Below, piece by piece: positions 1 to 64,000 of a stretch of 64,000 bases of DNA (within the stretch, counting starts at the first letter, position 1; each line of letters opens with the position of its first letter). Source of the DNA: Octopus sinensis (taxonomy: Eukaryota); NCBI RefSeq assembly GCF_006345805.1, contig NC_043005.1, forward strand, positions 95,542,001 to 95,606,000, read 5' to 3'. A program made the position numbers and the translations under genes. Under the pieces are notes generated by a model, which saw only the letters and a program-made list of their open reading frames with translations, was not told the DNA's origin and did no database searches.

Positions 1-744
1 ACTCGGAATGTAAACGGCCTGGTAACATACTGCATGAATAGAGCCGAGGTAACATTACAAAATAAAAATTTTTTTTAATTCTCAGAGAAACTTGTTAATT
101 ATAATCAGCGTTATTACTTCTCCCTCCATTTCCATATACAATTATCACTACAAAATCTTGCCGACTAATTTGGTTGGTGAGCTCAAAATACATCCATTCC
201 TTTCAGCACATAGCTTTAAAGACATCTGTAAAAATTTCAGAATTTCAATTGGATCACATTATCCAAACTATCTCCTTTCTACCTCTTTCTTCACAGTTTC
301 CTCTCAAACGTATTGGATAATACATGGAGTTCTATATATTCATCGTGCACTGTACATTTTGAAACGCAATGTATGCATGTCTATATGTTCATACTTAGAG
401 CTATCAGTCCGTGAATAAATGGGTTACGAATATGGATAAATAAGAATTTGTAATAGCCGGTTCATTGCTTAAGTCTTAATTGAAGTAATAAAACCTTTTA
501 GTTGTTGTGGAAGAAGTCAAGATTAGGTTGCAGGATTGTTTCTCACATTTCTATATAGGTTTTGTTTTTTTCGTTTTATCCTTTGTGTCGTATGTGTTAC
601 ACTAATGACGTATAATGTGGGTCAGTTGTGTAAAGAATAGATCGTAGGTAGGTCAGATGTGTTGTATATACTCCACCCAAATATATTCATTACTGTTAAC
701 AAACGAAGTCAATCGATGTACCTCTACATGCGGCGTTCTAACAT

Positions 745-954
745 TACCCATTCAGTATTTAAACTGGCCATATCTGGCCCAAATACTCTACTTGCTTTAT
801 GTTCAAACTGGCCATATCTCTAACTTCTCACATCTACCCTATTATATCATTCTAAAAATAAACAATCACATCATCGAAATCTCAAAGCTACGAGATAATG
901 CATGATTAATTCAAAACAATGGGAATAATTAAGTATTACATTTGACAGGGTTAA
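745..954. mobile_element. piggyBac-type (TTAA) MITE, degenerate copy
   Basis: Body (aaactggccatatctggccc...tctaaaaataaacaatcacatcatcgaaatctcaaagctacgagataatgcatg) matches the copies at 47536-47755 and 56098-56805. Right end is ...caggg|TTAA; left end is eroded. Confidence 0.6.
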
Positions 955-2129
955 ATAAAAGTGACTGAAGTTTTCATGTATATTACATTGCGAAAGGCTT
1001 AATAAAAGTGACCGAAGGAAATTACCCAGAGACCCCTGCTGCTCGAGAATTTAGCCGTAAAACGAGATGCTATTTAATGCCACTCCAATTGAGGCCAGCT
1101 TATGCCGTCGCAAGAAGCATTGATATCAGAGCTTCTTGAACTTTTCTTGGTGGCGATACACTTTAAAAATAGAATTTTTCGTGACACGTTTTGTTAAGAA
1201 CTCGAAATAGATAACTATCAATCACATCACCAGTCACGTGTCTATTTGTTGGATCACAAATATATTTTCACAACCAACATATAAATACGTATAAGTGTGT
1301 GTGTGTGTGTTTTTTTTGTTTTTTTTCTTGCAGATTTATTGAAATTCATTTTTCCTTATAGAATTCGGTACTTTTTGGTTATCTCACCCCCATTAAAAAA
1401 TTGCCATTAAAAAACTGGGTTATCTCCCCACTAAAAAACTGAGTTTATGTGGCGACAAGAGATTGGATTAAAAGAATTAGATCCTTTTGATTCACTACTT
1501 CAGCACATTGTTGACGTTCAGCTTCCTCAATAGGAATGGAATAGTTTGTTATAAGAATGTTATCAGATTCAGTGAGATGTTTAATGTTTCTGCTTTTCAT
1601 GTTTATTTTTTTTTTTTTTTTTTTTTTGGTTTTATTGAGGGTTAAACAATTTTTTAGTTAGGGGAGAATTAGTAAAATTTGAATGTCCAAGAATTAGTAA
1701 AATTTGAATCAGCAGTGGAAGGAATTACGCGTTTTATAGCTGTTTTTATTTTTATTTTAAAGCATAAACTTATAGAATTCATAATGTTCATAGTTTGGGG
1801 TTGTTTAAAGTGTAACAGTCGAGCTCGATTCATTACATTAAATATTTCAATTATATCTTCGATTTCGATCCATACTTATGCTTATTGGAAGCGTAACACT
1901 TGAACTTCATTATCCTAAGCATTCCGAATATGTCTTTTGTTTGGTTCCATAATTACGCCTTTTAAAAAGCTAAACACATAAACTAGTTTCGTTATGTTAA
2001 AAGATATCGATTGTCTTCGATTTTATTTCATAGTTAAACATAATTCAGGCGTAACACTCGGACACATAACATGACAAGCGGAATCTAGATGAGTGTTAAG
2101 TCTTGTAATATAGTTTTTCTTTCTGGATG

Positions 2130-2136
2130 CTCTCTG

Positions 2137-2220
<84 letters not shown>
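2130..2220. repeat. (CT)n-(CA)n compound microsatellite
   Basis: Directly visible. Confidence 0.95.
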
Positions 2221-2224
<4 letters not shown>

Positions 2225-2697
2225 CTCTTGCCAATAAAATAAGCGTCAATGATATATTATATACTCCAATATTTTGGGTGTAGTCAATCAACCGTAGCCA
2301 TTTCTTATAAATTTATTGTCTTGCGGCAATGCAAAAAGATCGATATTAATAATTGACCATGCAGGATTATTGTTTTCGTAGCTAGAAAAAAAAAAATAAA
2401 GACGAATAACGTTAGATTTTCGCAAAAACAAAGCAAGGCTTAGAATGAGCAACGAAACTTATTCTTCTGGGAATTGGTTTGTGCTATGCTATGTGTTGTT
2501 TGCAGGCAACATTGAATGGCAGTTCGTTGTTTGTTTATCTGTTTGTTTGTTTGTTTGTTGTTGTTGTTGTTGTTATACACTATTAATATCGGCTGGCCGT
2601 TGAATATTAATTGTGCGATATGTTTTATATGCAACGGTCTGATAACACTGCAGCTGATCGAGTATTATTAGTGATAGGTCTACGGTTATGTCTGTTA

Positions 2698-3132
2698 CTG
2701 GCAGAAGCGTTAGCACGCCGGGCGAAATGTTTAGTGGTATTTCGTCTGCCGTTACGTTCTGAGTTCAAATTCCGCCGAGGTCGACTTTGCCTTTCATCCT
2801 TTCGGGGTCGATAAATTAAGAACCAGTTGAATACTGGGGTCAATATAATCGACTTAATGCTCTCCCAAATTTCGGGCCTTGTACCGATAATAAAAAGGGT
2901 TATTGTTATTATTATTAAGGTGGTGAGCTGGCAGAATCGTTAGCACGCTGGGCAAAATGCCTAGCGGCATTTCGTCCGTCCTTACTTTCTGAGTTCAAAT
3001 TCCGCTGAGGTCGACTTTGTCTTTTATCCATGCGGAGTTGATGAAATAAGTACCAGTTGCGCACTGGGGTCGATGTAATCAACTAGCCCCCCCCCCCGAT
3101 TTCAGGCCTTCTACCTATTGTAGAAAGGGTTA
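2698..3132 (+). mobile_element. Two tandem tRNA-derived SINEs (family A head, TAT-type tail)
   Basis: Two copies (~2698-2900 and ~2917-3132), each with an A-box-like tggcagaa..gttagc and a B-box-like gagttcaaattcc, then gtcgactttgcctttcatcctttcggggtcga. Confidence 0.85.
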
Positions 3133-3667
3133 CTATTATTATCATTGCCAGAAAATACGTGTGTGAATGTGTAAGCGTGTGTGTGTGGTTGTGTTGCTCT
3201 TTTAGTGTTTGTCACATACTCTCATGTTTCTACTCTCATTCTGTCGGATACTCTGTTCACGATACACTGTTAACATTCTTTCCATCCTTTTCTTCTTCTT
3301 CTTCTTCTTCTTCTTCTTCTTCTTCTTCTTCTTCGCCGCCTTCTCTTTTATTTCTTATTGTTTCCCCCTAATTACTTTTCTATATTATCATCTTCATCGT
3401 TAACACCATTATCACAAGTACTACCTTCGTCATCATCAACCACTATCATTGTCGTTGTCGTCGTCGTCATCATCATCAAAATAGCAACAAGACGACAGCA
3501 ATTAGACCAAGATATCGATATGCACATGTGCTATATATCAATCCCCAAACGAGCTGACGAGGGTAAGTACCTGTCCGTAGTCTGTTTGACCTACAAGAAA
3601 TAGCAGCCAAAGCTCAAATCAAATTAAATAACCGACAAAGATACAGGGGAAAATGACACATTGGTGT

Positions 3668-3726
<59 letters not shown>

Positions 3727-4843
3727 TTTGCACTGCATTCGTTTCGACCCTTGGTTGTCCTCTAAGAAGATTCAACATGATCAAAATATGCCCGTTGTTT
3801 TCACTAGTGTTGATTTTAAACACCAGATTTTCTCTAATCTTTAATGTCTCTCTTTAGTTGCTGTTTCCAAATTAGAAAAAAAACAACCCGCAGAGGAAGT
3901 TTTTGTCTCCCTATTGCAAGAATAGTCTCAATTAATTCAAGCTTTCCAACTGAGTATATTACAGCTGTGCAACCCTGCCGTCATTTGTATTTAGAATAGG
4001 TTGGACGTTTGCCTGGGATAATTTCTTTTAGCCATATTGTTGACTTATACAATGTTGTCACTACCGGGGTTTGTAAATAATTGATTGGAACCTCTCCAAT
4101 CAATTATTTTCCTCGAAATCAATTTATTTTAATTGTGGTACAGGCCAATTAATCATTGCAATTAATTGTAATTAATTATCAACTAGTTTGCCGAATGTAA
4201 AAACACCATATATTTTGGAGTGTTAGCTTTGTTTTAGATAAGAGCCAAAATGATAGGAAAATAAAGGAGACGACTTATAGTTTAAAAAAAAACTTTATTA
4301 TCAGATAATGTTCAAAGTTCGATTTTATTGATTTAGAATAGGTATCAAACAACACGTATACGCTAAATTGAAGGTCTTTAATTGAAAGAGTTTCTCAAAC
4401 GAGTAACAATTAAAATGTTCTTAAAATCTTCAATTCATACATGATCTGAGAGATTGGTGTTTGTAACAAGTCGCATTACATGATTCCGAAAGACTTCCAG
4501 TTACTGTAGTGCAACAGAAGTCCAGCTGACACATTCTAGCCCACACAAACATAGGTATTGCAGAAGCTCGATTTCATGTGCATAAATGATACAATTTGAT
4601 AGATACTGTACACTGCAAGGTACAAGTCTGTGCAATTATGGTACTAGTAAACTAGTCTGGCGACCACGGGGATTTCGTGGCCCTGCTCGTAAACTAGTGT
4701 GTATTATAAGAGGCTGAGGACCATCAATGTCCTGAAAATTAGCGTTATACCTGTAAAGGATTTGTCATATTAACACAGAGACAGGATGTCCTGCTTGCAA
4801 TCTTCGTAGTAGTTGTTGTTATTGATGTGGTAATGGTAGTAGT

Positions 4844-5062
4844 AGGCGACGAGCTAGCAGAAACGTTAACTCGCCGGGCGAAATGCTTGGCGGTATTTCG
4901 TCTGCCGCTACGTTCTGAGTTCAAATTCCGCCGAGGTTGACTTTGCCTTTCATCCTTTCGGGGTCGATTAAATAAGTAGCAGTTACGCATTGGGGTCGAT
5001 GTAATCGACATAATCCGTTTGTCCCCTCTGTGTTTAGCCCTTTGTGGGTAGTAAAGACATAG
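4844..5062 (+). mobile_element. tRNA-derived SINE, family A
   Basis: Full head, body and ...gtcccctctgtgtttagccctttgtgggtagtaaaga tail, matching 7287-7499 and 32860-33081. Confidence 0.9.
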
Positions 5063-5644
5063 GTAATGGTAGTAGTAGTAGCTGTGAATGTAGCGAGGGT
5101 GGTGGTGGCAGTGTTGGTGCTGGTGAAGAAGTGATGTGCTGTGAAAATATTCGTTCCGCCAGTGATGTCACTCAATTGAATAATAATGTTATATACACCC
5201 TGTTGAGCAAACGTGCAGAGGGCGTCTGCAGGCAAATAGAAACAATGAACATGTACGCATGCTGTGTGAATAATTACCTTACTTATAATATAAAATAGTG
5301 TGAGTGTGTGCGTGTGTATGTGTGTGTATTCATACAAAAGACACACACACACACACGCATTCATGTATTTATGCATATATTCATAATATACATACAAAAA
5401 TGCAAAGAATTATGCGTGGAAATTTGTGTGCCTGCACACTTGTTATTATTGCGCGTGTGGGTTTCTGTATGGGTATATGTATGTGTGTGTGTACATCTTC
5501 ATATATGTAGAGAGAGGGAGGGAGGGGAGCATGCCAATAACAAGAGGAAAACAAAATACAAAAAAGGACAGCAAAAATCCAAGGGACCTTCACAGTTAAT
5601 ATGATTAGCTTGGCGCTCAAGGAAGAAATATCTACACCTATATC

Positions 5645-5782
<138 letters not shown>

Positions 5783-6282
5783 GATGTCTACAATTTCGGT
5801 GTTCTTTCATGGGGGGAAATACTCTTATATCGCCACCGTGGAACTTATAGAGATAAATTCAATGGAATCACATTCTCGATACCGAGAGATGCCAGTAATG
5901 ATTATGCCGGCTTGAAGACAAAAACGCAGACCCGCACACATACACAGAGACATGATTATGCGTGTGTGTGTATGTGTGCGTGAGTGTGTGGTGTGATGCT
6001 AGTGTGTATGTGTGTTTTATGTGGTGTGCGTGTGTGGAGGCGCGTGATTTACTGGTTAAGGTGTTGCACCTACTATCACAACATCGAGGTTTCGACTCTC
6101 AGAACGGTGATGCGTTCTTCTTGAGCAAAACACTTCATTTCACGTTGTTCCAGTCTACTCAGCTAGCGAAAGGAGTAATCTTATGATGCATCAGCCTCCC
6201 ATCCAGGATGAGGGGATAAATATATACGGCACAGAATCCGGAAAACCGGCCTTATGACTCAGGGAGAATTTTTATATATAAA

Positions 6283-6319
<37 letters not shown>

Positions 6320-6328
6320 TATAAAATG

Positions 6329-6626
6329 TGGAGGCGCAATGGCCCAGCGGGCTCGCGGTCGGAAGATCGTGGTTTCGATTCCCAGACCGTGCATTGCATG
6401 TGTTTATTGAGCGAAAACACCTAAAGCTCCACGAGGCTCCAGCATGGACAGACAAAGGGATTAAGTCGATTACATCGACCCCAGTGCGTAACTTGGTACT
6501 TAATTTATCGACCCCGAAAGGATGAAAGGCAAAGTCGACCTCGGCGGAATTTGAACTCAGAACGTAACGGCAGACGAAATACGGCTACGCATTTCGCCCG
6601 GCGTGCTAACGTTTCTGCCAGTTCGC
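6329..6626. mobile_element. Family C SINE head (+) fused tail-to-tail with a 3'-truncated family A SINE (-)
   Basis: ggaggcgcaatggcccag...ctaaagctccacgaggctcc up to ~6445, then the reverse complement of family A from 6446 to ~6626. Confidence 0.75.
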
Positions 6627-6795
6627 TATCTGAGTAGCACGTTAATAGTACAGTTATGTATGTGGAATATTCGGCCAGTTTACACGCTAATTCAGTTGAT
6701 CAAACAACTGGATCCTCATCGTCGAAAACGACGAAGACCCATTTGCTTTTCCTTTTACTGTGCAAGAGATGAGATATATGTGTGTATTAGAAAAA

Positions 6796-6991
6796 CGAAA
6801 ATTGTGTGCGTACGCGCGCGTTCGAATGTGAATAAATCTATTCGCGCGCCAGCGAGCGAGATCACGTGTGTGGCTTTGAAAAATCATTTTATTGAACAAA
6901 CCAAACCAGCTTTTTTTTTCTATTTCTGTCGATACAAATCGGAAACAGAAAAGTTTAGCAAAAATTCTCAGACTATCAGATTTCAGTAAGG
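6796..6991 (+). promoter_or_regulatory. CpG-dense candidate promoter / non-coding first exon
   Basis: Unique sequence with tacgcgcgcgttcg (6811-6824), E2F-like ttcgcgcgcc (6841-6850), E-box CACGTG (6863-6868), CHR-like TTTGAA (6875-6880) and a possible donor CA|GTAAGG at 6986. Motif evidence only. Confidence 0.3.
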
Positions 6992-7286
6992 TTTTTGTCC
7001 CAGACATCTGAGACTGCGACTTGTGAAACATTCTTATTTTAATTGAACATTTAAACATGTGACATTCTCTGCGGAATTTATAATTAAAAGAATTGTATTG
7101 ATTTCTTACACAAATAAATGTGTGGTGGCAGAAAACGTGCATTTTCATACAATAGCTTGAAAGCACGAGCAACAATCCAGCGAGAGAGGCCTCTAAAATG
7201 GGATCGTTCAATTTGCTAGAAATAGCAACAAAATAGCGGCATATTGGCTAATGTACCTTCGACACTATTATTATTGAGCCCGCGCA

Positions 7287-7499
7287 AGGCGGCGAGGTGG
7301 CAGAAACGTTAGCACGCTGGGCGAAATGCGTAACCGTATTTCGTCTGCCGTTACGTTATGAGTTCAAATTCCGCCGAGGTCGACTTTGCCTTTCATCCTT
7401 TCGGGGTCGATAAATTAAGTACCAGTTACGCACTGGAGTCGATATCTGTCCTTGTTTGTTCCCTCTGTGTTTAGTCCCTTGTGGGTAATAAAGAAATAA
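7287..7499 (+). mobile_element. tRNA-derived SINE, family A, with 16-bp TSD
   Basis: Flanked by ttattgagcccgcgca at 7271-7286 and 7500-7515. Confidence 0.95.
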
Positions 7500-7654
7500 T
7501 TATTGAGCCCGCGCACCCACACAGCAAAATATTTGAAATCTAAATAAAAACAAGTTGGTGATTGTACAAATGAGACATCCTTTTTACGCGTTCGACAACG
7601 TTGGAAATAACAGCCAAATCATTTTCATATCACACGTTACCGTCTATAAAAAGA

Positions 7655-8044
7655 CTAGCAGTATCGCCCGGCGTTGCTCGGGTTTGTTCTAATCTTTAGA
7701 ATTGGAATTTTTTAAAAGTAAAAATTTTGCATTATGTAGCTTGTTATTCTCTTTAAGGGAACATTTTTCTGATTGAAATACACCGAAAAATGGCGACACA
7801 GCAGTCAAAAAATCGTAAAAAGTAGGGATTTTCATAGAAAAAAGCACCTCTTTGATGTAAATAATTTTTGGTGTTAACATGGTCCGATTTGAATTTTATA
7901 TTCTACGGAAGGAAGAGCAAGCCTTCTTCTATCATACTCTCAATTTTGGTCAACTTGCGCCGCAGGGTCTCGGAGGAGATAGTGTTAGTTGAAGGCTACC
8001 AAACTTGCCACACACAGACAACTTCAGCTTTATAGAGAGAGAGA
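7655..8044 (-). mobile_element. Non-autonomous Helitron-type element, copy 1
   Basis: On the minus strand it begins TC and ends with the GC-rich hairpin-like cgagcaacgccgggcgatactg plus CTAG. Inserted between A and T with no TSD; three more copies occur in the window. Confidence 0.85.
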
Positions 8045-8853
8045 TAACGTCATATTGACAAATGTAGGTCCTCGATACACTCTGAGTCCACACACACTCA
8101 CAAATAAAAGCGGAAAGAAAACTTTACGAGAGAAGGTGCGGGGGGTAGACTAGGAAAACGTTGTATGGTTAAAAGTGTTTAACAGGAAAAATATCATTTG
8201 TCGGGATCATGTTTCACTGTTGAAGGTCACAAATTTTCAAATCTAATTTAAAATAAAGAAAGCAGGGGAAATATGATTTAGTTTATTTGAAACGTATGAG
8301 AAATTTAAATTACAAGGAAATCATATGATCAACCATCAAACTACTCGATCGGAAGCTCTGTATCTCCTTCTGCAGATGGATTGAAACGGTAAGCACTGAT
8401 TACCAAGCTCTGCAATTATGAATGAATGAATGCATCCTCGAATATCTGTACACAGGCGTGTAATATAATACACACACATACAGTTAGATATATGCATCAG
8501 AGGCATGCATACAAATTTACGCACTTTCTATTTTTATGTACAATGTGTATTAAATTAAATGTGATTACTAAAATTTTCAAACTTAAAAGCTATTAACTGT
8601 TTATTAATTTATGGCGAAAATAAATTTCATTTCAATAATTAGCATATAGAACTACATCAATACACCAAATTTGAAGTCAGTTGGAACAAAATTGAAGAAA
8701 TTGAAAACAGAAAAGATCCCATTATGTTTATCGGAATATTAGATTAGTAAAATGTAATAACCATTTCTTACATAGATACAATGTCACATATTTATTGGCA
8801 CATGGTTACATTTGAGGTCCCGTTGGTTAGAGTGAATCAGAGTACACTCCTAC

Positions 8854-8897
<44 letters not shown>

Positions 8898-9057
8898 TAC
8901 TCTAGCCTAATTCTGTTGACTTCGCTCTCCGATTCACTCATCAAAGACTTCACCGAAATCCAAATGAATTAGCGTTTAACTTATTAGATTCGTTGTCTTC
9001 GAAGCAAACGACGTCTGCATTTATAAAACATACATATTATTTGTTATATTAAATGCC

Positions 9058-9247
9058 TATTTCTTTACTACCCACAAGGGGCTAAACATAGAGGGGACAG
9101 ACAAAGGGATTAAGTCGATTATATCGACCCCGAAAGGATGAAAGGCAAAGTCGACCTCGGCGGAATTTGAACTCAGAACGTAACGGCAGACGAGATACGG
9201 CTACGCATTTCGCCCGGCGTGCTAACGTTTCTGCCACCTCGCCGCCT
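9058..9247 (-). mobile_element. tRNA-derived SINE, family A, with 18-bp TSD and internal deletion
   Basis: Flanked by tttgttatattaaatgcc at 9040-9057 and 9248-9265. Lacks the segment between the two atcgacccc direct repeats present in other copies. Confidence 0.9.
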
Positions 9248-9493
9248 TTTGTTATATTAAATGCCATTAAGGCAGCAATTGGGCAGAATGCTTAGCTGCA
9301 TTTCGTCCGTATTTATATTCTGAGTTCTAATTCAAACGAGGTCGATTTTGCCTTTCATTCTTTCAAGGTCGATTAAATAAATACCAGTTACGCACTGGAG
9401 TAGATATAATCGACTTACCCCTCCCACCAAATTGTTGGCCCTTGTTCCAAGATTTGAAATCAGTATTATATGTGTGCGATATATGTGTCTATA

Positions 9494-10352
9494 TACAGTA
9501 ATCACTCGCCATATCGCGCCCTCATCGCGGATTTTTCTGGCTAATATATGTAAATTTATATCACGGGTTTCTGCGGCCGATAGGTATTTATATTTTTTTA
9601 GATTTTCATTATTTCTGTGGTAAAATAAACATTTTCACCCCTAAAAATTAATAAATATAAATACAGTACAGTTCCACACTGTTTAACACATTAATTAAAA
9701 TATATTAAAAGAAAATACGTAGGGTGCCGTAGATGAGTAAACAAAGAATCGCTCACACTGTATGAAAAAAAGAAACTCGGGAGGCGAGTGTGTGGTGTTG
9801 TTTTGCATTTATAATAAAATAAGGCAATCTTTCGTCTCTAGTAGACCTTTCCGTCGATTTCCGTAAAAAAAATTTTTTTTTTACATATGGGCTTGCGGGA
9901 ACTTTTGAAGTAATGAGAGCGAAAGAGACTAAGAGAAAGTGATTGTATGACGAGGGAAGTTCTTTTGAAGTTACCGTGCATGGGAGCATTGATGGACATG
10001 TGTGTGTTTGATGGGGTGTGGGAGACAGACAGTATGTTGTGTAAGTGAAGTGCTTCTGTTAGTGTGTGTGAAGAGACAGAGTAATGTGTGAAAGAAAGAG
10101 ATAACTGAAATTTTTTACTCGGTGTATGTGTATATGTATGTATATTACTTCAAAAGTTCCCGCAAGCCCATATGTAAACAAAAAACAATTTTTACGGAAA
10201 TTGACGGAAAGGTCTACTAAAGACGAAAGATCGCCTAAAATAAATATATACAAATTATGAAAATGATTTTTTTAAATGTACAGTACTGTTTCTACTTCAC
10301 GGATTTTCACCTATCGGGGGCGAGGTTGGAACGTAACACCCGCGATAATCGG
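9494..10352. mobile_element. Tigger/pogo-like MITE remnant
   Basis: TA|CAGTAATCACTCGCCATATCGCG left terminus and a right subterminal ggattttcacctatcg...ggaacgtaacacccgcgata. The right TIR is eroded. Family call is from recalled terminal motifs. Confidence 0.55.
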
Positions 10353-10381
10353 TTATTATTATTATTATATATATATATATA

Positions 10382-10572
10382 GGGAGAGTTTACGAAAAAA
10401 ACAAAAGACGAAGACAGGTGGTGTACAAAACAAACAGATGTATTAGTATAACGCTCAGGAATAGAAAAAGTCTTTTACGTTTCGAGCCTACGCTCTTCTA
10501 CAGAAAGGGACACAGAAAAAAAACAAGGAGAGAAAAAAATTGTGTAAGTGGCTAACGATCTGTCATGGCGAC
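10382..10572 (-). mobile_element. Penelope-like element terminal repeat fragment
   Basis: Homologous to 39085-39295 and 12490-12620; contains a hammerhead motif, a hallmark of PLE terminal repeats. Confidence 0.7.
10471..10507 (-). ncRNA. Minimal type I hammerhead ribozyme motif, CUGUAGA core variant
   Basis: Minus strand reads cttt-CTGTAGA-a-gagc-gtag-gctc-GAAAC-GT-A-aaaga: stem I, core, 4-bp stem II, palindromic ACGU stem III and a GUA cleavage triplet. Confidence 0.65.
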
Positions 10573-10574
10573 TA

Positions 10575-10616
<42 letters not shown>

Positions 10617-10619
10617 ATG

Positions 10620-10945
10620 TGACCGTGTGTGTATCGTTAGCGATTTTTTTTCCTCTGTCTTCCCTTCCTTTGTCTTTCCTTTTCCTATGTTTCTGACGAA
10701 GAGCTCCGCTCGGAACGTTAAATCCTCCTTCTTTCTTTCCTTTCCTGAGCGTCCAATAATACTATACTTGTTCCACGTCCTCGCGTTGTTGTGTTTTCTC
10801 TTTGTGTTTTCATGTTTGGATTCAAGATTAATCAGTCGAAATTGCGAGGATGATCCAGTTCTTGATTGAAGATTAAAGGCTTCGAATGACCCGTTCGTGC
10901 TTTTGTATAGTCTATCTGGATGTTTTGCGTTCTTGTCCCATTTTG
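10620..10945 (+). mobile_element. Penelope-like element terminal repeat fragment, second subfamily
   Basis: Pyrimidine-rich repeat with the same layout as 10382-10572 (hammerhead followed by ...ttcctgagcgtc...), in opposite orientation across a (TA)n tract. Confidence 0.6.
10689..10723 (+). ncRNA. Minimal type I hammerhead ribozyme motif, canonical CUGACGA core, GGAA in place of GAAA
   Basis: gttt-CTGACGA-a-gagc-tcc-gctc-GGAAC-GT-T-aaat. Confidence 0.6.
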
Positions 10946-13544
10946 TGTATATATATATATATATAATGTTTATATACGTATATATGCATATATATTATAC
11001 CTATATATATTTATAATGTCTTATTAACACACACACATATAATGTCGCCCGTTCATTTCCACTCTGACCAACTTTCTGTCCTTGTGTTGACTCCTGTGAA
11101 CTTTATTTCTCTCTGTGTTGGACACAAGCCCGAATTAGAAGACCAACAGTGGTGTCATAATGGTTATTACCGACCAGTCACTAATTAACTTGAATTAATG
11201 TCATTAACTCCTGCGTAGTTAAATAGAGTTGCTATTTAGCCCCAGGTCAACTCCAGTTTACTCCAACTTATCCCACTGTTGGCGTAGCTCTTTCTTCACC
11301 CCTACCTGTCTCGTTCTCGATGTTTTGATGGGTCAAGAGGCACCTAAAGCAGCAGTCAGCTAAAGCATGATTTAAACTACTAGATCAAACTAGCTTGCCA
11401 GTGACAGCTAAGCAAAGGAGGCTCAAATCCCCTAAACAATTAATCTTTGCTAACATAGGCACATGACCACCAGTATAGTAGAGGTGTCGGTCGATTCCGA
11501 AATGATGAAAGGCAAAGTTGACCAGCAATGGCATTCAAACTCAGTACGTGAAAATCCGTCACTAAATACCCGTAAAGACAAGGCGAACAATTCCATCAAT
11601 CCACTGTCGAAACTGTCTTCATAATTGATGCAGTTCAAAACTAGGTGGTGTTCCAATGGTAAAATTTATTATTATTCATTGGTATTCAACTATATCAGCT
11701 TTGAGTTCAAACTCAGGTGGTTCTCTGATGTTAAGCGGAACAAGCTCTAAATCATAACGTGGAGGCGCGTGGGTTAGTGGTTAGGTTGTCAGCATCATGA
11801 TCAGAAGATTGTGGTTTCGATTCCTGGACCGGGCGATGCGTTGTGTTCTTGAGAAAAACACTTCATTTTACGTTGCTCCAGTCCACTCAGCTGGCAAAAA
11901 TGAGTAACACTGCGATTGACTGGCGTCCCGTCCAGCTGGGGAACACATACACCATAGAAACCTCTAAATCACAAGCTAGGAAAACAGACAGACGAGAAAA
12001 CAGATTTGGCTAGAGAAAGAAATAAAAAAAAAGAGACGAAGACTTGGCTGACTTAATAATTAATTCCACCACCAACAACAATAACAACAGAATATCAAAT
12101 GACTAATTACTCCCACTCTTTCCATTTATTCCCAGCTGCTCTTCCATTATTTGAGTATAAAAAAGTAATTACGTCGGTTTAAGTTTCATAATATATCTTA
12201 CATATAGAAAGACCAGATGTCTTATTTTTAGTTGACCCAGTCAATAATGAGGTTGTATTAATTAAAAGAATAAGCGCAACTTTCTCTTCTTTTATTGTTG
12301 TATAAGACTATACATTAGCTAACAATAAGTTTTTTGTTTTGTTGTTGTTGTTATGTCAAAGGAAGTGGGGCGCATTACTTCCCAATTTGTTGAAGATAGA
12401 AATTCAGTGTTTTGAAGCTTAAAAATCCTTAACCGTTTTATCTAGATTAGAGATTTATTTGAAAAGATTACAGATGTGATTAAACATTGTAGGCTCGAAA
12501 CACCAAAGACTTTCATCTTTCCTGAGCGTCAGACTTACGACACCTTGAATGCTGTTTCCTCACCTGTCTGTCTTTTGTTGTTGTTTTTATCTCTTTCCTC
12601 TTCGTAAATTTTGAACCATATATATGGGTTTGTGTGTGTGTTTATATAATCTCGCCATATGAGGAAGGATTTGCATATCATGTTAATTGCTTCTTCTCTT
12701 CTTTTTTTTCTTTTCTTTTTGCATGTTTAAATGAAGAAAAATCTGCAGTCGGCCATAGATGAAAAAAAAAAAGGGAAACATAAGAGAGTTATTTTATCTG
12801 AAATTTACTGGTCAAGTGGAGGAACAGGCAACTGTTACAACAGTAATACTTTAAAAAAGAGGCCCGGGGTGGTGGCAGGAATGGTTCTGTGATTAAGAAG
12901 CTCGCTTTGCAACAACGTGGTTTCGAGTTCAGTCCTTCTGCGTGGCACCTTGGGCAAATGTTTTCTACTATAGCAACCGGCCGACCGTTGGGTAAATTTG
13001 GTTTGCGGAAACTGTGTAGATGCCCGTCGTATATATATATATATTATGATAATAGGGAGTAATATTGAAGATTGGCTATAGTTTTAAATCGAATTTATTT
13101 CAATTGAATTTAAACTTAATTGTAATTCGAATTTAATTGTAGCCATGAAACGTACGTAGTTTTTTTACTTATTATATATTGACCATTCATTTTTATACTC
13201 TTTGAGATCTGGTTATATGTTTTATAAAAATATATATTATTTGTAATTTATGTTTTGGTTTATGTCTATCACTGTTTGAGTTGCATAATAGTGATTTTAT
13301 CTCTAATTTATATTTTATGTGTGTGTGTGTTGTATGATTTTGTGTTTGTCTCTCCCACCACCTCTTGACAACCGTTATTGGTTTGTTTACATCCCTGTAA
13401 GTCAGCGGTTCGGTGATATACTTTGCAACTTCCACATCTCGTTGAAATAGTAGCTGAGATTCTTTATTAGATATAAGACCAGTATCAGTAATAATAGTTG
13501 GAGAATGTCGCTTGCTTTTCTACCTTATTTCTTTCTTCTGCTTT

Positions 13545-13700
13545 TCACGTTGCAATTCTTAATGTGTAAGGTTACAATGAACAAGAAAGGTGTGAGTATG
13601 ACACCTTGTTGTACTTCTGCTGGGATCTCAATGATGTCTCGGTCGAATTCAGAATTGAGTTAACATGATGTGTCTTCTTTTCACTTGGTTGGTGTCTCTG
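13545..13700 (-). mobile_element. Highly degraded LINE (RTE-like) reverse transcriptase fragment
   Basis: Minus-strand frame DIIEIPAEVQQGVILTPFLFIVTL resembles the RT motif F.I.AGVLQGD.L.P.LFII.L. Surrounding frames are broken. Confidence 0.4.
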
Positions 13701-14429
13701 GCTCATCGTCGAAATGTATCTTCGTTGTGTCTTTCTGTAAGTAATTTTTTGGCCATTGTTCGGATGAACTTTCTGATCTGTTACACTCTCTTTCTCAAGG
13801 CCTTTAAACATGTCGCTCGCTCCTCATTCCAGACACATCGTTTCGCTGTTGAACTCTCGTATTCTAATGGTTTCTTCCCTTGAAGTCCTGCTCTCTGGAA
13901 CTCTGCTGTTGAGTTTGCTTTTAGTTATAAATCCTTTTAGTCAAATAACTCCTTTCCTTGAATTGCTACTTTCTGAAACTCACTACCATCGTCCTGTTTT
14001 CCTCTTGTCTATGATATTCAGGCCTTTCCGTTTTCTGTCAATCAACATCTTTTGAATTAGTGCGCCCCTTTTTGTATTCCCTAACGTTACCGTAGTCTCT
14101 CAATCCTTTTTTGGAACAAATCGTTAAAAAAAAAATAACAGCTTTTGGGATCTGATCATTGATGCCTTCAATAAGACTTTGTACTGCAAGATTTTTTGCT
14201 CGAAAACCATTTTGGATGATTTTTGGTAATGAATCTATATAGAGGGCGTATTCTTACAAGCAACATTTTGTAGAGCATGTGTGTGTGTATACATATACAC
14301 ATACCATCAATAGGCCTTATATACATTATATATAAGCTCGAGACCCTTCCAAGATAGCCTAAATTTAAATTAAATCTTATTAAAAAAACAAACCACTTTT
14401 GTAGTCCCTTAGATTCCTATTACCCGTGA

Positions 14430-14486
<57 letters not shown>

Positions 14487-15127
14487 TTTACTTGGTAGAT
14501 AGATAGAAACAGAGATGAACTGGAGTAGACAAGCTAACAGGCAAAAATAGACAGATAGATAGAGCGGTAGGTAGATTGATTGATTGCTTTTATCAAATGT
14601 TAGATTCCATTGTTTCTACATCACCATTGTAACATTTGCATATATCACCACACTCCCATTAAATACACACACGCACTACTTCCACCACTACCACCAATAA
14701 CAAAAACAATTGTAATGAGGCTAAACTGAAAGTTGCAAGTGCACTGTAGCGGCGATTTGAAGCAAACGACAATAGCGTAACGTCTATAATTTTCCTTTTG
14801 TTTTTGTATGTTTATTTTCGGTTTTATCAGTAGAAATTACAAGTCACTTCGAAAGGTCAGTTGCCGATGACAACAATACATTGTCGCCATATTCTACTCA
14901 AGATGTCTCTTCATTTTATCCGTGAAAATATGTGCCAATATATCTATATATATATAGATATATATACTCTTTTACTTGTTTCAGTCATGTGACTGTGGCC
15001 ATGCTGGAGCGCCGCCTTTAGTCAAGCAAATCGACCCCAGGACTTATTCTTTGGAAGCCTAGTACTTATTCTATCGGTCTCTTTTGCCGAACCGCTAAGT
15101 TACGGGGACGTAAGCACACCAGCATCG

Positions 15128-15193
<66 letters not shown>

Positions 15194-15309
15194 CTCTCAC
15201 ACACAAGTTTCCATGTCTTTGTCACGACTTCCTTGGTGTCCCCTAGTACGGGTGACTGCCCGAGTTGCCGGTACCTTGGGCCGGCCCTGCATAGTGTACT
15301 TAAGTTTAC

Positions 15310-15799
15310 ATACACATATGATGACATACGGTACCTTCCTTTCACTTTCAATCTGTGGTGTTTGTTTCTGTTTGCCCGCCATAATATATGTACACGCTTC
15401 GAAAGATTGTTTTAAAGATTGATGAATATTCCTTTTATCTCTTTTATTATTTTCCTGTTGGTCACTGAACAAAGAACCTGATATAATTCTCATCCTAAGC
15501 TGCCCACCCCCACAGAAAAAAAAGTAGGCCTTTATATATGTATGTATGTATGTATGTATATATTCACTGTGAAACCAGGCCTACTTTTTTTTTCTGTGGG
15601 GGTGGGCAGCTTAGGATGAGAATTATATCAGGTTCTTTGTTCAGTGACCAACAGGAAAATAATAAAAGAGATAAAAGGAATATTCATCAATCTTTAAAAC
15701 AATCTTTCGAAGCGTGTACATATATTATGGCGGGCAAACAGAAACAAATACCACAGATTGAAAGTGAAAGGAAGGTACCGTATGTCATCATATGTGTAT
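15310..15799. repeat. Near-perfect inverted duplication (222/223-bp arms, 45-bp spacer)
   Basis: 15310-15531 is the reverse complement of 15577-15799 except one substitution and an A8/T9 homopolymer difference. The ORF track shows the same peptide on both strands. Confidence 0.97.
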
Positions 15800-16156
15800 A
15801 TGTAAATATATATACATCATATGTGTATGTATATATATACATTTTTTCAATCAATATATCCCTCTTTATTTGTTCTCTACTTATTATTTCCTTACTCCTT
15901 CTCTTTCTAGTATCTGCCTTTGATGTCGAATCTACTAAAGGTTTTTTAAAATACTCAATAACGTTCTGTTTATCATTTAGGCAGTCATCAAAATTGTTAT
16001 AATGTCTTGTTGTTGGGATAGGCTCTCTTTCTTTCCTGATGAGAAGATTGCATTTTACACCGTTTATTCCTTTGGAATAAAACCAATGTTGTCTTCGAAA
16101 CATATGTTGAAAGTAAAAGAATTTGAATAGCATCTGCGTTCTACTCCATTTATTTA

Positions 16157-16192
<36 letters not shown>

Positions 16193-16195
<3 letters not shown>

Positions 16196-16540
16196 TCTTT
16201 TACTTGTTTCAGTCATTTGACTGTGGCCATACTGGAGCACCACTTTTAGTCGAGCAAATCGACCCCAGGACTTATTCTTTGTAAACCTAGTACTTATTCT
16301 ATCGGTCTCTTATGCCGAACCGCTAAGTTACGGGGACGTAAACACACCAGCATCTGTTGTCAAGCGATGTTGGGAGGACAGACACACAAACATCTACACA
16401 CACACACATACGACGGGCTTCTTTCAGTTTCCGTCTACCAAATCCACTCACGGGGCTTTGGTCGGCCCGAGGCTATAGTGGAAGACACTTGCCCAAGGTG
16501 CCACGTAGTGGGACTGAACCCTGAAAACACAGCCACTCCT
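16193..16540 (-). mobile_element. tRNA-derived SINE, family B
   Basis: Reverse complement of aggagtggctgtg...cccactacgtggcaccttgggcaagtgtcttc...ccagtatggccacagtcaaatgactgaaacaagtaaaaga; CpGs retained. Confidence 0.9.
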
Positions 16541-19500
16541 ACACACACACACACTCATATACATACATATATATATATTTATACATATGTATATACATCT
16601 ATATATGTACTTATAAAAAGATAGATAGATACTTATGTACATACGCATACATACACACATAATATACTCCAACAGATATTGTTTAGCAGTCAATTGTGTA
16701 CTTGTTATGTAAAGGAAACCTAGTCACAAGTTTTAGTTTTCAATAGGTTTATTTGACTTCGTGTAGGCGATGAAGTCACAGAATTGTTAGACTGACAGAT
16801 AAAATGTTCTTAGTGTATTTGTTCTGCCTCTCTAACATTTTCCGTTCAGATCCTCACCATGTTAACTTTGATTTTTCATCTTTCTCGTGTTAATGAATTG
16901 AGTATAGGTCCGATACAGCAGTCAATAATACTTTTTTCTTTTTCTCAGAATCGATTACTTTGTGTTGAGAAAAGGTGTATGACAAACCACCTACAGCCCA
17001 CCTTTCTCTAGATTCAGAGAATGTCTGAGCTAACAACCTTTTTTCTCAGACAGATAAAATTTTAAATTATGCTGTTGGAACTGCACAAGAACAGGTTGAT
17101 ATACATGCACTTTAGAATTGAAAGAAAGAAATAGCTTTGCCATTACTCTCATCAGCTGTTTGAGGAGGATGGAATAAGCAAATGACTGTTATTGTTATAT
17201 AACAACTCTCATTGCTGAAAAAGGCTTTCAAAGTGAAACTGTACGAAGTATGACATCCTAAATGTGAAACAAAAAGACAGGATGGTTATGATTGGAATGC
17301 CTTTAGTCCTAAGTCTGTTCCATCAGAGCCACTCTTGGGCTAAATAACAACATACGTACATGACTCTGTATAAGTTGCATGCTTTTTATATGTGATATCA
17401 AGTTTGAATATGAAGAGAAAAAAATATTCTACCAAGACTGAATACTGAAACAGGAGTGCTACTTAAACACAGTAAATATGGTATGCATTTATTTATAAGC
17501 TATGCTCTAGATACTGTAGTAATTAATTCTGTATAGTTTATAACCTTAGAGCTGGCTTTTAGAAGCATTAATTTAGCTACCAGACTTTGTCAGCTTTGTG
17601 CAGTCTCCGATTCTTCCTAAACGAATCAAATTCAGCTTACTTGATACTTTAAAAAGAAGGGGAAAAAATCTATGGTTTAATAGATTAAGTAGTTCTGAAC
17701 CTGTTATACGTGATACTCTTAAAAAGTGAGTATTTTTTTAAAATGTATTTTTTAAAAAAGAAAGAATAGAAATTGGTGATGCAAAATGATTTCATAGTAA
17801 ATCATTTGAGAACTACTTAAATACAGGAAAACAAAATTATATCATACTTGTAATCATTCTTGATACTCCAAATAAAATAATGCAAAATTGAAAACTTGTA
17901 GGAGTTCTAGGGAATTCCTGTTACAACTAAGCAACATTATTTCCATGGAAACAATTATATTTTTTGATGGCTGCTGTAGAAATTCTGAAACTTGTATGTG
18001 TATAGATACATATAAAATAATAATAATTTCAAATTTTGAGCTAAGTCAATTACATCAACCTCAGTGCTCAACTGGTACTCATTTTATCAACCACAAAAGG
18101 ACTGAAGGCAAAGCTGGCCTCAACAGAATTTGAACTCAGAATGTAAAGACAGACAAAATGCTGCTAAGCATTTTGCCCATCGTGCTAACGATTCTGCCAT
18201 CTCACCATCTTAATAATAATGATAATGATAATAATCATAAAATCTGACACAGAAAGACAATTGGAATATCTGGAAAACACACACGTAATATATGTGGGCA
18301 TGCTCAAATCCTTCTTCAGTTATTGGCCAAATATCGGAAGAATGTTGACACCTACAATAATATGTATATATATATGTATAGCATAAAACTTACTTGGAAA
18401 AGGATGTGTGGCATTCGATCATATAATGGTATAAATAATATATAAATATATGCATCATACCTACATATATATGTATATATACATACATATATGGGTACAA
18501 AATATAAAAAAAACGTTGAACACAATGAGAAACGAAAACATAAAAAAAAACATAGAAACAAACTTTTTTTCAAACAACGAAAAAAACAGAGAAACAAGAC
18601 ATTCAACACAAGGAATATTCCCCTTCTTCAGTTGTCCCTGTTTCATCTACTCCACGTTTTCCCTGGATTGTTAACCAGCATTGTGTGTGTGTAAGAGAGA
18701 TAAAATATGTGTATGTACATAGGTATGCACATATATGTGTGTATGTATGTGAGAAAATATGTGTATGTATATACATGTATATGTTTATTATGTATATTGG
18801 TATACAAGTGTGTTTATGTAAAAAAGAATATAATTTTCTTATATCAAACATACTTTACCCTTAAAAAAAAAACTGAAAGAAAAAGACTTATTAAAATAAT
18901 TATATTTGTATATATTGATAACTTATGTGTTGAAGTCGTGTAAACAACAAATTCCAGATCTTTTCCGTTTGGTTGCCAGCATTTCAAAAATCAAAGTTTA
19001 TCCAAATTTTTGAAATTTGGTACATTAATGTACTTTTTCAAGCTGAATTGCTGGAGTTATTTAACTTTTTCCAGAAAAATGTTTTTAAAAAGTTTTACAG
19101 GTTTAAAGTTTGATCATTTTAACCCAGTCAGGAAACAGGATTTGGAAGCTGTCATTTTGTGCGTGTCTGCACATTTTGTTGTCAGCATCCTGAAAATAGC
19201 ACCGGTTGTCAGCATTTGTATTCTACATATAGAAAAGGAGTTAACAACACGTCTTTTGTAACTTCAATATGCATTTAATGTAATAGTACGAACTTAAAAA
19301 GATTTATCCAAAAGCGTTATTTACCTTTTAGTTTTAGCACACCTCACAACCACCTCAATGGCAAGAAGAAGAAGAAAGAGTAAACAACATGTCTTTTATA
19401 GTTTTAAGCATTCAGGATGCATTTAATGCAACAGCATGAATTAAAAAGATTTATCTAAAAACAATATAGCACATTACATATTAAACATTTTTAAAAAAGA

Positions 19501-21214
19501 CAAACATTTTATTGACCATTTCATTGAAAATGAAAGTTTGAGATGCATTCCATCAATTTCTTGAAAAAGATCAAAATTTTCATATCTCCTGTGCCACATA
19601 AATTCACATTCTCAATTGTCAACTGTTAGGTTGACAAGTGGTTTCAATATATTTGTCAAATTTGCTTTCTTGTAGACAAAAGAGTTCTCATGTTCCGCTT
19701 GTTACTATGAAAACAGGCATGAATGTCTGTGGCTTACGATTGTCTAAAATTACCCAAAATTTTCAAACTTTAATTGCCAGTACCTCTTTATTTATTGATT
19801 TATAGCGAAAATGATTTTCATGCCATTCATTAGCCTATAAAAGCATATCATTACACTGAATATGAAATCAATTTGAACAGGAATCGATGTTGGCAGGCAA
19901 ACAGAAAAGACCCCAAACTCCAATCACAAGCCAATGAGAAAGTTTGTACATGTTCATTGGCTCTAGTAGAAACAGCAACCAAATATCCTTGAAAATCACA
20001 CTTTAATGGCATTTTCAATCAGGATAGAACACATTTGACAACATATCGTTTGATGTAGTTATAATATGCCTACAAAGATGAGATGGTCACAGTTGGCCTT
20101 TCTTTTTATTATGAATTTGTTTGATCTGTGCTGACTTGGGCATAGACAAATAACCCCTGCTACTTTATATCCCCAACTACATGAACTTGAAGTCCACCAT
20201 TCAAAGGGAATGCTTCAAGCCACATAGCACTTCTGGCAGCTTCTAGAATGTTATCCGACCAATCGTTCAGCTCCATAGGTTGAGTCGATTGTGATACAAT
20301 CAACTCAACTGGCAGCAATTCTGAAAATACTTGTAGAATCTCTTTGAATTACATTCAAATTTCTATTAGAATACAACCAAATCTCTATAGAATCACTCAT
20401 TATTTATTATTCCTAACTGTAAAAGAAAAAGAAAATAAAAAACATAGAACAGCAGCTTTTGTATTCAATAACCATCTGGTGTTTTTTCTAAAACTTTCTA
20501 TGGAAATGTCCATTCACAATACTAGTTTTTAAACCTACAGCTTGAATAGTAAATTAGATGGAAATATTGGTATTGAATACGCTGGAAACTCAATTGTAAA
20601 AACTGACCAGAAATTACTAAAAAAATATAGGATTTCTTTTTCTCTTCTTTTTCTTTTTTTACCATTTTTTTTCTCCATTTTTGTTTTTGTTTCAATACTT
20701 TTCTTTTATCCATTCTTTTTCATGTTTCCCTCTCTCTCTCTCTCTCTTGCAGTTTTCTTTTTCTCTCTTCCTCTTATTTATTCCTATTCTTTTATTAGTT
20801 AATCTATGTTTGTTTCTCTTGCCCATGAAAATCTATTTCATATACACGAGAGAGTGAAAGAGAGAGAGAGAGAGGGAGAGAAACAGATAGAGACAGACAG
20901 ACACAAAGCTGTCATGTAATTTATATCTCTGCCTCTTTTTCTGCCTTATCTTTTTTTATTATTACATAATCAACTTGAACAGTTGTACATTTGTGGTCAT
21001 CGACTACACTTTGAATTGTTAACATTTAAGTGTTCATAACCAGTCAATATCCAGATTAATTTACCTGTCCTTTACAGCTCGTTAACCTAACCAGTGAACA
21101 AAAGTCGAATACATATCATGTACTAATATATATATATTGCAAGTTTGTTGCTATATGTGTATATGTTTATGCACACATGCATCCATTAGTATCTATGTAT
21201 AGTTATAGCCAATA

Positions 21215-21604
21215 CTAGTAGTATCACCCAGCGTTGCTCGGGTTTGTTTCGACCCTTTAGAATTGGAATTTTTGAAAAGTAAAAATTTTGCATTATGTAG
21301 CTTGTTATTCTCTTTAAGTGAACATTTTTCTGGTTGAAATACACCAAAAATTGGCGACACAGCAGTCAAAAAATTGTAAAACGTAAGGGATTTTCAAAGA
21401 AAAAAGCACCTTTTTGATGTAAATAATTTTTGGTGTTAACATGGTCCAATTTGAATTTTATCTTCTAAGGAATGAAGAGCAAGCCTTCTTCTATCATACT
21501 CTCAATTTTGGTCAACTTGTGCTGCAGGGTCTCGGAGGAGATAGCGTTAGTTGAAGGCTACCAAACCTGCCATACACAGACAACTTCAGCTTTACATATA
21601 TAGA
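21215..21604 (-). mobile_element. Non-autonomous Helitron-type element, copy 2
   Basis: Colinear with 7655-8044; TC...CTAG termini, A|T insertion site. Confidence 0.85.
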
Positions 21605-22685
21605 TAATGTTGGTTGGTTGATTTCTCCAGTAAGATACACAGCATTATGATTATTTCCCTGCATACGAGTTGAATTTTTCTGACCATAATTATAATCTAC
21701 AGCCAAGAATAGTCTGGTCAACTTATTCCCCAAGATGACTTTGGGGGACCAAAACTTCCATTGGAAATGTGACAGGATTTGGAAAGAGGGTGATGATGTT
21801 GGGATATTTACTCTACACGTTTACTCTATATACAATGTTGACTTGTACGCTGTAAAATATGATAACTTCAAGGGTGCAGGGTGAGTGCAGCCTCTAAGTG
21901 TAACCTTGGTGACAGGCAATTAGTAAAGGAACACTATACACACATACTGAGAAAGACAGAATCATGGAGACAAGAGAGAGTGGAGGAGAGAGTGAGAGAG
22001 AGTAAACACCAGAGTAGTTTTAGCAAGAATTATACATGGCCACAGCTCATAAGCTGAAACTGGAATCAATCAATCAATCAATCAAGTGAAAAATTTGTTC
22101 TGTTTAATTTTATTGTAAAGCAATAATTGGTTTTCCTTTCAAAATTAGTATTCATTTCATTATTTTGTATATGAACGATGTAATGTGATGAAAGTTAAAT
22201 TTTAATTATTTCTATGTCTGCTATATTTCCAATGTTATCATCATAATGACAGTAACACTCTTATGTGTGTTGTAAGTATGTATATAATATATATCTATAT
22301 ATATTATATATATGTGTATATATATATCAATATAAATAATGTAACACTTTACTCTTTACGCATTTACTTGCTTCAATCATTTGACTGTGGCCAGGCTGCA
22401 GCACCGCCTTTAGTCAAGCAAATCGACCTCAGGATTTATTCTTTGTTAGCCTAGTACTTATTCTATTGGTCTCTTAAACACACACACACATATACATACA
22501 TATATACAACGGGCTTCTTTCAGTTTCCGTCTACCAAATTCAATCACAAGGCTTTAGTTGGCCCAAGGATATAGTAGAAAACACTTGCCCAAGTGGGACT
22601 GAACTTGGAACCATGTGGTTCTTAAGCAAGCTACTTACCACACAGCCACTTCTACCCTGTATATATATATATAATACATATATAT

Positions 22686-22731
<46 letters not shown>

Positions 22732-22802
22732 ATATATATACAGGGTAGAAGCCACTTCTACCCTGTATATATATATATAAATACATATATATATATATAT
22801 AT

Positions 22803-22845
<43 letters not shown>

Positions 22846-24096
22846 ATACACACACAATGAGACTGAACCTAAAAGGATGGAGTTGCAAGTGAACTTCTTA
22901 ACCGCTCCTAAAGGGCAGCAATAGTATAAGTAAACCTGATCAACCAAGAATTGAAACCAGGTCCCACTTGCAACATACAGCTCCGTTGCTGCTGTTGCTT
23001 AACCCTCTTTCATCCCTGTCTGTGCAATGATGAAAGGTATTCCAGCTATGACTCCCCCCCCCCCGCCATCCTTTTATCTGGCATTGCATATCTAGGATTA
23101 CATTACCCAATATATCCTGACTGTTATTTCTTGCAAACTGAGCAACAACTACTTAGTGGTTCCCTGTGGTTCCCTGTGGTTCTCCACCCACCCCCCTTTG
23201 CTGAAACGAAGTAGAAATGTAGAAAAGGGGTTAAGATGATGGAAACTGGAGAGGCATGGGTGTGGTATCCCTCAACTTCCCACTTCCTGTCCCCTCCAAA
23301 ATTCCTAAGTTTCAAGCCTTTATAAAGAAACAATTCTAGTCAGGTGAACCGGAAGCGCCATTTTTTGCTTTTCTCCCATGGCTCTCCACCACCCAGACAA
23401 ACTTTCTTCCTCCTGAAGCCATCTGTGATCTTAAGTATTTCAGTAATTCATTACTCACCATAAAGCACCATCACTACTAAGCCACCAACTACATCAGATC
23501 CCTGAACCAACACCACCACATCGCTACCACCACTGACAACACCACTACAACCAATCCTGAAGGTTGCAGATGGTTTCATACAAGCAAGGTTATAAAAAAA
23601 AAATGTCATTTAATCAATATTCTCCTTTTTGTCTGCTACAAATGGGAGAAAGCAGAAAGAAAAAAAATTATACAATGTCAGTTACTGGTAAACTGCAGAG
23701 GATCATGTGGGGTTTAGGTTTATTTTAGAGCAGCCCTTTTAAATTAAATGTTACAAAAACTACATGTGTGTGTGTGTGAGTAGATATTGATATGTATATA
23801 TGTGTATATATGTATATATATATATTTGTGTGTGTGTGTGTTCATATATATATATATATATACTCATGTGCGTGTGTGTGTAAAATAGATAAATAAGAAG
23901 TGAGTAGAAAGTGTATTTTTTGCCAAATTCTTAACTAGATGACACAGAGTGTTCCTTACAGATGTGATCACATGTCGTGAATATCTACATTACAGACGAG
24001 ATCACATGTCGTGAGTAAACACAGATGCTATGAAGTAGGTCACCACATAATAACAACACTCTCTAGAGAATTATTTTCATTTTGTGTGTGTGTATA

Positions 24097-24138
<42 letters not shown>

Positions 24139-26400
24139 GAAAATAATGAAATTATTTCAGAGCTCTACTTGTTTGGCAAGTGACTTGATGTAAGGCTGTA
24201 TGTTGAAACTCATAGTAATGATGTCATAGAAGAATCATTTTTGCCATTTTAAGGAGGGACAAAAATGCAAGATTTTGTGTGTTCTTAAATAGCTAATATG
24301 GCTCCTTTAATGAGGTAATGAAATCGTTATTATAACTTTTTAATAAATTAATATCATTTATTCAGTGTTAGAAATCATCTGTTGTTTCAAAGGCAGGTTC
24401 CTCAGTTGGTCCCTCAAAACAGTCAAAGAGCCCAATGTGTGGTCACTCACTTTGTAGGTAGCCTGATTAATTAATCATGTCTAATTAATTAATTAGCAGC
24501 CCAATCTCTCAAATTACACCTTGCTCTCTATCATAAAAAGAAAGGGATCTTCTTAAATTTCTTCCATCCACTTGGAAGTTTTTCAAATTTTCACATTTTT
24601 CAAATTAGTTTTAAAAAATGATAGTTCTGATATAGTTCCACATGCTGATGATAAAAATTGCATTCATTTTTATTTTTCTAGAAATTATAATAAAAAAGTT
24701 ACAAGCACTTAAAATTCTATAATTTTATCTTCTCAGTAGCCATTCATTGCCTGACATACCTATTTCTTTATTACCCACAAGGGGCTAAACACAGAGGGGA
24801 CAAACAAGGAAAGATATAGGTATTAAGTCGATTACATCGACCCCAGTGCGTAACTGGTACTTAATTTATTGACCCCGAAAGAATGAAAGGCAAAGTTGAC
24901 CTCGGCGGAATTTGAACTCACAACATAATGGCAGACGAAAGGACATACCAGAAGCCTTGACTGTTTGTCCCCACGGGAACAGCATGCACAAAATCTATTC
25001 ATTGTCGATCAGCTAGAAATAGCAGCCAAATCTTCCTTAAACTATGTAAAGTTTAAAAAAAACAAGAAGGATGATATTGTGCCACAGTACTATTTATTTC
25101 CTTGATTATGGTTGGCTCAAGTGGTTTCCACTTATTGAGTGTTATGAATAACATTTAATTTTGATTGAATTCCACACCTTAAAATACTGGGTCCCACAGA
25201 TCAATAAAAAGGAAGGATACATTAGACAATATAGTTTCATCAGAGTTGACCTGGAATTAACAGTAAAACACAGGTACTTTCTCTAATTCTTCATGTTTGA
25301 CTTTGTACACACATAGTTGGCTCCTTTAGCCAGGCCAGTCTACATTGGCCTTCTGGAACTATAAAGCTGTCGACTCTTTTATGAAGATCTTTTCCTTCTT
25401 GTTACTGCTGATTTTACTCTTATTTCATTTTATTTATTTTTTACTCAATGCAAATAACACCCCACTTTTTTTTTGTCCTTCTACTATTCCTAATGTTTTG
25501 GGTTGTCCTATGGTTAATAACAGGAATCATATATTTAGTAACAATAATGTATGATATCGATTTCTAAAACTGATACAACCACACAACAAACATGTTTTGG
25601 TAGAGCATAGGATAGGTTAAATTGATACCATCATATGTAAAAAGCACTGGTGCTGGTGCCATGCAGAAATCTCTTAGAATAAAATAGTTGGCTTTAGGAA
25701 GGGCACCAAGCCAAAACAGACAGTGGAACTTGATGAGGCTCCTGCCCTTATTAGCTCCTGGAAAACAGACATTAAATAGTGATAATTTATATGTATATAT
25801 CTCCCCAATATTTTCCTAACATGAAGGACACACAATATAATCGCATTCCTTTGATGCAAATCTCATGAAGTGCCTCATCCAATGTCTAAAACCACAAATA
25901 TTATGTGATTTTTCATTTAGAATTTTTGCATAAACTGTTGTTTTGCGTAAACTGCTACTGGAGGTGATATAGAAGCATTTGTAACTTATAATTAAAGATG
26001 TATTCAAGAATTTCTTTTGTCTTCTTCTTTTCATTAGATTATTTACTCTTCACAAAACCCATTTGATGGTATAATTATCATGAGACTTGGATTTTCTACA
26101 TCTGAAGTATTCCGGCTTTGGCTTGGATCCCAACAGTATCCAGGTCGTGGTTCTGGAAATACCCCAACTTCACACACAACCTGACCATAGCCATTTGATC
26201 TCACACTCTCAATATATATATATATATATTTATATATCATATAGGCACAGGAGTGGCTGTGTGATAAGTAGCTTCCTTACCAACCATATGGTTGCGGGTT
26301 CAGTCCCACTATGTGGCACTTTGGGCAAGTTTCTTCTACTATAGCCTCACGCTGGCCAAAGCCCTGTGTGTGGATTTGGTACACAGAAACTGAAAGAAGC

Positions 26401-26443
<43 letters not shown>

Positions 26444-26854
26444 TATATATATACATGTATGTATATGTTTGTGTGTCTGTGTTTGACCCCCCAACAACAC
26501 TTGACAACCAACACAACACACCACCTGGTGTGGGATCATGGTTTCAGTTCTTTGAATTGAAACCACCATCTCGCATTTGTCAGTGCACCAACCTAACCAC
26601 TAGGCTATTGTCCTTATTATATATATATTATGCCAGAAGCCGAAAGTGTGTGTTGGGTGAAGCCACAGAGATTGGTGTTGACTGTCAGTAGAGGTGTCCT
26701 GGATTCGGACCGTTTAGATATGGCAACTCTAACCTAGGACTTCTGTATAAGGCTATGGATATGAAACCAAAAGAAGAAAGAATTTTATCTAATGTGCCCT
26801 TCCTCATTTAAGATGGTATAAATTTGGCAGTTGATATTCAACAAAGGCTCATTT

Positions 26855-27254
26855 GTTGGTTGTTGTTGTTTGTTTGTTGAGTGAAGCGGTCTTCGTCCCA
26901 GAGCTCACAAAATCATGCCTCAGGAGAAGTCCGAAGCATGGTCCTTTGCTATTCATAAGACCCACAGAAGAGAAAGCAGGTCAACCCCCGACACCGAGAG
27001 CATCGACGGATGGATGAATGCGCATCCAGGCTCAGCGGTTGCGTAGGAACTCAGGGACAAGAAACAGGAAGAAAGAGTGAGAGAAAGTTGGAGCGAAAGA
27101 GTACAACAGGGCTTGCCACCACCCCCTGCCGGAGCCTTGTGGAGCTTTAGGTGTTTTCGCTCAATAAACACACACAATGCCCAGCCTGGGAATCAAAACC
27201 GTGATCCTCTGACCGCGAGTCCATTGCCCTAACCACTGGGCCGTTGCACCTCCA
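26855..27254 (-). mobile_element. tRNA-derived SINE, family C head with tail type 2
   Basis: Head and body shared with 42070-42368 and 61119-61430, but with a different ~200-bp 3' region ending in (AAC)n. Confidence 0.8.
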
Positions 27255-27897
27255 CTGGCTGTTGTTGTTCTTAGTGGTGGTAGTAATATAATGGCAATAG
27301 CGTTGTTCTTGTTGCCAGTGGTGGTGGTGGTGGTGGTGGAGGTGGTAGTGCAACAATGGTTATAAATAATACTGTTATTAGTTAGTGTGGTGGTGGTGAC
27401 AATATATGGGTTTTATTAATGCCTAGCAGTAATTGTTCTGATTAAATGATTGTTGAAGGAAGACATCTATGATTTAATCGACCAATTCTAAATTAGATTA
27501 TATCCAGTTATATAATTGGTTATGTCCTGCAATGTTGTTGACCATCAGAAAAATAGACATACAAAGGTCAAAGTGACCAAATTAAAATATTGAGATATCA
27601 GATTTTTTGGAGAATTTATTATGAATATCTTAAAATCAATATTCAGTGATAGAAAGAAAAAAAACCCTTTACAATTTTGCGGGGCTAGTTTTATACAAGA
27701 AAAATAAATAAATAAAAGAAAATAAAGGCACAAGGAACTCGAGGTTAACATGCAGTTTACGACTGTAAAAAGGTGAAAGTAAAAAGCAACAGAAACCTGA
27801 AGTGATGATAGCAAAATATCAAAATTTCATGAAACATATTCGATATCGAATGGATTGGCTTCTTGTGTTGGTGTCAGCAATTTCTATATGCATTAAA

Positions 27898-28298
27898 GAG
27901 GAGTGGCTGTGTGGTAAGTAGCTTGCTTACCAACCACATAGTTCCAGTTTCAGTCCCACTGCATGGAACCTTGGGCAAGTGTCTTCTACTATAGCCTCAG
28001 GCCGACCAATGCCTTGTGAGTGGATTTGGTAGACGGAAACTGAAAGAAGCCCGTTGTATACATGTATGTGTATATATATATGTGTGTGTGTGTGTTTGTG
28101 TGTCTGTGTATGTCCTCCCAACATCGCTTGATAACCGATGCTGGTGTGTTTATGTCCTCGTAACTTAGTGGTTCGGCAAAAGAGACCGATAGAATAAGTA
28201 CTAGGCTTACAAAAAATAAGTCCTGGGATCAATTTGCTCGACTAAATGTGGTGCCCCAGCATGGCCGCAGTCAAATGACTGAAATGAGTAAAAGAGTA
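27898..28298 (+). mobile_element. tRNA-derived SINE, family B, full length
   Basis: gaggagtggctgtgtggtaagtagcttgc head through ...ccagcatggccgcagtcaaatgactgaaatgagtaaaagagta tail. Confidence 0.9.
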
Positions 28299-29593
28299 AC
28301 CAAACACTTAAGCCAAACAATGATAGCATCCTTACACAGCCTGAAAGAAGGCTATAGGTACTTGACAAGAAGAAACTTGGGCAACAATATGGTACAAGGG
28401 ATGATATATTTATATCATATCTTCATGTCTATGTGCAGCAAAACAAATTTAGAGATCAGGAAGATCTAATCATGAATCTCATTTCATGCATCAATGGACT
28501 GGTATTGATGTTTTCATCTTACATAAATTAATATGAATGCTTTTCATGTTATATTAAAAGTATGGTTCTCTACATTATTTTCATGAAGTTATGGAAAGTC
28601 ACTGTTGTCACTTCTAGTTTCTATTGCTGTTTACTTTCATTTTTTGGACAATTTACTTTCACTTTTTTTATAGTAGAATTATGTACAAATTCAAATATTT
28701 AAGTAATCTTTTATTTTAAGTATTGGGAAAGTGAAAGTCAAAACAGTATTAGATGGAGACTCAGCAGTGAAATGAAACTGAACTCTGAAATGATGGTTTA
28801 CTTTTTTCCTCTGTACAGACACCGACTTGCTCCATACAACAGATTGTTCTCAGCCACTTGATACCCACCCATAGATAAGCTATTATAAAAGGCAAGGCAA
28901 TGGGATATAACATCCTGAGACAAGAAAGAATTAGACAAAATTCTTTCTTGTCTCCAAGCTTTTCCATCTGAACATATCTGGCGATACTCCAAACACAATG
29001 ACTCATTACAGCATAATGCTGAATTATTCATTAAATCTAATGATGTTATAAACTTCTACAATTCTTAGAAGCAGCATCTGAAAGGTTCTGCCATTTTTCT
29101 TCAATACATAAACAATTTCTAAATAAGCTTTCGGTGTGAAAGTACCAAAAAAAGTCTATTGGCTTCCTTTATTATTGCTTTTGGTTACAAGCTAATTGTG
29201 ATTATAGCTGGGTTTTTTTAATTTCCAGTTAAAGTTGATTATTGCTAGATACTTAAAACAAAAGATTACCTATATTTTTTTAATAGTTATCAGGTAAAAT
29301 GTCATTTCACTGCTGAGTGAACTAATATAAGGTTTTCAGGAAAGTTTATACAATATATTTTCACAGTAAAGAAATCTGTGCTAGGTTCAAGTTTGTTTTA
29401 TACAAGAAAAATAAAGACTCCAGGAATGATATAAGAATTTGATTTATCATGAAATATATTTTTCATTGAAAGAAGAAGTAATAAAATCAATTGCTGAGTA
29501 AATATTTTTAATGATTAAAATAGCCAGAAAGAACATTTTAGAGAAAGATTTTTCGGGAGAATTTATACAGGATATATCAATATTTATATATAA

Positions 29594-29984
29594 CTAGCAG
29601 TATCGCCCAGCGTTGCTCGGGTTTTTTTCAACCCTTTAGAATTGGAATTTTTGAAAAGTAAAAATTTTGCATTATGTAGCTTGTTATTCTCTTTAAGTGA
29701 ACATTTTTCTGGTTGAAATACACTGAAAAATGGCGACACAGCAGCCAAAAAATTGTAAAAAGTAGGGATTTTCATAGAAAAAAGCACCTTTTTGATGTAA
29801 ATAATTTTTGGTGTTAACATGGTCCAATTTGAATTTTTTCTTCTATGGAAGGAAGAGCAAGCCTTCTTCTATCATACTCTTAATTTTGGTCAACTTGTGC
29901 TGCAGGGTCTCGGAGGAGATAGTGTTAGTTGAAGGCTACCAAACCTGCCATACACAGACAACTTCAGCTTTATATATAGAGAGA
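29594..29984 (-). mobile_element. Non-autonomous Helitron-type element, copy 3
   Basis: Colinear with copies 1, 2 and 4; TC...CTAG termini, A|T insertion site. Confidence 0.85.
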
Positions 29985-30929
29985 TTAGGAAGAAAAAAAG
30001 ATCTTTTACGTTAGGTTTTAAACAGGAAAAGAAATAAAATAAATGTACAAGAAACTATGTTCAGATTCATATCTTGCTTTGAAAAATTAATAAAATCAGC
30101 TGCAAAATAAATATTTTTTTAATGCATTTATCTATGTATTGAAATAACAATCTCTTTTCGTGCTATCTATCTGTCTTAAGTATTTATTCTATCTTTTGTC
30201 TGTTGAGGCAGTTAACATCTCACTTCATTCAAGAAAAAACAACTGGTTATAAAGCCAGATTTGAACTCAGAACATAAAGAGAAACGCTTAAATATTGCAA
30301 CATCCATCAATGTATGTGGAGTGATTATAGTTTTTCCAATGGTTAACTACCTTGGTATTAGATAAAACACTGAGAAACAAACTTTTGGCTGAGAAGAAAG
30401 TGCAGTTTTTATATTCTTAAAATTTACCCATAGGAGCAAAATTATAGGCCATGTTTTGAAATTACTGGTCATATTTTACAATTACTTTAAGCACAAAATG
30501 CCATCACCTCAGACAGCTGTAATGTAGAGGCCTGTATCTTGTTAGATGTATTGTAGAGTTGAAATAGTGGAATGGGAATAAAACAACTCTAAGCTGGATA
30601 TACAATCTATATATCTTGATGGTAGCATCTCTTTAAGAGGGATAATGTGAAGCCAGAAGAAGGTGGGGAGACATGTTGAGGGTGCACTGGATGTTTAAAG
30701 AGATCTTGATTTTTCTTAGAAATAAAATATTTAAATCATCAAGATTAAATTATTAGCAGGACATTGTGTTATTAGGGAGCAGAAAAACATGACTGATGAT
30801 GTGCCCAGGTCCAGTATAATTTTGCTAGGAAAGTCCTTGCTCCCTTTACAAATTTCTATAAAAATTTAACATAGGGGCACTAACCAATGCAAATAGGTAA
30901 AAGAGCTAGGTGGGATAGTATAAGAAAAT

Positions 30930-31215
30930 CGTGGCCATTGCCAGCCTCACCTGGCCCCCGTGCCGGTGGCACGTAAAAAGCACCATCTGACCATGGCCGT
31001 TTGCCAGCCCCGTCTGGCACCTGTGCCGGTGACACGTAAAAAGCACCCACTACACTCATGGAGTGGTTGGCATTAGGAAGGGCATCCAGCCGTAGAAACA
31101 TTGCCAGATCAGACTGGGCCTGGTGCAGCCTTCTGGCTTCCCAGACCCCAGTTGAACCGTCCAACCCATGCTAGCATGAAAAGCGGACGCTAAATGATGA
31201 TGATGATGATGATGA
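30930..31215 (+). mobile_element. RTE-clade LINE 3' end (5'-truncated), (GAT)n tail
   Basis: gccggtggcacgtaaaaagcacc subrepeats, ggagtggttggcattaggaagggcatccagc, and a (GAT)n tail; same family as 44684-45345. Confidence 0.8.
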
Positions 31216-31963
31216 AGCCGTTGCACAAAATTAACTTCTATTTGAATAAAATAAATAATCTGCTGTTTCTTTTTATTTGTCTTTTTGCACTTTTGCCATT
31301 TGGTGAAAGAAAGCTGTTGAGCCGCACAAAATATTGAGGACAACTGCTGCTAGCTGAAAGCACATGCATGAGCACACAGAGCACATGCTAGCCAGAACAC
31401 ACAGGTATTGTGTGTGTGTGTACAAAAGGTTAGTTACCTAAAAATCAAGAAGTAATTTATAATTGTATTTATACATCTAGTGAAGTACATACTTTTGTTA
31501 TGGGAAAACAAATTTACATAAAATAGTATTGTAGCCCCCCCACACACACACACCTAATTTAGAGGGAATATTATCCTACAGGTGTCTTTTTGTTTAGTTT
31601 TTTTTTATATGTGCTGCTTTGGATTGTCTAGGTTTTAGTATCATTCAGAAAGGACTTAATCATCTTACTTTTCTTCTCCCATTTCTCTGGCAGGTCAGGT
31701 CCGATGGGGGGGGGGGATCAGCAAAAGGCAGAGATTTATCTGTTGTTCTCAATGTTATGAGAACATCATTTACATCCTTATAATTAATTACTTAGTGATA
31801 TCACAGAATTCAGGTTAGTTTATTGGTTGCCTGTCACTATAGTTTATCTTACTGGCTCAGTCATTTTCCAGATCATCCAAGCTTTAGAGTAGTGATTCCC
31901 AAATGGTATATTCTGATGTAATAGTGTTCTGTGAATCCATTTCTGTCCGCACTGCAATTTTCT

Positions 31964-32185
31964 TGTGTCTGAGGAGAGTCATTCTCTTTTAGTGCCTTAT
32001 AATTTGACACACTCACTGGTAAAATTGCAACCTTTGCAACATTTTCAATGGTTGTTGACTCTCGAGAGTGAACAACCATTGAAAAGGTTGTGAAGGTTGC
32101 AATGAAAACTTTAGAAAAATAAGTGAGTGGAAATGGGTGTGTTAAATTATAAGGTACTAAAAGAGAATGACTCTCCCCAGACACA
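31964..32185. repeat. Loopless imperfect palindrome with nested arms
   Basis: Inner arms 32025-32063 and 32064-32102 (4 mismatches in 39 bp) are centred on CTCGAG. Outer arms 31964-32010 and 32139-32185 have 3 mismatches in 47 bp. Confidence 0.95.
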
Positions 32186-32859
32186 GCAGAATATGCTTCA
32201 ACACACAAACTCGCATAAAGAATCTTGCAAACCAAATCCAAAAATGAAATACAATTTTCTTGTTTTTTATTTGTAACAAAAACCATTTTAAAAATCATTG
32301 TGTTACTTTTTCTCTTTCATTGAGAGCTAGCAGAATTGGTGAAGTGTTAAACTTATTGTATTAGGATATTAAGAGAAATCGCACTATATTCTACATTCAA
32401 CTGTGAACAAGGCAGACTTTTGCCTTTCATCTTTCTGGAGTTGAAGCACCAATCAAATAATGGAATCAACTTAATTAACTTATACCCCACCTCTCCAATT
32501 TTCAGCCTTGTTTCTATGTTGTCATGATGAAGCTGATGAATTGGAGTGATGGATGGTTAGTGAAGGTGAACTCAGCTGCATGCTGTTCCCCCAAAATAAC
32601 CAGAGCCGTTTCTCTGTCACTGAAAAATCCCCATTGTTAGTAACTTCTTTAAATGTCTGGGTTACCAGTGTGGAAAATTGTTGGTTTGGCTGTACTTTCT
32701 CTTTCAGGTCACTTTCTAGTGTCGGTACTGTGCTGGCAGAATGCCATGGGTCACCAGGATGGCTTTTCTTGTCCAAAGTGTGCCTCTCATTTGTTTTTGA
32801 CTAAGAATTGTTTGGCTGCTTATTTGTGCAGTAAGAGGTGAGGATATTGTGTTCATGGT

Positions 32860-33081
32860 AAAGGCAGTGAGCTGGCAGAAACGTTAGCATGCCAGGCGAA
32901 ATGCTGAGTATTTTGCCCATCTGAGTTCAAATTCTGCCGAGGTCAACTTTACCTTTCGTCCTTTCGGGGTTGATAAATTAAGCACCAGTTATGCACTGGG
33001 GTCGATGTAATCGACTTAATCCGTTTGTCTGTCCTTGTTTGTCCCCTCTGTGTTTAGCCCCTTGTGGGTAGTAAAGAAATA
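32860..33081 (+). mobile_element. tRNA-derived SINE, family A, with 17-bp TSD
   Basis: Flanked by gatattgtgttcatggt at 32843-32859 and 33082-33098. Confidence 0.92.
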
Positions 33082-34124
33082 GATATTGTGTTCATGGTGC
33101 TTGCTTAGAGAAGTGCAATGATGTAATTCGTTCAAGCAGAGATCATACAAGGACCAAGAATTCTGAGTACCTCTGTTTTCTCTGGAACTTTCTTTAACCG
33201 TTGCTGCACACAGCTATGTGCTGCATGCATTGTGTCCTTTGTCACCTCTGCACTGATTCTGGTGCACTTTTGCTTTTGTATCACTATTATGCAGTAATCT
33301 GATAGAACATGATGGAATATTCTGTGATGTTCTGTGATATTCCAGAAAGCTGATTTGATAGAATTCAGGGCATGTCACCTGATCTAAGTGTAGTCTGATC
33401 CCAGTTACTAAAGGCAGGAGCTTTAGATTCTGGCCTTCGCTACATTATAAATGCTGGTGGATTGGTAGGATTGTTTGAAAATCAGTGTTTCAGCTTGGTT
33501 GTAATCCAGTGACTGAAACCAGTAATGGTATCAATATGATTGGCTAAAATTCTTCAAAGTGGTGCCTCAGCATGGGCATAGTCCAATGATTGAAGCCAGC
33601 ACTGGTGTCAATATAACTGGTTAAAAATCTTGAAAGTGATAGTCAAGTACTGTGGTTTATATAATTGACCACACTACACCCAAATTTGACGCCTTATGCC
33701 TATGTTACAAACTCTACTATATTCAGGACTAGTTCGATATTCATCCATTTTTACATTGTTAGGGTAAACTTTGAAAGACATATGGCTGCTAATTCTAGCA
33801 GGTCGATCAACCACAAAGAGGCTCCTTTGATGGTTTGATTATGTTTTTTTTTCTTAGATTTCCACTGCCAATATCACCGTCACCATCATCATTTTAATCG
33901 AACTTCTCAGATTGCTCTTTTAACTACAGCCTTCCTCACTAATAACTATTAATAATATTTAGATAAGCATTTGTGACCTAGTTTTTAGGATTGCTTCGCT
34001 GTTGTCACTCACAGATACTGACATAACCAGTTTGTCCAGCCTGTGGGTGAACGTGCTTACACACACACTATTTATAGCATTTGCAGTTTTTGCAGTCACA
34101 TGTATCAACAAAAAAATATATATA

Positions 34125-34158
34125 AGTATACACACACACACATGTATGTGTATATATG

Positions 34159-34196
<38 letters not shown>

Positions 34197-34204
34197 TATA
34201 ATAT

Positions 34205-34258
<54 letters not shown>

Positions 34259-34259
34259 T

Positions 34260-34309
<50 letters not shown>

Positions 34310-34320
34310 TATATGTATAA

Positions 34321-34351
<31 letters not shown>

Positions 34352-34359
34352 TATAAAAA

Positions 34360-34392
<33 letters not shown>
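34125..34392. repeat. Imperfect (TA)n tract
   Basis: Directly visible. Confidence 0.95.
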
Positions 34393-34393
<1 letters not shown>

Positions 34394-34442
34394 GTGTTTA
34401 GTAACCACACTAACACTATATATATACACTAACACTAGTAAC

Positions 34443-36870
34443 CTAGTGTTTAGTAACCACACTAACACTATACATAACGTTACAGTGGAAAAAACCCTTC
34501 TTTCAGACCATGACATGGTTCTCTGTAACATGAATTCCACCAGCCGAAAGCTAATCCTAGTGACCTTCCTCCAGCCCACCCATTTGACAACATGGATCTC
34601 CATAAAGCCAACTGGGATGCAATCAGGAACGAGCTATCAAATGTTGACTGGTCCTTTACACATACACACATCTCCACCAACCATAAAACATCTTGGCAGA
34701 TCTTTGTAGACACCGTCACAGACATATGTGCAAAACACTCCCCACCAAGACCTGTGAACAAAAAGTGCAGAATCCCCCAAAACAGAAAAACCATTATCAG
34801 AAAAATAAAAAGAACAAACAAAAAATTAACAAACTAAAGTACTGCCAACAGCAACACACACACATTCGACAGCTATCGCACTGCTTGAATCCAAAAAATA
34901 TAACCTCCAACAATGCATGAAGTCCCTCATCAATAACCAAAGATCAGCTGAGGAGAAGTGGGCCATTGAAAAAATCAAACTCAACCCCAAAGTGTTCTTT
35001 TCATTTGCGAGGAACGCAGGGTCACTGTCTCCACTGTAGGCCCTCTAATTGACGAAACTGGCACTCTCCAAGATAATGCCAAATCCATGGCCGAGATACT
35101 GCAGAAACAATACTGCTCTGTTTTCAGCAATCCTGATATGGCCGATCTGGGCTGTATCAGTGATGTCAACCCCCAACACACTATATCGGACATAACGTTT
35201 AGTGCCCCTGATGTCTTAGCGGCGATAAACGAAATAAAACACAATTCAGCAGTAGGCCCCGATAGGTTCCCTGCTTGTGTCCTGAAGGTGTGTCGACACC
35301 AACTTGCATCTCCCCTTGCTAATCTGTGGAGAAACTCACTGGATGCTGGCTATATTCCAAAAAACCTTCTGTCCCAGTCTGTTGTCCCAGTTTTCAAAAA
35401 GGGAAACAAGTCCCTTGCAGTGAATTACCGTCCGATCTCACTCACCTCTCATATCATCAAGGTATTTGAGAGGGTGGTGAGATCTCAAATAACCCAATTT
35501 CTGGAAAGCAACAGACGGCTGATCTCCAACCAACATGGGTTCCGTAATGGAAGGGACTGCCTAACGCAGCTCCTGCATCACTTTGAGGACATTTTGAGAG
35601 CTTTGGAGAGGGCTCCAACACCGATGTCATCTACCTTGATTTCAGTAAGGCCTTCGACAGGGTCGATCACAAGATCCTATTGAAAAAACTATCCAACATT
35701 GGTGTCTCTGGAAGTTACTGAAATGGATTAAGTGTTTCCTGACAGACAGATCTCAACATGTTGTAGTTGAAGGGGTAAAATCAAGCCCAGCCAAAGTCAG
35801 TAGTGGCGTTCCGCAAGGCACTGTGCTGGGCCCACTTCTTTTCATCATTTACATTAATGACATTAATGACATCATCAAGCACAGCAACATAAAAATCTTT
35901 GCAGATGACTCCAAGCTACAGAAGGTCATAAATGAGGCGAGTGACCGGACATGCCTTCAGTCAGATCTACTGGCTGTTATCCAATGGGCAGAAAAAAACA
36001 ATATGCTGCTGAACGAGGATAAATTTGAGCTAATCCACTTTGGAAAAGAGGATGCCCTGAAACTCCCATACTCCCTTCCTTCAGGTGAAACTCTCACGGC
36101 GTCCAACAACATCAGAGACTTGGGAGTAATTGTGGACAACAACGTAAGCTGGGCCACTCATATAAACACCAAAGTTGACATGGCCCGCAGAATGTGTTCC
36201 TGGATTCTCAGAACTTTCCAGTCGAGAGATATCCACACCATTATCCTTCTCTTCTCCACCTTTGCCCGACCCCACCTTGAATACTGTTGTCCACTGTGGT
36301 CTCCCCACACAATACAAGGTATCATAAAAGTCGAAGCACCTCAAAGGGCAATCACAAAAAAGATAGATGGCATGACAGGCCTCGACTATTGGGGTCGACT
36401 AGAAAAGCTAAAACTCTATTCTCTCCAACGTCGTCGTGAGCGCTACATCATCTGCATGATGTGGAAAATATTCCATCAGCATTGCCCAAATGATGTTGGC
36501 ATCACCTTTAAGGTACATCCAAGGCTTGGGCCCCGTGCCATCCGCCCAAAACAAAAATCGCACTCTCATCTCATAACAACAATACGGCACAATTATTTCA
36601 CCTCAATTGGCCCCGCTCTCTTTAACATTACACCAAAACGCATTAAAACAGAAACTGACCCTATAGGGTTCAAGAAGTCTTTGGACAGATTCCTTCAAGA
36701 AATCCCGGATAAACCCCCTACACCCGGATATGTCTCTGTAAACAATAACTCTCTACTTGAGTGGGCCATAGTGCCCAAATTCTGACTTGAAAGACTTCAC
36801 CAGGTGGTGCTATTAAGTTAGACATGGCCTGGGCCAATAATGGCCGAAACCTATCAAAGTATCAAAGTAT
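34443..36870 (+). mobile_element. CR1-clade LINE, 5'-truncated (endonuclease C-terminus, RT, 3' tail)
   Basis: LVFSNH...SDHDMV at the 5' end; YRPISLTSHIIKVFE, QHGFR, YLDFSKAFD (shifted frame), SGVPQGTVLGPLLF, FADD and LYSLQRRRE; tandem TATCAAAG tail at 36852-36870. Several frameshifts. Confidence 0.95.
35823..36785 (+). CDS. CR1 ORF2 C-terminal open segment (RT palm/thumb and C-terminal region)
   Basis: 320-aa ORF LGPLLFIIYIND...FADDSKL...RDLGVIVD...PHLEYC...LYSLQRRRE. It is part of a frameshifted element, not an independent gene. Confidence 0.9.
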   Translation: MLGPLLFIIYINDINDIIKHSNIKIFADDSKLQKVINEASDRTCLQSDLLAVIQWAEKNNMLLNEDKFELIHFGKEDALKLPYSLPSGETLTASNNIRDLGVIVDNNVSWATHINTKVDMARRMCSWILRTFQSRDIHTIILLFSTFARPHLEYCCPLWSPHTIQGIIKVEAPQRAITKKIDGMTGLDYWGRLEKLKLYSLQRRRERYIICMMWKIFHQHCPNDVGITFKVHPRLGPRAIRPKQKSHSHLITTIRHNYFTSIGPALFNITPKRIKTETDPIGFKKSLDRFLQEIPDKPPTPGYVSVNNNSLLEWAIVPKF

Positions 36871-36934
36871 ATATATATATATATAAATAAATATATATAT
36901 GTATAAATATATATATATGTATAAATATATATAT

Positions 36935-36983
<49 letters not shown>

Positions 36984-37068
36984 GTATAAATATTTATATA
37001 TATATAAATAAATATATATGTGTGTATAAATATATATGTATGTATAAATATATATATATATATATATA

Positions 37069-37116
<48 letters not shown>

Positions 37117-37209
37117 TGTATATATATATATTGTATATATATACGAGTGTGTATATATATATATAATATATATACGAGTGTGTGTATGTATATATTATAT
37201 ATATGTACA
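36871..37209. repeat. Imperfect (TA)n/(TATG) tract
   Basis: Directly visible; it separates the CR1 tail from the laminin fragment. Confidence 0.95.
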
Positions 37210-37334
37210 TGTGAACCATGCAACTGTCATGGACACACAAATGCATGTGTTTACGATCCTGAAATAGATACCAAAAAGTTGTCACTGGACATACACGGAA
37301 ACTATGATGGAGGTGGCGTCTGCCAGAACTGCAA
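37210..37334 (+). CDS. LanA: Laminin alpha (LanA/LAMA3/5-type) LE-domain coding fragment; orphan, donor present, acceptor missing
   Basis: [41 protein letters not shown] closely matches the laminin alpha-3/5 LE repeat as I recall it from Drosophila LanA ([16 protein letters not shown]...[18 protein letters not shown]). Ends AA|gtatgt. Upstream is TA repeat with no polypyrimidine-AG. Confidence 0.88.
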
Positions 37335-38629
37335 GTATGTAATGGACATTATACAGTTACTCAGTATGTCTTTGTGTGTGTGTGTGGTGTGTGTGTGTGT
37401 GCATGTATGCATGTGTATGCATATATAAGCATATATATATGTGTGTGTGTGTATGTTAGAGGTATATATGTGTATGTGAATATAGACATATATATAAAGC
37501 GACTATCTCCCTTACACCGGAAGAAATCACTTATTACCTCCCCTTACCTGGAACTCTTCTTTACACTTCTTAACGAAATCATAACACAATGTTTTGAGAA
37601 ATTTGAAAAGTTAACACAAAACCGGTAATTTCTTCAAAAACTATGTCACTGTATGAGGAAAAAAAAATTTATAACATTCTTCTGACATAATGACTCAAAT
37701 ATATATTTTTTAGCCTTTTAAAACAAGCCTTCTGTAGTTTTTTCACTTTTTACTATTTTCTGTATATATATATTGTTATTATTGTTATTGTTATCATTAT
37801 TATTATTATTATTATTACTATTATTATTATTACTATTTATTATTATTCTGATCCCTAATCGTCACTCTGTTTACTATTTCAGCCTCGCCTCGTTTTGCAT
37901 ATTCTGTATAATTCATTAGTTATCGTTATAGATATTTAAGATCTCCCTTACAGGGTTGATTGAAATGGCCGCCGATTCTTCGCGGGGTGGCCACTTTCTC
38001 TCTTTCCTTCTCTCCCCCTCTTTCACATTGCTTGGACTCCTCTTCCTACTCCTCTACATGGCTATGCATTCTTAAGCTAGTAACCTGCCTCATTCTTGAC
38101 TTCGAATTCCTTTTGCCGAGTCTGTCCGTAAACGAAGTGATCCCAAGATAAGAAATCTTTGAACTTTAATTCATCCAGTATCTCTACCAGCAATATTTTC
38201 ATGCAAAATTGTCTGACCTCTAGTTGTTAATCGGTTTATTACTCATCATTATGTGCCGATAATTTCTCTATTTCTCCACCGTCCCCCCTAAATATCCCTT
38301 TATTATTATGTGCTGCGATAATTTTTGCCCGTCCAAGTCTTCGCTCTGTCCTCTATCAACCTTCGCGTATTCGCGGCGCGCCCGCCCTACCCACCCCCAC
38401 CACCAATACCGGATATCTCTATAGTTTTTTACTCCATCTATACCGGATGTCGTTTCTCCCACCACCATTATAGGTGTCTACCCTTCGAACCCCCCTCTTC
38501 AATACACTATTTCACCATACATTACCCCTCTCGTGATATCCTACGTTCTACTTGTCTAGAATCTGTCATCGTTTCTCCGAGCACCCCTCCCCACTGGTGC
38601 TCCCCTATATTCCTGCACGCCCCCCCCCC

Positions 38630-38943
38630 CCATAAAAGGCACCATCCGAACGTGGCCGATGCCAGCACCGCCCCGACTGGCTTCTGTGCAGGTGGCACAT
38701 AAAAAGCACCAACCGACCGTGGCCGATGCCAGACCCCTCTGGCACCTGTGCAGGTGGCACGTAAAAAGCACCCACTACACTCGCGGAGTGGTTGGCGTTA
38801 GGAAGGGCATCCAGCTGTGTAGAACACTGCCAGACCAGACTGGAGCCTGGGGCAGCCCCTGGCTCCCCAGACCTCGGTCGAAACCGTCCAACCCGTGCTA
38901 GCGCGGAAAACGGACGTTAAACGATGATGATGATGATGATGAT
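38630..38943 (+). mobile_element. RTE-clade LINE 3' end, CpG-intact copy
   Basis: Same family as 30930-31215, with CpGs retained (cgaacgtggccgatgcc, ctcgcggagtgg, ctcggtcgaaaccg) and a (GAT)n tail. Confidence 0.85.
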
Positions 38944-39034
38944 ATATATATATGATGTTATAAATATATATATATATAATATTAATATATATATATAATA
39001 TATATAAATAAATATATATATATATATATAATAA

Positions 39035-39084
<50 letters not shown>

Positions 39085-39089
<5 letters not shown>

Positions 39090-39295
39090 CGCCATGATAG
39101 GTCGTTAGCTCCTACACGCATTTTTTTTCTCTCGTTGTTTTTTTTCTGTGTATCTTTCTGTTGAGGAGCGTAGGCTCGAAACGTAAAAGACTTGTTCTAT
39201 TTCTATTCTGAGCACCATACTTAATACATTGTTTGTTTGTACTCCACCTGCTTCGTCTTGTGTTTGTTTTTTGTAACCTTCCCGTTATATATATA
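39085..39295 (+). mobile_element. Penelope-like element terminal repeat fragment
   Basis: Homologous to the reverse complement of 10382-10572. Confidence 0.7.
39153..39190 (+). ncRNA. Minimal type I hammerhead ribozyme motif, CUGUUGA core variant
   Basis: tcttt-CTGTTGA-g-gagc-gtag-gctc-GAAAC-GT-A-aaaga, with a perfect 5-bp stem I and 4-bp stem II. Confidence 0.65.
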
Positions 39296-39320
39296 TGTTA
39301 TAAAGAATATATATATATAT

Positions 39321-39362
<42 letters not shown>

Positions 39363-39432
39363 CATACATACCATACATCATACATACATATTATACATAC
39401 ATACATATATATTATATGCATACATACATACA

Positions 39433-39468
<36 letters not shown>

Positions 39469-39816
39469 TACATACATACATAGAGACATAGATACATATG
39501 CATATATATATATAGAGGTATGTTAAAAACAGTTTAGTTTAGCTATGTATGACTTAAAGCACCGTGGGTGTGTAGGACAAATCCATTTCATCAAATATCG
39601 ATGAGACAGGCTCATCCTATGCACCCATGAGATTTAAAGTGATATGGAGCTGAGTCAAACCGTTATTAAAAAAATATATCTAGCTCCCACCAGATACGTT
39701 CTACACTACTTGCTTTCATTTGTGTATGTGTGTGTACGTATGAGTGTGTGTGTGTGTGTGTGTGTACGTATACACATACACATTATGTATATACATACAT
39801 ATATACATATTTATAT

Positions 39817-40372
39817 CTCTTACTCTTTTACTCATTTCAGCCGTGCGGCTGTGGTCATGCTGGAGCACCACCATGGTCTTTCTGACTTCCTCAATCTGGG
39901 TGTTCCACAGCCCTTGTCTGTACCTCATGTCGGGCTGTTGGTTCATCCAGCATTGTGGAGAGGAGGATACATAATTCCTTTTTGAAGACATCTACATCCA
40001 CCTTATGCAAATTTCTTAATTTTTGTGGCAGGGCATTGAAAAGCTGTGGGCCTTTGAACCCTAGACTATTGCAAAACCTTGTCCTGAATTTAGTTGGAGT
40101 GGACGGTACCTTTGCAATGGCAGTTCTGGCATTTGTATAACACTCAATCCCAAAGTTAGGTACTAGCCCTTCTAGGATTTTCCATATGTATATTATTGCA
40201 TATCTTCGCTCCAGGGAGTAGAGCTGGAGTTTTCTCAGCCCATCCCCGTAGCTCATCCACTACACTGTTTCAGTCTTTTTAGTGTAGTGGCATTGGACTG
40301 CTTCAAGTTCTGCTGTTAGTTTGGCACTATGTGGTTACCATAACTGGGAACAGTACTCCAGGCGGCCGAGAT
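39817..40372 (-). mobile_element. CR1-clade LINE 3' fragment, second family
   Basis: Minus-strand RLEYCSQLW...LEAVQ...LQLYSLERRYAIIYIWKILEGLVPN...GPQLFNALP...VFKKEL; the 3' UTR ends ggtggtgctccagcatgaccacagcc...ctgaaatgagtaaaagagtaagag. Confidence 0.9.
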
Positions 40373-42069
40373 CAATTGTGGTTCTTAGTCAAAAAACAAA
40401 GACCACTCAACTATATGAAAATTGTGAGGGCTTAAAATACAATTTAATAACAGTAATACTAACAAAGAACTGAACTCCACACTCTTCAGGTGGCCACTTT
40501 ATGGATTTAAATTGAACATCAACCATTTTTGGCATTGTTTCACCTAAATCCTTAACATTTCCCATCCGATTAGTGTACAGCTCTACCTTGAAGGAATCAC
40601 ACCCAGCATCTGTTTGTTAGTATGATTAAACTATATTTTATATATATATATATATATTGCGGGTGTGTGGTAAGAAGCTTGCTTCCCAACCACTTGGTTC
40701 CAGGTTCTGTCCCACTGTGTGGCACCTTGGGTAAGTGTCTTCTACTATATCTTTGGGCTAACCAAATCCTTGTGAGTGAATTTGGTAGACGGAAACTGAA
40801 AGAAACTCTCTCTCTCTCTCTCCCTTTTTCTCTTTCATTTCTTACTGCACAAATAAGCAACCACTCAATTCTTAGTCAAAAACGAATGGACAAGAAAATG
40901 GACAAGAAAAGCCATCATGGTGACCCACGGCATTCTGCCAGCACAGGGAGAGAGAGATTATCAGAAAAGATTCTAGCTTCACCTTAAAGAAATCTTGTGT
41001 GTGTCTAATTTTTGTGTACCAAAAAGAAAAAAACAAAACAAAAATGAAACCTGACAATGTTTCCTGTAATATTTGGAAGGAAAAGAATTTTATGTATTCA
41101 GAAAGAAATTATGGAAACAAGCATGGAGTGTTTTGTCACATAGTGAAAATATATGACATACCTGTTTTTTTGTTAGGAACGGCTGCTTGACTGTCAATGT
41201 ATGGTCTATATTTACATATCCATGTATATGTGCATGAGTACATTTATCTGTGTGTGTGAGTATGTATGTGAATATATGTCCGTGTGTGTGTGTGTAAGCA
41301 TGTATGTGTATATATGTTTGCTTGTGTGTGTGTAAGCATGTATGTATATATATGTATTTGCTTGTGTGTGTGTGTGTGTGCGTGTGTGTGTAATTCCAGG
41401 TGGTGACAAGTTCCAAAAGAAACTGTTTGGCCAGGTATATACATGTGTGTGTGTGTTGTATATTTATTTATGCGTATATGATTTTCTTTTGTTCTTTCAT
41501 TTTTTTCTTGCCTTACATTATAAATTTGCTCTCCCTAAATTTTGTTTACAAGCCACAGGTGAAAGAGAACATTTCTGAGCTCAAATCCCACCTAGGTGAA
41601 CTTTGCTTACTGTAGAAAAAAGCCTTTGTTATGATTAGATTGTTTTGGACATTGTTTTATCAGTGAGTAGGAAACATGACTGCCAAAGTCCAAACTGGTT
41701 TTCCATTATAAAAGTTTTTGCCTGTTTTAGTAATAAAGTGCAGCACCGGTAATTGGGGTGGTGTAAGGCATCAGCGTAATTTCATTTCACATATACTTTT
41801 CCATGCTTGCATGGATCGGGTGGAATTTGTTGAGGTAGATCTTATGGCCAGATACCTTCTTCTCACTTGTTTCCAAGCAAGGTGATATTTTCCCCCATAG
41901 CTAGACAGGCTTTTCATGGAAGATTGGAAACAAACAACTTTATATGATGATGGTTATCAATTACATCCATCATGTGATGTCTAGAAAAGATACACACAAA
42001 CTCATACTCGCACATACATTTACATATATGTGTATGTGTGTGTGGATATATATGTATGTATATATGTAT

Positions 42070-42368
42070 ATCACCGTGATCACCGTGACTGACCAGACCA
42101 TCAGATGTTGCTACACATCGCTGGTCACAATGCACTTCACATTGTTTTAGCCTTCGAATGACGTCACCCCGCTGGCTAAGCGAGCAGGCCAACAGAAGAA
42201 AGAGTGGTGAAAGAGTACAGCGGGGATCACCACACCCTGCCGGAGCCTCATGAGGCTTTTTAAGTGTTTTCACTCTATAAACACACACAACGCCCAGTCT
42301 GGGAATCAAAACCGCGATCCTACGACCTCGAGTCCACTGCCCTAACCACTGGGCCATTGCGCCTCCAC
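42070..42368 (-). mobile_element. tRNA-derived SINE, family C head with tail type 1
   Basis: Colinear with 61119-61430. Confidence 0.85.
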
Positions 42369-42410
42369 ATATATGTATGTATATATATGTGTGTGTGTGT
42401 GTGTGTATAC

Positions 42411-42471
<61 letters not shown>

Positions 42472-43088
42472 TATCAAATGAAATCAAAAACAGAACACAA
42501 AGGATGTCGCGGCACACGTGTTTCAAGCTTTATAAACAACCTATTCTTACATCATACATTATTCTTTCATTTGATACATATACCCTCTCACCTCTGCTAC
42601 TTGCTGGCGTATACAGGTGCTTACACTTATCAAGTATTCACCCTAAATTTAATATATATATATACACATACACACACACACACACACACATACACACATA
42701 TACATTCAATGAGTTTCTTTCTGTTTTGTCTACCAAATCCATTCAAAAGTATTGATTAACCCAGGGTTACAGTAGAAGATACTTGCCCAAGATGTCACAC
42801 TGGGGGACTGAACCCAAGCTCATATGGGTGAGAAGCAAGTTTCTTAACCACACAGCCATGTCTGCACTCTATAAGTAAAACAGGAATAATAAACCACAGC
42901 TTAAAATAAGTGTCTGCTAATTTTAAATAATTTTTTTCCTTTTCTTTTTTTGTAAATGATGAGGTGAGGGTCATTTGCAAAATACCGTCTCCTGAACGAT
43001 GGAGCTGACCGTATAAAGCTTCTGAGCCAACCTTTCTAAAAGCCAAAAATATTGAGCATCAGTATAAAGAAGTTTATAAATACATAAG

Positions 43089-43465
43089 TGCTTGAGGAGA
43101 CCTATTGAGTCAAGTACACCAACATCAAAATAAATATCAAATGGAAATTGTTGTTGTGATACCTTTACCGGTGGCATGTAAAAAGCACTGTCCAAATGTG
43201 GCCAATGCCAGCACTGCCTTGACTGGCTTCTGTGCCGGTGGCACGTAAAAAGCACCAGATACCAGATTGTGGCCATTGCCAGCCTCCCCTGGCACCTGTG
43301 CACCCACTACACTCACGGAGTGGTTGGTGTTAGGAAGGGCATCCAGCTGTAGAAACACTGCCAGATCAGACTGGAGCCCGGTGCAGCCTCCTAGCTTCCC
43401 AGACCCCGGTCAAACCGTTCAACCCATGCTATCACGGAAAACGGACGTTAAACAATGATGATGAT
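43089..43465 (+). mobile_element. RTE-clade LINE 3' end
   Basis: Same family; shares the gcttgaggagacct..tgagtcaagtac...aatggaaattgt segment with 53380-53798. Confidence 0.8.
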
Positions 43466-43846
43466 ATAAAATTTGTTCTGTTTGTGTTATTTTGTGTGAT
43501 TCCCAGCTAGATTTATCTTTTATTTATTTTCTTTCTCTTTTCATATATCTTAGTTACATAAAATAAGTACCAGACACTTTCTTCTTCTAGTAAAAATTTT
43601 AGATGTCAACATTTTCCACATTCGTATTTTTTTTTATTAAAAGTTCATACACTACAATATATATATTAAAACATAACACTACAATAGAATTAATGTTGAG
43701 AAAGCTCTTTTCTCCAAGCTGCATTGGGTTAGGAGAAGAAGAAGGGGAAGAAGAAAAGAGAAGAAACAGAACTGTAATCAACAGGTTATTTTGTGCTTTC
43801 TGAAGATCAGTGAAAAAGAAACACACAGGGATCTTATTGATTTCTT

Positions 43847-43888
<42 letters not shown>

Positions 43889-44683
43889 TCTTCCCCTCTC
43901 TCTCATTCACTCGCTCAAGTTCTAAGGCAAAGTCCCCTATTCTGCAGGGGTTTTTTTTTAATTATTGAGCGTTTTTTGTTTTGTTTTGTTTTTTCTCCTT
44001 TTTGGCTTCAACTATTTGCTTTGGCAGAATCTGATTTAAAAGAAGTGAAATTCTGTGAGACAGAATTATGTAGTCAGTTGGTTAAAGAAGAGTTGAGTGA
44101 GAATGAAAGGAAGAGGTGAAATTCACAGAGACCAAAACATTGATTTGAGAAAGAGAGAGAGAGAGACAAAGAGATGGGAGAAAAAGAGACAGAAGTTCAG
44201 TGAACAGAGAGAAAGAGAGAGAGAGAAGGAAAGGAGACAAAGGTTCTGTGAAAAACAAGTGACAGAAGTGGAGAGAGAGGTTGCTTGATGCAAATATAGA
44301 AGGTTAGATAAAAAGGAGAAGAGAAATGAATAAAAGAGAAAGGTGTTGGATGAGAGAAAAAAACAGTGAGTGAGAGGAATGGAAATAGAGAGACAGAAAT
44401 GGAGACACTGAGTGATGGTAAGAGGATGGATTGAGAGGAAGATTGAGAAGAGGAGTAGGGGTGGTGGTGCTTCAGAAATGAATATCTCTATGGATGCAGG
44501 CATGGCTGTGTGGTTAAAAAGCTTGCTTTTCAACCACGTGGTTTCTGGTTCAGTCCCACTGCTGCATTCCACTTAGGGCAAGTGTCTTCTACTGTAGCTT
44601 GGTCCAACCAATGCCTTGATAGAGAGAACCCGTGTGGATGGAGGTCTATCATATATATATATATGTAAATATATGTCACCATT

Positions 44684-45345
44684 ATCATCAGCATTTAACG
44701 TCCGTTGTCCATGCTGGCATAGGTTGGGCGGTTTGACTCTGATTGGGCATGGCTTTTTACAGCTGGATGCCCTTCCTAACATCAAGAACTTCGAGAGTGT
44801 AATGGGTACTTTTATATGTCACTGGATGGATGCCATTTGCATGACACCGGGGTGCTTTTACGTGCCACCAGAACAAGTGCCAATTTGCATGACACTGAGG
44901 TGCTTTTACGTGCCACCAGCACAAGTGCCAATTTGCATGACACTGGCATCTGCCACAATTGCAATTTTGCTCGGTTTGATGGCTCTTCTTCTCAAGCATG
45001 ACATAATGCCAAAGGTCTTGGTCATTGCCTCCATGAAGCCCAACTCTTGAAAGGAACTCAGCCACTTTGCTTCCATGAGGCCCAACATTCAAAAAGTGTT
45101 CTTTCTATGCCACCAGCATGGTAGCCAGTTACCATGACTATGATTCACTTGGCTCAAGCATGGCACCTCACCAAAGGTCTCTGTCTCTAGCCATTGCCTC
45201 TGTGAGACCCCAAGTTTAAAGATCATGCTTCACCACCTTGTCCCATGTTTTCCTGGGTCTACCTCTACCACAGGTTCCCTCCACAGCTAGAGATCAACAC
45301 TTCTTTACACAGGTGTCCTTGCCCATACACATCTCATACCAGTTG
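44684..45345 (-). mobile_element. RTE-clade LINE 3' end including C-terminal coding sequence
   Basis: Minus-strand DTCVKKC*SLAVEGTCGRGRPRKTWDKVVKHDL*TWGLTEAMARDRDLW* is the RTE ORF C-terminal motif. It is followed by the 3' UTR with ~48-bp subrepeats and a (GAT)n tail. Confidence 0.88.
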
Positions 45346-47050
45346 TTTCTCTTGCACACACACACATATATACACATATATATATATAAATATACCTGTT
45401 TATGTTTGTGTCCCCAGCCTCAGTATGGTGGTTTTTTTGCATCCCTGTAATTTAAGAATTCAGCAAAAAAGACTAATAGAATAAGTACCAGATTTTAAAA
45501 AAGAAAATGTACTGGGATTAATTTATTCAAATAAATCCCTCAAGGCAGTGCCCAGCAGGCCACAGCCCAGAGAAACATATAAATGACAAAAAAGAAAAGG
45601 TACATCTTATGTACAAAGCATAATATTTGAGTATATTTGAGTCTTTCCTACTTCACCCCTCCTCTGACTCTCTTCTTCCCCTCTCTCTCTCTCTCACACA
45701 CACACACAACCCATTTATATCCTATATTTTCATTTTCATTAATTCTTTCTCCATCTTTCTCTCTCTCACACACACATACACACTCTTCACATCTCCACTT
45801 TATCTCCTCATACCCGCCTCTTCTCCGCGTTCATATCTTCTCCATTACTATCCTATATTCCACATTCGATATGGTATGTGTTCCCTACTTTTTTAATCAG
45901 ATATATTAACTGTCACTTATGTGGTTATATCTTAGGAGTGTTTTATCGATTTTTATCTCACTGTTTATATCTTGATACTCATCTGCAATAATACCATATA
46001 TAAATATACATACAGCTGTACTCTTGCATTAGTCTTATTTATAAACATTTGTATACATGTGTGTATAGATACATGTGTGTGTGTGTGTAATTCTATTTTG
46101 GAACAGTGAAACTTGAGGCAAATAAAGCTATATATGATTGCATATAAATATTGGGCTAAAACAGCTTTTCTAACAAAAAGGGATTTTTAAACCTAATATA
46201 GACAGGTTATTATGTATATATATAAATGTGTGTGTGTGTGTCTGTATGTTTATCATCCCACCAGCACTTGACAACTGGTGTTGGTTTCTTTTCATTATGT
46301 CCCAATAACTTAGCAGTTCGGTATAAGAAACCAATAGAATAAGTACCAGACTTTAGCAAAATGTAATTACTGAGGCCATTTTGTTTGATTAACCCTCCAA
46401 GGTGATGCCCCAGCATGGCCTCAGTCCAGTGACTGAAACAAGCAAAAGCTAAAAGATATACGGATAGGGCATGGCCAAACGGTTAAGAAGTTTTGTCCAG
46501 TATGGCACCTTGGAGCAAATGTCATTTACCATAGTCTCAAGCTCATTCAAGCCTTGTGGGTGAAACTGGGTTGACGGAAGCTGTTTGAGGGGTTTTAGCT
46601 GCAATTTAAAGGCTCAGCTTAGTCACACAATGTGTCATGCTGATTCTGTCTTGTGGAATACCCAGCTAATTTAATGAATAGTGGTTCAGTTGATCAAATA
46701 AACAAATACTCATCATCCAAGTCAACAGAGAGCCATTTACTTTTATATAAACACTCAAGTTTCTTTTAAACTGTAGTTATTATTATAGTTAACTGTATTG
46801 AGAGTTGGTTGTATAATAGTTAGCTGATTAGATACTAACCATCAAGCCATGAAGTGACAGGATCATTAGAGCATGAAATATAATACTTTGCAGTAATTGT
46901 TTTGATTCTCTTCGTTGATGGAGACCTCTCAGTGGTAATGCATCCTTCCATGTGGCCCGACCCGAACGCTAGAAATAGCAGCTGCTTTTCCCCTACCTTG
47001 ACAAAGCGCTCACATGTCCAACTCAGTCAGCTACCCCGATCAAAAAAGGT

Positions 47051-47141
47051 CCAATCCTCTCCTGCCTGCACGCGCATCACCCCTGCCCTTTCCTCTTCCG
47101 GTCATCCCCAAGTTCCGGTCAGCTCCCAGCTGCTGACGTCA
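47051..47141. promoter_or_regulatory. Cluster of promoter-type motifs
   Basis: CCAAT (47051), NRF1-like TGCACGCGCA (47067), ETS-like CTTCCGGT (47095) and TTCCGGT (47113), palindromic CRE TGACGTCA (47134). Motif evidence only. Confidence 0.3.
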
Positions 47142-47535
47142 TCCCACATTCTCATCACTCTTGTGTTCAAATCTTGCTGAAGTCACCTTTGCCTTTCATC
47201 CTTTTGGGTAGGACTGGGGTCAAGGAAAAAATACAAAACAATGCAATGGATTGGTAGAACTATCAGAACATTGGACTGAAAATCTTATGGTATTTATTTC
47301 AGTTCTTTGCATTCTGAGTTCAAATCCTACCATGATTGATTTAATATGTTGCCTGGTTTAACACTGCCACCTGGCATTGCAATCATTCAGATCAGGCCTC
47401 CTGTTTCAGTATACCTTCTTCATTTCCTTCTACTAGTCTTGAACACCCTGTAAAAAGGGTTGTGAGCAATGTCTTCCTGACTAAAGACTTTTTAAAAACT
47501 AAAGCAAGAGAAATGTTTGCTTTATTTCCATTTGT

Positions 47536-47755
47536 TTAACCCTTTTAGCATTTAAAACAGCCAAAAGTACTCTGCCTGTTTTGTGTTCAAACTGGCTAGA
47601 TCTGGTCTCTCACACCAACCCTACAATATTGTTTTAAAAATTAACAGCTTCCTCATCAAAATCTCATAGCTACAAGATAATGCATGAGTAATTCAAAACA
47701 ATTTGGATAAAAAAGCATTAATTTTGGTAGAATAATGCGAACACTAAAGGGTTAA
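47536..47755. mobile_element. piggyBac-type (TTAA) MITE
   Basis: TTAA|CCCTTTTAGCA...CACTAAAGGG|TTAA termini. Confidence 0.8.
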
Positions 47756-48347
47756 TATTCTTTTGGTCAAGCCTTGTTTTAGATTATGTTTTAACATGGG
47801 AGGGTGTACAGTACATATCAAATGCAGCTCTATTATAGAGTAATGAAATAGAATTAAAAAAATAAAGAAAAATTATGCATTTATTAAAAAACAAATGGCA
47901 ACTGACTCTAAAGTGAGATTTGAAATACAATCAAGAATGACACCATTTCGTGTATGTAGTCTAATCGACACCATTGGCCCTCCTTACTTGTCAAGTTTTA
48001 TTTTATTTTATTACTTTTTTATTTTGTGGCATTACATTTTTGTTTTTACATTATATATCCATATGGCAGCTAAAGGAAGGCCTAGAGGGAAATTGAAAAA
48101 TACATCAAGAGATTGTATATGATAATTGTTTATAAATATCAAGAGGTTTAAAACATAGAATGTTTATTGTTGCTTAAAGTGTTACAACTTTCAGCCTTCT
48201 CAAAACTCTGTAGTTTGGGAAACACAGAAGTGACCTTCAGCAAAAATTTAAGTGGCTACTTATGTCTTTATCAATGTTCCTCAATGTTTATAAGTAAGTC
48301 CTTGAAGCAAGGAACATAAAAATAAAATATTCTCAAAGTACTTGCAC

Positions 48348-48393
<46 letters not shown>

Positions 48394-50126
48394 ATGGGTG
48401 ACAAAGTCGATAGAGTACAGAACAACTGACCTAGAAGTGAGTGGTTCACATCCTGTCACAGACACTGCTTTGTGTGTCTGATTGATTTATATGATTCTCA
48501 AGCCCAGCCATACGAATTTGTATCTCAGTTTTAAAAGAACTTGTCACTGTCAACAGTGACAGTATTGTAAAACCAGTGAGTGTTTCATCAGCTTGTAGTG
48601 CTGTTTTTCAGTTCTTGTCACAGAAAAGCTCACCTGCTATCCTGTCTGAGGATAGGAAGATTTGTATCTCATCTATTTAATCTATAATATAAATTGGACA
48701 TGGGCAATCATTGTATTCTTTCTTGTCTTGAGGTTCACACCTAAACGACTTGGTGGATTCACGTGAAAAATGGCACACATGTGGAGACGGGTGCAAAGAT
48801 TGGAATGTGGTTTGTATTTTTCTCCTAGCCCCCATAGTTACCAAGAAAATCGATTAAAACATTTTCTAATGGAATTCTCCTCTTTCTTCCATCATTAAAA
48901 CAACCAGTTGCTTAGAAGCTGTCTTCTGACGGCGTGGGGTCAGGAAATATTCATACAACTGGAGGCTCCAATCAAAACAGGGGACGCAAAATGATAAGTT
49001 TGAGAAATGCTGTTATAGATTATGCCTAACTGAAAACGATCACAGCCACATCATCCAAACAAACCGAGTGAAACCGGGCTTAGCTGCTAGTAAACTGGAG
49101 ATAAATACCACTATGGCAAGTTGCAAAAGACTTGTATATAACTGTTAAAGCACTGGTCCCCAAAGTCTTTTGCACTGTGGGGGATCACATGCATAAAAAA
49201 ACACACTAAAGTGTATAATCTATAATTTAATTATTACAGATATCTAATACATATATAATGCAAAAATACTGAGGACTGCAATAGTTTAATAAAATAGAAA
49301 TAAAATTTTAAAATTTATTCTTTCTGTGTAGTCTGGTACCAAATGATCCATGAACTGGTACAAGTCTGTGACTTGGTGTTTGGGGATCCCTATTATGTTA
49401 AAGGACATACATTTAATTGGGAAATGACTTGCATTTATAACTATTAAAGTGTCATCTGTCATGCTTACATACAGGACCAACATTAAAGGATATTCCAGTT
49501 TAAAGAAGTGGATTGGCAGAATTGTTTAAATGTCTCACAGGAATGTTTTGTGGTACTTAATTAAGCCGGGATTTTATAGTCTGAGTTCTTGGATGGTACA
49601 CTTAACCTGTTGCCTAGTTTAGTAGCAGCACCTAGTCTTTAGGTAGGTACTGTTATCAGAACAAACAGTGATAAGTGAATCAGTAATAAATGAAGGTAGA
49701 CGTACTCAATTGTATGACATTAATCGTTTTCAAAGCCCTGTAGTAAAATTTAAAAAAAAAAAATATTATAAAATTGTTCCTGCCGTTGTTGTTGTTGTTG
49801 TTAATGTTCGTCAATGTAAGTACCATTGTCAGTAGTTCTAAATAAAGCGTGTGGTGTAATTAAGTTTTGAGTGGTTTCTGAGTCTGTGCGTGTGTATGTG
49901 TTTAAGAATTGTGTTTGCTTATACATATATGTATATATGTATTTGCATGTATGTGTTTATGAATTATTTGTTGCTTCTTTTGTTTCATTTCCTAACAATT
50001 TTCCCCAACATGTCATTAACACATACTGGGTGTACTAAATGACCCTTCGTCAGAAAATCACTATTCATTTTTGAATTACCCAGCTATTATGCAGTCAGTC
50101 CATTACATAGCTACATACATAAATTC

Positions 50127-50178
<52 letters not shown>

Positions 50179-50318
50179 CTTTAATTTATAGTTTAATTTA
50201 TATATATATATATATATATATTAAAGTTTTATATTTTAAAGGAAAGTTCCTTATAAAATTCTTTGCTTATCGATGAAATACTTCAGTTTTGTTATTGTTC
50301 TGTTTCCTGTCTTTGCAG

Positions 50319-50426
50319 GGAGGCTTTGCACAATGTTACGAGTTGATCGATTGCAATACAAATATAGTATACGCTGGAAAGATTATCCCGCATTCACGGA
50401 TAGCAAAAGGAAATCAAAAACAGAAG
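50319..50426 (+). CDS. PLK2: Polo-like kinase (PLK2/PLK3-type) kinase-domain exon
   Basis: tgtttcctgtctttgcag|[36 protein letters not shown]|gtgagt; 108 nt, phase 0/0. Contains the glycine-rich loop end and the catalytic Lys. KIIPHSR is PLK2-like rather than PLK1 (KIVPKS). The subfamily call is less certain than the family call. Confidence 0.88.
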
Positions 50427-50813
50427 GTGAGTGTGCATTTCCTAAATTGTATTGGTAGAATTGTTTGCATTGGCAGCATAAGAAATGTTTTGGCTCATTT
50501 GCAAAGTAGAGTGGGGGTAGGGTTTGATTTTTCAACTGTCTTTATGTTTTATATATATACGTTTCTCTCTGCTGTTCAGACAGGATATTGATCAGTAAAT
50601 TTATTTGTTATGAGGATGCGGTCAGCATCTTAATCCACTAAGCTACATTTGAGCCAACAAAGGGAATTTGTAAACTTGTAAGAGGTCACTCAGCCTTTGA
50701 TCATTGGCCTATTTGTTTTCTCTCAAGGTTGACCTATGGCCAAACAACATCATGGCTGAATTCTTGCAAAAGTAGTAATCTAAAGAAGAATATTCATGGT
50801 CTTCCTAAGATCT

Positions 50814-51029
50814 ACCTATTTCTTTACTACCCCCAGAAGGGACAAACAAGGACAGTCAAACAGATTAAGTCGATTACATCGATCTCAGTGCGTAACTGGT
50901 ACTTAATTTATCGACCCCAAAAGGATGAAAGGCAAAGTCGACCTTGGCGGAATTTGAACTCAGAACGTAATGGCAGGCGAAATACGGCTACGTATTTCAC
51001 CCAGCGTACTAACGTTTCTGCCAGCTCGC
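50814..51029 (-). mobile_element. tRNA-derived SINE, family A, with 13-bp TSD
   Basis: Flanked by cttcctaagatct at 50801-50813 and 51030-51042. Confidence 0.9.
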
Positions 51030-51295
51030 CTTCCTAAGATCTTCCTGTGTGGTTTAAGAAGCTAGCTTTGTAAACACATGGCTTCAGGTTCCGTTGTATT
51101 GTGTGGCACTTTGGGCAAGTATCTTGTCCTATCAGCCCTAGGCTGACCAATGCATTGGGAATGAATTTGATAGAGAGAAAACAGTGCAAACCTCTGTGCG
51201 CATGTGTGTGCGTGTGTGTGTTCTATTGTGAGTGCTGAATTGTAAGAAATAGGCTCCCAGTTAAGTAAGTTTTAAGATTGGTTTCCCTTTCATCA

Positions 51296-51625
51296 TCATC
51301 ATCATCATCATTTAATGTCCGCTTTCCATGCTAGCATGGGTTGGACGATTTGACTGAGGTCTGGTGAACCAGACTCCAATCTGATCTGGCAGAGTTTCTA
51401 CAGCTGGATGCCCTTCCTAATGCCAACCACTCCAAGAGTGTAGTGGGTGCTTTTACATGCCACCAGCATGGGGCCAGTTTAGTGGTACTGGCAACGGCCA
51501 TGCCCAAATGGTGCTTTTTACGTGCCACCTGCACAGGAGCCAGTCCAGCAGCACTGGCGACGACCTCGCTCGAATGTTTCACATGCCACCAGCACAAGTG
51601 CTAGTAAGGCAACACGGTAATGATC
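51296..51625 (-). mobile_element. RTE-clade LINE 3' end
   Basis: (ATC)n followed by the reverse complement of the family 3' UTR. Confidence 0.8.
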
Positions 51626-53379
51626 ACCTTCTATATCTCATTCTAGTTCTGTCTATTTGCTAAAGCCCATCAAAAATACATCATAAGTGTAGCATCAAGT
51701 CTCTTTCTAAGCTGAACTCAGCTGTGTTAATTTCCCCATTGATGGCTACTGTCACTCATCACAAATATGCAATATTGATGTCAAAGCAAACTTACAGCAA
51801 CAATTCAAGTCTGTGGTTTCATGTGTTGAAATGAAAATGTCTGGATACAAATGTCCAGGTATCAATTTGCTTTTGATCATTTACAAAATGATGAGCCCTA
51901 TGGTTGCAAGGTTATGTGTTTCTAAGTGATTTTCAATAGACACATCCTGTTTTAAAGAATACTGACAGAGCTGAGAAAGAGTTGCTATTGTGAATGTTAA
52001 GATCCATTCTTCATTTTGAAAGACTGTGACAAAACCGAAATGCATAAATAAAAGGTATGTGACTGCAAAATGGTGAGCGCTGTGACTGGAATGGTTTTCT
52101 CCTTTATGTTGATGAAAGAAAGGAATAAGTGGGCTCTAATGATTGAGTCTCCAAATGAGATTACATAGATTGAAGTGGCATCACTACCATCATCATCATT
52201 GTACCAAGAATTAAACAAACATCCATTATTCCACACTAACTTTCACCCTTGTTCAGTTATAATTTCCAGTTTGAGTAGTTTTCACAAATGACATTCAATA
52301 ATTCCTAATGCCTATTATTGAGTCAAGTCGGCAGGCCTGTTTCTCCTGATTATGGACAACTGCAACAGTGTGTTGCAGGTATACTGGCAATGTCAAAAAA
52401 ATTCCCTAGCATTGTATACACTGTAGTTTTTTTTTCAGTCAAAGCTTTCATAACTTTTTGTATTATTCAGATAAAACAGTTAAATATATATATATATATG
52501 ACTTGGTGAAGTCATTGCTTAATGGAGAGACATTTCGTTGCTGGACTTACATAGCATAAAGACTCTCAGTTTGTTGTTTAACTCAACAGAACAAGAAAGT
52601 TTTTCAAAGATGAGTTAAATGAATTTTAAAATTTCATCCATTTGCAATGGCATCATCCTGCAACAAATTGAAAATGTAGACGAGACCTTACTGACCTTTG
52701 ACATCCCTTTATACACAAAATTTATTTTACAGTGTTACATTTCACCATTTATTCTTGCAAGCATGGATTTATAAAATTTCTCCAATAATTTTATCGTACA
52801 TGTTAAAAAAATGTCTTTGGCGTTAAGAAATTTTAAACGTTAGACATTCAAGATCTAGCAAAATGTTTTTGTCTTTAATTAAAAAAAAAATTATTTAAAA
52901 TTTTTTGTTAGGAAATTTTTTTATTCAGAATTTTAATATTTTGAAACATAACATTTCAAATTTTCAAAAAGTAAAAAAAGATAAAAATTAAGCCTCTTTA
53001 CACTGTGTTTCATCTGTAATTTCAAGGAATATAAACTGAATTGAAATTGTATTTATAGTACAAATTTCTGTCTAGATGGGAAAAGAAAACAAAAAAACAA
53101 AACAAGCAAAACACAAAAAATGTTTTATTGCTTCCATTGTCACTTTTTATTATCTGATTTTACTTCATATCAACAAAATGATCAAAATTTTGTTAGACAT
53201 TGATGGATATGATCTCCAGTGTGGGCAACCATGCATGGTTGCTATCATAAATACTGTATTCACCATCAGTATAAAATTTACATCTTATGAAATATATTGA
53301 ACATACGATATATCACCGCTATCATAGAAACATTTAGCATTATTATTGTGATTTAAACTGTTTATTATATATACATGTA

Positions 53380-53798
53380 TGAAGGCCTTGACTGGCTTCT
53401 GTGCCAGTGGTACATGACCTGCTGTGCTTGAGGAGACCTACTGAGTCAAGTACATCAACATCAAAATAAATATCAAATGGAAATTGTAGTTGTGATACCT
53501 GTGCCAAGCACCATCTGAATGTGGCCAATGCCAGCACTGCCTTGACTGGCTTCTGTGCCGGTGGCACGTAAAAAGCACCAACCGATCATGGCCACTGCCA
53601 GCTTACCCTGGTACCTGTGCCAGTGGCACGTAAAAACACTCATGGAGTGGCTGGCGTTAGGAAGGGCATCCAGCTGTAGAAACACTGCCAGATCAGACTG
53701 GAGCCTGGTGCAGCCTCCTGGCTTCCCAGACCCCGGTCGAACCATCCAACCCATGCTAGAAAACGGATGCTAAACAATGCTGATGATGATGATGATGA
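53380..53798 (+). mobile_element. RTE-clade LINE 3' end
   Basis: Family 3' UTR with subrepeats and a (GAT)n tail. Confidence 0.8.
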
Positions 53799-54087
53799 AG
53801 GCTTTGTGGTTAGGGTATTTTGCTCACAATCATAAGGTCATAAGTTCAATACCCACAGGCATGTTGTGTTCTTGAGCAAGATGCCTTATTTCATGTTGCT
53901 CCAGTACACTCAGCTGACGAAAATGGGTTGCACATGTGTTTCAAAGGGCCAGCCTTGTCATGCTGAATCTCCCTGGAAACTAGGTTAATAGTATGCACTT
54001 TTACATTACTTTCACGAGCAGTCAGTTTCACTTATCCAATCAACTGGAACCCTCATTGTCATAACCAACAGAGTGCCAGACTGTATA

Positions 54088-54462
54088 TATTGAGTTGTCC
54101 GGAAAGTTCGTGCCGATTTATAGTAGCTTACCTTTCGACTTATTTTAGAACATGGTTGAGTCCATAAAATAGGATTTGACTACACCTCCATTAAGAGCAC
54201 AGTTTAAGCTATCTTTTCGTAGAAGAGGGTTTATGTTCCTATAACCTGTGTTAAATTTGTAACCCTTTAAAATGGAAGATAAGAAAGTTCATTTTTGGCA
54301 CTTGATGCTTTGGGAACCAGACAAAAATTGCTGCAGCTTGGCTGGGATGTGTTACCCCACCCTCCATATTCACCAGATATTGCTCCTTCAGATTTCCACT
54401 TATTCGCGTCTCTGCAGAATAATGTTAATGGTAAAAATTTCAATTCCTTGGATGTACAAAAA
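54088..54462 (+). mobile_element. Internally deleted mariner transposon
   Basis: TA|ttgagttgtccggaaagttcgtgccgattt left TIR; N-terminal MEDKKVHFWHLML joined directly to C-terminal TRQKLLQLGWDVLPHPPYSPDIAPSDFHLF. No right TIR. Confidence 0.85.
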
Positions 54463-54543
54463 TTTGAAACCATTATTAATGGGGGTGGGGGATGTTGGTA
54501 GTGATAGTAGTAGCAGTAGCAGCAGCAGCAGCAGTAGTAGCAA

Positions 54544-54598
<55 letters not shown>

Positions 54599-56111
54599 TA
54601 TTTGCTAATTATGATGGTGTGATAAAGAGAACCAATTTTAAGTCAATCTCTAATATTCACTAATATTATTGTAATTATTTTGGCAAGTACAAGGTGGCAG
54701 TTTCCTCCTCTTCTACTTTCCACTAACGACGTGCCACCCCCACCCCCAACTGTAATTTTTTTTTTTCTAGTATTACCTGTGGATATTACTGCCAATACCT
54801 TAATTTTCACAGTTTCCATCCTTTCTGAATAACATCCAACATGGTGACAGCTGTGATGCATTTGATCATAAGGTCTCCTGATTCGGGCCCCTCCCCCCCC
54901 CCGAGCAAAGAACGGAGAGGGGAGTGGGTGGGGAATAAACAACAGCAACAGCTGAAAAAGAAAGTTAAAACAGCCCTGGCACATGGGTATGGCTACATAC
55001 ATTACATACCTTACCTTCATGCCCCAGTGGGTTCCTTTCCTGCTAAGCACCTTTCTATTGTACCAAGCTACTCACCTACCAACTTACCTATATTCCAGTC
55101 CACCTTTCATAACTTCCCAATGTTTTAACCTTGTCTAAAAAAAGAAAATTTTTTAATAAAAAAGAAAAACAAACAAAAAAGAAACCAATCTTATTTCCCC
55201 CTCACCTTATCTAAATATATGTTCATCTACCCCACAACAGAAATATTAACAAAATAGGTGAGAAGGAACAAATGCTTAAAGCAACACACACACACACCCC
55301 ACACAAATTACAATCATCTTGTAACAGGAAGCTACAACATTGGGTACTTCATATTGAACCTAATGAATTTGACCTCCCTCCCTCCTCTACTCCATAACAG
55401 TGTTCACTGACACTCCAACAATACAAGCTCTCTCTCTCTCTCTCCCTCTCCTTCTCTCTCTCTGTCTCTCCCCCCTCCCCATATGACAAAGAAAATAACA
55501 ACACTACAGGTGCCTTAAGTTCCAGTTGTTTTGCTTTCATCATCACCCTTTAGAATCATGACAACAACCTATTGACCTGTCATCTCTTAAACAATAAGAT
55601 CAGGCTGTTAACTGTGACAGCCATAGTGTAGAGAAAAAAAATATTAGCAAAGAAAATAGGTATTAGGAATGTGTTGCCTGAGGCTGGGCTTTCCTTTTTG
55701 TTGTTGTTGTTGGTGGTGGTGGTGTTTTGTTTTCTCTTTTGTCATTAGGCCTAGTGTTTTTGTCCCCCCCCTCCTTGACCTGACATTTTCTTTCTTTTCA
55801 TTGGGATCATTTGTAATAACAGGAAGGTGTTTACATTCTGTTGTTATAAACAGACCTTAAGTTTTTAAGGTCACCAAATCCAAATGAACCTTGGGAACTA
55901 AGTCACACTACTAAATAATAAAGAAATATATTTTCCTGTAAGTCTTATGACCCTAAAAATATATATTCTTTCCTTAACATTAAATTATCAAAGTGCAGGG
56001 GTAAGGTGTACTTATTTTAAAAATCTGAAATGTTCACAAAAGATATGGGTTTGTGTCCCTCAGGCAACCTTCACCTTTTTTCCATCCAAAAAGTTTTTTA
56101 ACCCTTTAGCA

Positions 56112-56622
56112 CAAGGGTTCTCAACCATTTTTCATCTATAGACCCCTTTGATTAGTATTTTTTTCTAGTGGACCCCACCATAGTTATTTGGTGTTTAAAA
56201 ACTAGTTTTATAGATTCTTCTTTCAAAATTCCTGTTTTGTTTTTCACACATTAACTTGTGCGGGTTGAACTATATAAAAGAAAGAAACCTAGCTGTTTCT
56301 TGCATTAAATGCCAGCCATGCCGGTGGCACGTAAAAAGCACCCACTACACTCTCGGAGTGGTTGGCGTTAGGAAGGGCATCCAGCTGTAGAAACTCTGCC
56401 GGATCAAAATTGGAGCCTGGTGCAGCCATCTGGTTCGCCAGCCCTCATTCAAACCGTCCAACCCATGCTAGCATGGAAAGCGGACGTTAAACGATGATGA
56501 TGACATATATTTAAAGTAAAGTTTTTTCAGGGGTCCTTAAAATATTATTGTGGATCTCCAGTTTACTATTTTGTTATATGGATCCCCCAAAATTTTATAT
56601 GGACCCCAGTTGAGAACCACTG
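56112..56622. mobile_element. hAT-type MITE
   Basis: TIRs CAAGGGTTCTCAAC and GTTGAGAACCACTG, with tttagca duplicated on both sides. Confidence 0.75.
56311..56503 (+). mobile_element. RTE-clade LINE 3' end inserted in the hAT MITE
   Basis: gccggtggcacgtaaaaagcaccc...cggacgttaaacgatgatgatga. Confidence 0.85.
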
Positions 56623-57875
56623 TTTAGCATTTAAACTGACCATATCTGTTAAGCCAGATCTGGCCTTTCACACTTACCCCATTCTAAAAATAAACAATCA
56701 CATCATTGAAATCCTGAAGCTATGAGAAAATACACGATTAATTGAAAACAACATGAATCAATAAGCATTACATTTGACAGAGTAATCTGAATGCTAAAAG
56801 GTTAACTAAATATTTAAACACTTATTTATAACTTTACCTATTTCATTCAACCATAGAAAAACTTTATCACTGACATTTTTATAAATAATATATGGTGGAT
56901 TGGTTAAGAAGCAAACAAATTAGAATTGCTTAGTTTTCAATAAGAAACTAGAATAAGAAAATACTGTATTCAAACAATGAGGGAGCATCTACATGGTTGC
57001 TCAACCTGCTAGAAAGAACAACTAAATTTCTCAATACTTGTACTACAGTCTTAAAAACAGAGGCAGAATGTACTCGTAGATGCAGTCTGTCTTAAAAAAA
57101 CAAAATGGGATGATTATAGCTGGAATGCTGTGATCATAGGTCTGTGTAGTCAGGGATGTCCTGGGGCTGTATAACAAAAGCTATAGTTGAAAGGAGGATT
57201 AACTGAATAACTAAGGAAAAAAGAAAAGCTTGTGAGAAAAATCTGACAACTGACATGCAAACAGCAACAGAAATGCCTTTTCGCTATTTCCTACATGTTT
57301 TTCATGCAGGAAAACATATTCATATGAAAGCCGTTTGATAGATCTGGATGGAAGATGTGCAAGTATCATGGTGGCCATAGCATTATTCATCATCATCATC
57401 ATCGTCATCACTTAATGTCCACCTTCCAAACAATGAGGATGATGAATTCAGTTTTTGAATAGGTATGTGTAGATTTCTGAAGCACTTTACTTAACCATTT
57501 CAAAGAAGGGTAGACTGCTAAACCCTTCCTCTATGTTTGTGCCACAGCTCTCATATGAATAAGAACCAGATTGAGGGTACAACTAAGATAAACCAGTCTC
57601 ATTAAGAAATTGGTTGAGTGGAAGCTATTCCTGAACAATTGAGTAGAAATGGTAAATAACTGTATCATGCTTTTCACTCAGGGAATATCTTTTCTTTGCT
57701 TCGTTTAGAAGAGACAAGATTCTCTTGTGAGAAAAATTCATATGGTCTAGAAGGGCTCTCAGAATACTGTGTGTGTGTGAGTGTGCTTATATGCATGACT
57801 TCAAATTTGCATTGTATTTATGTGCATACACATTGAAATGTTTATCTTCATTTTGTACTGGCGTCATCATAGTGG

Positions 57876-58275
57876 TACTCTTTTACTTGTTTCAGTCATT
57901 TGACTGTGGCCATGCTGGAGCACCATCTTTAGTTGAGCAAATCGACCCCAGGAATTATTCTTTGTAAGCCTAGTACTTATTCTATCAGTCTCTTTTGCTG
58001 AACCACTAGCTTACTGGGACATAAACACACCAGCATCGGTTGTCAAGCAATGTTGGGAGGACAAACACAGACACAAATATATACACACATACACATATAT
58101 ATACATATATATGACGGGATTCTTTCAGTTTCTGTCTACCAAATCCACTCACAAGGCTTTGGTTGGCCCGAGGCTATAGTAGAAGACACTTGCCCAAGAT
58201 GCCACGCAATGGGACTGAACCTAGAACTATGTGGTTGGTAAGCAACCTACTTACCACACAGCCACTCCTGCGCCT
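57876..58275 (-). mobile_element. tRNA-derived SINE, family B, full length
   Basis: Colinear with the reverse complement of 27898-28298. Confidence 0.9.
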
Positions 58276-58874
58276 ATCTTTATCCTGGTAGATAAAGAGA
58301 TCATTCTGAGTTCAAATCCTCCTGAGATCAACCTTAATTTTTTCATTCTTTCATATTTAAATAAATTAAATACCAGTCAAGAAATGCTTTTTGTTTGTGA
58401 TGAATGGCCATTGTCACTCTGTGCTCCACAACAATTCTGGTGCTGGATTCACAGAATCATTAGAACATTGGTAAAAATGCTCTGTAGTATTTCTTGCAGG
58501 TTTTTATAGTCTGAGTTCAAATTCTCCAAGTCAACTTTACATCCTTTCAGGGTCACTAAAATAAAGTACCAGTCACGTTATGGGTGTCGATCTAATTAAC
58601 TAAGCTGTCCCCATAAAAATGCTGGCCTTGTGCCAAAATTTAAAATCAATAAGGCAGGAAGCTTGTAAAATCATGAACACATCTGAGAAAATGTTTAAAA
58701 GTATTTCTTTTGACTCTTTTTGTTCTGAGTTCAAATAACACCGAGGTTGACTTGGCCTTTCATCCTTTTGAGATTAATAAATAAGCACAGCTTAAGCATT
58801 AGGGGCAATGTAATCAACTAGCCCTCTCCCTTAAAATTTCAGGACTTGTACCTATAGTACATAGGATTATTGCA

Positions 58875-58875
<1 letters not shown>

Positions 58876-58922
<47 letters not shown>

Positions 58923-59038
58923 CTATTACTATTACTATTACTATTATTGATGTTGTTGATGTTGTTGTTGTTGTTGTTGCTGCTGCTGCTGCTGCTGTTG
59001 TTGTTGTTGTTGTTTTTGATGATGATGATGATCATGAT

Positions 59039-59093
<55 letters not shown>
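58876..59093. repeat. Compound trinucleotide array (ATT/ACT/GTT/GCT/GAT/CAT/CAG)
   Basis: Directly visible. Confidence 0.95.
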
Positions 59094-59098
<5 letters not shown>

Positions 59099-59478
59099 GC
59101 TGGCAGAATCATTAGCACATCAGATAAAATGTTTAGTGACATTCTTTCAGCTTTACTTTCTGAGATCAAATTCTGAAGCTGACTTTGCCATTCTTCCTTT
59201 CATGGCTGAGAAAATAAAGTAGCTGTTGAGCATGGGGTTGGTGGGATGAACTTGTCCCTTTCCCCCTAAATAGCCTTGTGCCTACAGTTGAAAAAATTAT
59301 TATTATTATAAGAAGGATGAGTGCAATGGCTGGGAGAATCACTGGAGCCATATTTTGTGACTTCCCTTTACATTTTCAGTTAAAATCCTTCTGTCAACTT
59401 TGTCTTTCAGAGGGTGGGTGGAGGGGTCAATAAAATAGTGTCAATTAAATACTGGAAGCACTAGGAAGTCTATTAAGT

Positions 59479-59531
<53 letters not shown>

Positions 59532-60746
59532 GCTACTGCTGCTGCTGCTGCCGCCACTACTATGTGAAGTATCCTGCCAATACTTTGGCAAGTGTTAAGG
59601 TGAAACCACCAAAATATGAAATAACAAGACAAAAAAGAGTTATCCTCTCTACTTAACTAGTGGTGATGCAAGGTGCAACACAGAACTTGGATTTATCTGT
59701 GTATGTGTGTGTGTGTGTCTGTGTGTATAGTGAGTGAGGGAGAGAGAGAGAGAAAGAGAAATGATTATAATTTAAGATACTAGAACAATGAGTCACTAAA
59801 CAAGTATGTTCATAATTTTATGTTTGATTTTTTTTTTTTTTTGGTTGGTTGCTTGTAGTAGTAATTATGCTGTATTGATGGTATGTCCAGTTTGGCTAAA
59901 TGTGTATAGCTTTATTTCCATTTAGGGGTGTATTGTTGTAAAAAATCAGTCTGTCCTCGGATGGCTCCAGTAAGTTTGTGTATGAGAAAAGGTTGCTAGC
60001 GCTCTTGTTTGACCCTTGTCCAAGAAAGTGACACTATGAGTGGTAATGCCTCATGACCCTTTTCACAATGCAACATAGCTGATTCAAGGAGAGAAAGAGA
60101 GTGGGGGGGGGAGAAAATTTTCCATACCAGAAGGATGAAAAAGTAAAATCGACCTCAGTAGGATTTGAACTCAAAGTGCACGTATCCAGAACAAACACTG
60201 CATGGCATTGTGTGTGTGTGTAAATATATACATATATATATATAAACACACACATATATATGCACACACACACACACACACACACAAACAGACACATATA
60301 TGTATATCTATATATATCTATATATATAAAACTCAACTTGTGTGTCTGTGTGTGTGTCTGTGTGTTTAACTTCCCAGCACATCTCCTTCTAGCCAACAAA
60401 TCGTAGAACCACCAAAAATGGGTCACTTAAAGTTTAGGCGAATGAAAATTGAACTGCGCTATTTCTGTTCCGAAATTCATCTCGCAAGTTCAAAAACCAA
60501 TGATGTGTTTGTTTAGGCCTTATCCCATGCATTGAATAGTGAACTTTACTCAGTCAGCTGTTTGTCATGAAATGTGTTCACCACGCATGCAAGCATGCGT
60601 AAATTGCATGAAAAGTAAAAAATCAAGATATAAAAACGAATTGCTGTAAACATTGTAGAAATTTGGCAAAGAAATGAATTTTCGGGATGTAGCCTGGAGG
60701 GTTTTTTCGTATTAAACGTTTGGACTTTGTGAACACATACCAATTA

Positions 60747-61102
60747 TCTATATATATAAAGCTGAAGTTGTCTGTGTATGGCAGGTTTGGTAGCCTTCAA
60801 CTAACACTATCTTCTCCGAGATCTTGTGGCGCAAGTTGACCAAAATTGAGTGTATGATAGAAGAAAGCTTGCTCTTCCTTCCGTAGAAGAAAAAATTCAA
60901 ATCAGACCATGTTAACATCAAAAATTATTTACATCAAAAAGGTGCTTTTTTCTATGAAAATCCCTATTTTTTTACGATTTTTTGACTGTCGCCATTTTTC
61001 GGTGTATTTCAACCAGAAAAATGTTCACTTAAAGCTACATAATGCAAAATTTTTACTTTTCAAAAATTCCAATCCTAAAGCAACGCTGGGTGATACTGCT
61101 AG
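60747..61102 (+). mobile_element. Non-autonomous Helitron-type element, copy 4
   Basis: A|TCTATATATATAAAGCTGAAG...GCAACGCTGGGTGATACTGCTAG|T. Confidence 0.85.
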
Positions 61103-61118
61103 TATATATATATATATA

Positions 61119-61430
61119 TCACCATGATCACCGTGACTGACCAGGCTATCAGGTGTTGCTACACATCACTGGTCACAATGCGCTTCGCATTGTTTTAGCC
61201 TTCAAATGACGCCACCTCGCTGGCTAAGCAAGCAGGCCAACAGAAGAAAAAGTAAGAGAAAGTTGTGGTAAAAGAGTACAGCATTGATCGCCACCACCCC
61301 CTGTCGGAGCCTCGTGGAGCCTTAGGTGTTTTTTCTCAATAAAAACTCACAACGCCTGGTCTGGGAATCGAAACCACGATCCTATGACCGTGAGTTAGCT
61401 GCCCCAACCACTGGGCCATTGCGCCTCCAC
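61119..61430 (-). mobile_element. tRNA-derived SINE, family C head with tail type 1
   Basis: Colinear with 42070-42368. Confidence 0.85.
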
Positions 61431-61468
61431 ATATATATTTATATATATATATATATAATATATATATA

Positions 61469-61523
<55 letters not shown>

Positions 61524-62389
61524 GCCTATGCTCCTCAGTCTGGGCTGACTGATGAGCAGAAGGACCAATTCTATGATAAATTCTCAACGACAAATATATA
61601 TATAGGTACCACTTTGGCATGTGATCTACAATTTAAAGGGAGGTTACCTCTTTGTTTACATTGTGTTAGTATTACTTTGCCGTGTGATCTATGTGAGCAA
61701 ATTTACTTTGGGTGGGTGACCTACATACTTATTTTAGTTATTATATTGTTTATTCTTGGTTTCTTGTTATTATTACTATTTGCTAAGACATAAAGGAAAC
61801 ATGGTTTTATTATTATTAAAATAGTATGAATTTTGAAAAAATACATTTACAATGCTAAGCATGTCCTACAGTAATCTTCCTTGTAGATCACATACCAAAG
61901 TGGTACCTGTGCCTGTGTGCCTCCCTCTCTCTCTCTCTTTGTCTTTGTCAATAGTTGTAAATTTATTGTTGCTGGCATATAAGCAGCACCATTCATTTCC
62001 AGTATCCTGCAAGAACATGCCTGGCAATGGGAAAATATCTCAGTTGGAAACAGGTGACAGCTGGTGATAGATAGGAAAGGTATCCAGTTGTAGAAAACCA
62101 GCCTCAACAAATTCCATCTAACCCATGCAAGCATGGAAAAGTGGACGTTAAATGCTGATGATGATGAATATATATATGCATGCATATTTCTGTGTGTTTG
62201 TGTTTGTCCTCACAATCTGAGCAGGTTTGCTTTTGTTTACATCCCTGTTACATAGCAGTCCTGAAAAAAATAAAAATAAAAGAAAGATAGACTAAGTGCC
62301 AGACTTGTTAAGATTCAATCAACTTAACAATTCTCAATGTTGAAACTGGTGGAAGTTCAAGGAAAAGTTGTTGGCTATGTTATTAGCCA

Positions 62390-62768
62390 GGTGCTGAGAG
62401 CACCATCTGAGCGTGATCATTGCCAGAGTGGCTAACTGGCTTCCGTGCCGGTGGCATGTAGGAAGCACCATTCAAGCGGGATTGTTACCAGCATTGCCTT
62501 ACTGGCACCTGTGCCATTGACATGTGTAAAAAAAAAAAATTCGAGCAAGGTCGTTGCCAGTACCGCCTGACTGGCCCCCGTGCCGGTGGCACATAAAAGC
62601 ACCCACTACACTCTTGGAGTGGTTGGTGTTAGGAAGGGCAACCAGCTGTAGAAACTCTGCCAGATCAAGATTGGAGCCTGGTGCAGCCATCTGGTTCGCC
62701 AGCCCTCAGTCAAACCGTCCAACCCATGCTAGCATGGAAAGCGGTCGTTAAACAATGATGATGATGAT
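62390..62768 (+). mobile_element. RTE-clade LINE 3' end
   Basis: Family 3' UTR, nearly identical at its 3' end to 56311-56503. Confidence 0.8.
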
Positions 62769-63879
62769 AGTGTATATAGTGAAGGCACATGGCTTCATAG
62801 TTAAGGTATTCGGCTCATGATTGTAAGGTCGTGAGTTCAATTCCAGCAGCATGTTGTGTCCTTGAGAAAGACACTTTATTATATGTTGCTTCAGTCTACT
62901 CAGCTGGCAAAAATACGTGGTGCCTGTATTTCAGGTGCCAAGCTGAATCTCCTTGAGAACTACGTGAAGGGTATGCATGTCTGTGGAGTTCTCAGCCACT
63001 TGCAGGTTAATTTCACAAGCAGGCTGTTCTGTTGATCGGATCCACAGGAACCATCATCTTCATAAATGACAGAGTGTTTTTTCAAAGTTGCTATTAAAAT
63101 TTGGAATAAAACCACAGATTACAAAGAAAGGAGAGAGTTAAAAGCTGATCAACACAAAGATAGACTGATGGATGGGTGGGCAGTGTTGGGAGTAAAATGC
63201 AACATTTAATACAATGAAAAGAATTGGGTTGATTTTCAAAAGCTTGATGGAAATGTAATTAGCAATTAAATAGAACTAAATAGGTTTGTTTCTGTGACAA
63301 CAATTGGATATATTTTTTTTAATGAGTATTTTTGTTACCCTGTAACCCAATTTCTTCTTATGTCCCTGTTGCCAATTTGCAGATCAGGAAAGTATTAGCT
63401 GTTACACATGACAATAATAAAACAAACAAACTGAATTCCAGTTAGAAGTTTTTAGATTAGTTTCAAGGAAATGTCGCTTGGTATGTTTTCATTTGTTCTA
63501 GCCATTAGACTGCCCATGCTAGAGCACTACCTTGAGGGGATTTAGTTGAATAAATTAACCCAAGTACTTTTTTTTTAAGTAGTATTTATTCATTCATTTG
63601 GCCTCTTGTGCATGCTGCTAAGTTAGGAAGATGTAAACAAACAAACATTGGTTGTCAAGTGGGAACAAACACGATGCAGATATATATATGTATGTGTGTA
63701 TGTGTATATATATATACACATGATGGTTTCCTCAGTTTCCTTCTATCAAATTTCTCCTACAAGGCATTAATCATCCTTCCCTTAGGTGCTGCACAGTGGA
63801 ACCCAAACCTATGTGGTTTCAAAGTGAGCTTCTTTACCACACAGCCATAACTGTGCCTTATGTATGTTTTATATATATA

Positions 63880-63905
63880 TAGATATAGATATAGATATAT
63901 AGATT

Positions 63906-63987
<82 letters not shown>

Positions 63988-64000
63988 CAGACAGATAGAT
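63880..64000. repeat. (GATA)n microsatellite running off the window end
   Basis: Directly visible. Confidence 0.95.

What the first reader, a model, noticed from the sequence alone, without database searches (positions are those of the whole stretch)
37210..37334. Orphan laminin-alpha exon: intact frame and donor, decapitated by TA repeat, no sister exons in 64 kb
Seen: 41 intact codons with all LE cysteines and a gtatgt donor, fused at the 5' side directly to (TA)n 340 bp after the CR1 tail. The nearest AG (37177) has no pyrimidine tract and would add a non-laminin peptide. I found no LN-domain or other LE exon on either strand. It lies on the same strand as, and 13 kb upstream of, the PLK exon. 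Inference: either (i) a genomic fragment captured from the laminin locus (repair patch or LINE-associated transduction) into a probable PLK intron, i.e. raw material for exon shuffling, or (ii) a mis-join through TA repeats.
Basis: partly seen in the sequence, partly recalled or inferred. Interest (0 to 1): 0.7.

Follow-up and report, generated by a model that had tools for sequence, protein, structure and literature searches.

The report
Stray laminin gene snippet in octopus PLK1 intron
A pristine 126-base piece of laminin-alpha coding sequence sits alone inside a microsatellite in the giant first intron of the octopus PLK1 gene; it looks like a small copied-in patch, not a working exon, so it is an ordinary genomic scar whose source gene is still unknown.

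Summary
Window 37210-37335 (+) encodes 42 residues that match the start of laminin-alpha LE2 (PDB 2Y38, E 6.8e-9). In a 69-protein profile search it is the only laminin hit in 64 kb (E 7.8e-24).

The window is Octopus. The "PLK exon" at 50319-50426 is PLK1 exon 2, identical to O. sinensis and O. bimaculoides. No other PLK1 exon is present, so the piece lies in PLK1 intron 1.

- The annotated laminin-alpha gene is on another chromosome and is only 29/42 identical.
- The orthologous intron of Argonauta hians lacks the piece.

It is not a normal exon. In two gastropods, a nemertean and a hemichordate, the upstream exon ends TGY GAA C|gt and this exon ends in a phase-0 gt. The window instead reads TGTGAAC fused directly to CATGC, with no acceptor, and its GT sits one base early. 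About 160 unique bases are embedded in a compound TA/TG microsatellite, with a 15-nt array motif running into the first Cys codon.

Best reading: a templated repair patch, probably from a partly spliced transcript. Capture from an intron-lacking paralogue is the main rival. LINE transduction and mis-join are not supported. The source gene is unidentified. Interest is low to moderate.

The parts
37210..37335 (+). Laminin-alpha (LanA / alpha3,5-type) coding piece: the last Cys of LE1 plus Cys1-5 of LE2. It has 42 codons, no stop, and every conserved residue is kept.
37213..37216 (+). GAAC: the Glu codon plus the first base of the Pro codon. In Lottia, Plakobranchus, Tubulanus and Saccoglossus these bases end the upstream exon (TGY GAA C|gt). 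Here they are fused directly to CATGC with no intron and no AG.
   Evidence: 79 of 107 genomic ORF fragments from other animals lose homology at this codon
37198..37212 (+). The 15-nt motif TATATATGTACATGT is an exact second copy of 37105-37119 in the TA array. It runs into the first Cys codon, which gives 3-6 nt of overlap (microhomology) at the 5' junction.
36868..37209 (.). (TA)n array on the left flank. It becomes degenerate TA/TG near the junction.
37336..37366 (+). 31 unique bases (tatgtaatggacattatacagttactcag) follow the last codon. They look like an intron start that has lost its first G. A second, phase-0 GT lies at 37339 (TAT|gtaatg).
37367..37495 (.). Compound (TG)n/(TA)n microsatellite on the right flank. 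The roughly 160-nt unique island (37207-37366) is therefore embedded in simple repeats on both sides.
34396..36867 (+). 5'-truncated non-LTR retrotransposon (LINE). Pfam RVT_1 is split over two ORFs with internal stops, and the tail is (TATCAAAG)2. It is inserted in the same TA array. The CR1 clade assignment was not tested.
34150..34395 (.). (TA)n array on the 5' side of the LINE, probably the other half of the array that the LINE split.
50319..50426 (+). PLK1 exon 2 (residues 79-114). It has a strong pyrimidine tract with cag, the donor AAG|gtgagt, and phase 0 at both ends. It defines window 1-50318 as PLK1 intron 1.

Best explanation
The piece is not an exon of a laminin gene at this locus. 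It is a short templated patch of about 130-160 bp. The patch was copied into a compound TA/TG microsatellite inside the giant first intron of Octopus PLK1.

Inferred mechanism:
- A break occurred in the fragile TA/TG tract.
- It was sealed by end joining, with a few bases of microhomology, using a copy of a laminin-alpha (LanA-type) transcript.
- In that transcript the upstream intron had already been spliced out and the downstream intron was still present.
- This corresponds to a class-2 templated sequence insertion, a cDNA patch.

As it stands the piece has no acceptor, and its stronger donor is out of frame with PLK1 exon 2. It is most likely inert.

Shown: identity of the piece, its isolation, its location in PLK1 intron 1, the intron-less 5' junction, the off-by-one donor, the microsatellite embedding, and absence from Argonauta.

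Inferred: the RNA template, break repair, and a recent origin from an unidentified parent gene.

The confidence of 0.5 is for the whole statement including the RNA template. That the piece is an orphan, non-functional fragment and not part of a laminin gene here I put at about 0.85.
For: - Identity and isolation.
- Octopus PLK1 intron 1: exon 2 is 100% identical to O. sinensis and O. bimaculoides PLK1, and no other PLK1 exon is in the window. The gene ranges are 147 and 153 kb, with no other gene called in them. In Argonauta, exon 1 is a single exon covering residues 1-77.
- Unlinked annotated laminin alpha: it spans 249 kb on a different contig of the same O. bimaculoides assembly, 96.88 Mb against 94.60 Mb.
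- Spliced junction: four annotated laminin-alpha genes from three phyla have ...TGY GAA C|gt ... ag|CN TGY ... and a phase-0 gt after codon 42. The window reads TGTGAAC-CATGC with no AG.
- Across other animals, 79 of 107 genomic ORF fragments break at that codon. Of 117 with right-hand context, 66 read V (GT) straight after codon 42 and none reads Y as the window does.
- Embedding and microhomology: a unique island at 37207-37366 lies between purine/pyrimidine-alternating repeats, and a 15-nt array motif is repeated at the junction.
- No poly(A) or LINE-type tail follows the piece.
- The piece is absent from the 15.7-kb orthologous intron, and from the whole 35-kb PLK locus, of Argonauta hians.
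- Known precedent: class-2 templated insertions use spliced cDNAs and intronic RNA as templates and show microhomology, with no target-site duplication and no poly(A) (PMC5110952).
Against: - The laminin-only sequence upstream of the canonical exon start is just 4 nt (GAAC). The preceding TGT can also be read as array sequence. The 'spliced' inference therefore rests on few bases.
- The intron has not been checked in any Octopus laminin gene, because no DNA is returned for genes longer than 100 kb.
- Some genomic-looking fragments keep CCPGF..KKW-type (LanA-like) upstream sequence, with no break at codon 3, and read GT straight after codon 42, for example P0016 and P0019. A DNA copy from such a parent would look the same.
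- No parent was found. The annotated Octopus gene is only 69% identical, although the piece shows no decay.
- The empty site is not demonstrable, because the Octopus and Argonauta introns do not align.
- Target-site duplications cannot be scored in microsatellite sequence.
Confidence: 0.5

Rival explanations
1. DNA-level capture. The piece is a fragment of genomic DNA: the 3' part of an exon plus the start of the following intron. It came from a second laminin-alpha gene that lacks the CE|PC intron, and it was pasted or duplicated into the microsatellite. The 5' break would lie inside that larger exon.
For: - The 3' flank looks like an intron start minus one G.
- Some genomic fragments keep the LE1-LE2 junction uninterrupted but read GT after codon 42. 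Examples are P0016 and P0019 with CCPGF..KKW-type (LanA-like) upstream sequence, and many with CCP[LM][YF]NQ-type (alpha1,2-like) upstream sequence.
- The parent is evidently not the annotated Octopus laminin alpha.
Against: - All four laminin-alpha genes examined at the DNA level have the intron, including both molluscs.
- The piece is closest to LanA-type sequences, at 76-83%, and only about 64-66% to the alpha1,2-like fragments.
- No such second gene turned up in the searches that could be run.
Confidence: 0.25
2. Functional or nascent exon. Either it is an exon of an unannotated laminin-like gene interleaved with PLK1, or it is an alternative first exon of PLK1. In the second case, ATG 37186 and the phase-0 donor TAT|gtaatg at 37339 would splice in frame to exon 2.
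For: - The piece is as well conserved as the best real LE2 segments.
- An open frame runs from ATG 37186, and an in-frame fusion to PLK1 exon 2 is possible through the second GT.
- It has the same orientation as PLK1.
Against: - There is no acceptor, and the only AG within 60 nt has no pyrimidine tract.
- The stronger donor (CAA|gtatgt) gives a stop nine codons into exon 2.
- The LE domain is incomplete, and no exon encodes the rest within 26 kb.
- Neither Octopus annotation has another gene model in that range.
- The piece is absent from Argonauta intron 1.
- A fusion protein would lack the first glycine of the kinase P-loop. This is an inference from PLK1 residues 72-84.
Confidence: 0.07
3. 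Assembly or read artefact: a mis-join or chimeric consensus in the TA/TG repeats placed a foreign fragment here.
For: - Low-complexity repeats flank the island on both sides.
- The one-base anomaly at the donor could be a homopolymer indel error.
- No second copy of the locus could be inspected.
Against: - There are no N gaps in the window.
- A mis-join of two TA arrays cannot create an intron-less TGTGAAC-CATGC junction or place exon sequence flush against the array.
- The piece and PLK1 exon 2 lie on the same side of the array.
Confidence: 0.08
4. LINE-mediated event: 3' transduction, or reverse-transcriptase template switching, by the retrotransposon at 34396-36867.
For: - A same-strand LINE ends 340 bp upstream.
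- LINE reverse transcriptase can act in trans on other RNAs (PMC5110952).
Against: - A 307-bp TA array separates the LINE tail from the piece, and TA also flanks the LINE's 5' end. The LINE therefore inserted into a pre-existing array.
- Template switching would place captured RNA at the LINE's 5' end, not after its 3' tail. This follows from the established target-primed reverse transcription mechanism.
- No tail follows the piece.
- The LINE is decayed, with internal stops, while the piece is pristine.
Confidence: 0.07

Closest known systems
Class-2 templated sequence insertions (cDNA or RNA-templated patches at double-strand breaks; Onozawa et al., reviewed in PMC5110952)
   Same: - A short insert copied from an unlinked gene.
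- It crosses an exon-exon junction and also carries intron-like sequence.
- There is microhomology at a junction and no poly(A).
- No LINE endonuclease signature is recognisable.
   Different: - These insertions were described in human cells and human polymorphisms. Here the case is a fixed or assembled allele in a cephalopod.
- The donor has not been identified.
- The empty site has not been shown.
- The insertion lies inside a microsatellite, so the junction features are ambiguous.
Processed pseudogene or retrocopy fragment (LINE-mediated)
   Same: Coding sequence that lacks an intron found in related genes, at an ectopic locus, with no promoter or neighbouring exons of its own.
   Different: - It is an internal snippet of roughly 130 nt from the 5' third of an mRNA encoding about 3,600 aa (over 10 kb of coding sequence).
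- It has no 3' end and no poly(A).
- It stops at an exon boundary and continues as intron-like sequence.
The bona fide LE2 exon of laminin-alpha genes (Lottia, Plakobranchus, Tubulanus, Saccoglossus)
   Same: It has the same 119-nt coding content, the same reading frame and the same conserved residues.
   Different: - There is no acceptor, and the upstream-exon bases are fused on directly.
- The GT is displaced by 1 nt.
- Neighbouring exons lie 0.2-2 kb away in those genes. None is found within 26-37 kb here.
LINE 3' transduction and exon shuffling (Moran-type, from general knowledge)
   Same: A LINE lies next to a foreign exon-like piece in an intron of another gene, in the same orientation.
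   Different: The piece is neither contiguous with the LINE tail nor followed by a new tail. The LINE appears to be an independent insertion into the same TA array.

Membership tests
Laminin-alpha LE2 exon (functional) | Sequence homology to the LE1/LE2 boundary of laminin alpha, with the conserved Cys/Gly/His pattern | tested here: met
   It scores 93.1 bits against a median of 88.5 for real proteins, and 17 of 17 highly conserved columns are kept.
Laminin-alpha LE2 exon (functional) | AG acceptor at the conserved phase-1 position inside the Pro/Ala codon (ag|CN TGY) | tested here: not met
   The window has GAAC, not NCAG, before CATGC. The nearest AG is 37177-78.
Laminin-alpha LE2 exon (functional) | GT donor in phase 0 directly after codon 42 | tested here: not met
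   The window reads AAG|tatgta. GT occurs at 37335 (phase 2) and 37339 (phase 0, one codon late).
Laminin-alpha LE2 exon (functional) | Sister exons (LN, LE1, the rest of LE2) on the same strand nearby | tested here: not met
   None was found in 64 kb by tblastn or by profile search. The annotated gene is on another contig.
Complete LE (laminin EGF-like) domain | Eight cysteines, including C5-x5-G-x2-C6 and C7/C8 | tested here: not met
   Only C1-C5 of LE2 are present. Pfam EGF_laminin gives no hit.
Class-2 templated sequence insertion (repair patch) | A short insert templated from a distant locus or transcript | tested here: inconclusive
   The piece is ectopic and unlinked to the annotated laminin gene. 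The donor itself was not found.
Class-2 templated sequence insertion (repair patch) | Junction microhomology, with no poly(A) and no target-site duplication | tested here: inconclusive
   There are 3-6 nt of overlap at the 5' junction (a 15-nt array motif) and no poly(A). Target-site duplication cannot be scored in microsatellite sequence.
Class-2 templated sequence insertion (repair patch) | Evidence of an RNA template (the insert lacks an intron of the donor) | tested here: inconclusive
   The junction TGTGAAC-CATGC lacks the intron present in four of four related genes examined. The Octopus donor's structure is unknown.
Class-2 templated sequence insertion (repair patch) | An empty site in relatives or in other alleles | tested here: inconclusive
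   The piece is absent from Argonauta PLK intron 1, but the introns are not alignable. DNA for the other Octopus species could not be obtained.
LINE-mediated processed pseudogene | A 3'-anchored copy with a poly(A) or LINE tail and target-site duplication | tested here: not met
   It is an internal mRNA snippet with no tail.
LINE 3' transduction | The transduced segment is contiguous with the LINE 3' end and is followed by a new tail | tested here: not met
   A 307-bp TA array intervenes, TA also flanks the LINE's 5' end, and no tail follows the piece.
Cassette or alternative exon of PLK1 | Usable splice sites and frame compatibility with exon 2 (phase 0) | tested here: not met
   There is no credible acceptor. 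Donor 37334 gives a frameshift and a stop. Only the weaker donor at 37338 is in frame. Expression was not testable here.

The most novel reading that the evidence does not exclude
The piece is exon shuffling caught at birth. A consensus-grade laminin LE half-domain was recently copied from a still-unannotated second LanA-type gene of Octopus. It sits in the sense orientation in PLK1 intron 1, behind a TATA-rich TA array. It has an ATG at 37186 and a phase-0 GT at 37339 that would join in frame to PLK1 exon 2. It could therefore already be used as an alternative first exon, or be under selection, rather than being an inert scar.
Probability: 0.05. Interest if true: 0.65.

Novelty: new member of a known kind. 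Interest (0 to 1): 0.3.

Why it matters
If the reading is right, this is a clean germline example outside mammals of a break in a fragile microsatellite being patched with a copy of a partly spliced transcript. That process scatters exon-sized coding modules into the introns of other genes and so supplies raw material for exon shuffling.

On the practical side, it warns annotators of cephalopod genomes that isolated, perfect-looking exon matches inside giant introns can be patches rather than missed exons.

It also flags that Octopus may have, or may recently have had, a second LanA-type laminin gene that the annotated gene set does not explain.

Tried and rejected
- Pfam on the 42-aa peptide and on the 93-aa ORF gave no hit, as expected for a half-domain.
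- I searched for the same sequence or a close copy elsewhere.
  - A word-index search restricted to the piece, with full-length candidates, gave 83% identity at best and no Octopus protein. That search also missed the real Octopus laminin, so its negative result is weak.
  - Short-ORF candidates reached 70% at best.
  - The JGI metagenome scan reached 72% at best.
- Genomic DNA for Octopus PLK1 and laminin alpha could not be fetched, because the gene ranges exceed 100 kb. The orthologous intron in other Octopus species and the donor's exon structure therefore stayed untested.
- Motif regexes for further PLK or laminin exons found only the known exon 2.
- A U12-type (AT-AC) acceptor at gtac|a was rejected. 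No branch-site-like sequence lies upstream, only TA repeat (read).
- The AG at 37177 was considered as acceptor. It would give a 156-nt exon with phase 2 at both ends, but it adds [10 protein letters not shown] encoded by microsatellite, has no pyrimidine tract, and is out of frame with PLK1 intron 1, which is phase 0.
- A repeated transposable element carrying the piece was rejected for this window. 37336-38630 has no other copy in the window.
- An arthropod origin was considered because the best identities are to insects. It was rejected as over-reading, because the piece is simply close to the family consensus and a lophotrochozoan transcript (P0155) is 79% identical.
- Scans for tRNAs and Rfam families found nothing.
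- A literature search on cephalopod laminin paralogues found nothing useful.

Full report
**What is there**

Window 37210-37335 (+) is an open 42-codon stretch, [42 protein letters not shown].
- It aligns over its whole length to residues 322-363 of the solved laminin alpha-5 LN-LE1-2 fragment 2Y38 (E 6.8e-9). That places it at the last Cys of LE1 plus Cys1-5 of LE2.
- An exhaustive phmmer run over 1.84 billion proteins gave 330 hits, the best at 7.9e-17. The named full-length hits are laminin alpha chains of the LanA / alpha3,5 type, including Drosophila laminin A and many insect 'laminin subunit alpha' entries.
- On a profile built from 83 real LE2 segments the piece scores 93.1 bits. The median is 88.5 and it beats 74 of the 83. 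All 17 columns conserved at 90% or more are kept.
- So the coding observation is real, and the piece shows no decay.
- It is only half an LE domain, and Pfam EGF_laminin does not fire.

**Isolation**

- tblastn with 23 long laminin alphas found nothing else on either strand.
- hmmsearch --max with a profile of 69 full-length laminin alphas, run against all 3344 six-frame pieces of the window, found the piece at E 7.8e-24. The next best E was 0.6.
- The profile alignment starts at 37201-37207 and ends at 37335-37338.

**Where the window comes from**

- The 'PLK exon' at 50319-50426 has a textbook pyrimidine tract with cag, and the donor AAG|gtgagt. It matches PLK kinase domains in the PDB.
- A search restricted to this exon returned PLK1 of Octopus sinensis, O. 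bimaculoides and Argonauta hians. The exon is 100% identical to residues 79-114 of both Octopus proteins.
- No other PLK1 exon is in the window.
- In Argonauta, residues 1-77 are one exon and intron 1 is 15.7 kb. Window 1-50318 is therefore PLK1 intron 1, and the rest of the window is intron 2.
- The Octopus PLK1 genes span 147 and 153 kb, and no other gene is called in or within 10 kb of that range. The Argonauta gene spans 31 kb.
- The real Octopus laminin alpha (O. vulgaris CAI9728190.1, O. bimaculoides XP_052826867.1) spans 249 kb on a different chromosome-scale contig of the same O. bimaculoides assembly.

**Why it is not a normal exon**

I fetched the annotated laminin-alpha genes of two gastropods (Lottia, Plakobranchus), a nemertean (Tubulanus) and a hemichordate (Saccoglossus), and read their exon borders.
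- In all four, the upstream exon ends ...TGY GAA C|gt (phase 1, inside the Pro/Ala codon).
- The LE2 exon starts ag|CN TGY and ends in a phase-0 gt directly after codon 42.
- The next exon starts with CAY/GAY AAY AC.
- The same borders show up in unlabelled genomic ORF fragments from many animals. Of 107 with left-hand context, 79 lose homology exactly at codon 3. Of 117 with right-hand context, 66 read V (GT) straight after codon 42, and none reads Y as the window does.

The window reads ...ACA TGT GAA C-CA TGC AAC TGT...
- The last bases of the upstream exon are fused to the LE2 exon with no intron and no AG.
- After the last codon it reads AAG tatgtaatgg. GT is one base early (CAA|gtatgt, phase 2), and a second GT lies one codon late (TAT|gtaatg, phase 0).
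- The nearest upstream AG (37177-78) has no pyrimidine tract and would add a peptide encoded by microsatellite.
- 'Decapitated' is therefore the wrong picture. The canonical exon is complete and slightly over-complete at its 5' end.

**Setting**

- The unique island runs from about 37207 to 37366. It consists of the piece plus 31 nt of intron-like sequence.
- On the left lies a (TA)n array (36868-37174, degenerate to 37209). On the right lies compound (TG)n/(TA)n up to about 37495.
- The 15-nt motif TATATATGTACATGT occurs at 37105 within the array and again at 37198-37212, where it overlaps the first Cys codon. The 5' junction therefore has 3-6 nt of possible microhomology, and strictly laminin-only sequence begins at GAAC, 37213.
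- No poly(A) or other tail follows the piece.
- The LINE at 34396-36867 has RVT_1 in two ORFs with internal stops. It has TA arrays on both sides. It looks like an independent insertion into the same array, not the carrier of the piece.
- The 1.3 kb downstream of the island has no other copy in the window.

**Age and source**

- The piece is absent from the whole 35-kb PLK locus of Argonauta hians. The best tblastn E was 3 and the best profile E was 1.3. The introns do not align, so a true empty site is not shown.
- The piece is 29/42 identical to the annotated Octopus laminin alpha. That gene differs by only 1/42 between O. vulgaris and O. bimaculoides, which split about 34 My ago (PMC10700109).
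- The piece is 31-35/42 identical to insect, hemichordate and nemertean LanA. This is because it sits close to the family consensus.
- A neutral relic of the annotated gene would not drift towards the consensus. The recent source must therefore be another gene, which I could not find with the searches available. This remains the one puzzling point.

**Mechanism**

- The best fit is a templated repair patch. A break in the TA/TG tract was sealed with a short copy of a laminin-alpha-type transcript, in which the upstream intron was already spliced out and the downstream intron was still present.
- This matches class-2 templated sequence insertions. Those use spliced cDNAs and intronic RNA as templates and show microhomology without target-site duplication or poly(A) (PMC5110952).
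- The main rival is DNA capture from a paralogue that lacks the CE|PC intron. Such gene structures exist in some animals, for example P0016 and P0019.
- LINE 3' transduction and template switching do not fit the geometry.
- A mis-join through TA repeats cannot produce an intron-less junction. It can only be formally excluded with reads.
- Functional use is unlikely. There is no acceptor. Donor 37334 joined to exon 2 gives a stop after nine codons. Only the weaker donor at 37338 would be in frame.

**Verdict**

The piece is an ordinary kind of genomic scar: a new member of a known kind. It comes with a neat diagnostic, the conserved exon borders, and one open question, the missing donor gene.

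Noticed in passing
window 50319-50426 (+), and the whole window: The 64-kb window contains a single genuine exon, PLK1 exon 2. Octopus PLK1 spans 147-153 kb, against 31 kb in Argonauta hians. That is roughly a five-fold intron expansion for a 645-aa protein.
   Followed up: partly
window 34150-34395, 34396-36867, 36868-37174: A 5'-truncated, decayed LINE (RVT_1) with a (TATCAAAG)2 tail sits between two (TA)n arrays, as if it had inserted into a TA microsatellite. Target preference was not examined.
   Followed up: partly
window 30930-31215, 38633-38943, 43179-43465, 51290-51545(-), 53508-53796, 56319-56503, 62549-62778; L011 26191-26345, 27344-27487, 28695-28847: An interspersed repeat of about 300 bp is present in at least seven copies in the window (78-87% identity). 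It also occurs in the Argonauta PLK locus (70-77%), so it is an old octopod-wide element. It was not classified.
   Followed up: no
window 38631-38772: A 67-bp tandem repeat (2.2 copies, 85% identity) lies at the 5' end of one copy of that interspersed repeat.
   Followed up: no
window 39049-39303 and 10362-10611 (-): Another repeat pair in inverted orientation, about 84% identical and 29 kb apart. Its family is unidentified.
   Followed up: no
proteins P0007/P0247: The region-restricted word-index search did not return the real Octopus laminin alpha, although that protein shares several 5-mers with the query and lies within the length range. Negative results from that kind of search should be treated as weak.
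   Followed up: partly
window 1-64000: No tRNA gene and no Rfam family reaches threshold anywhere in the window, despite many SINE-like repeats.
   Followed up: yes
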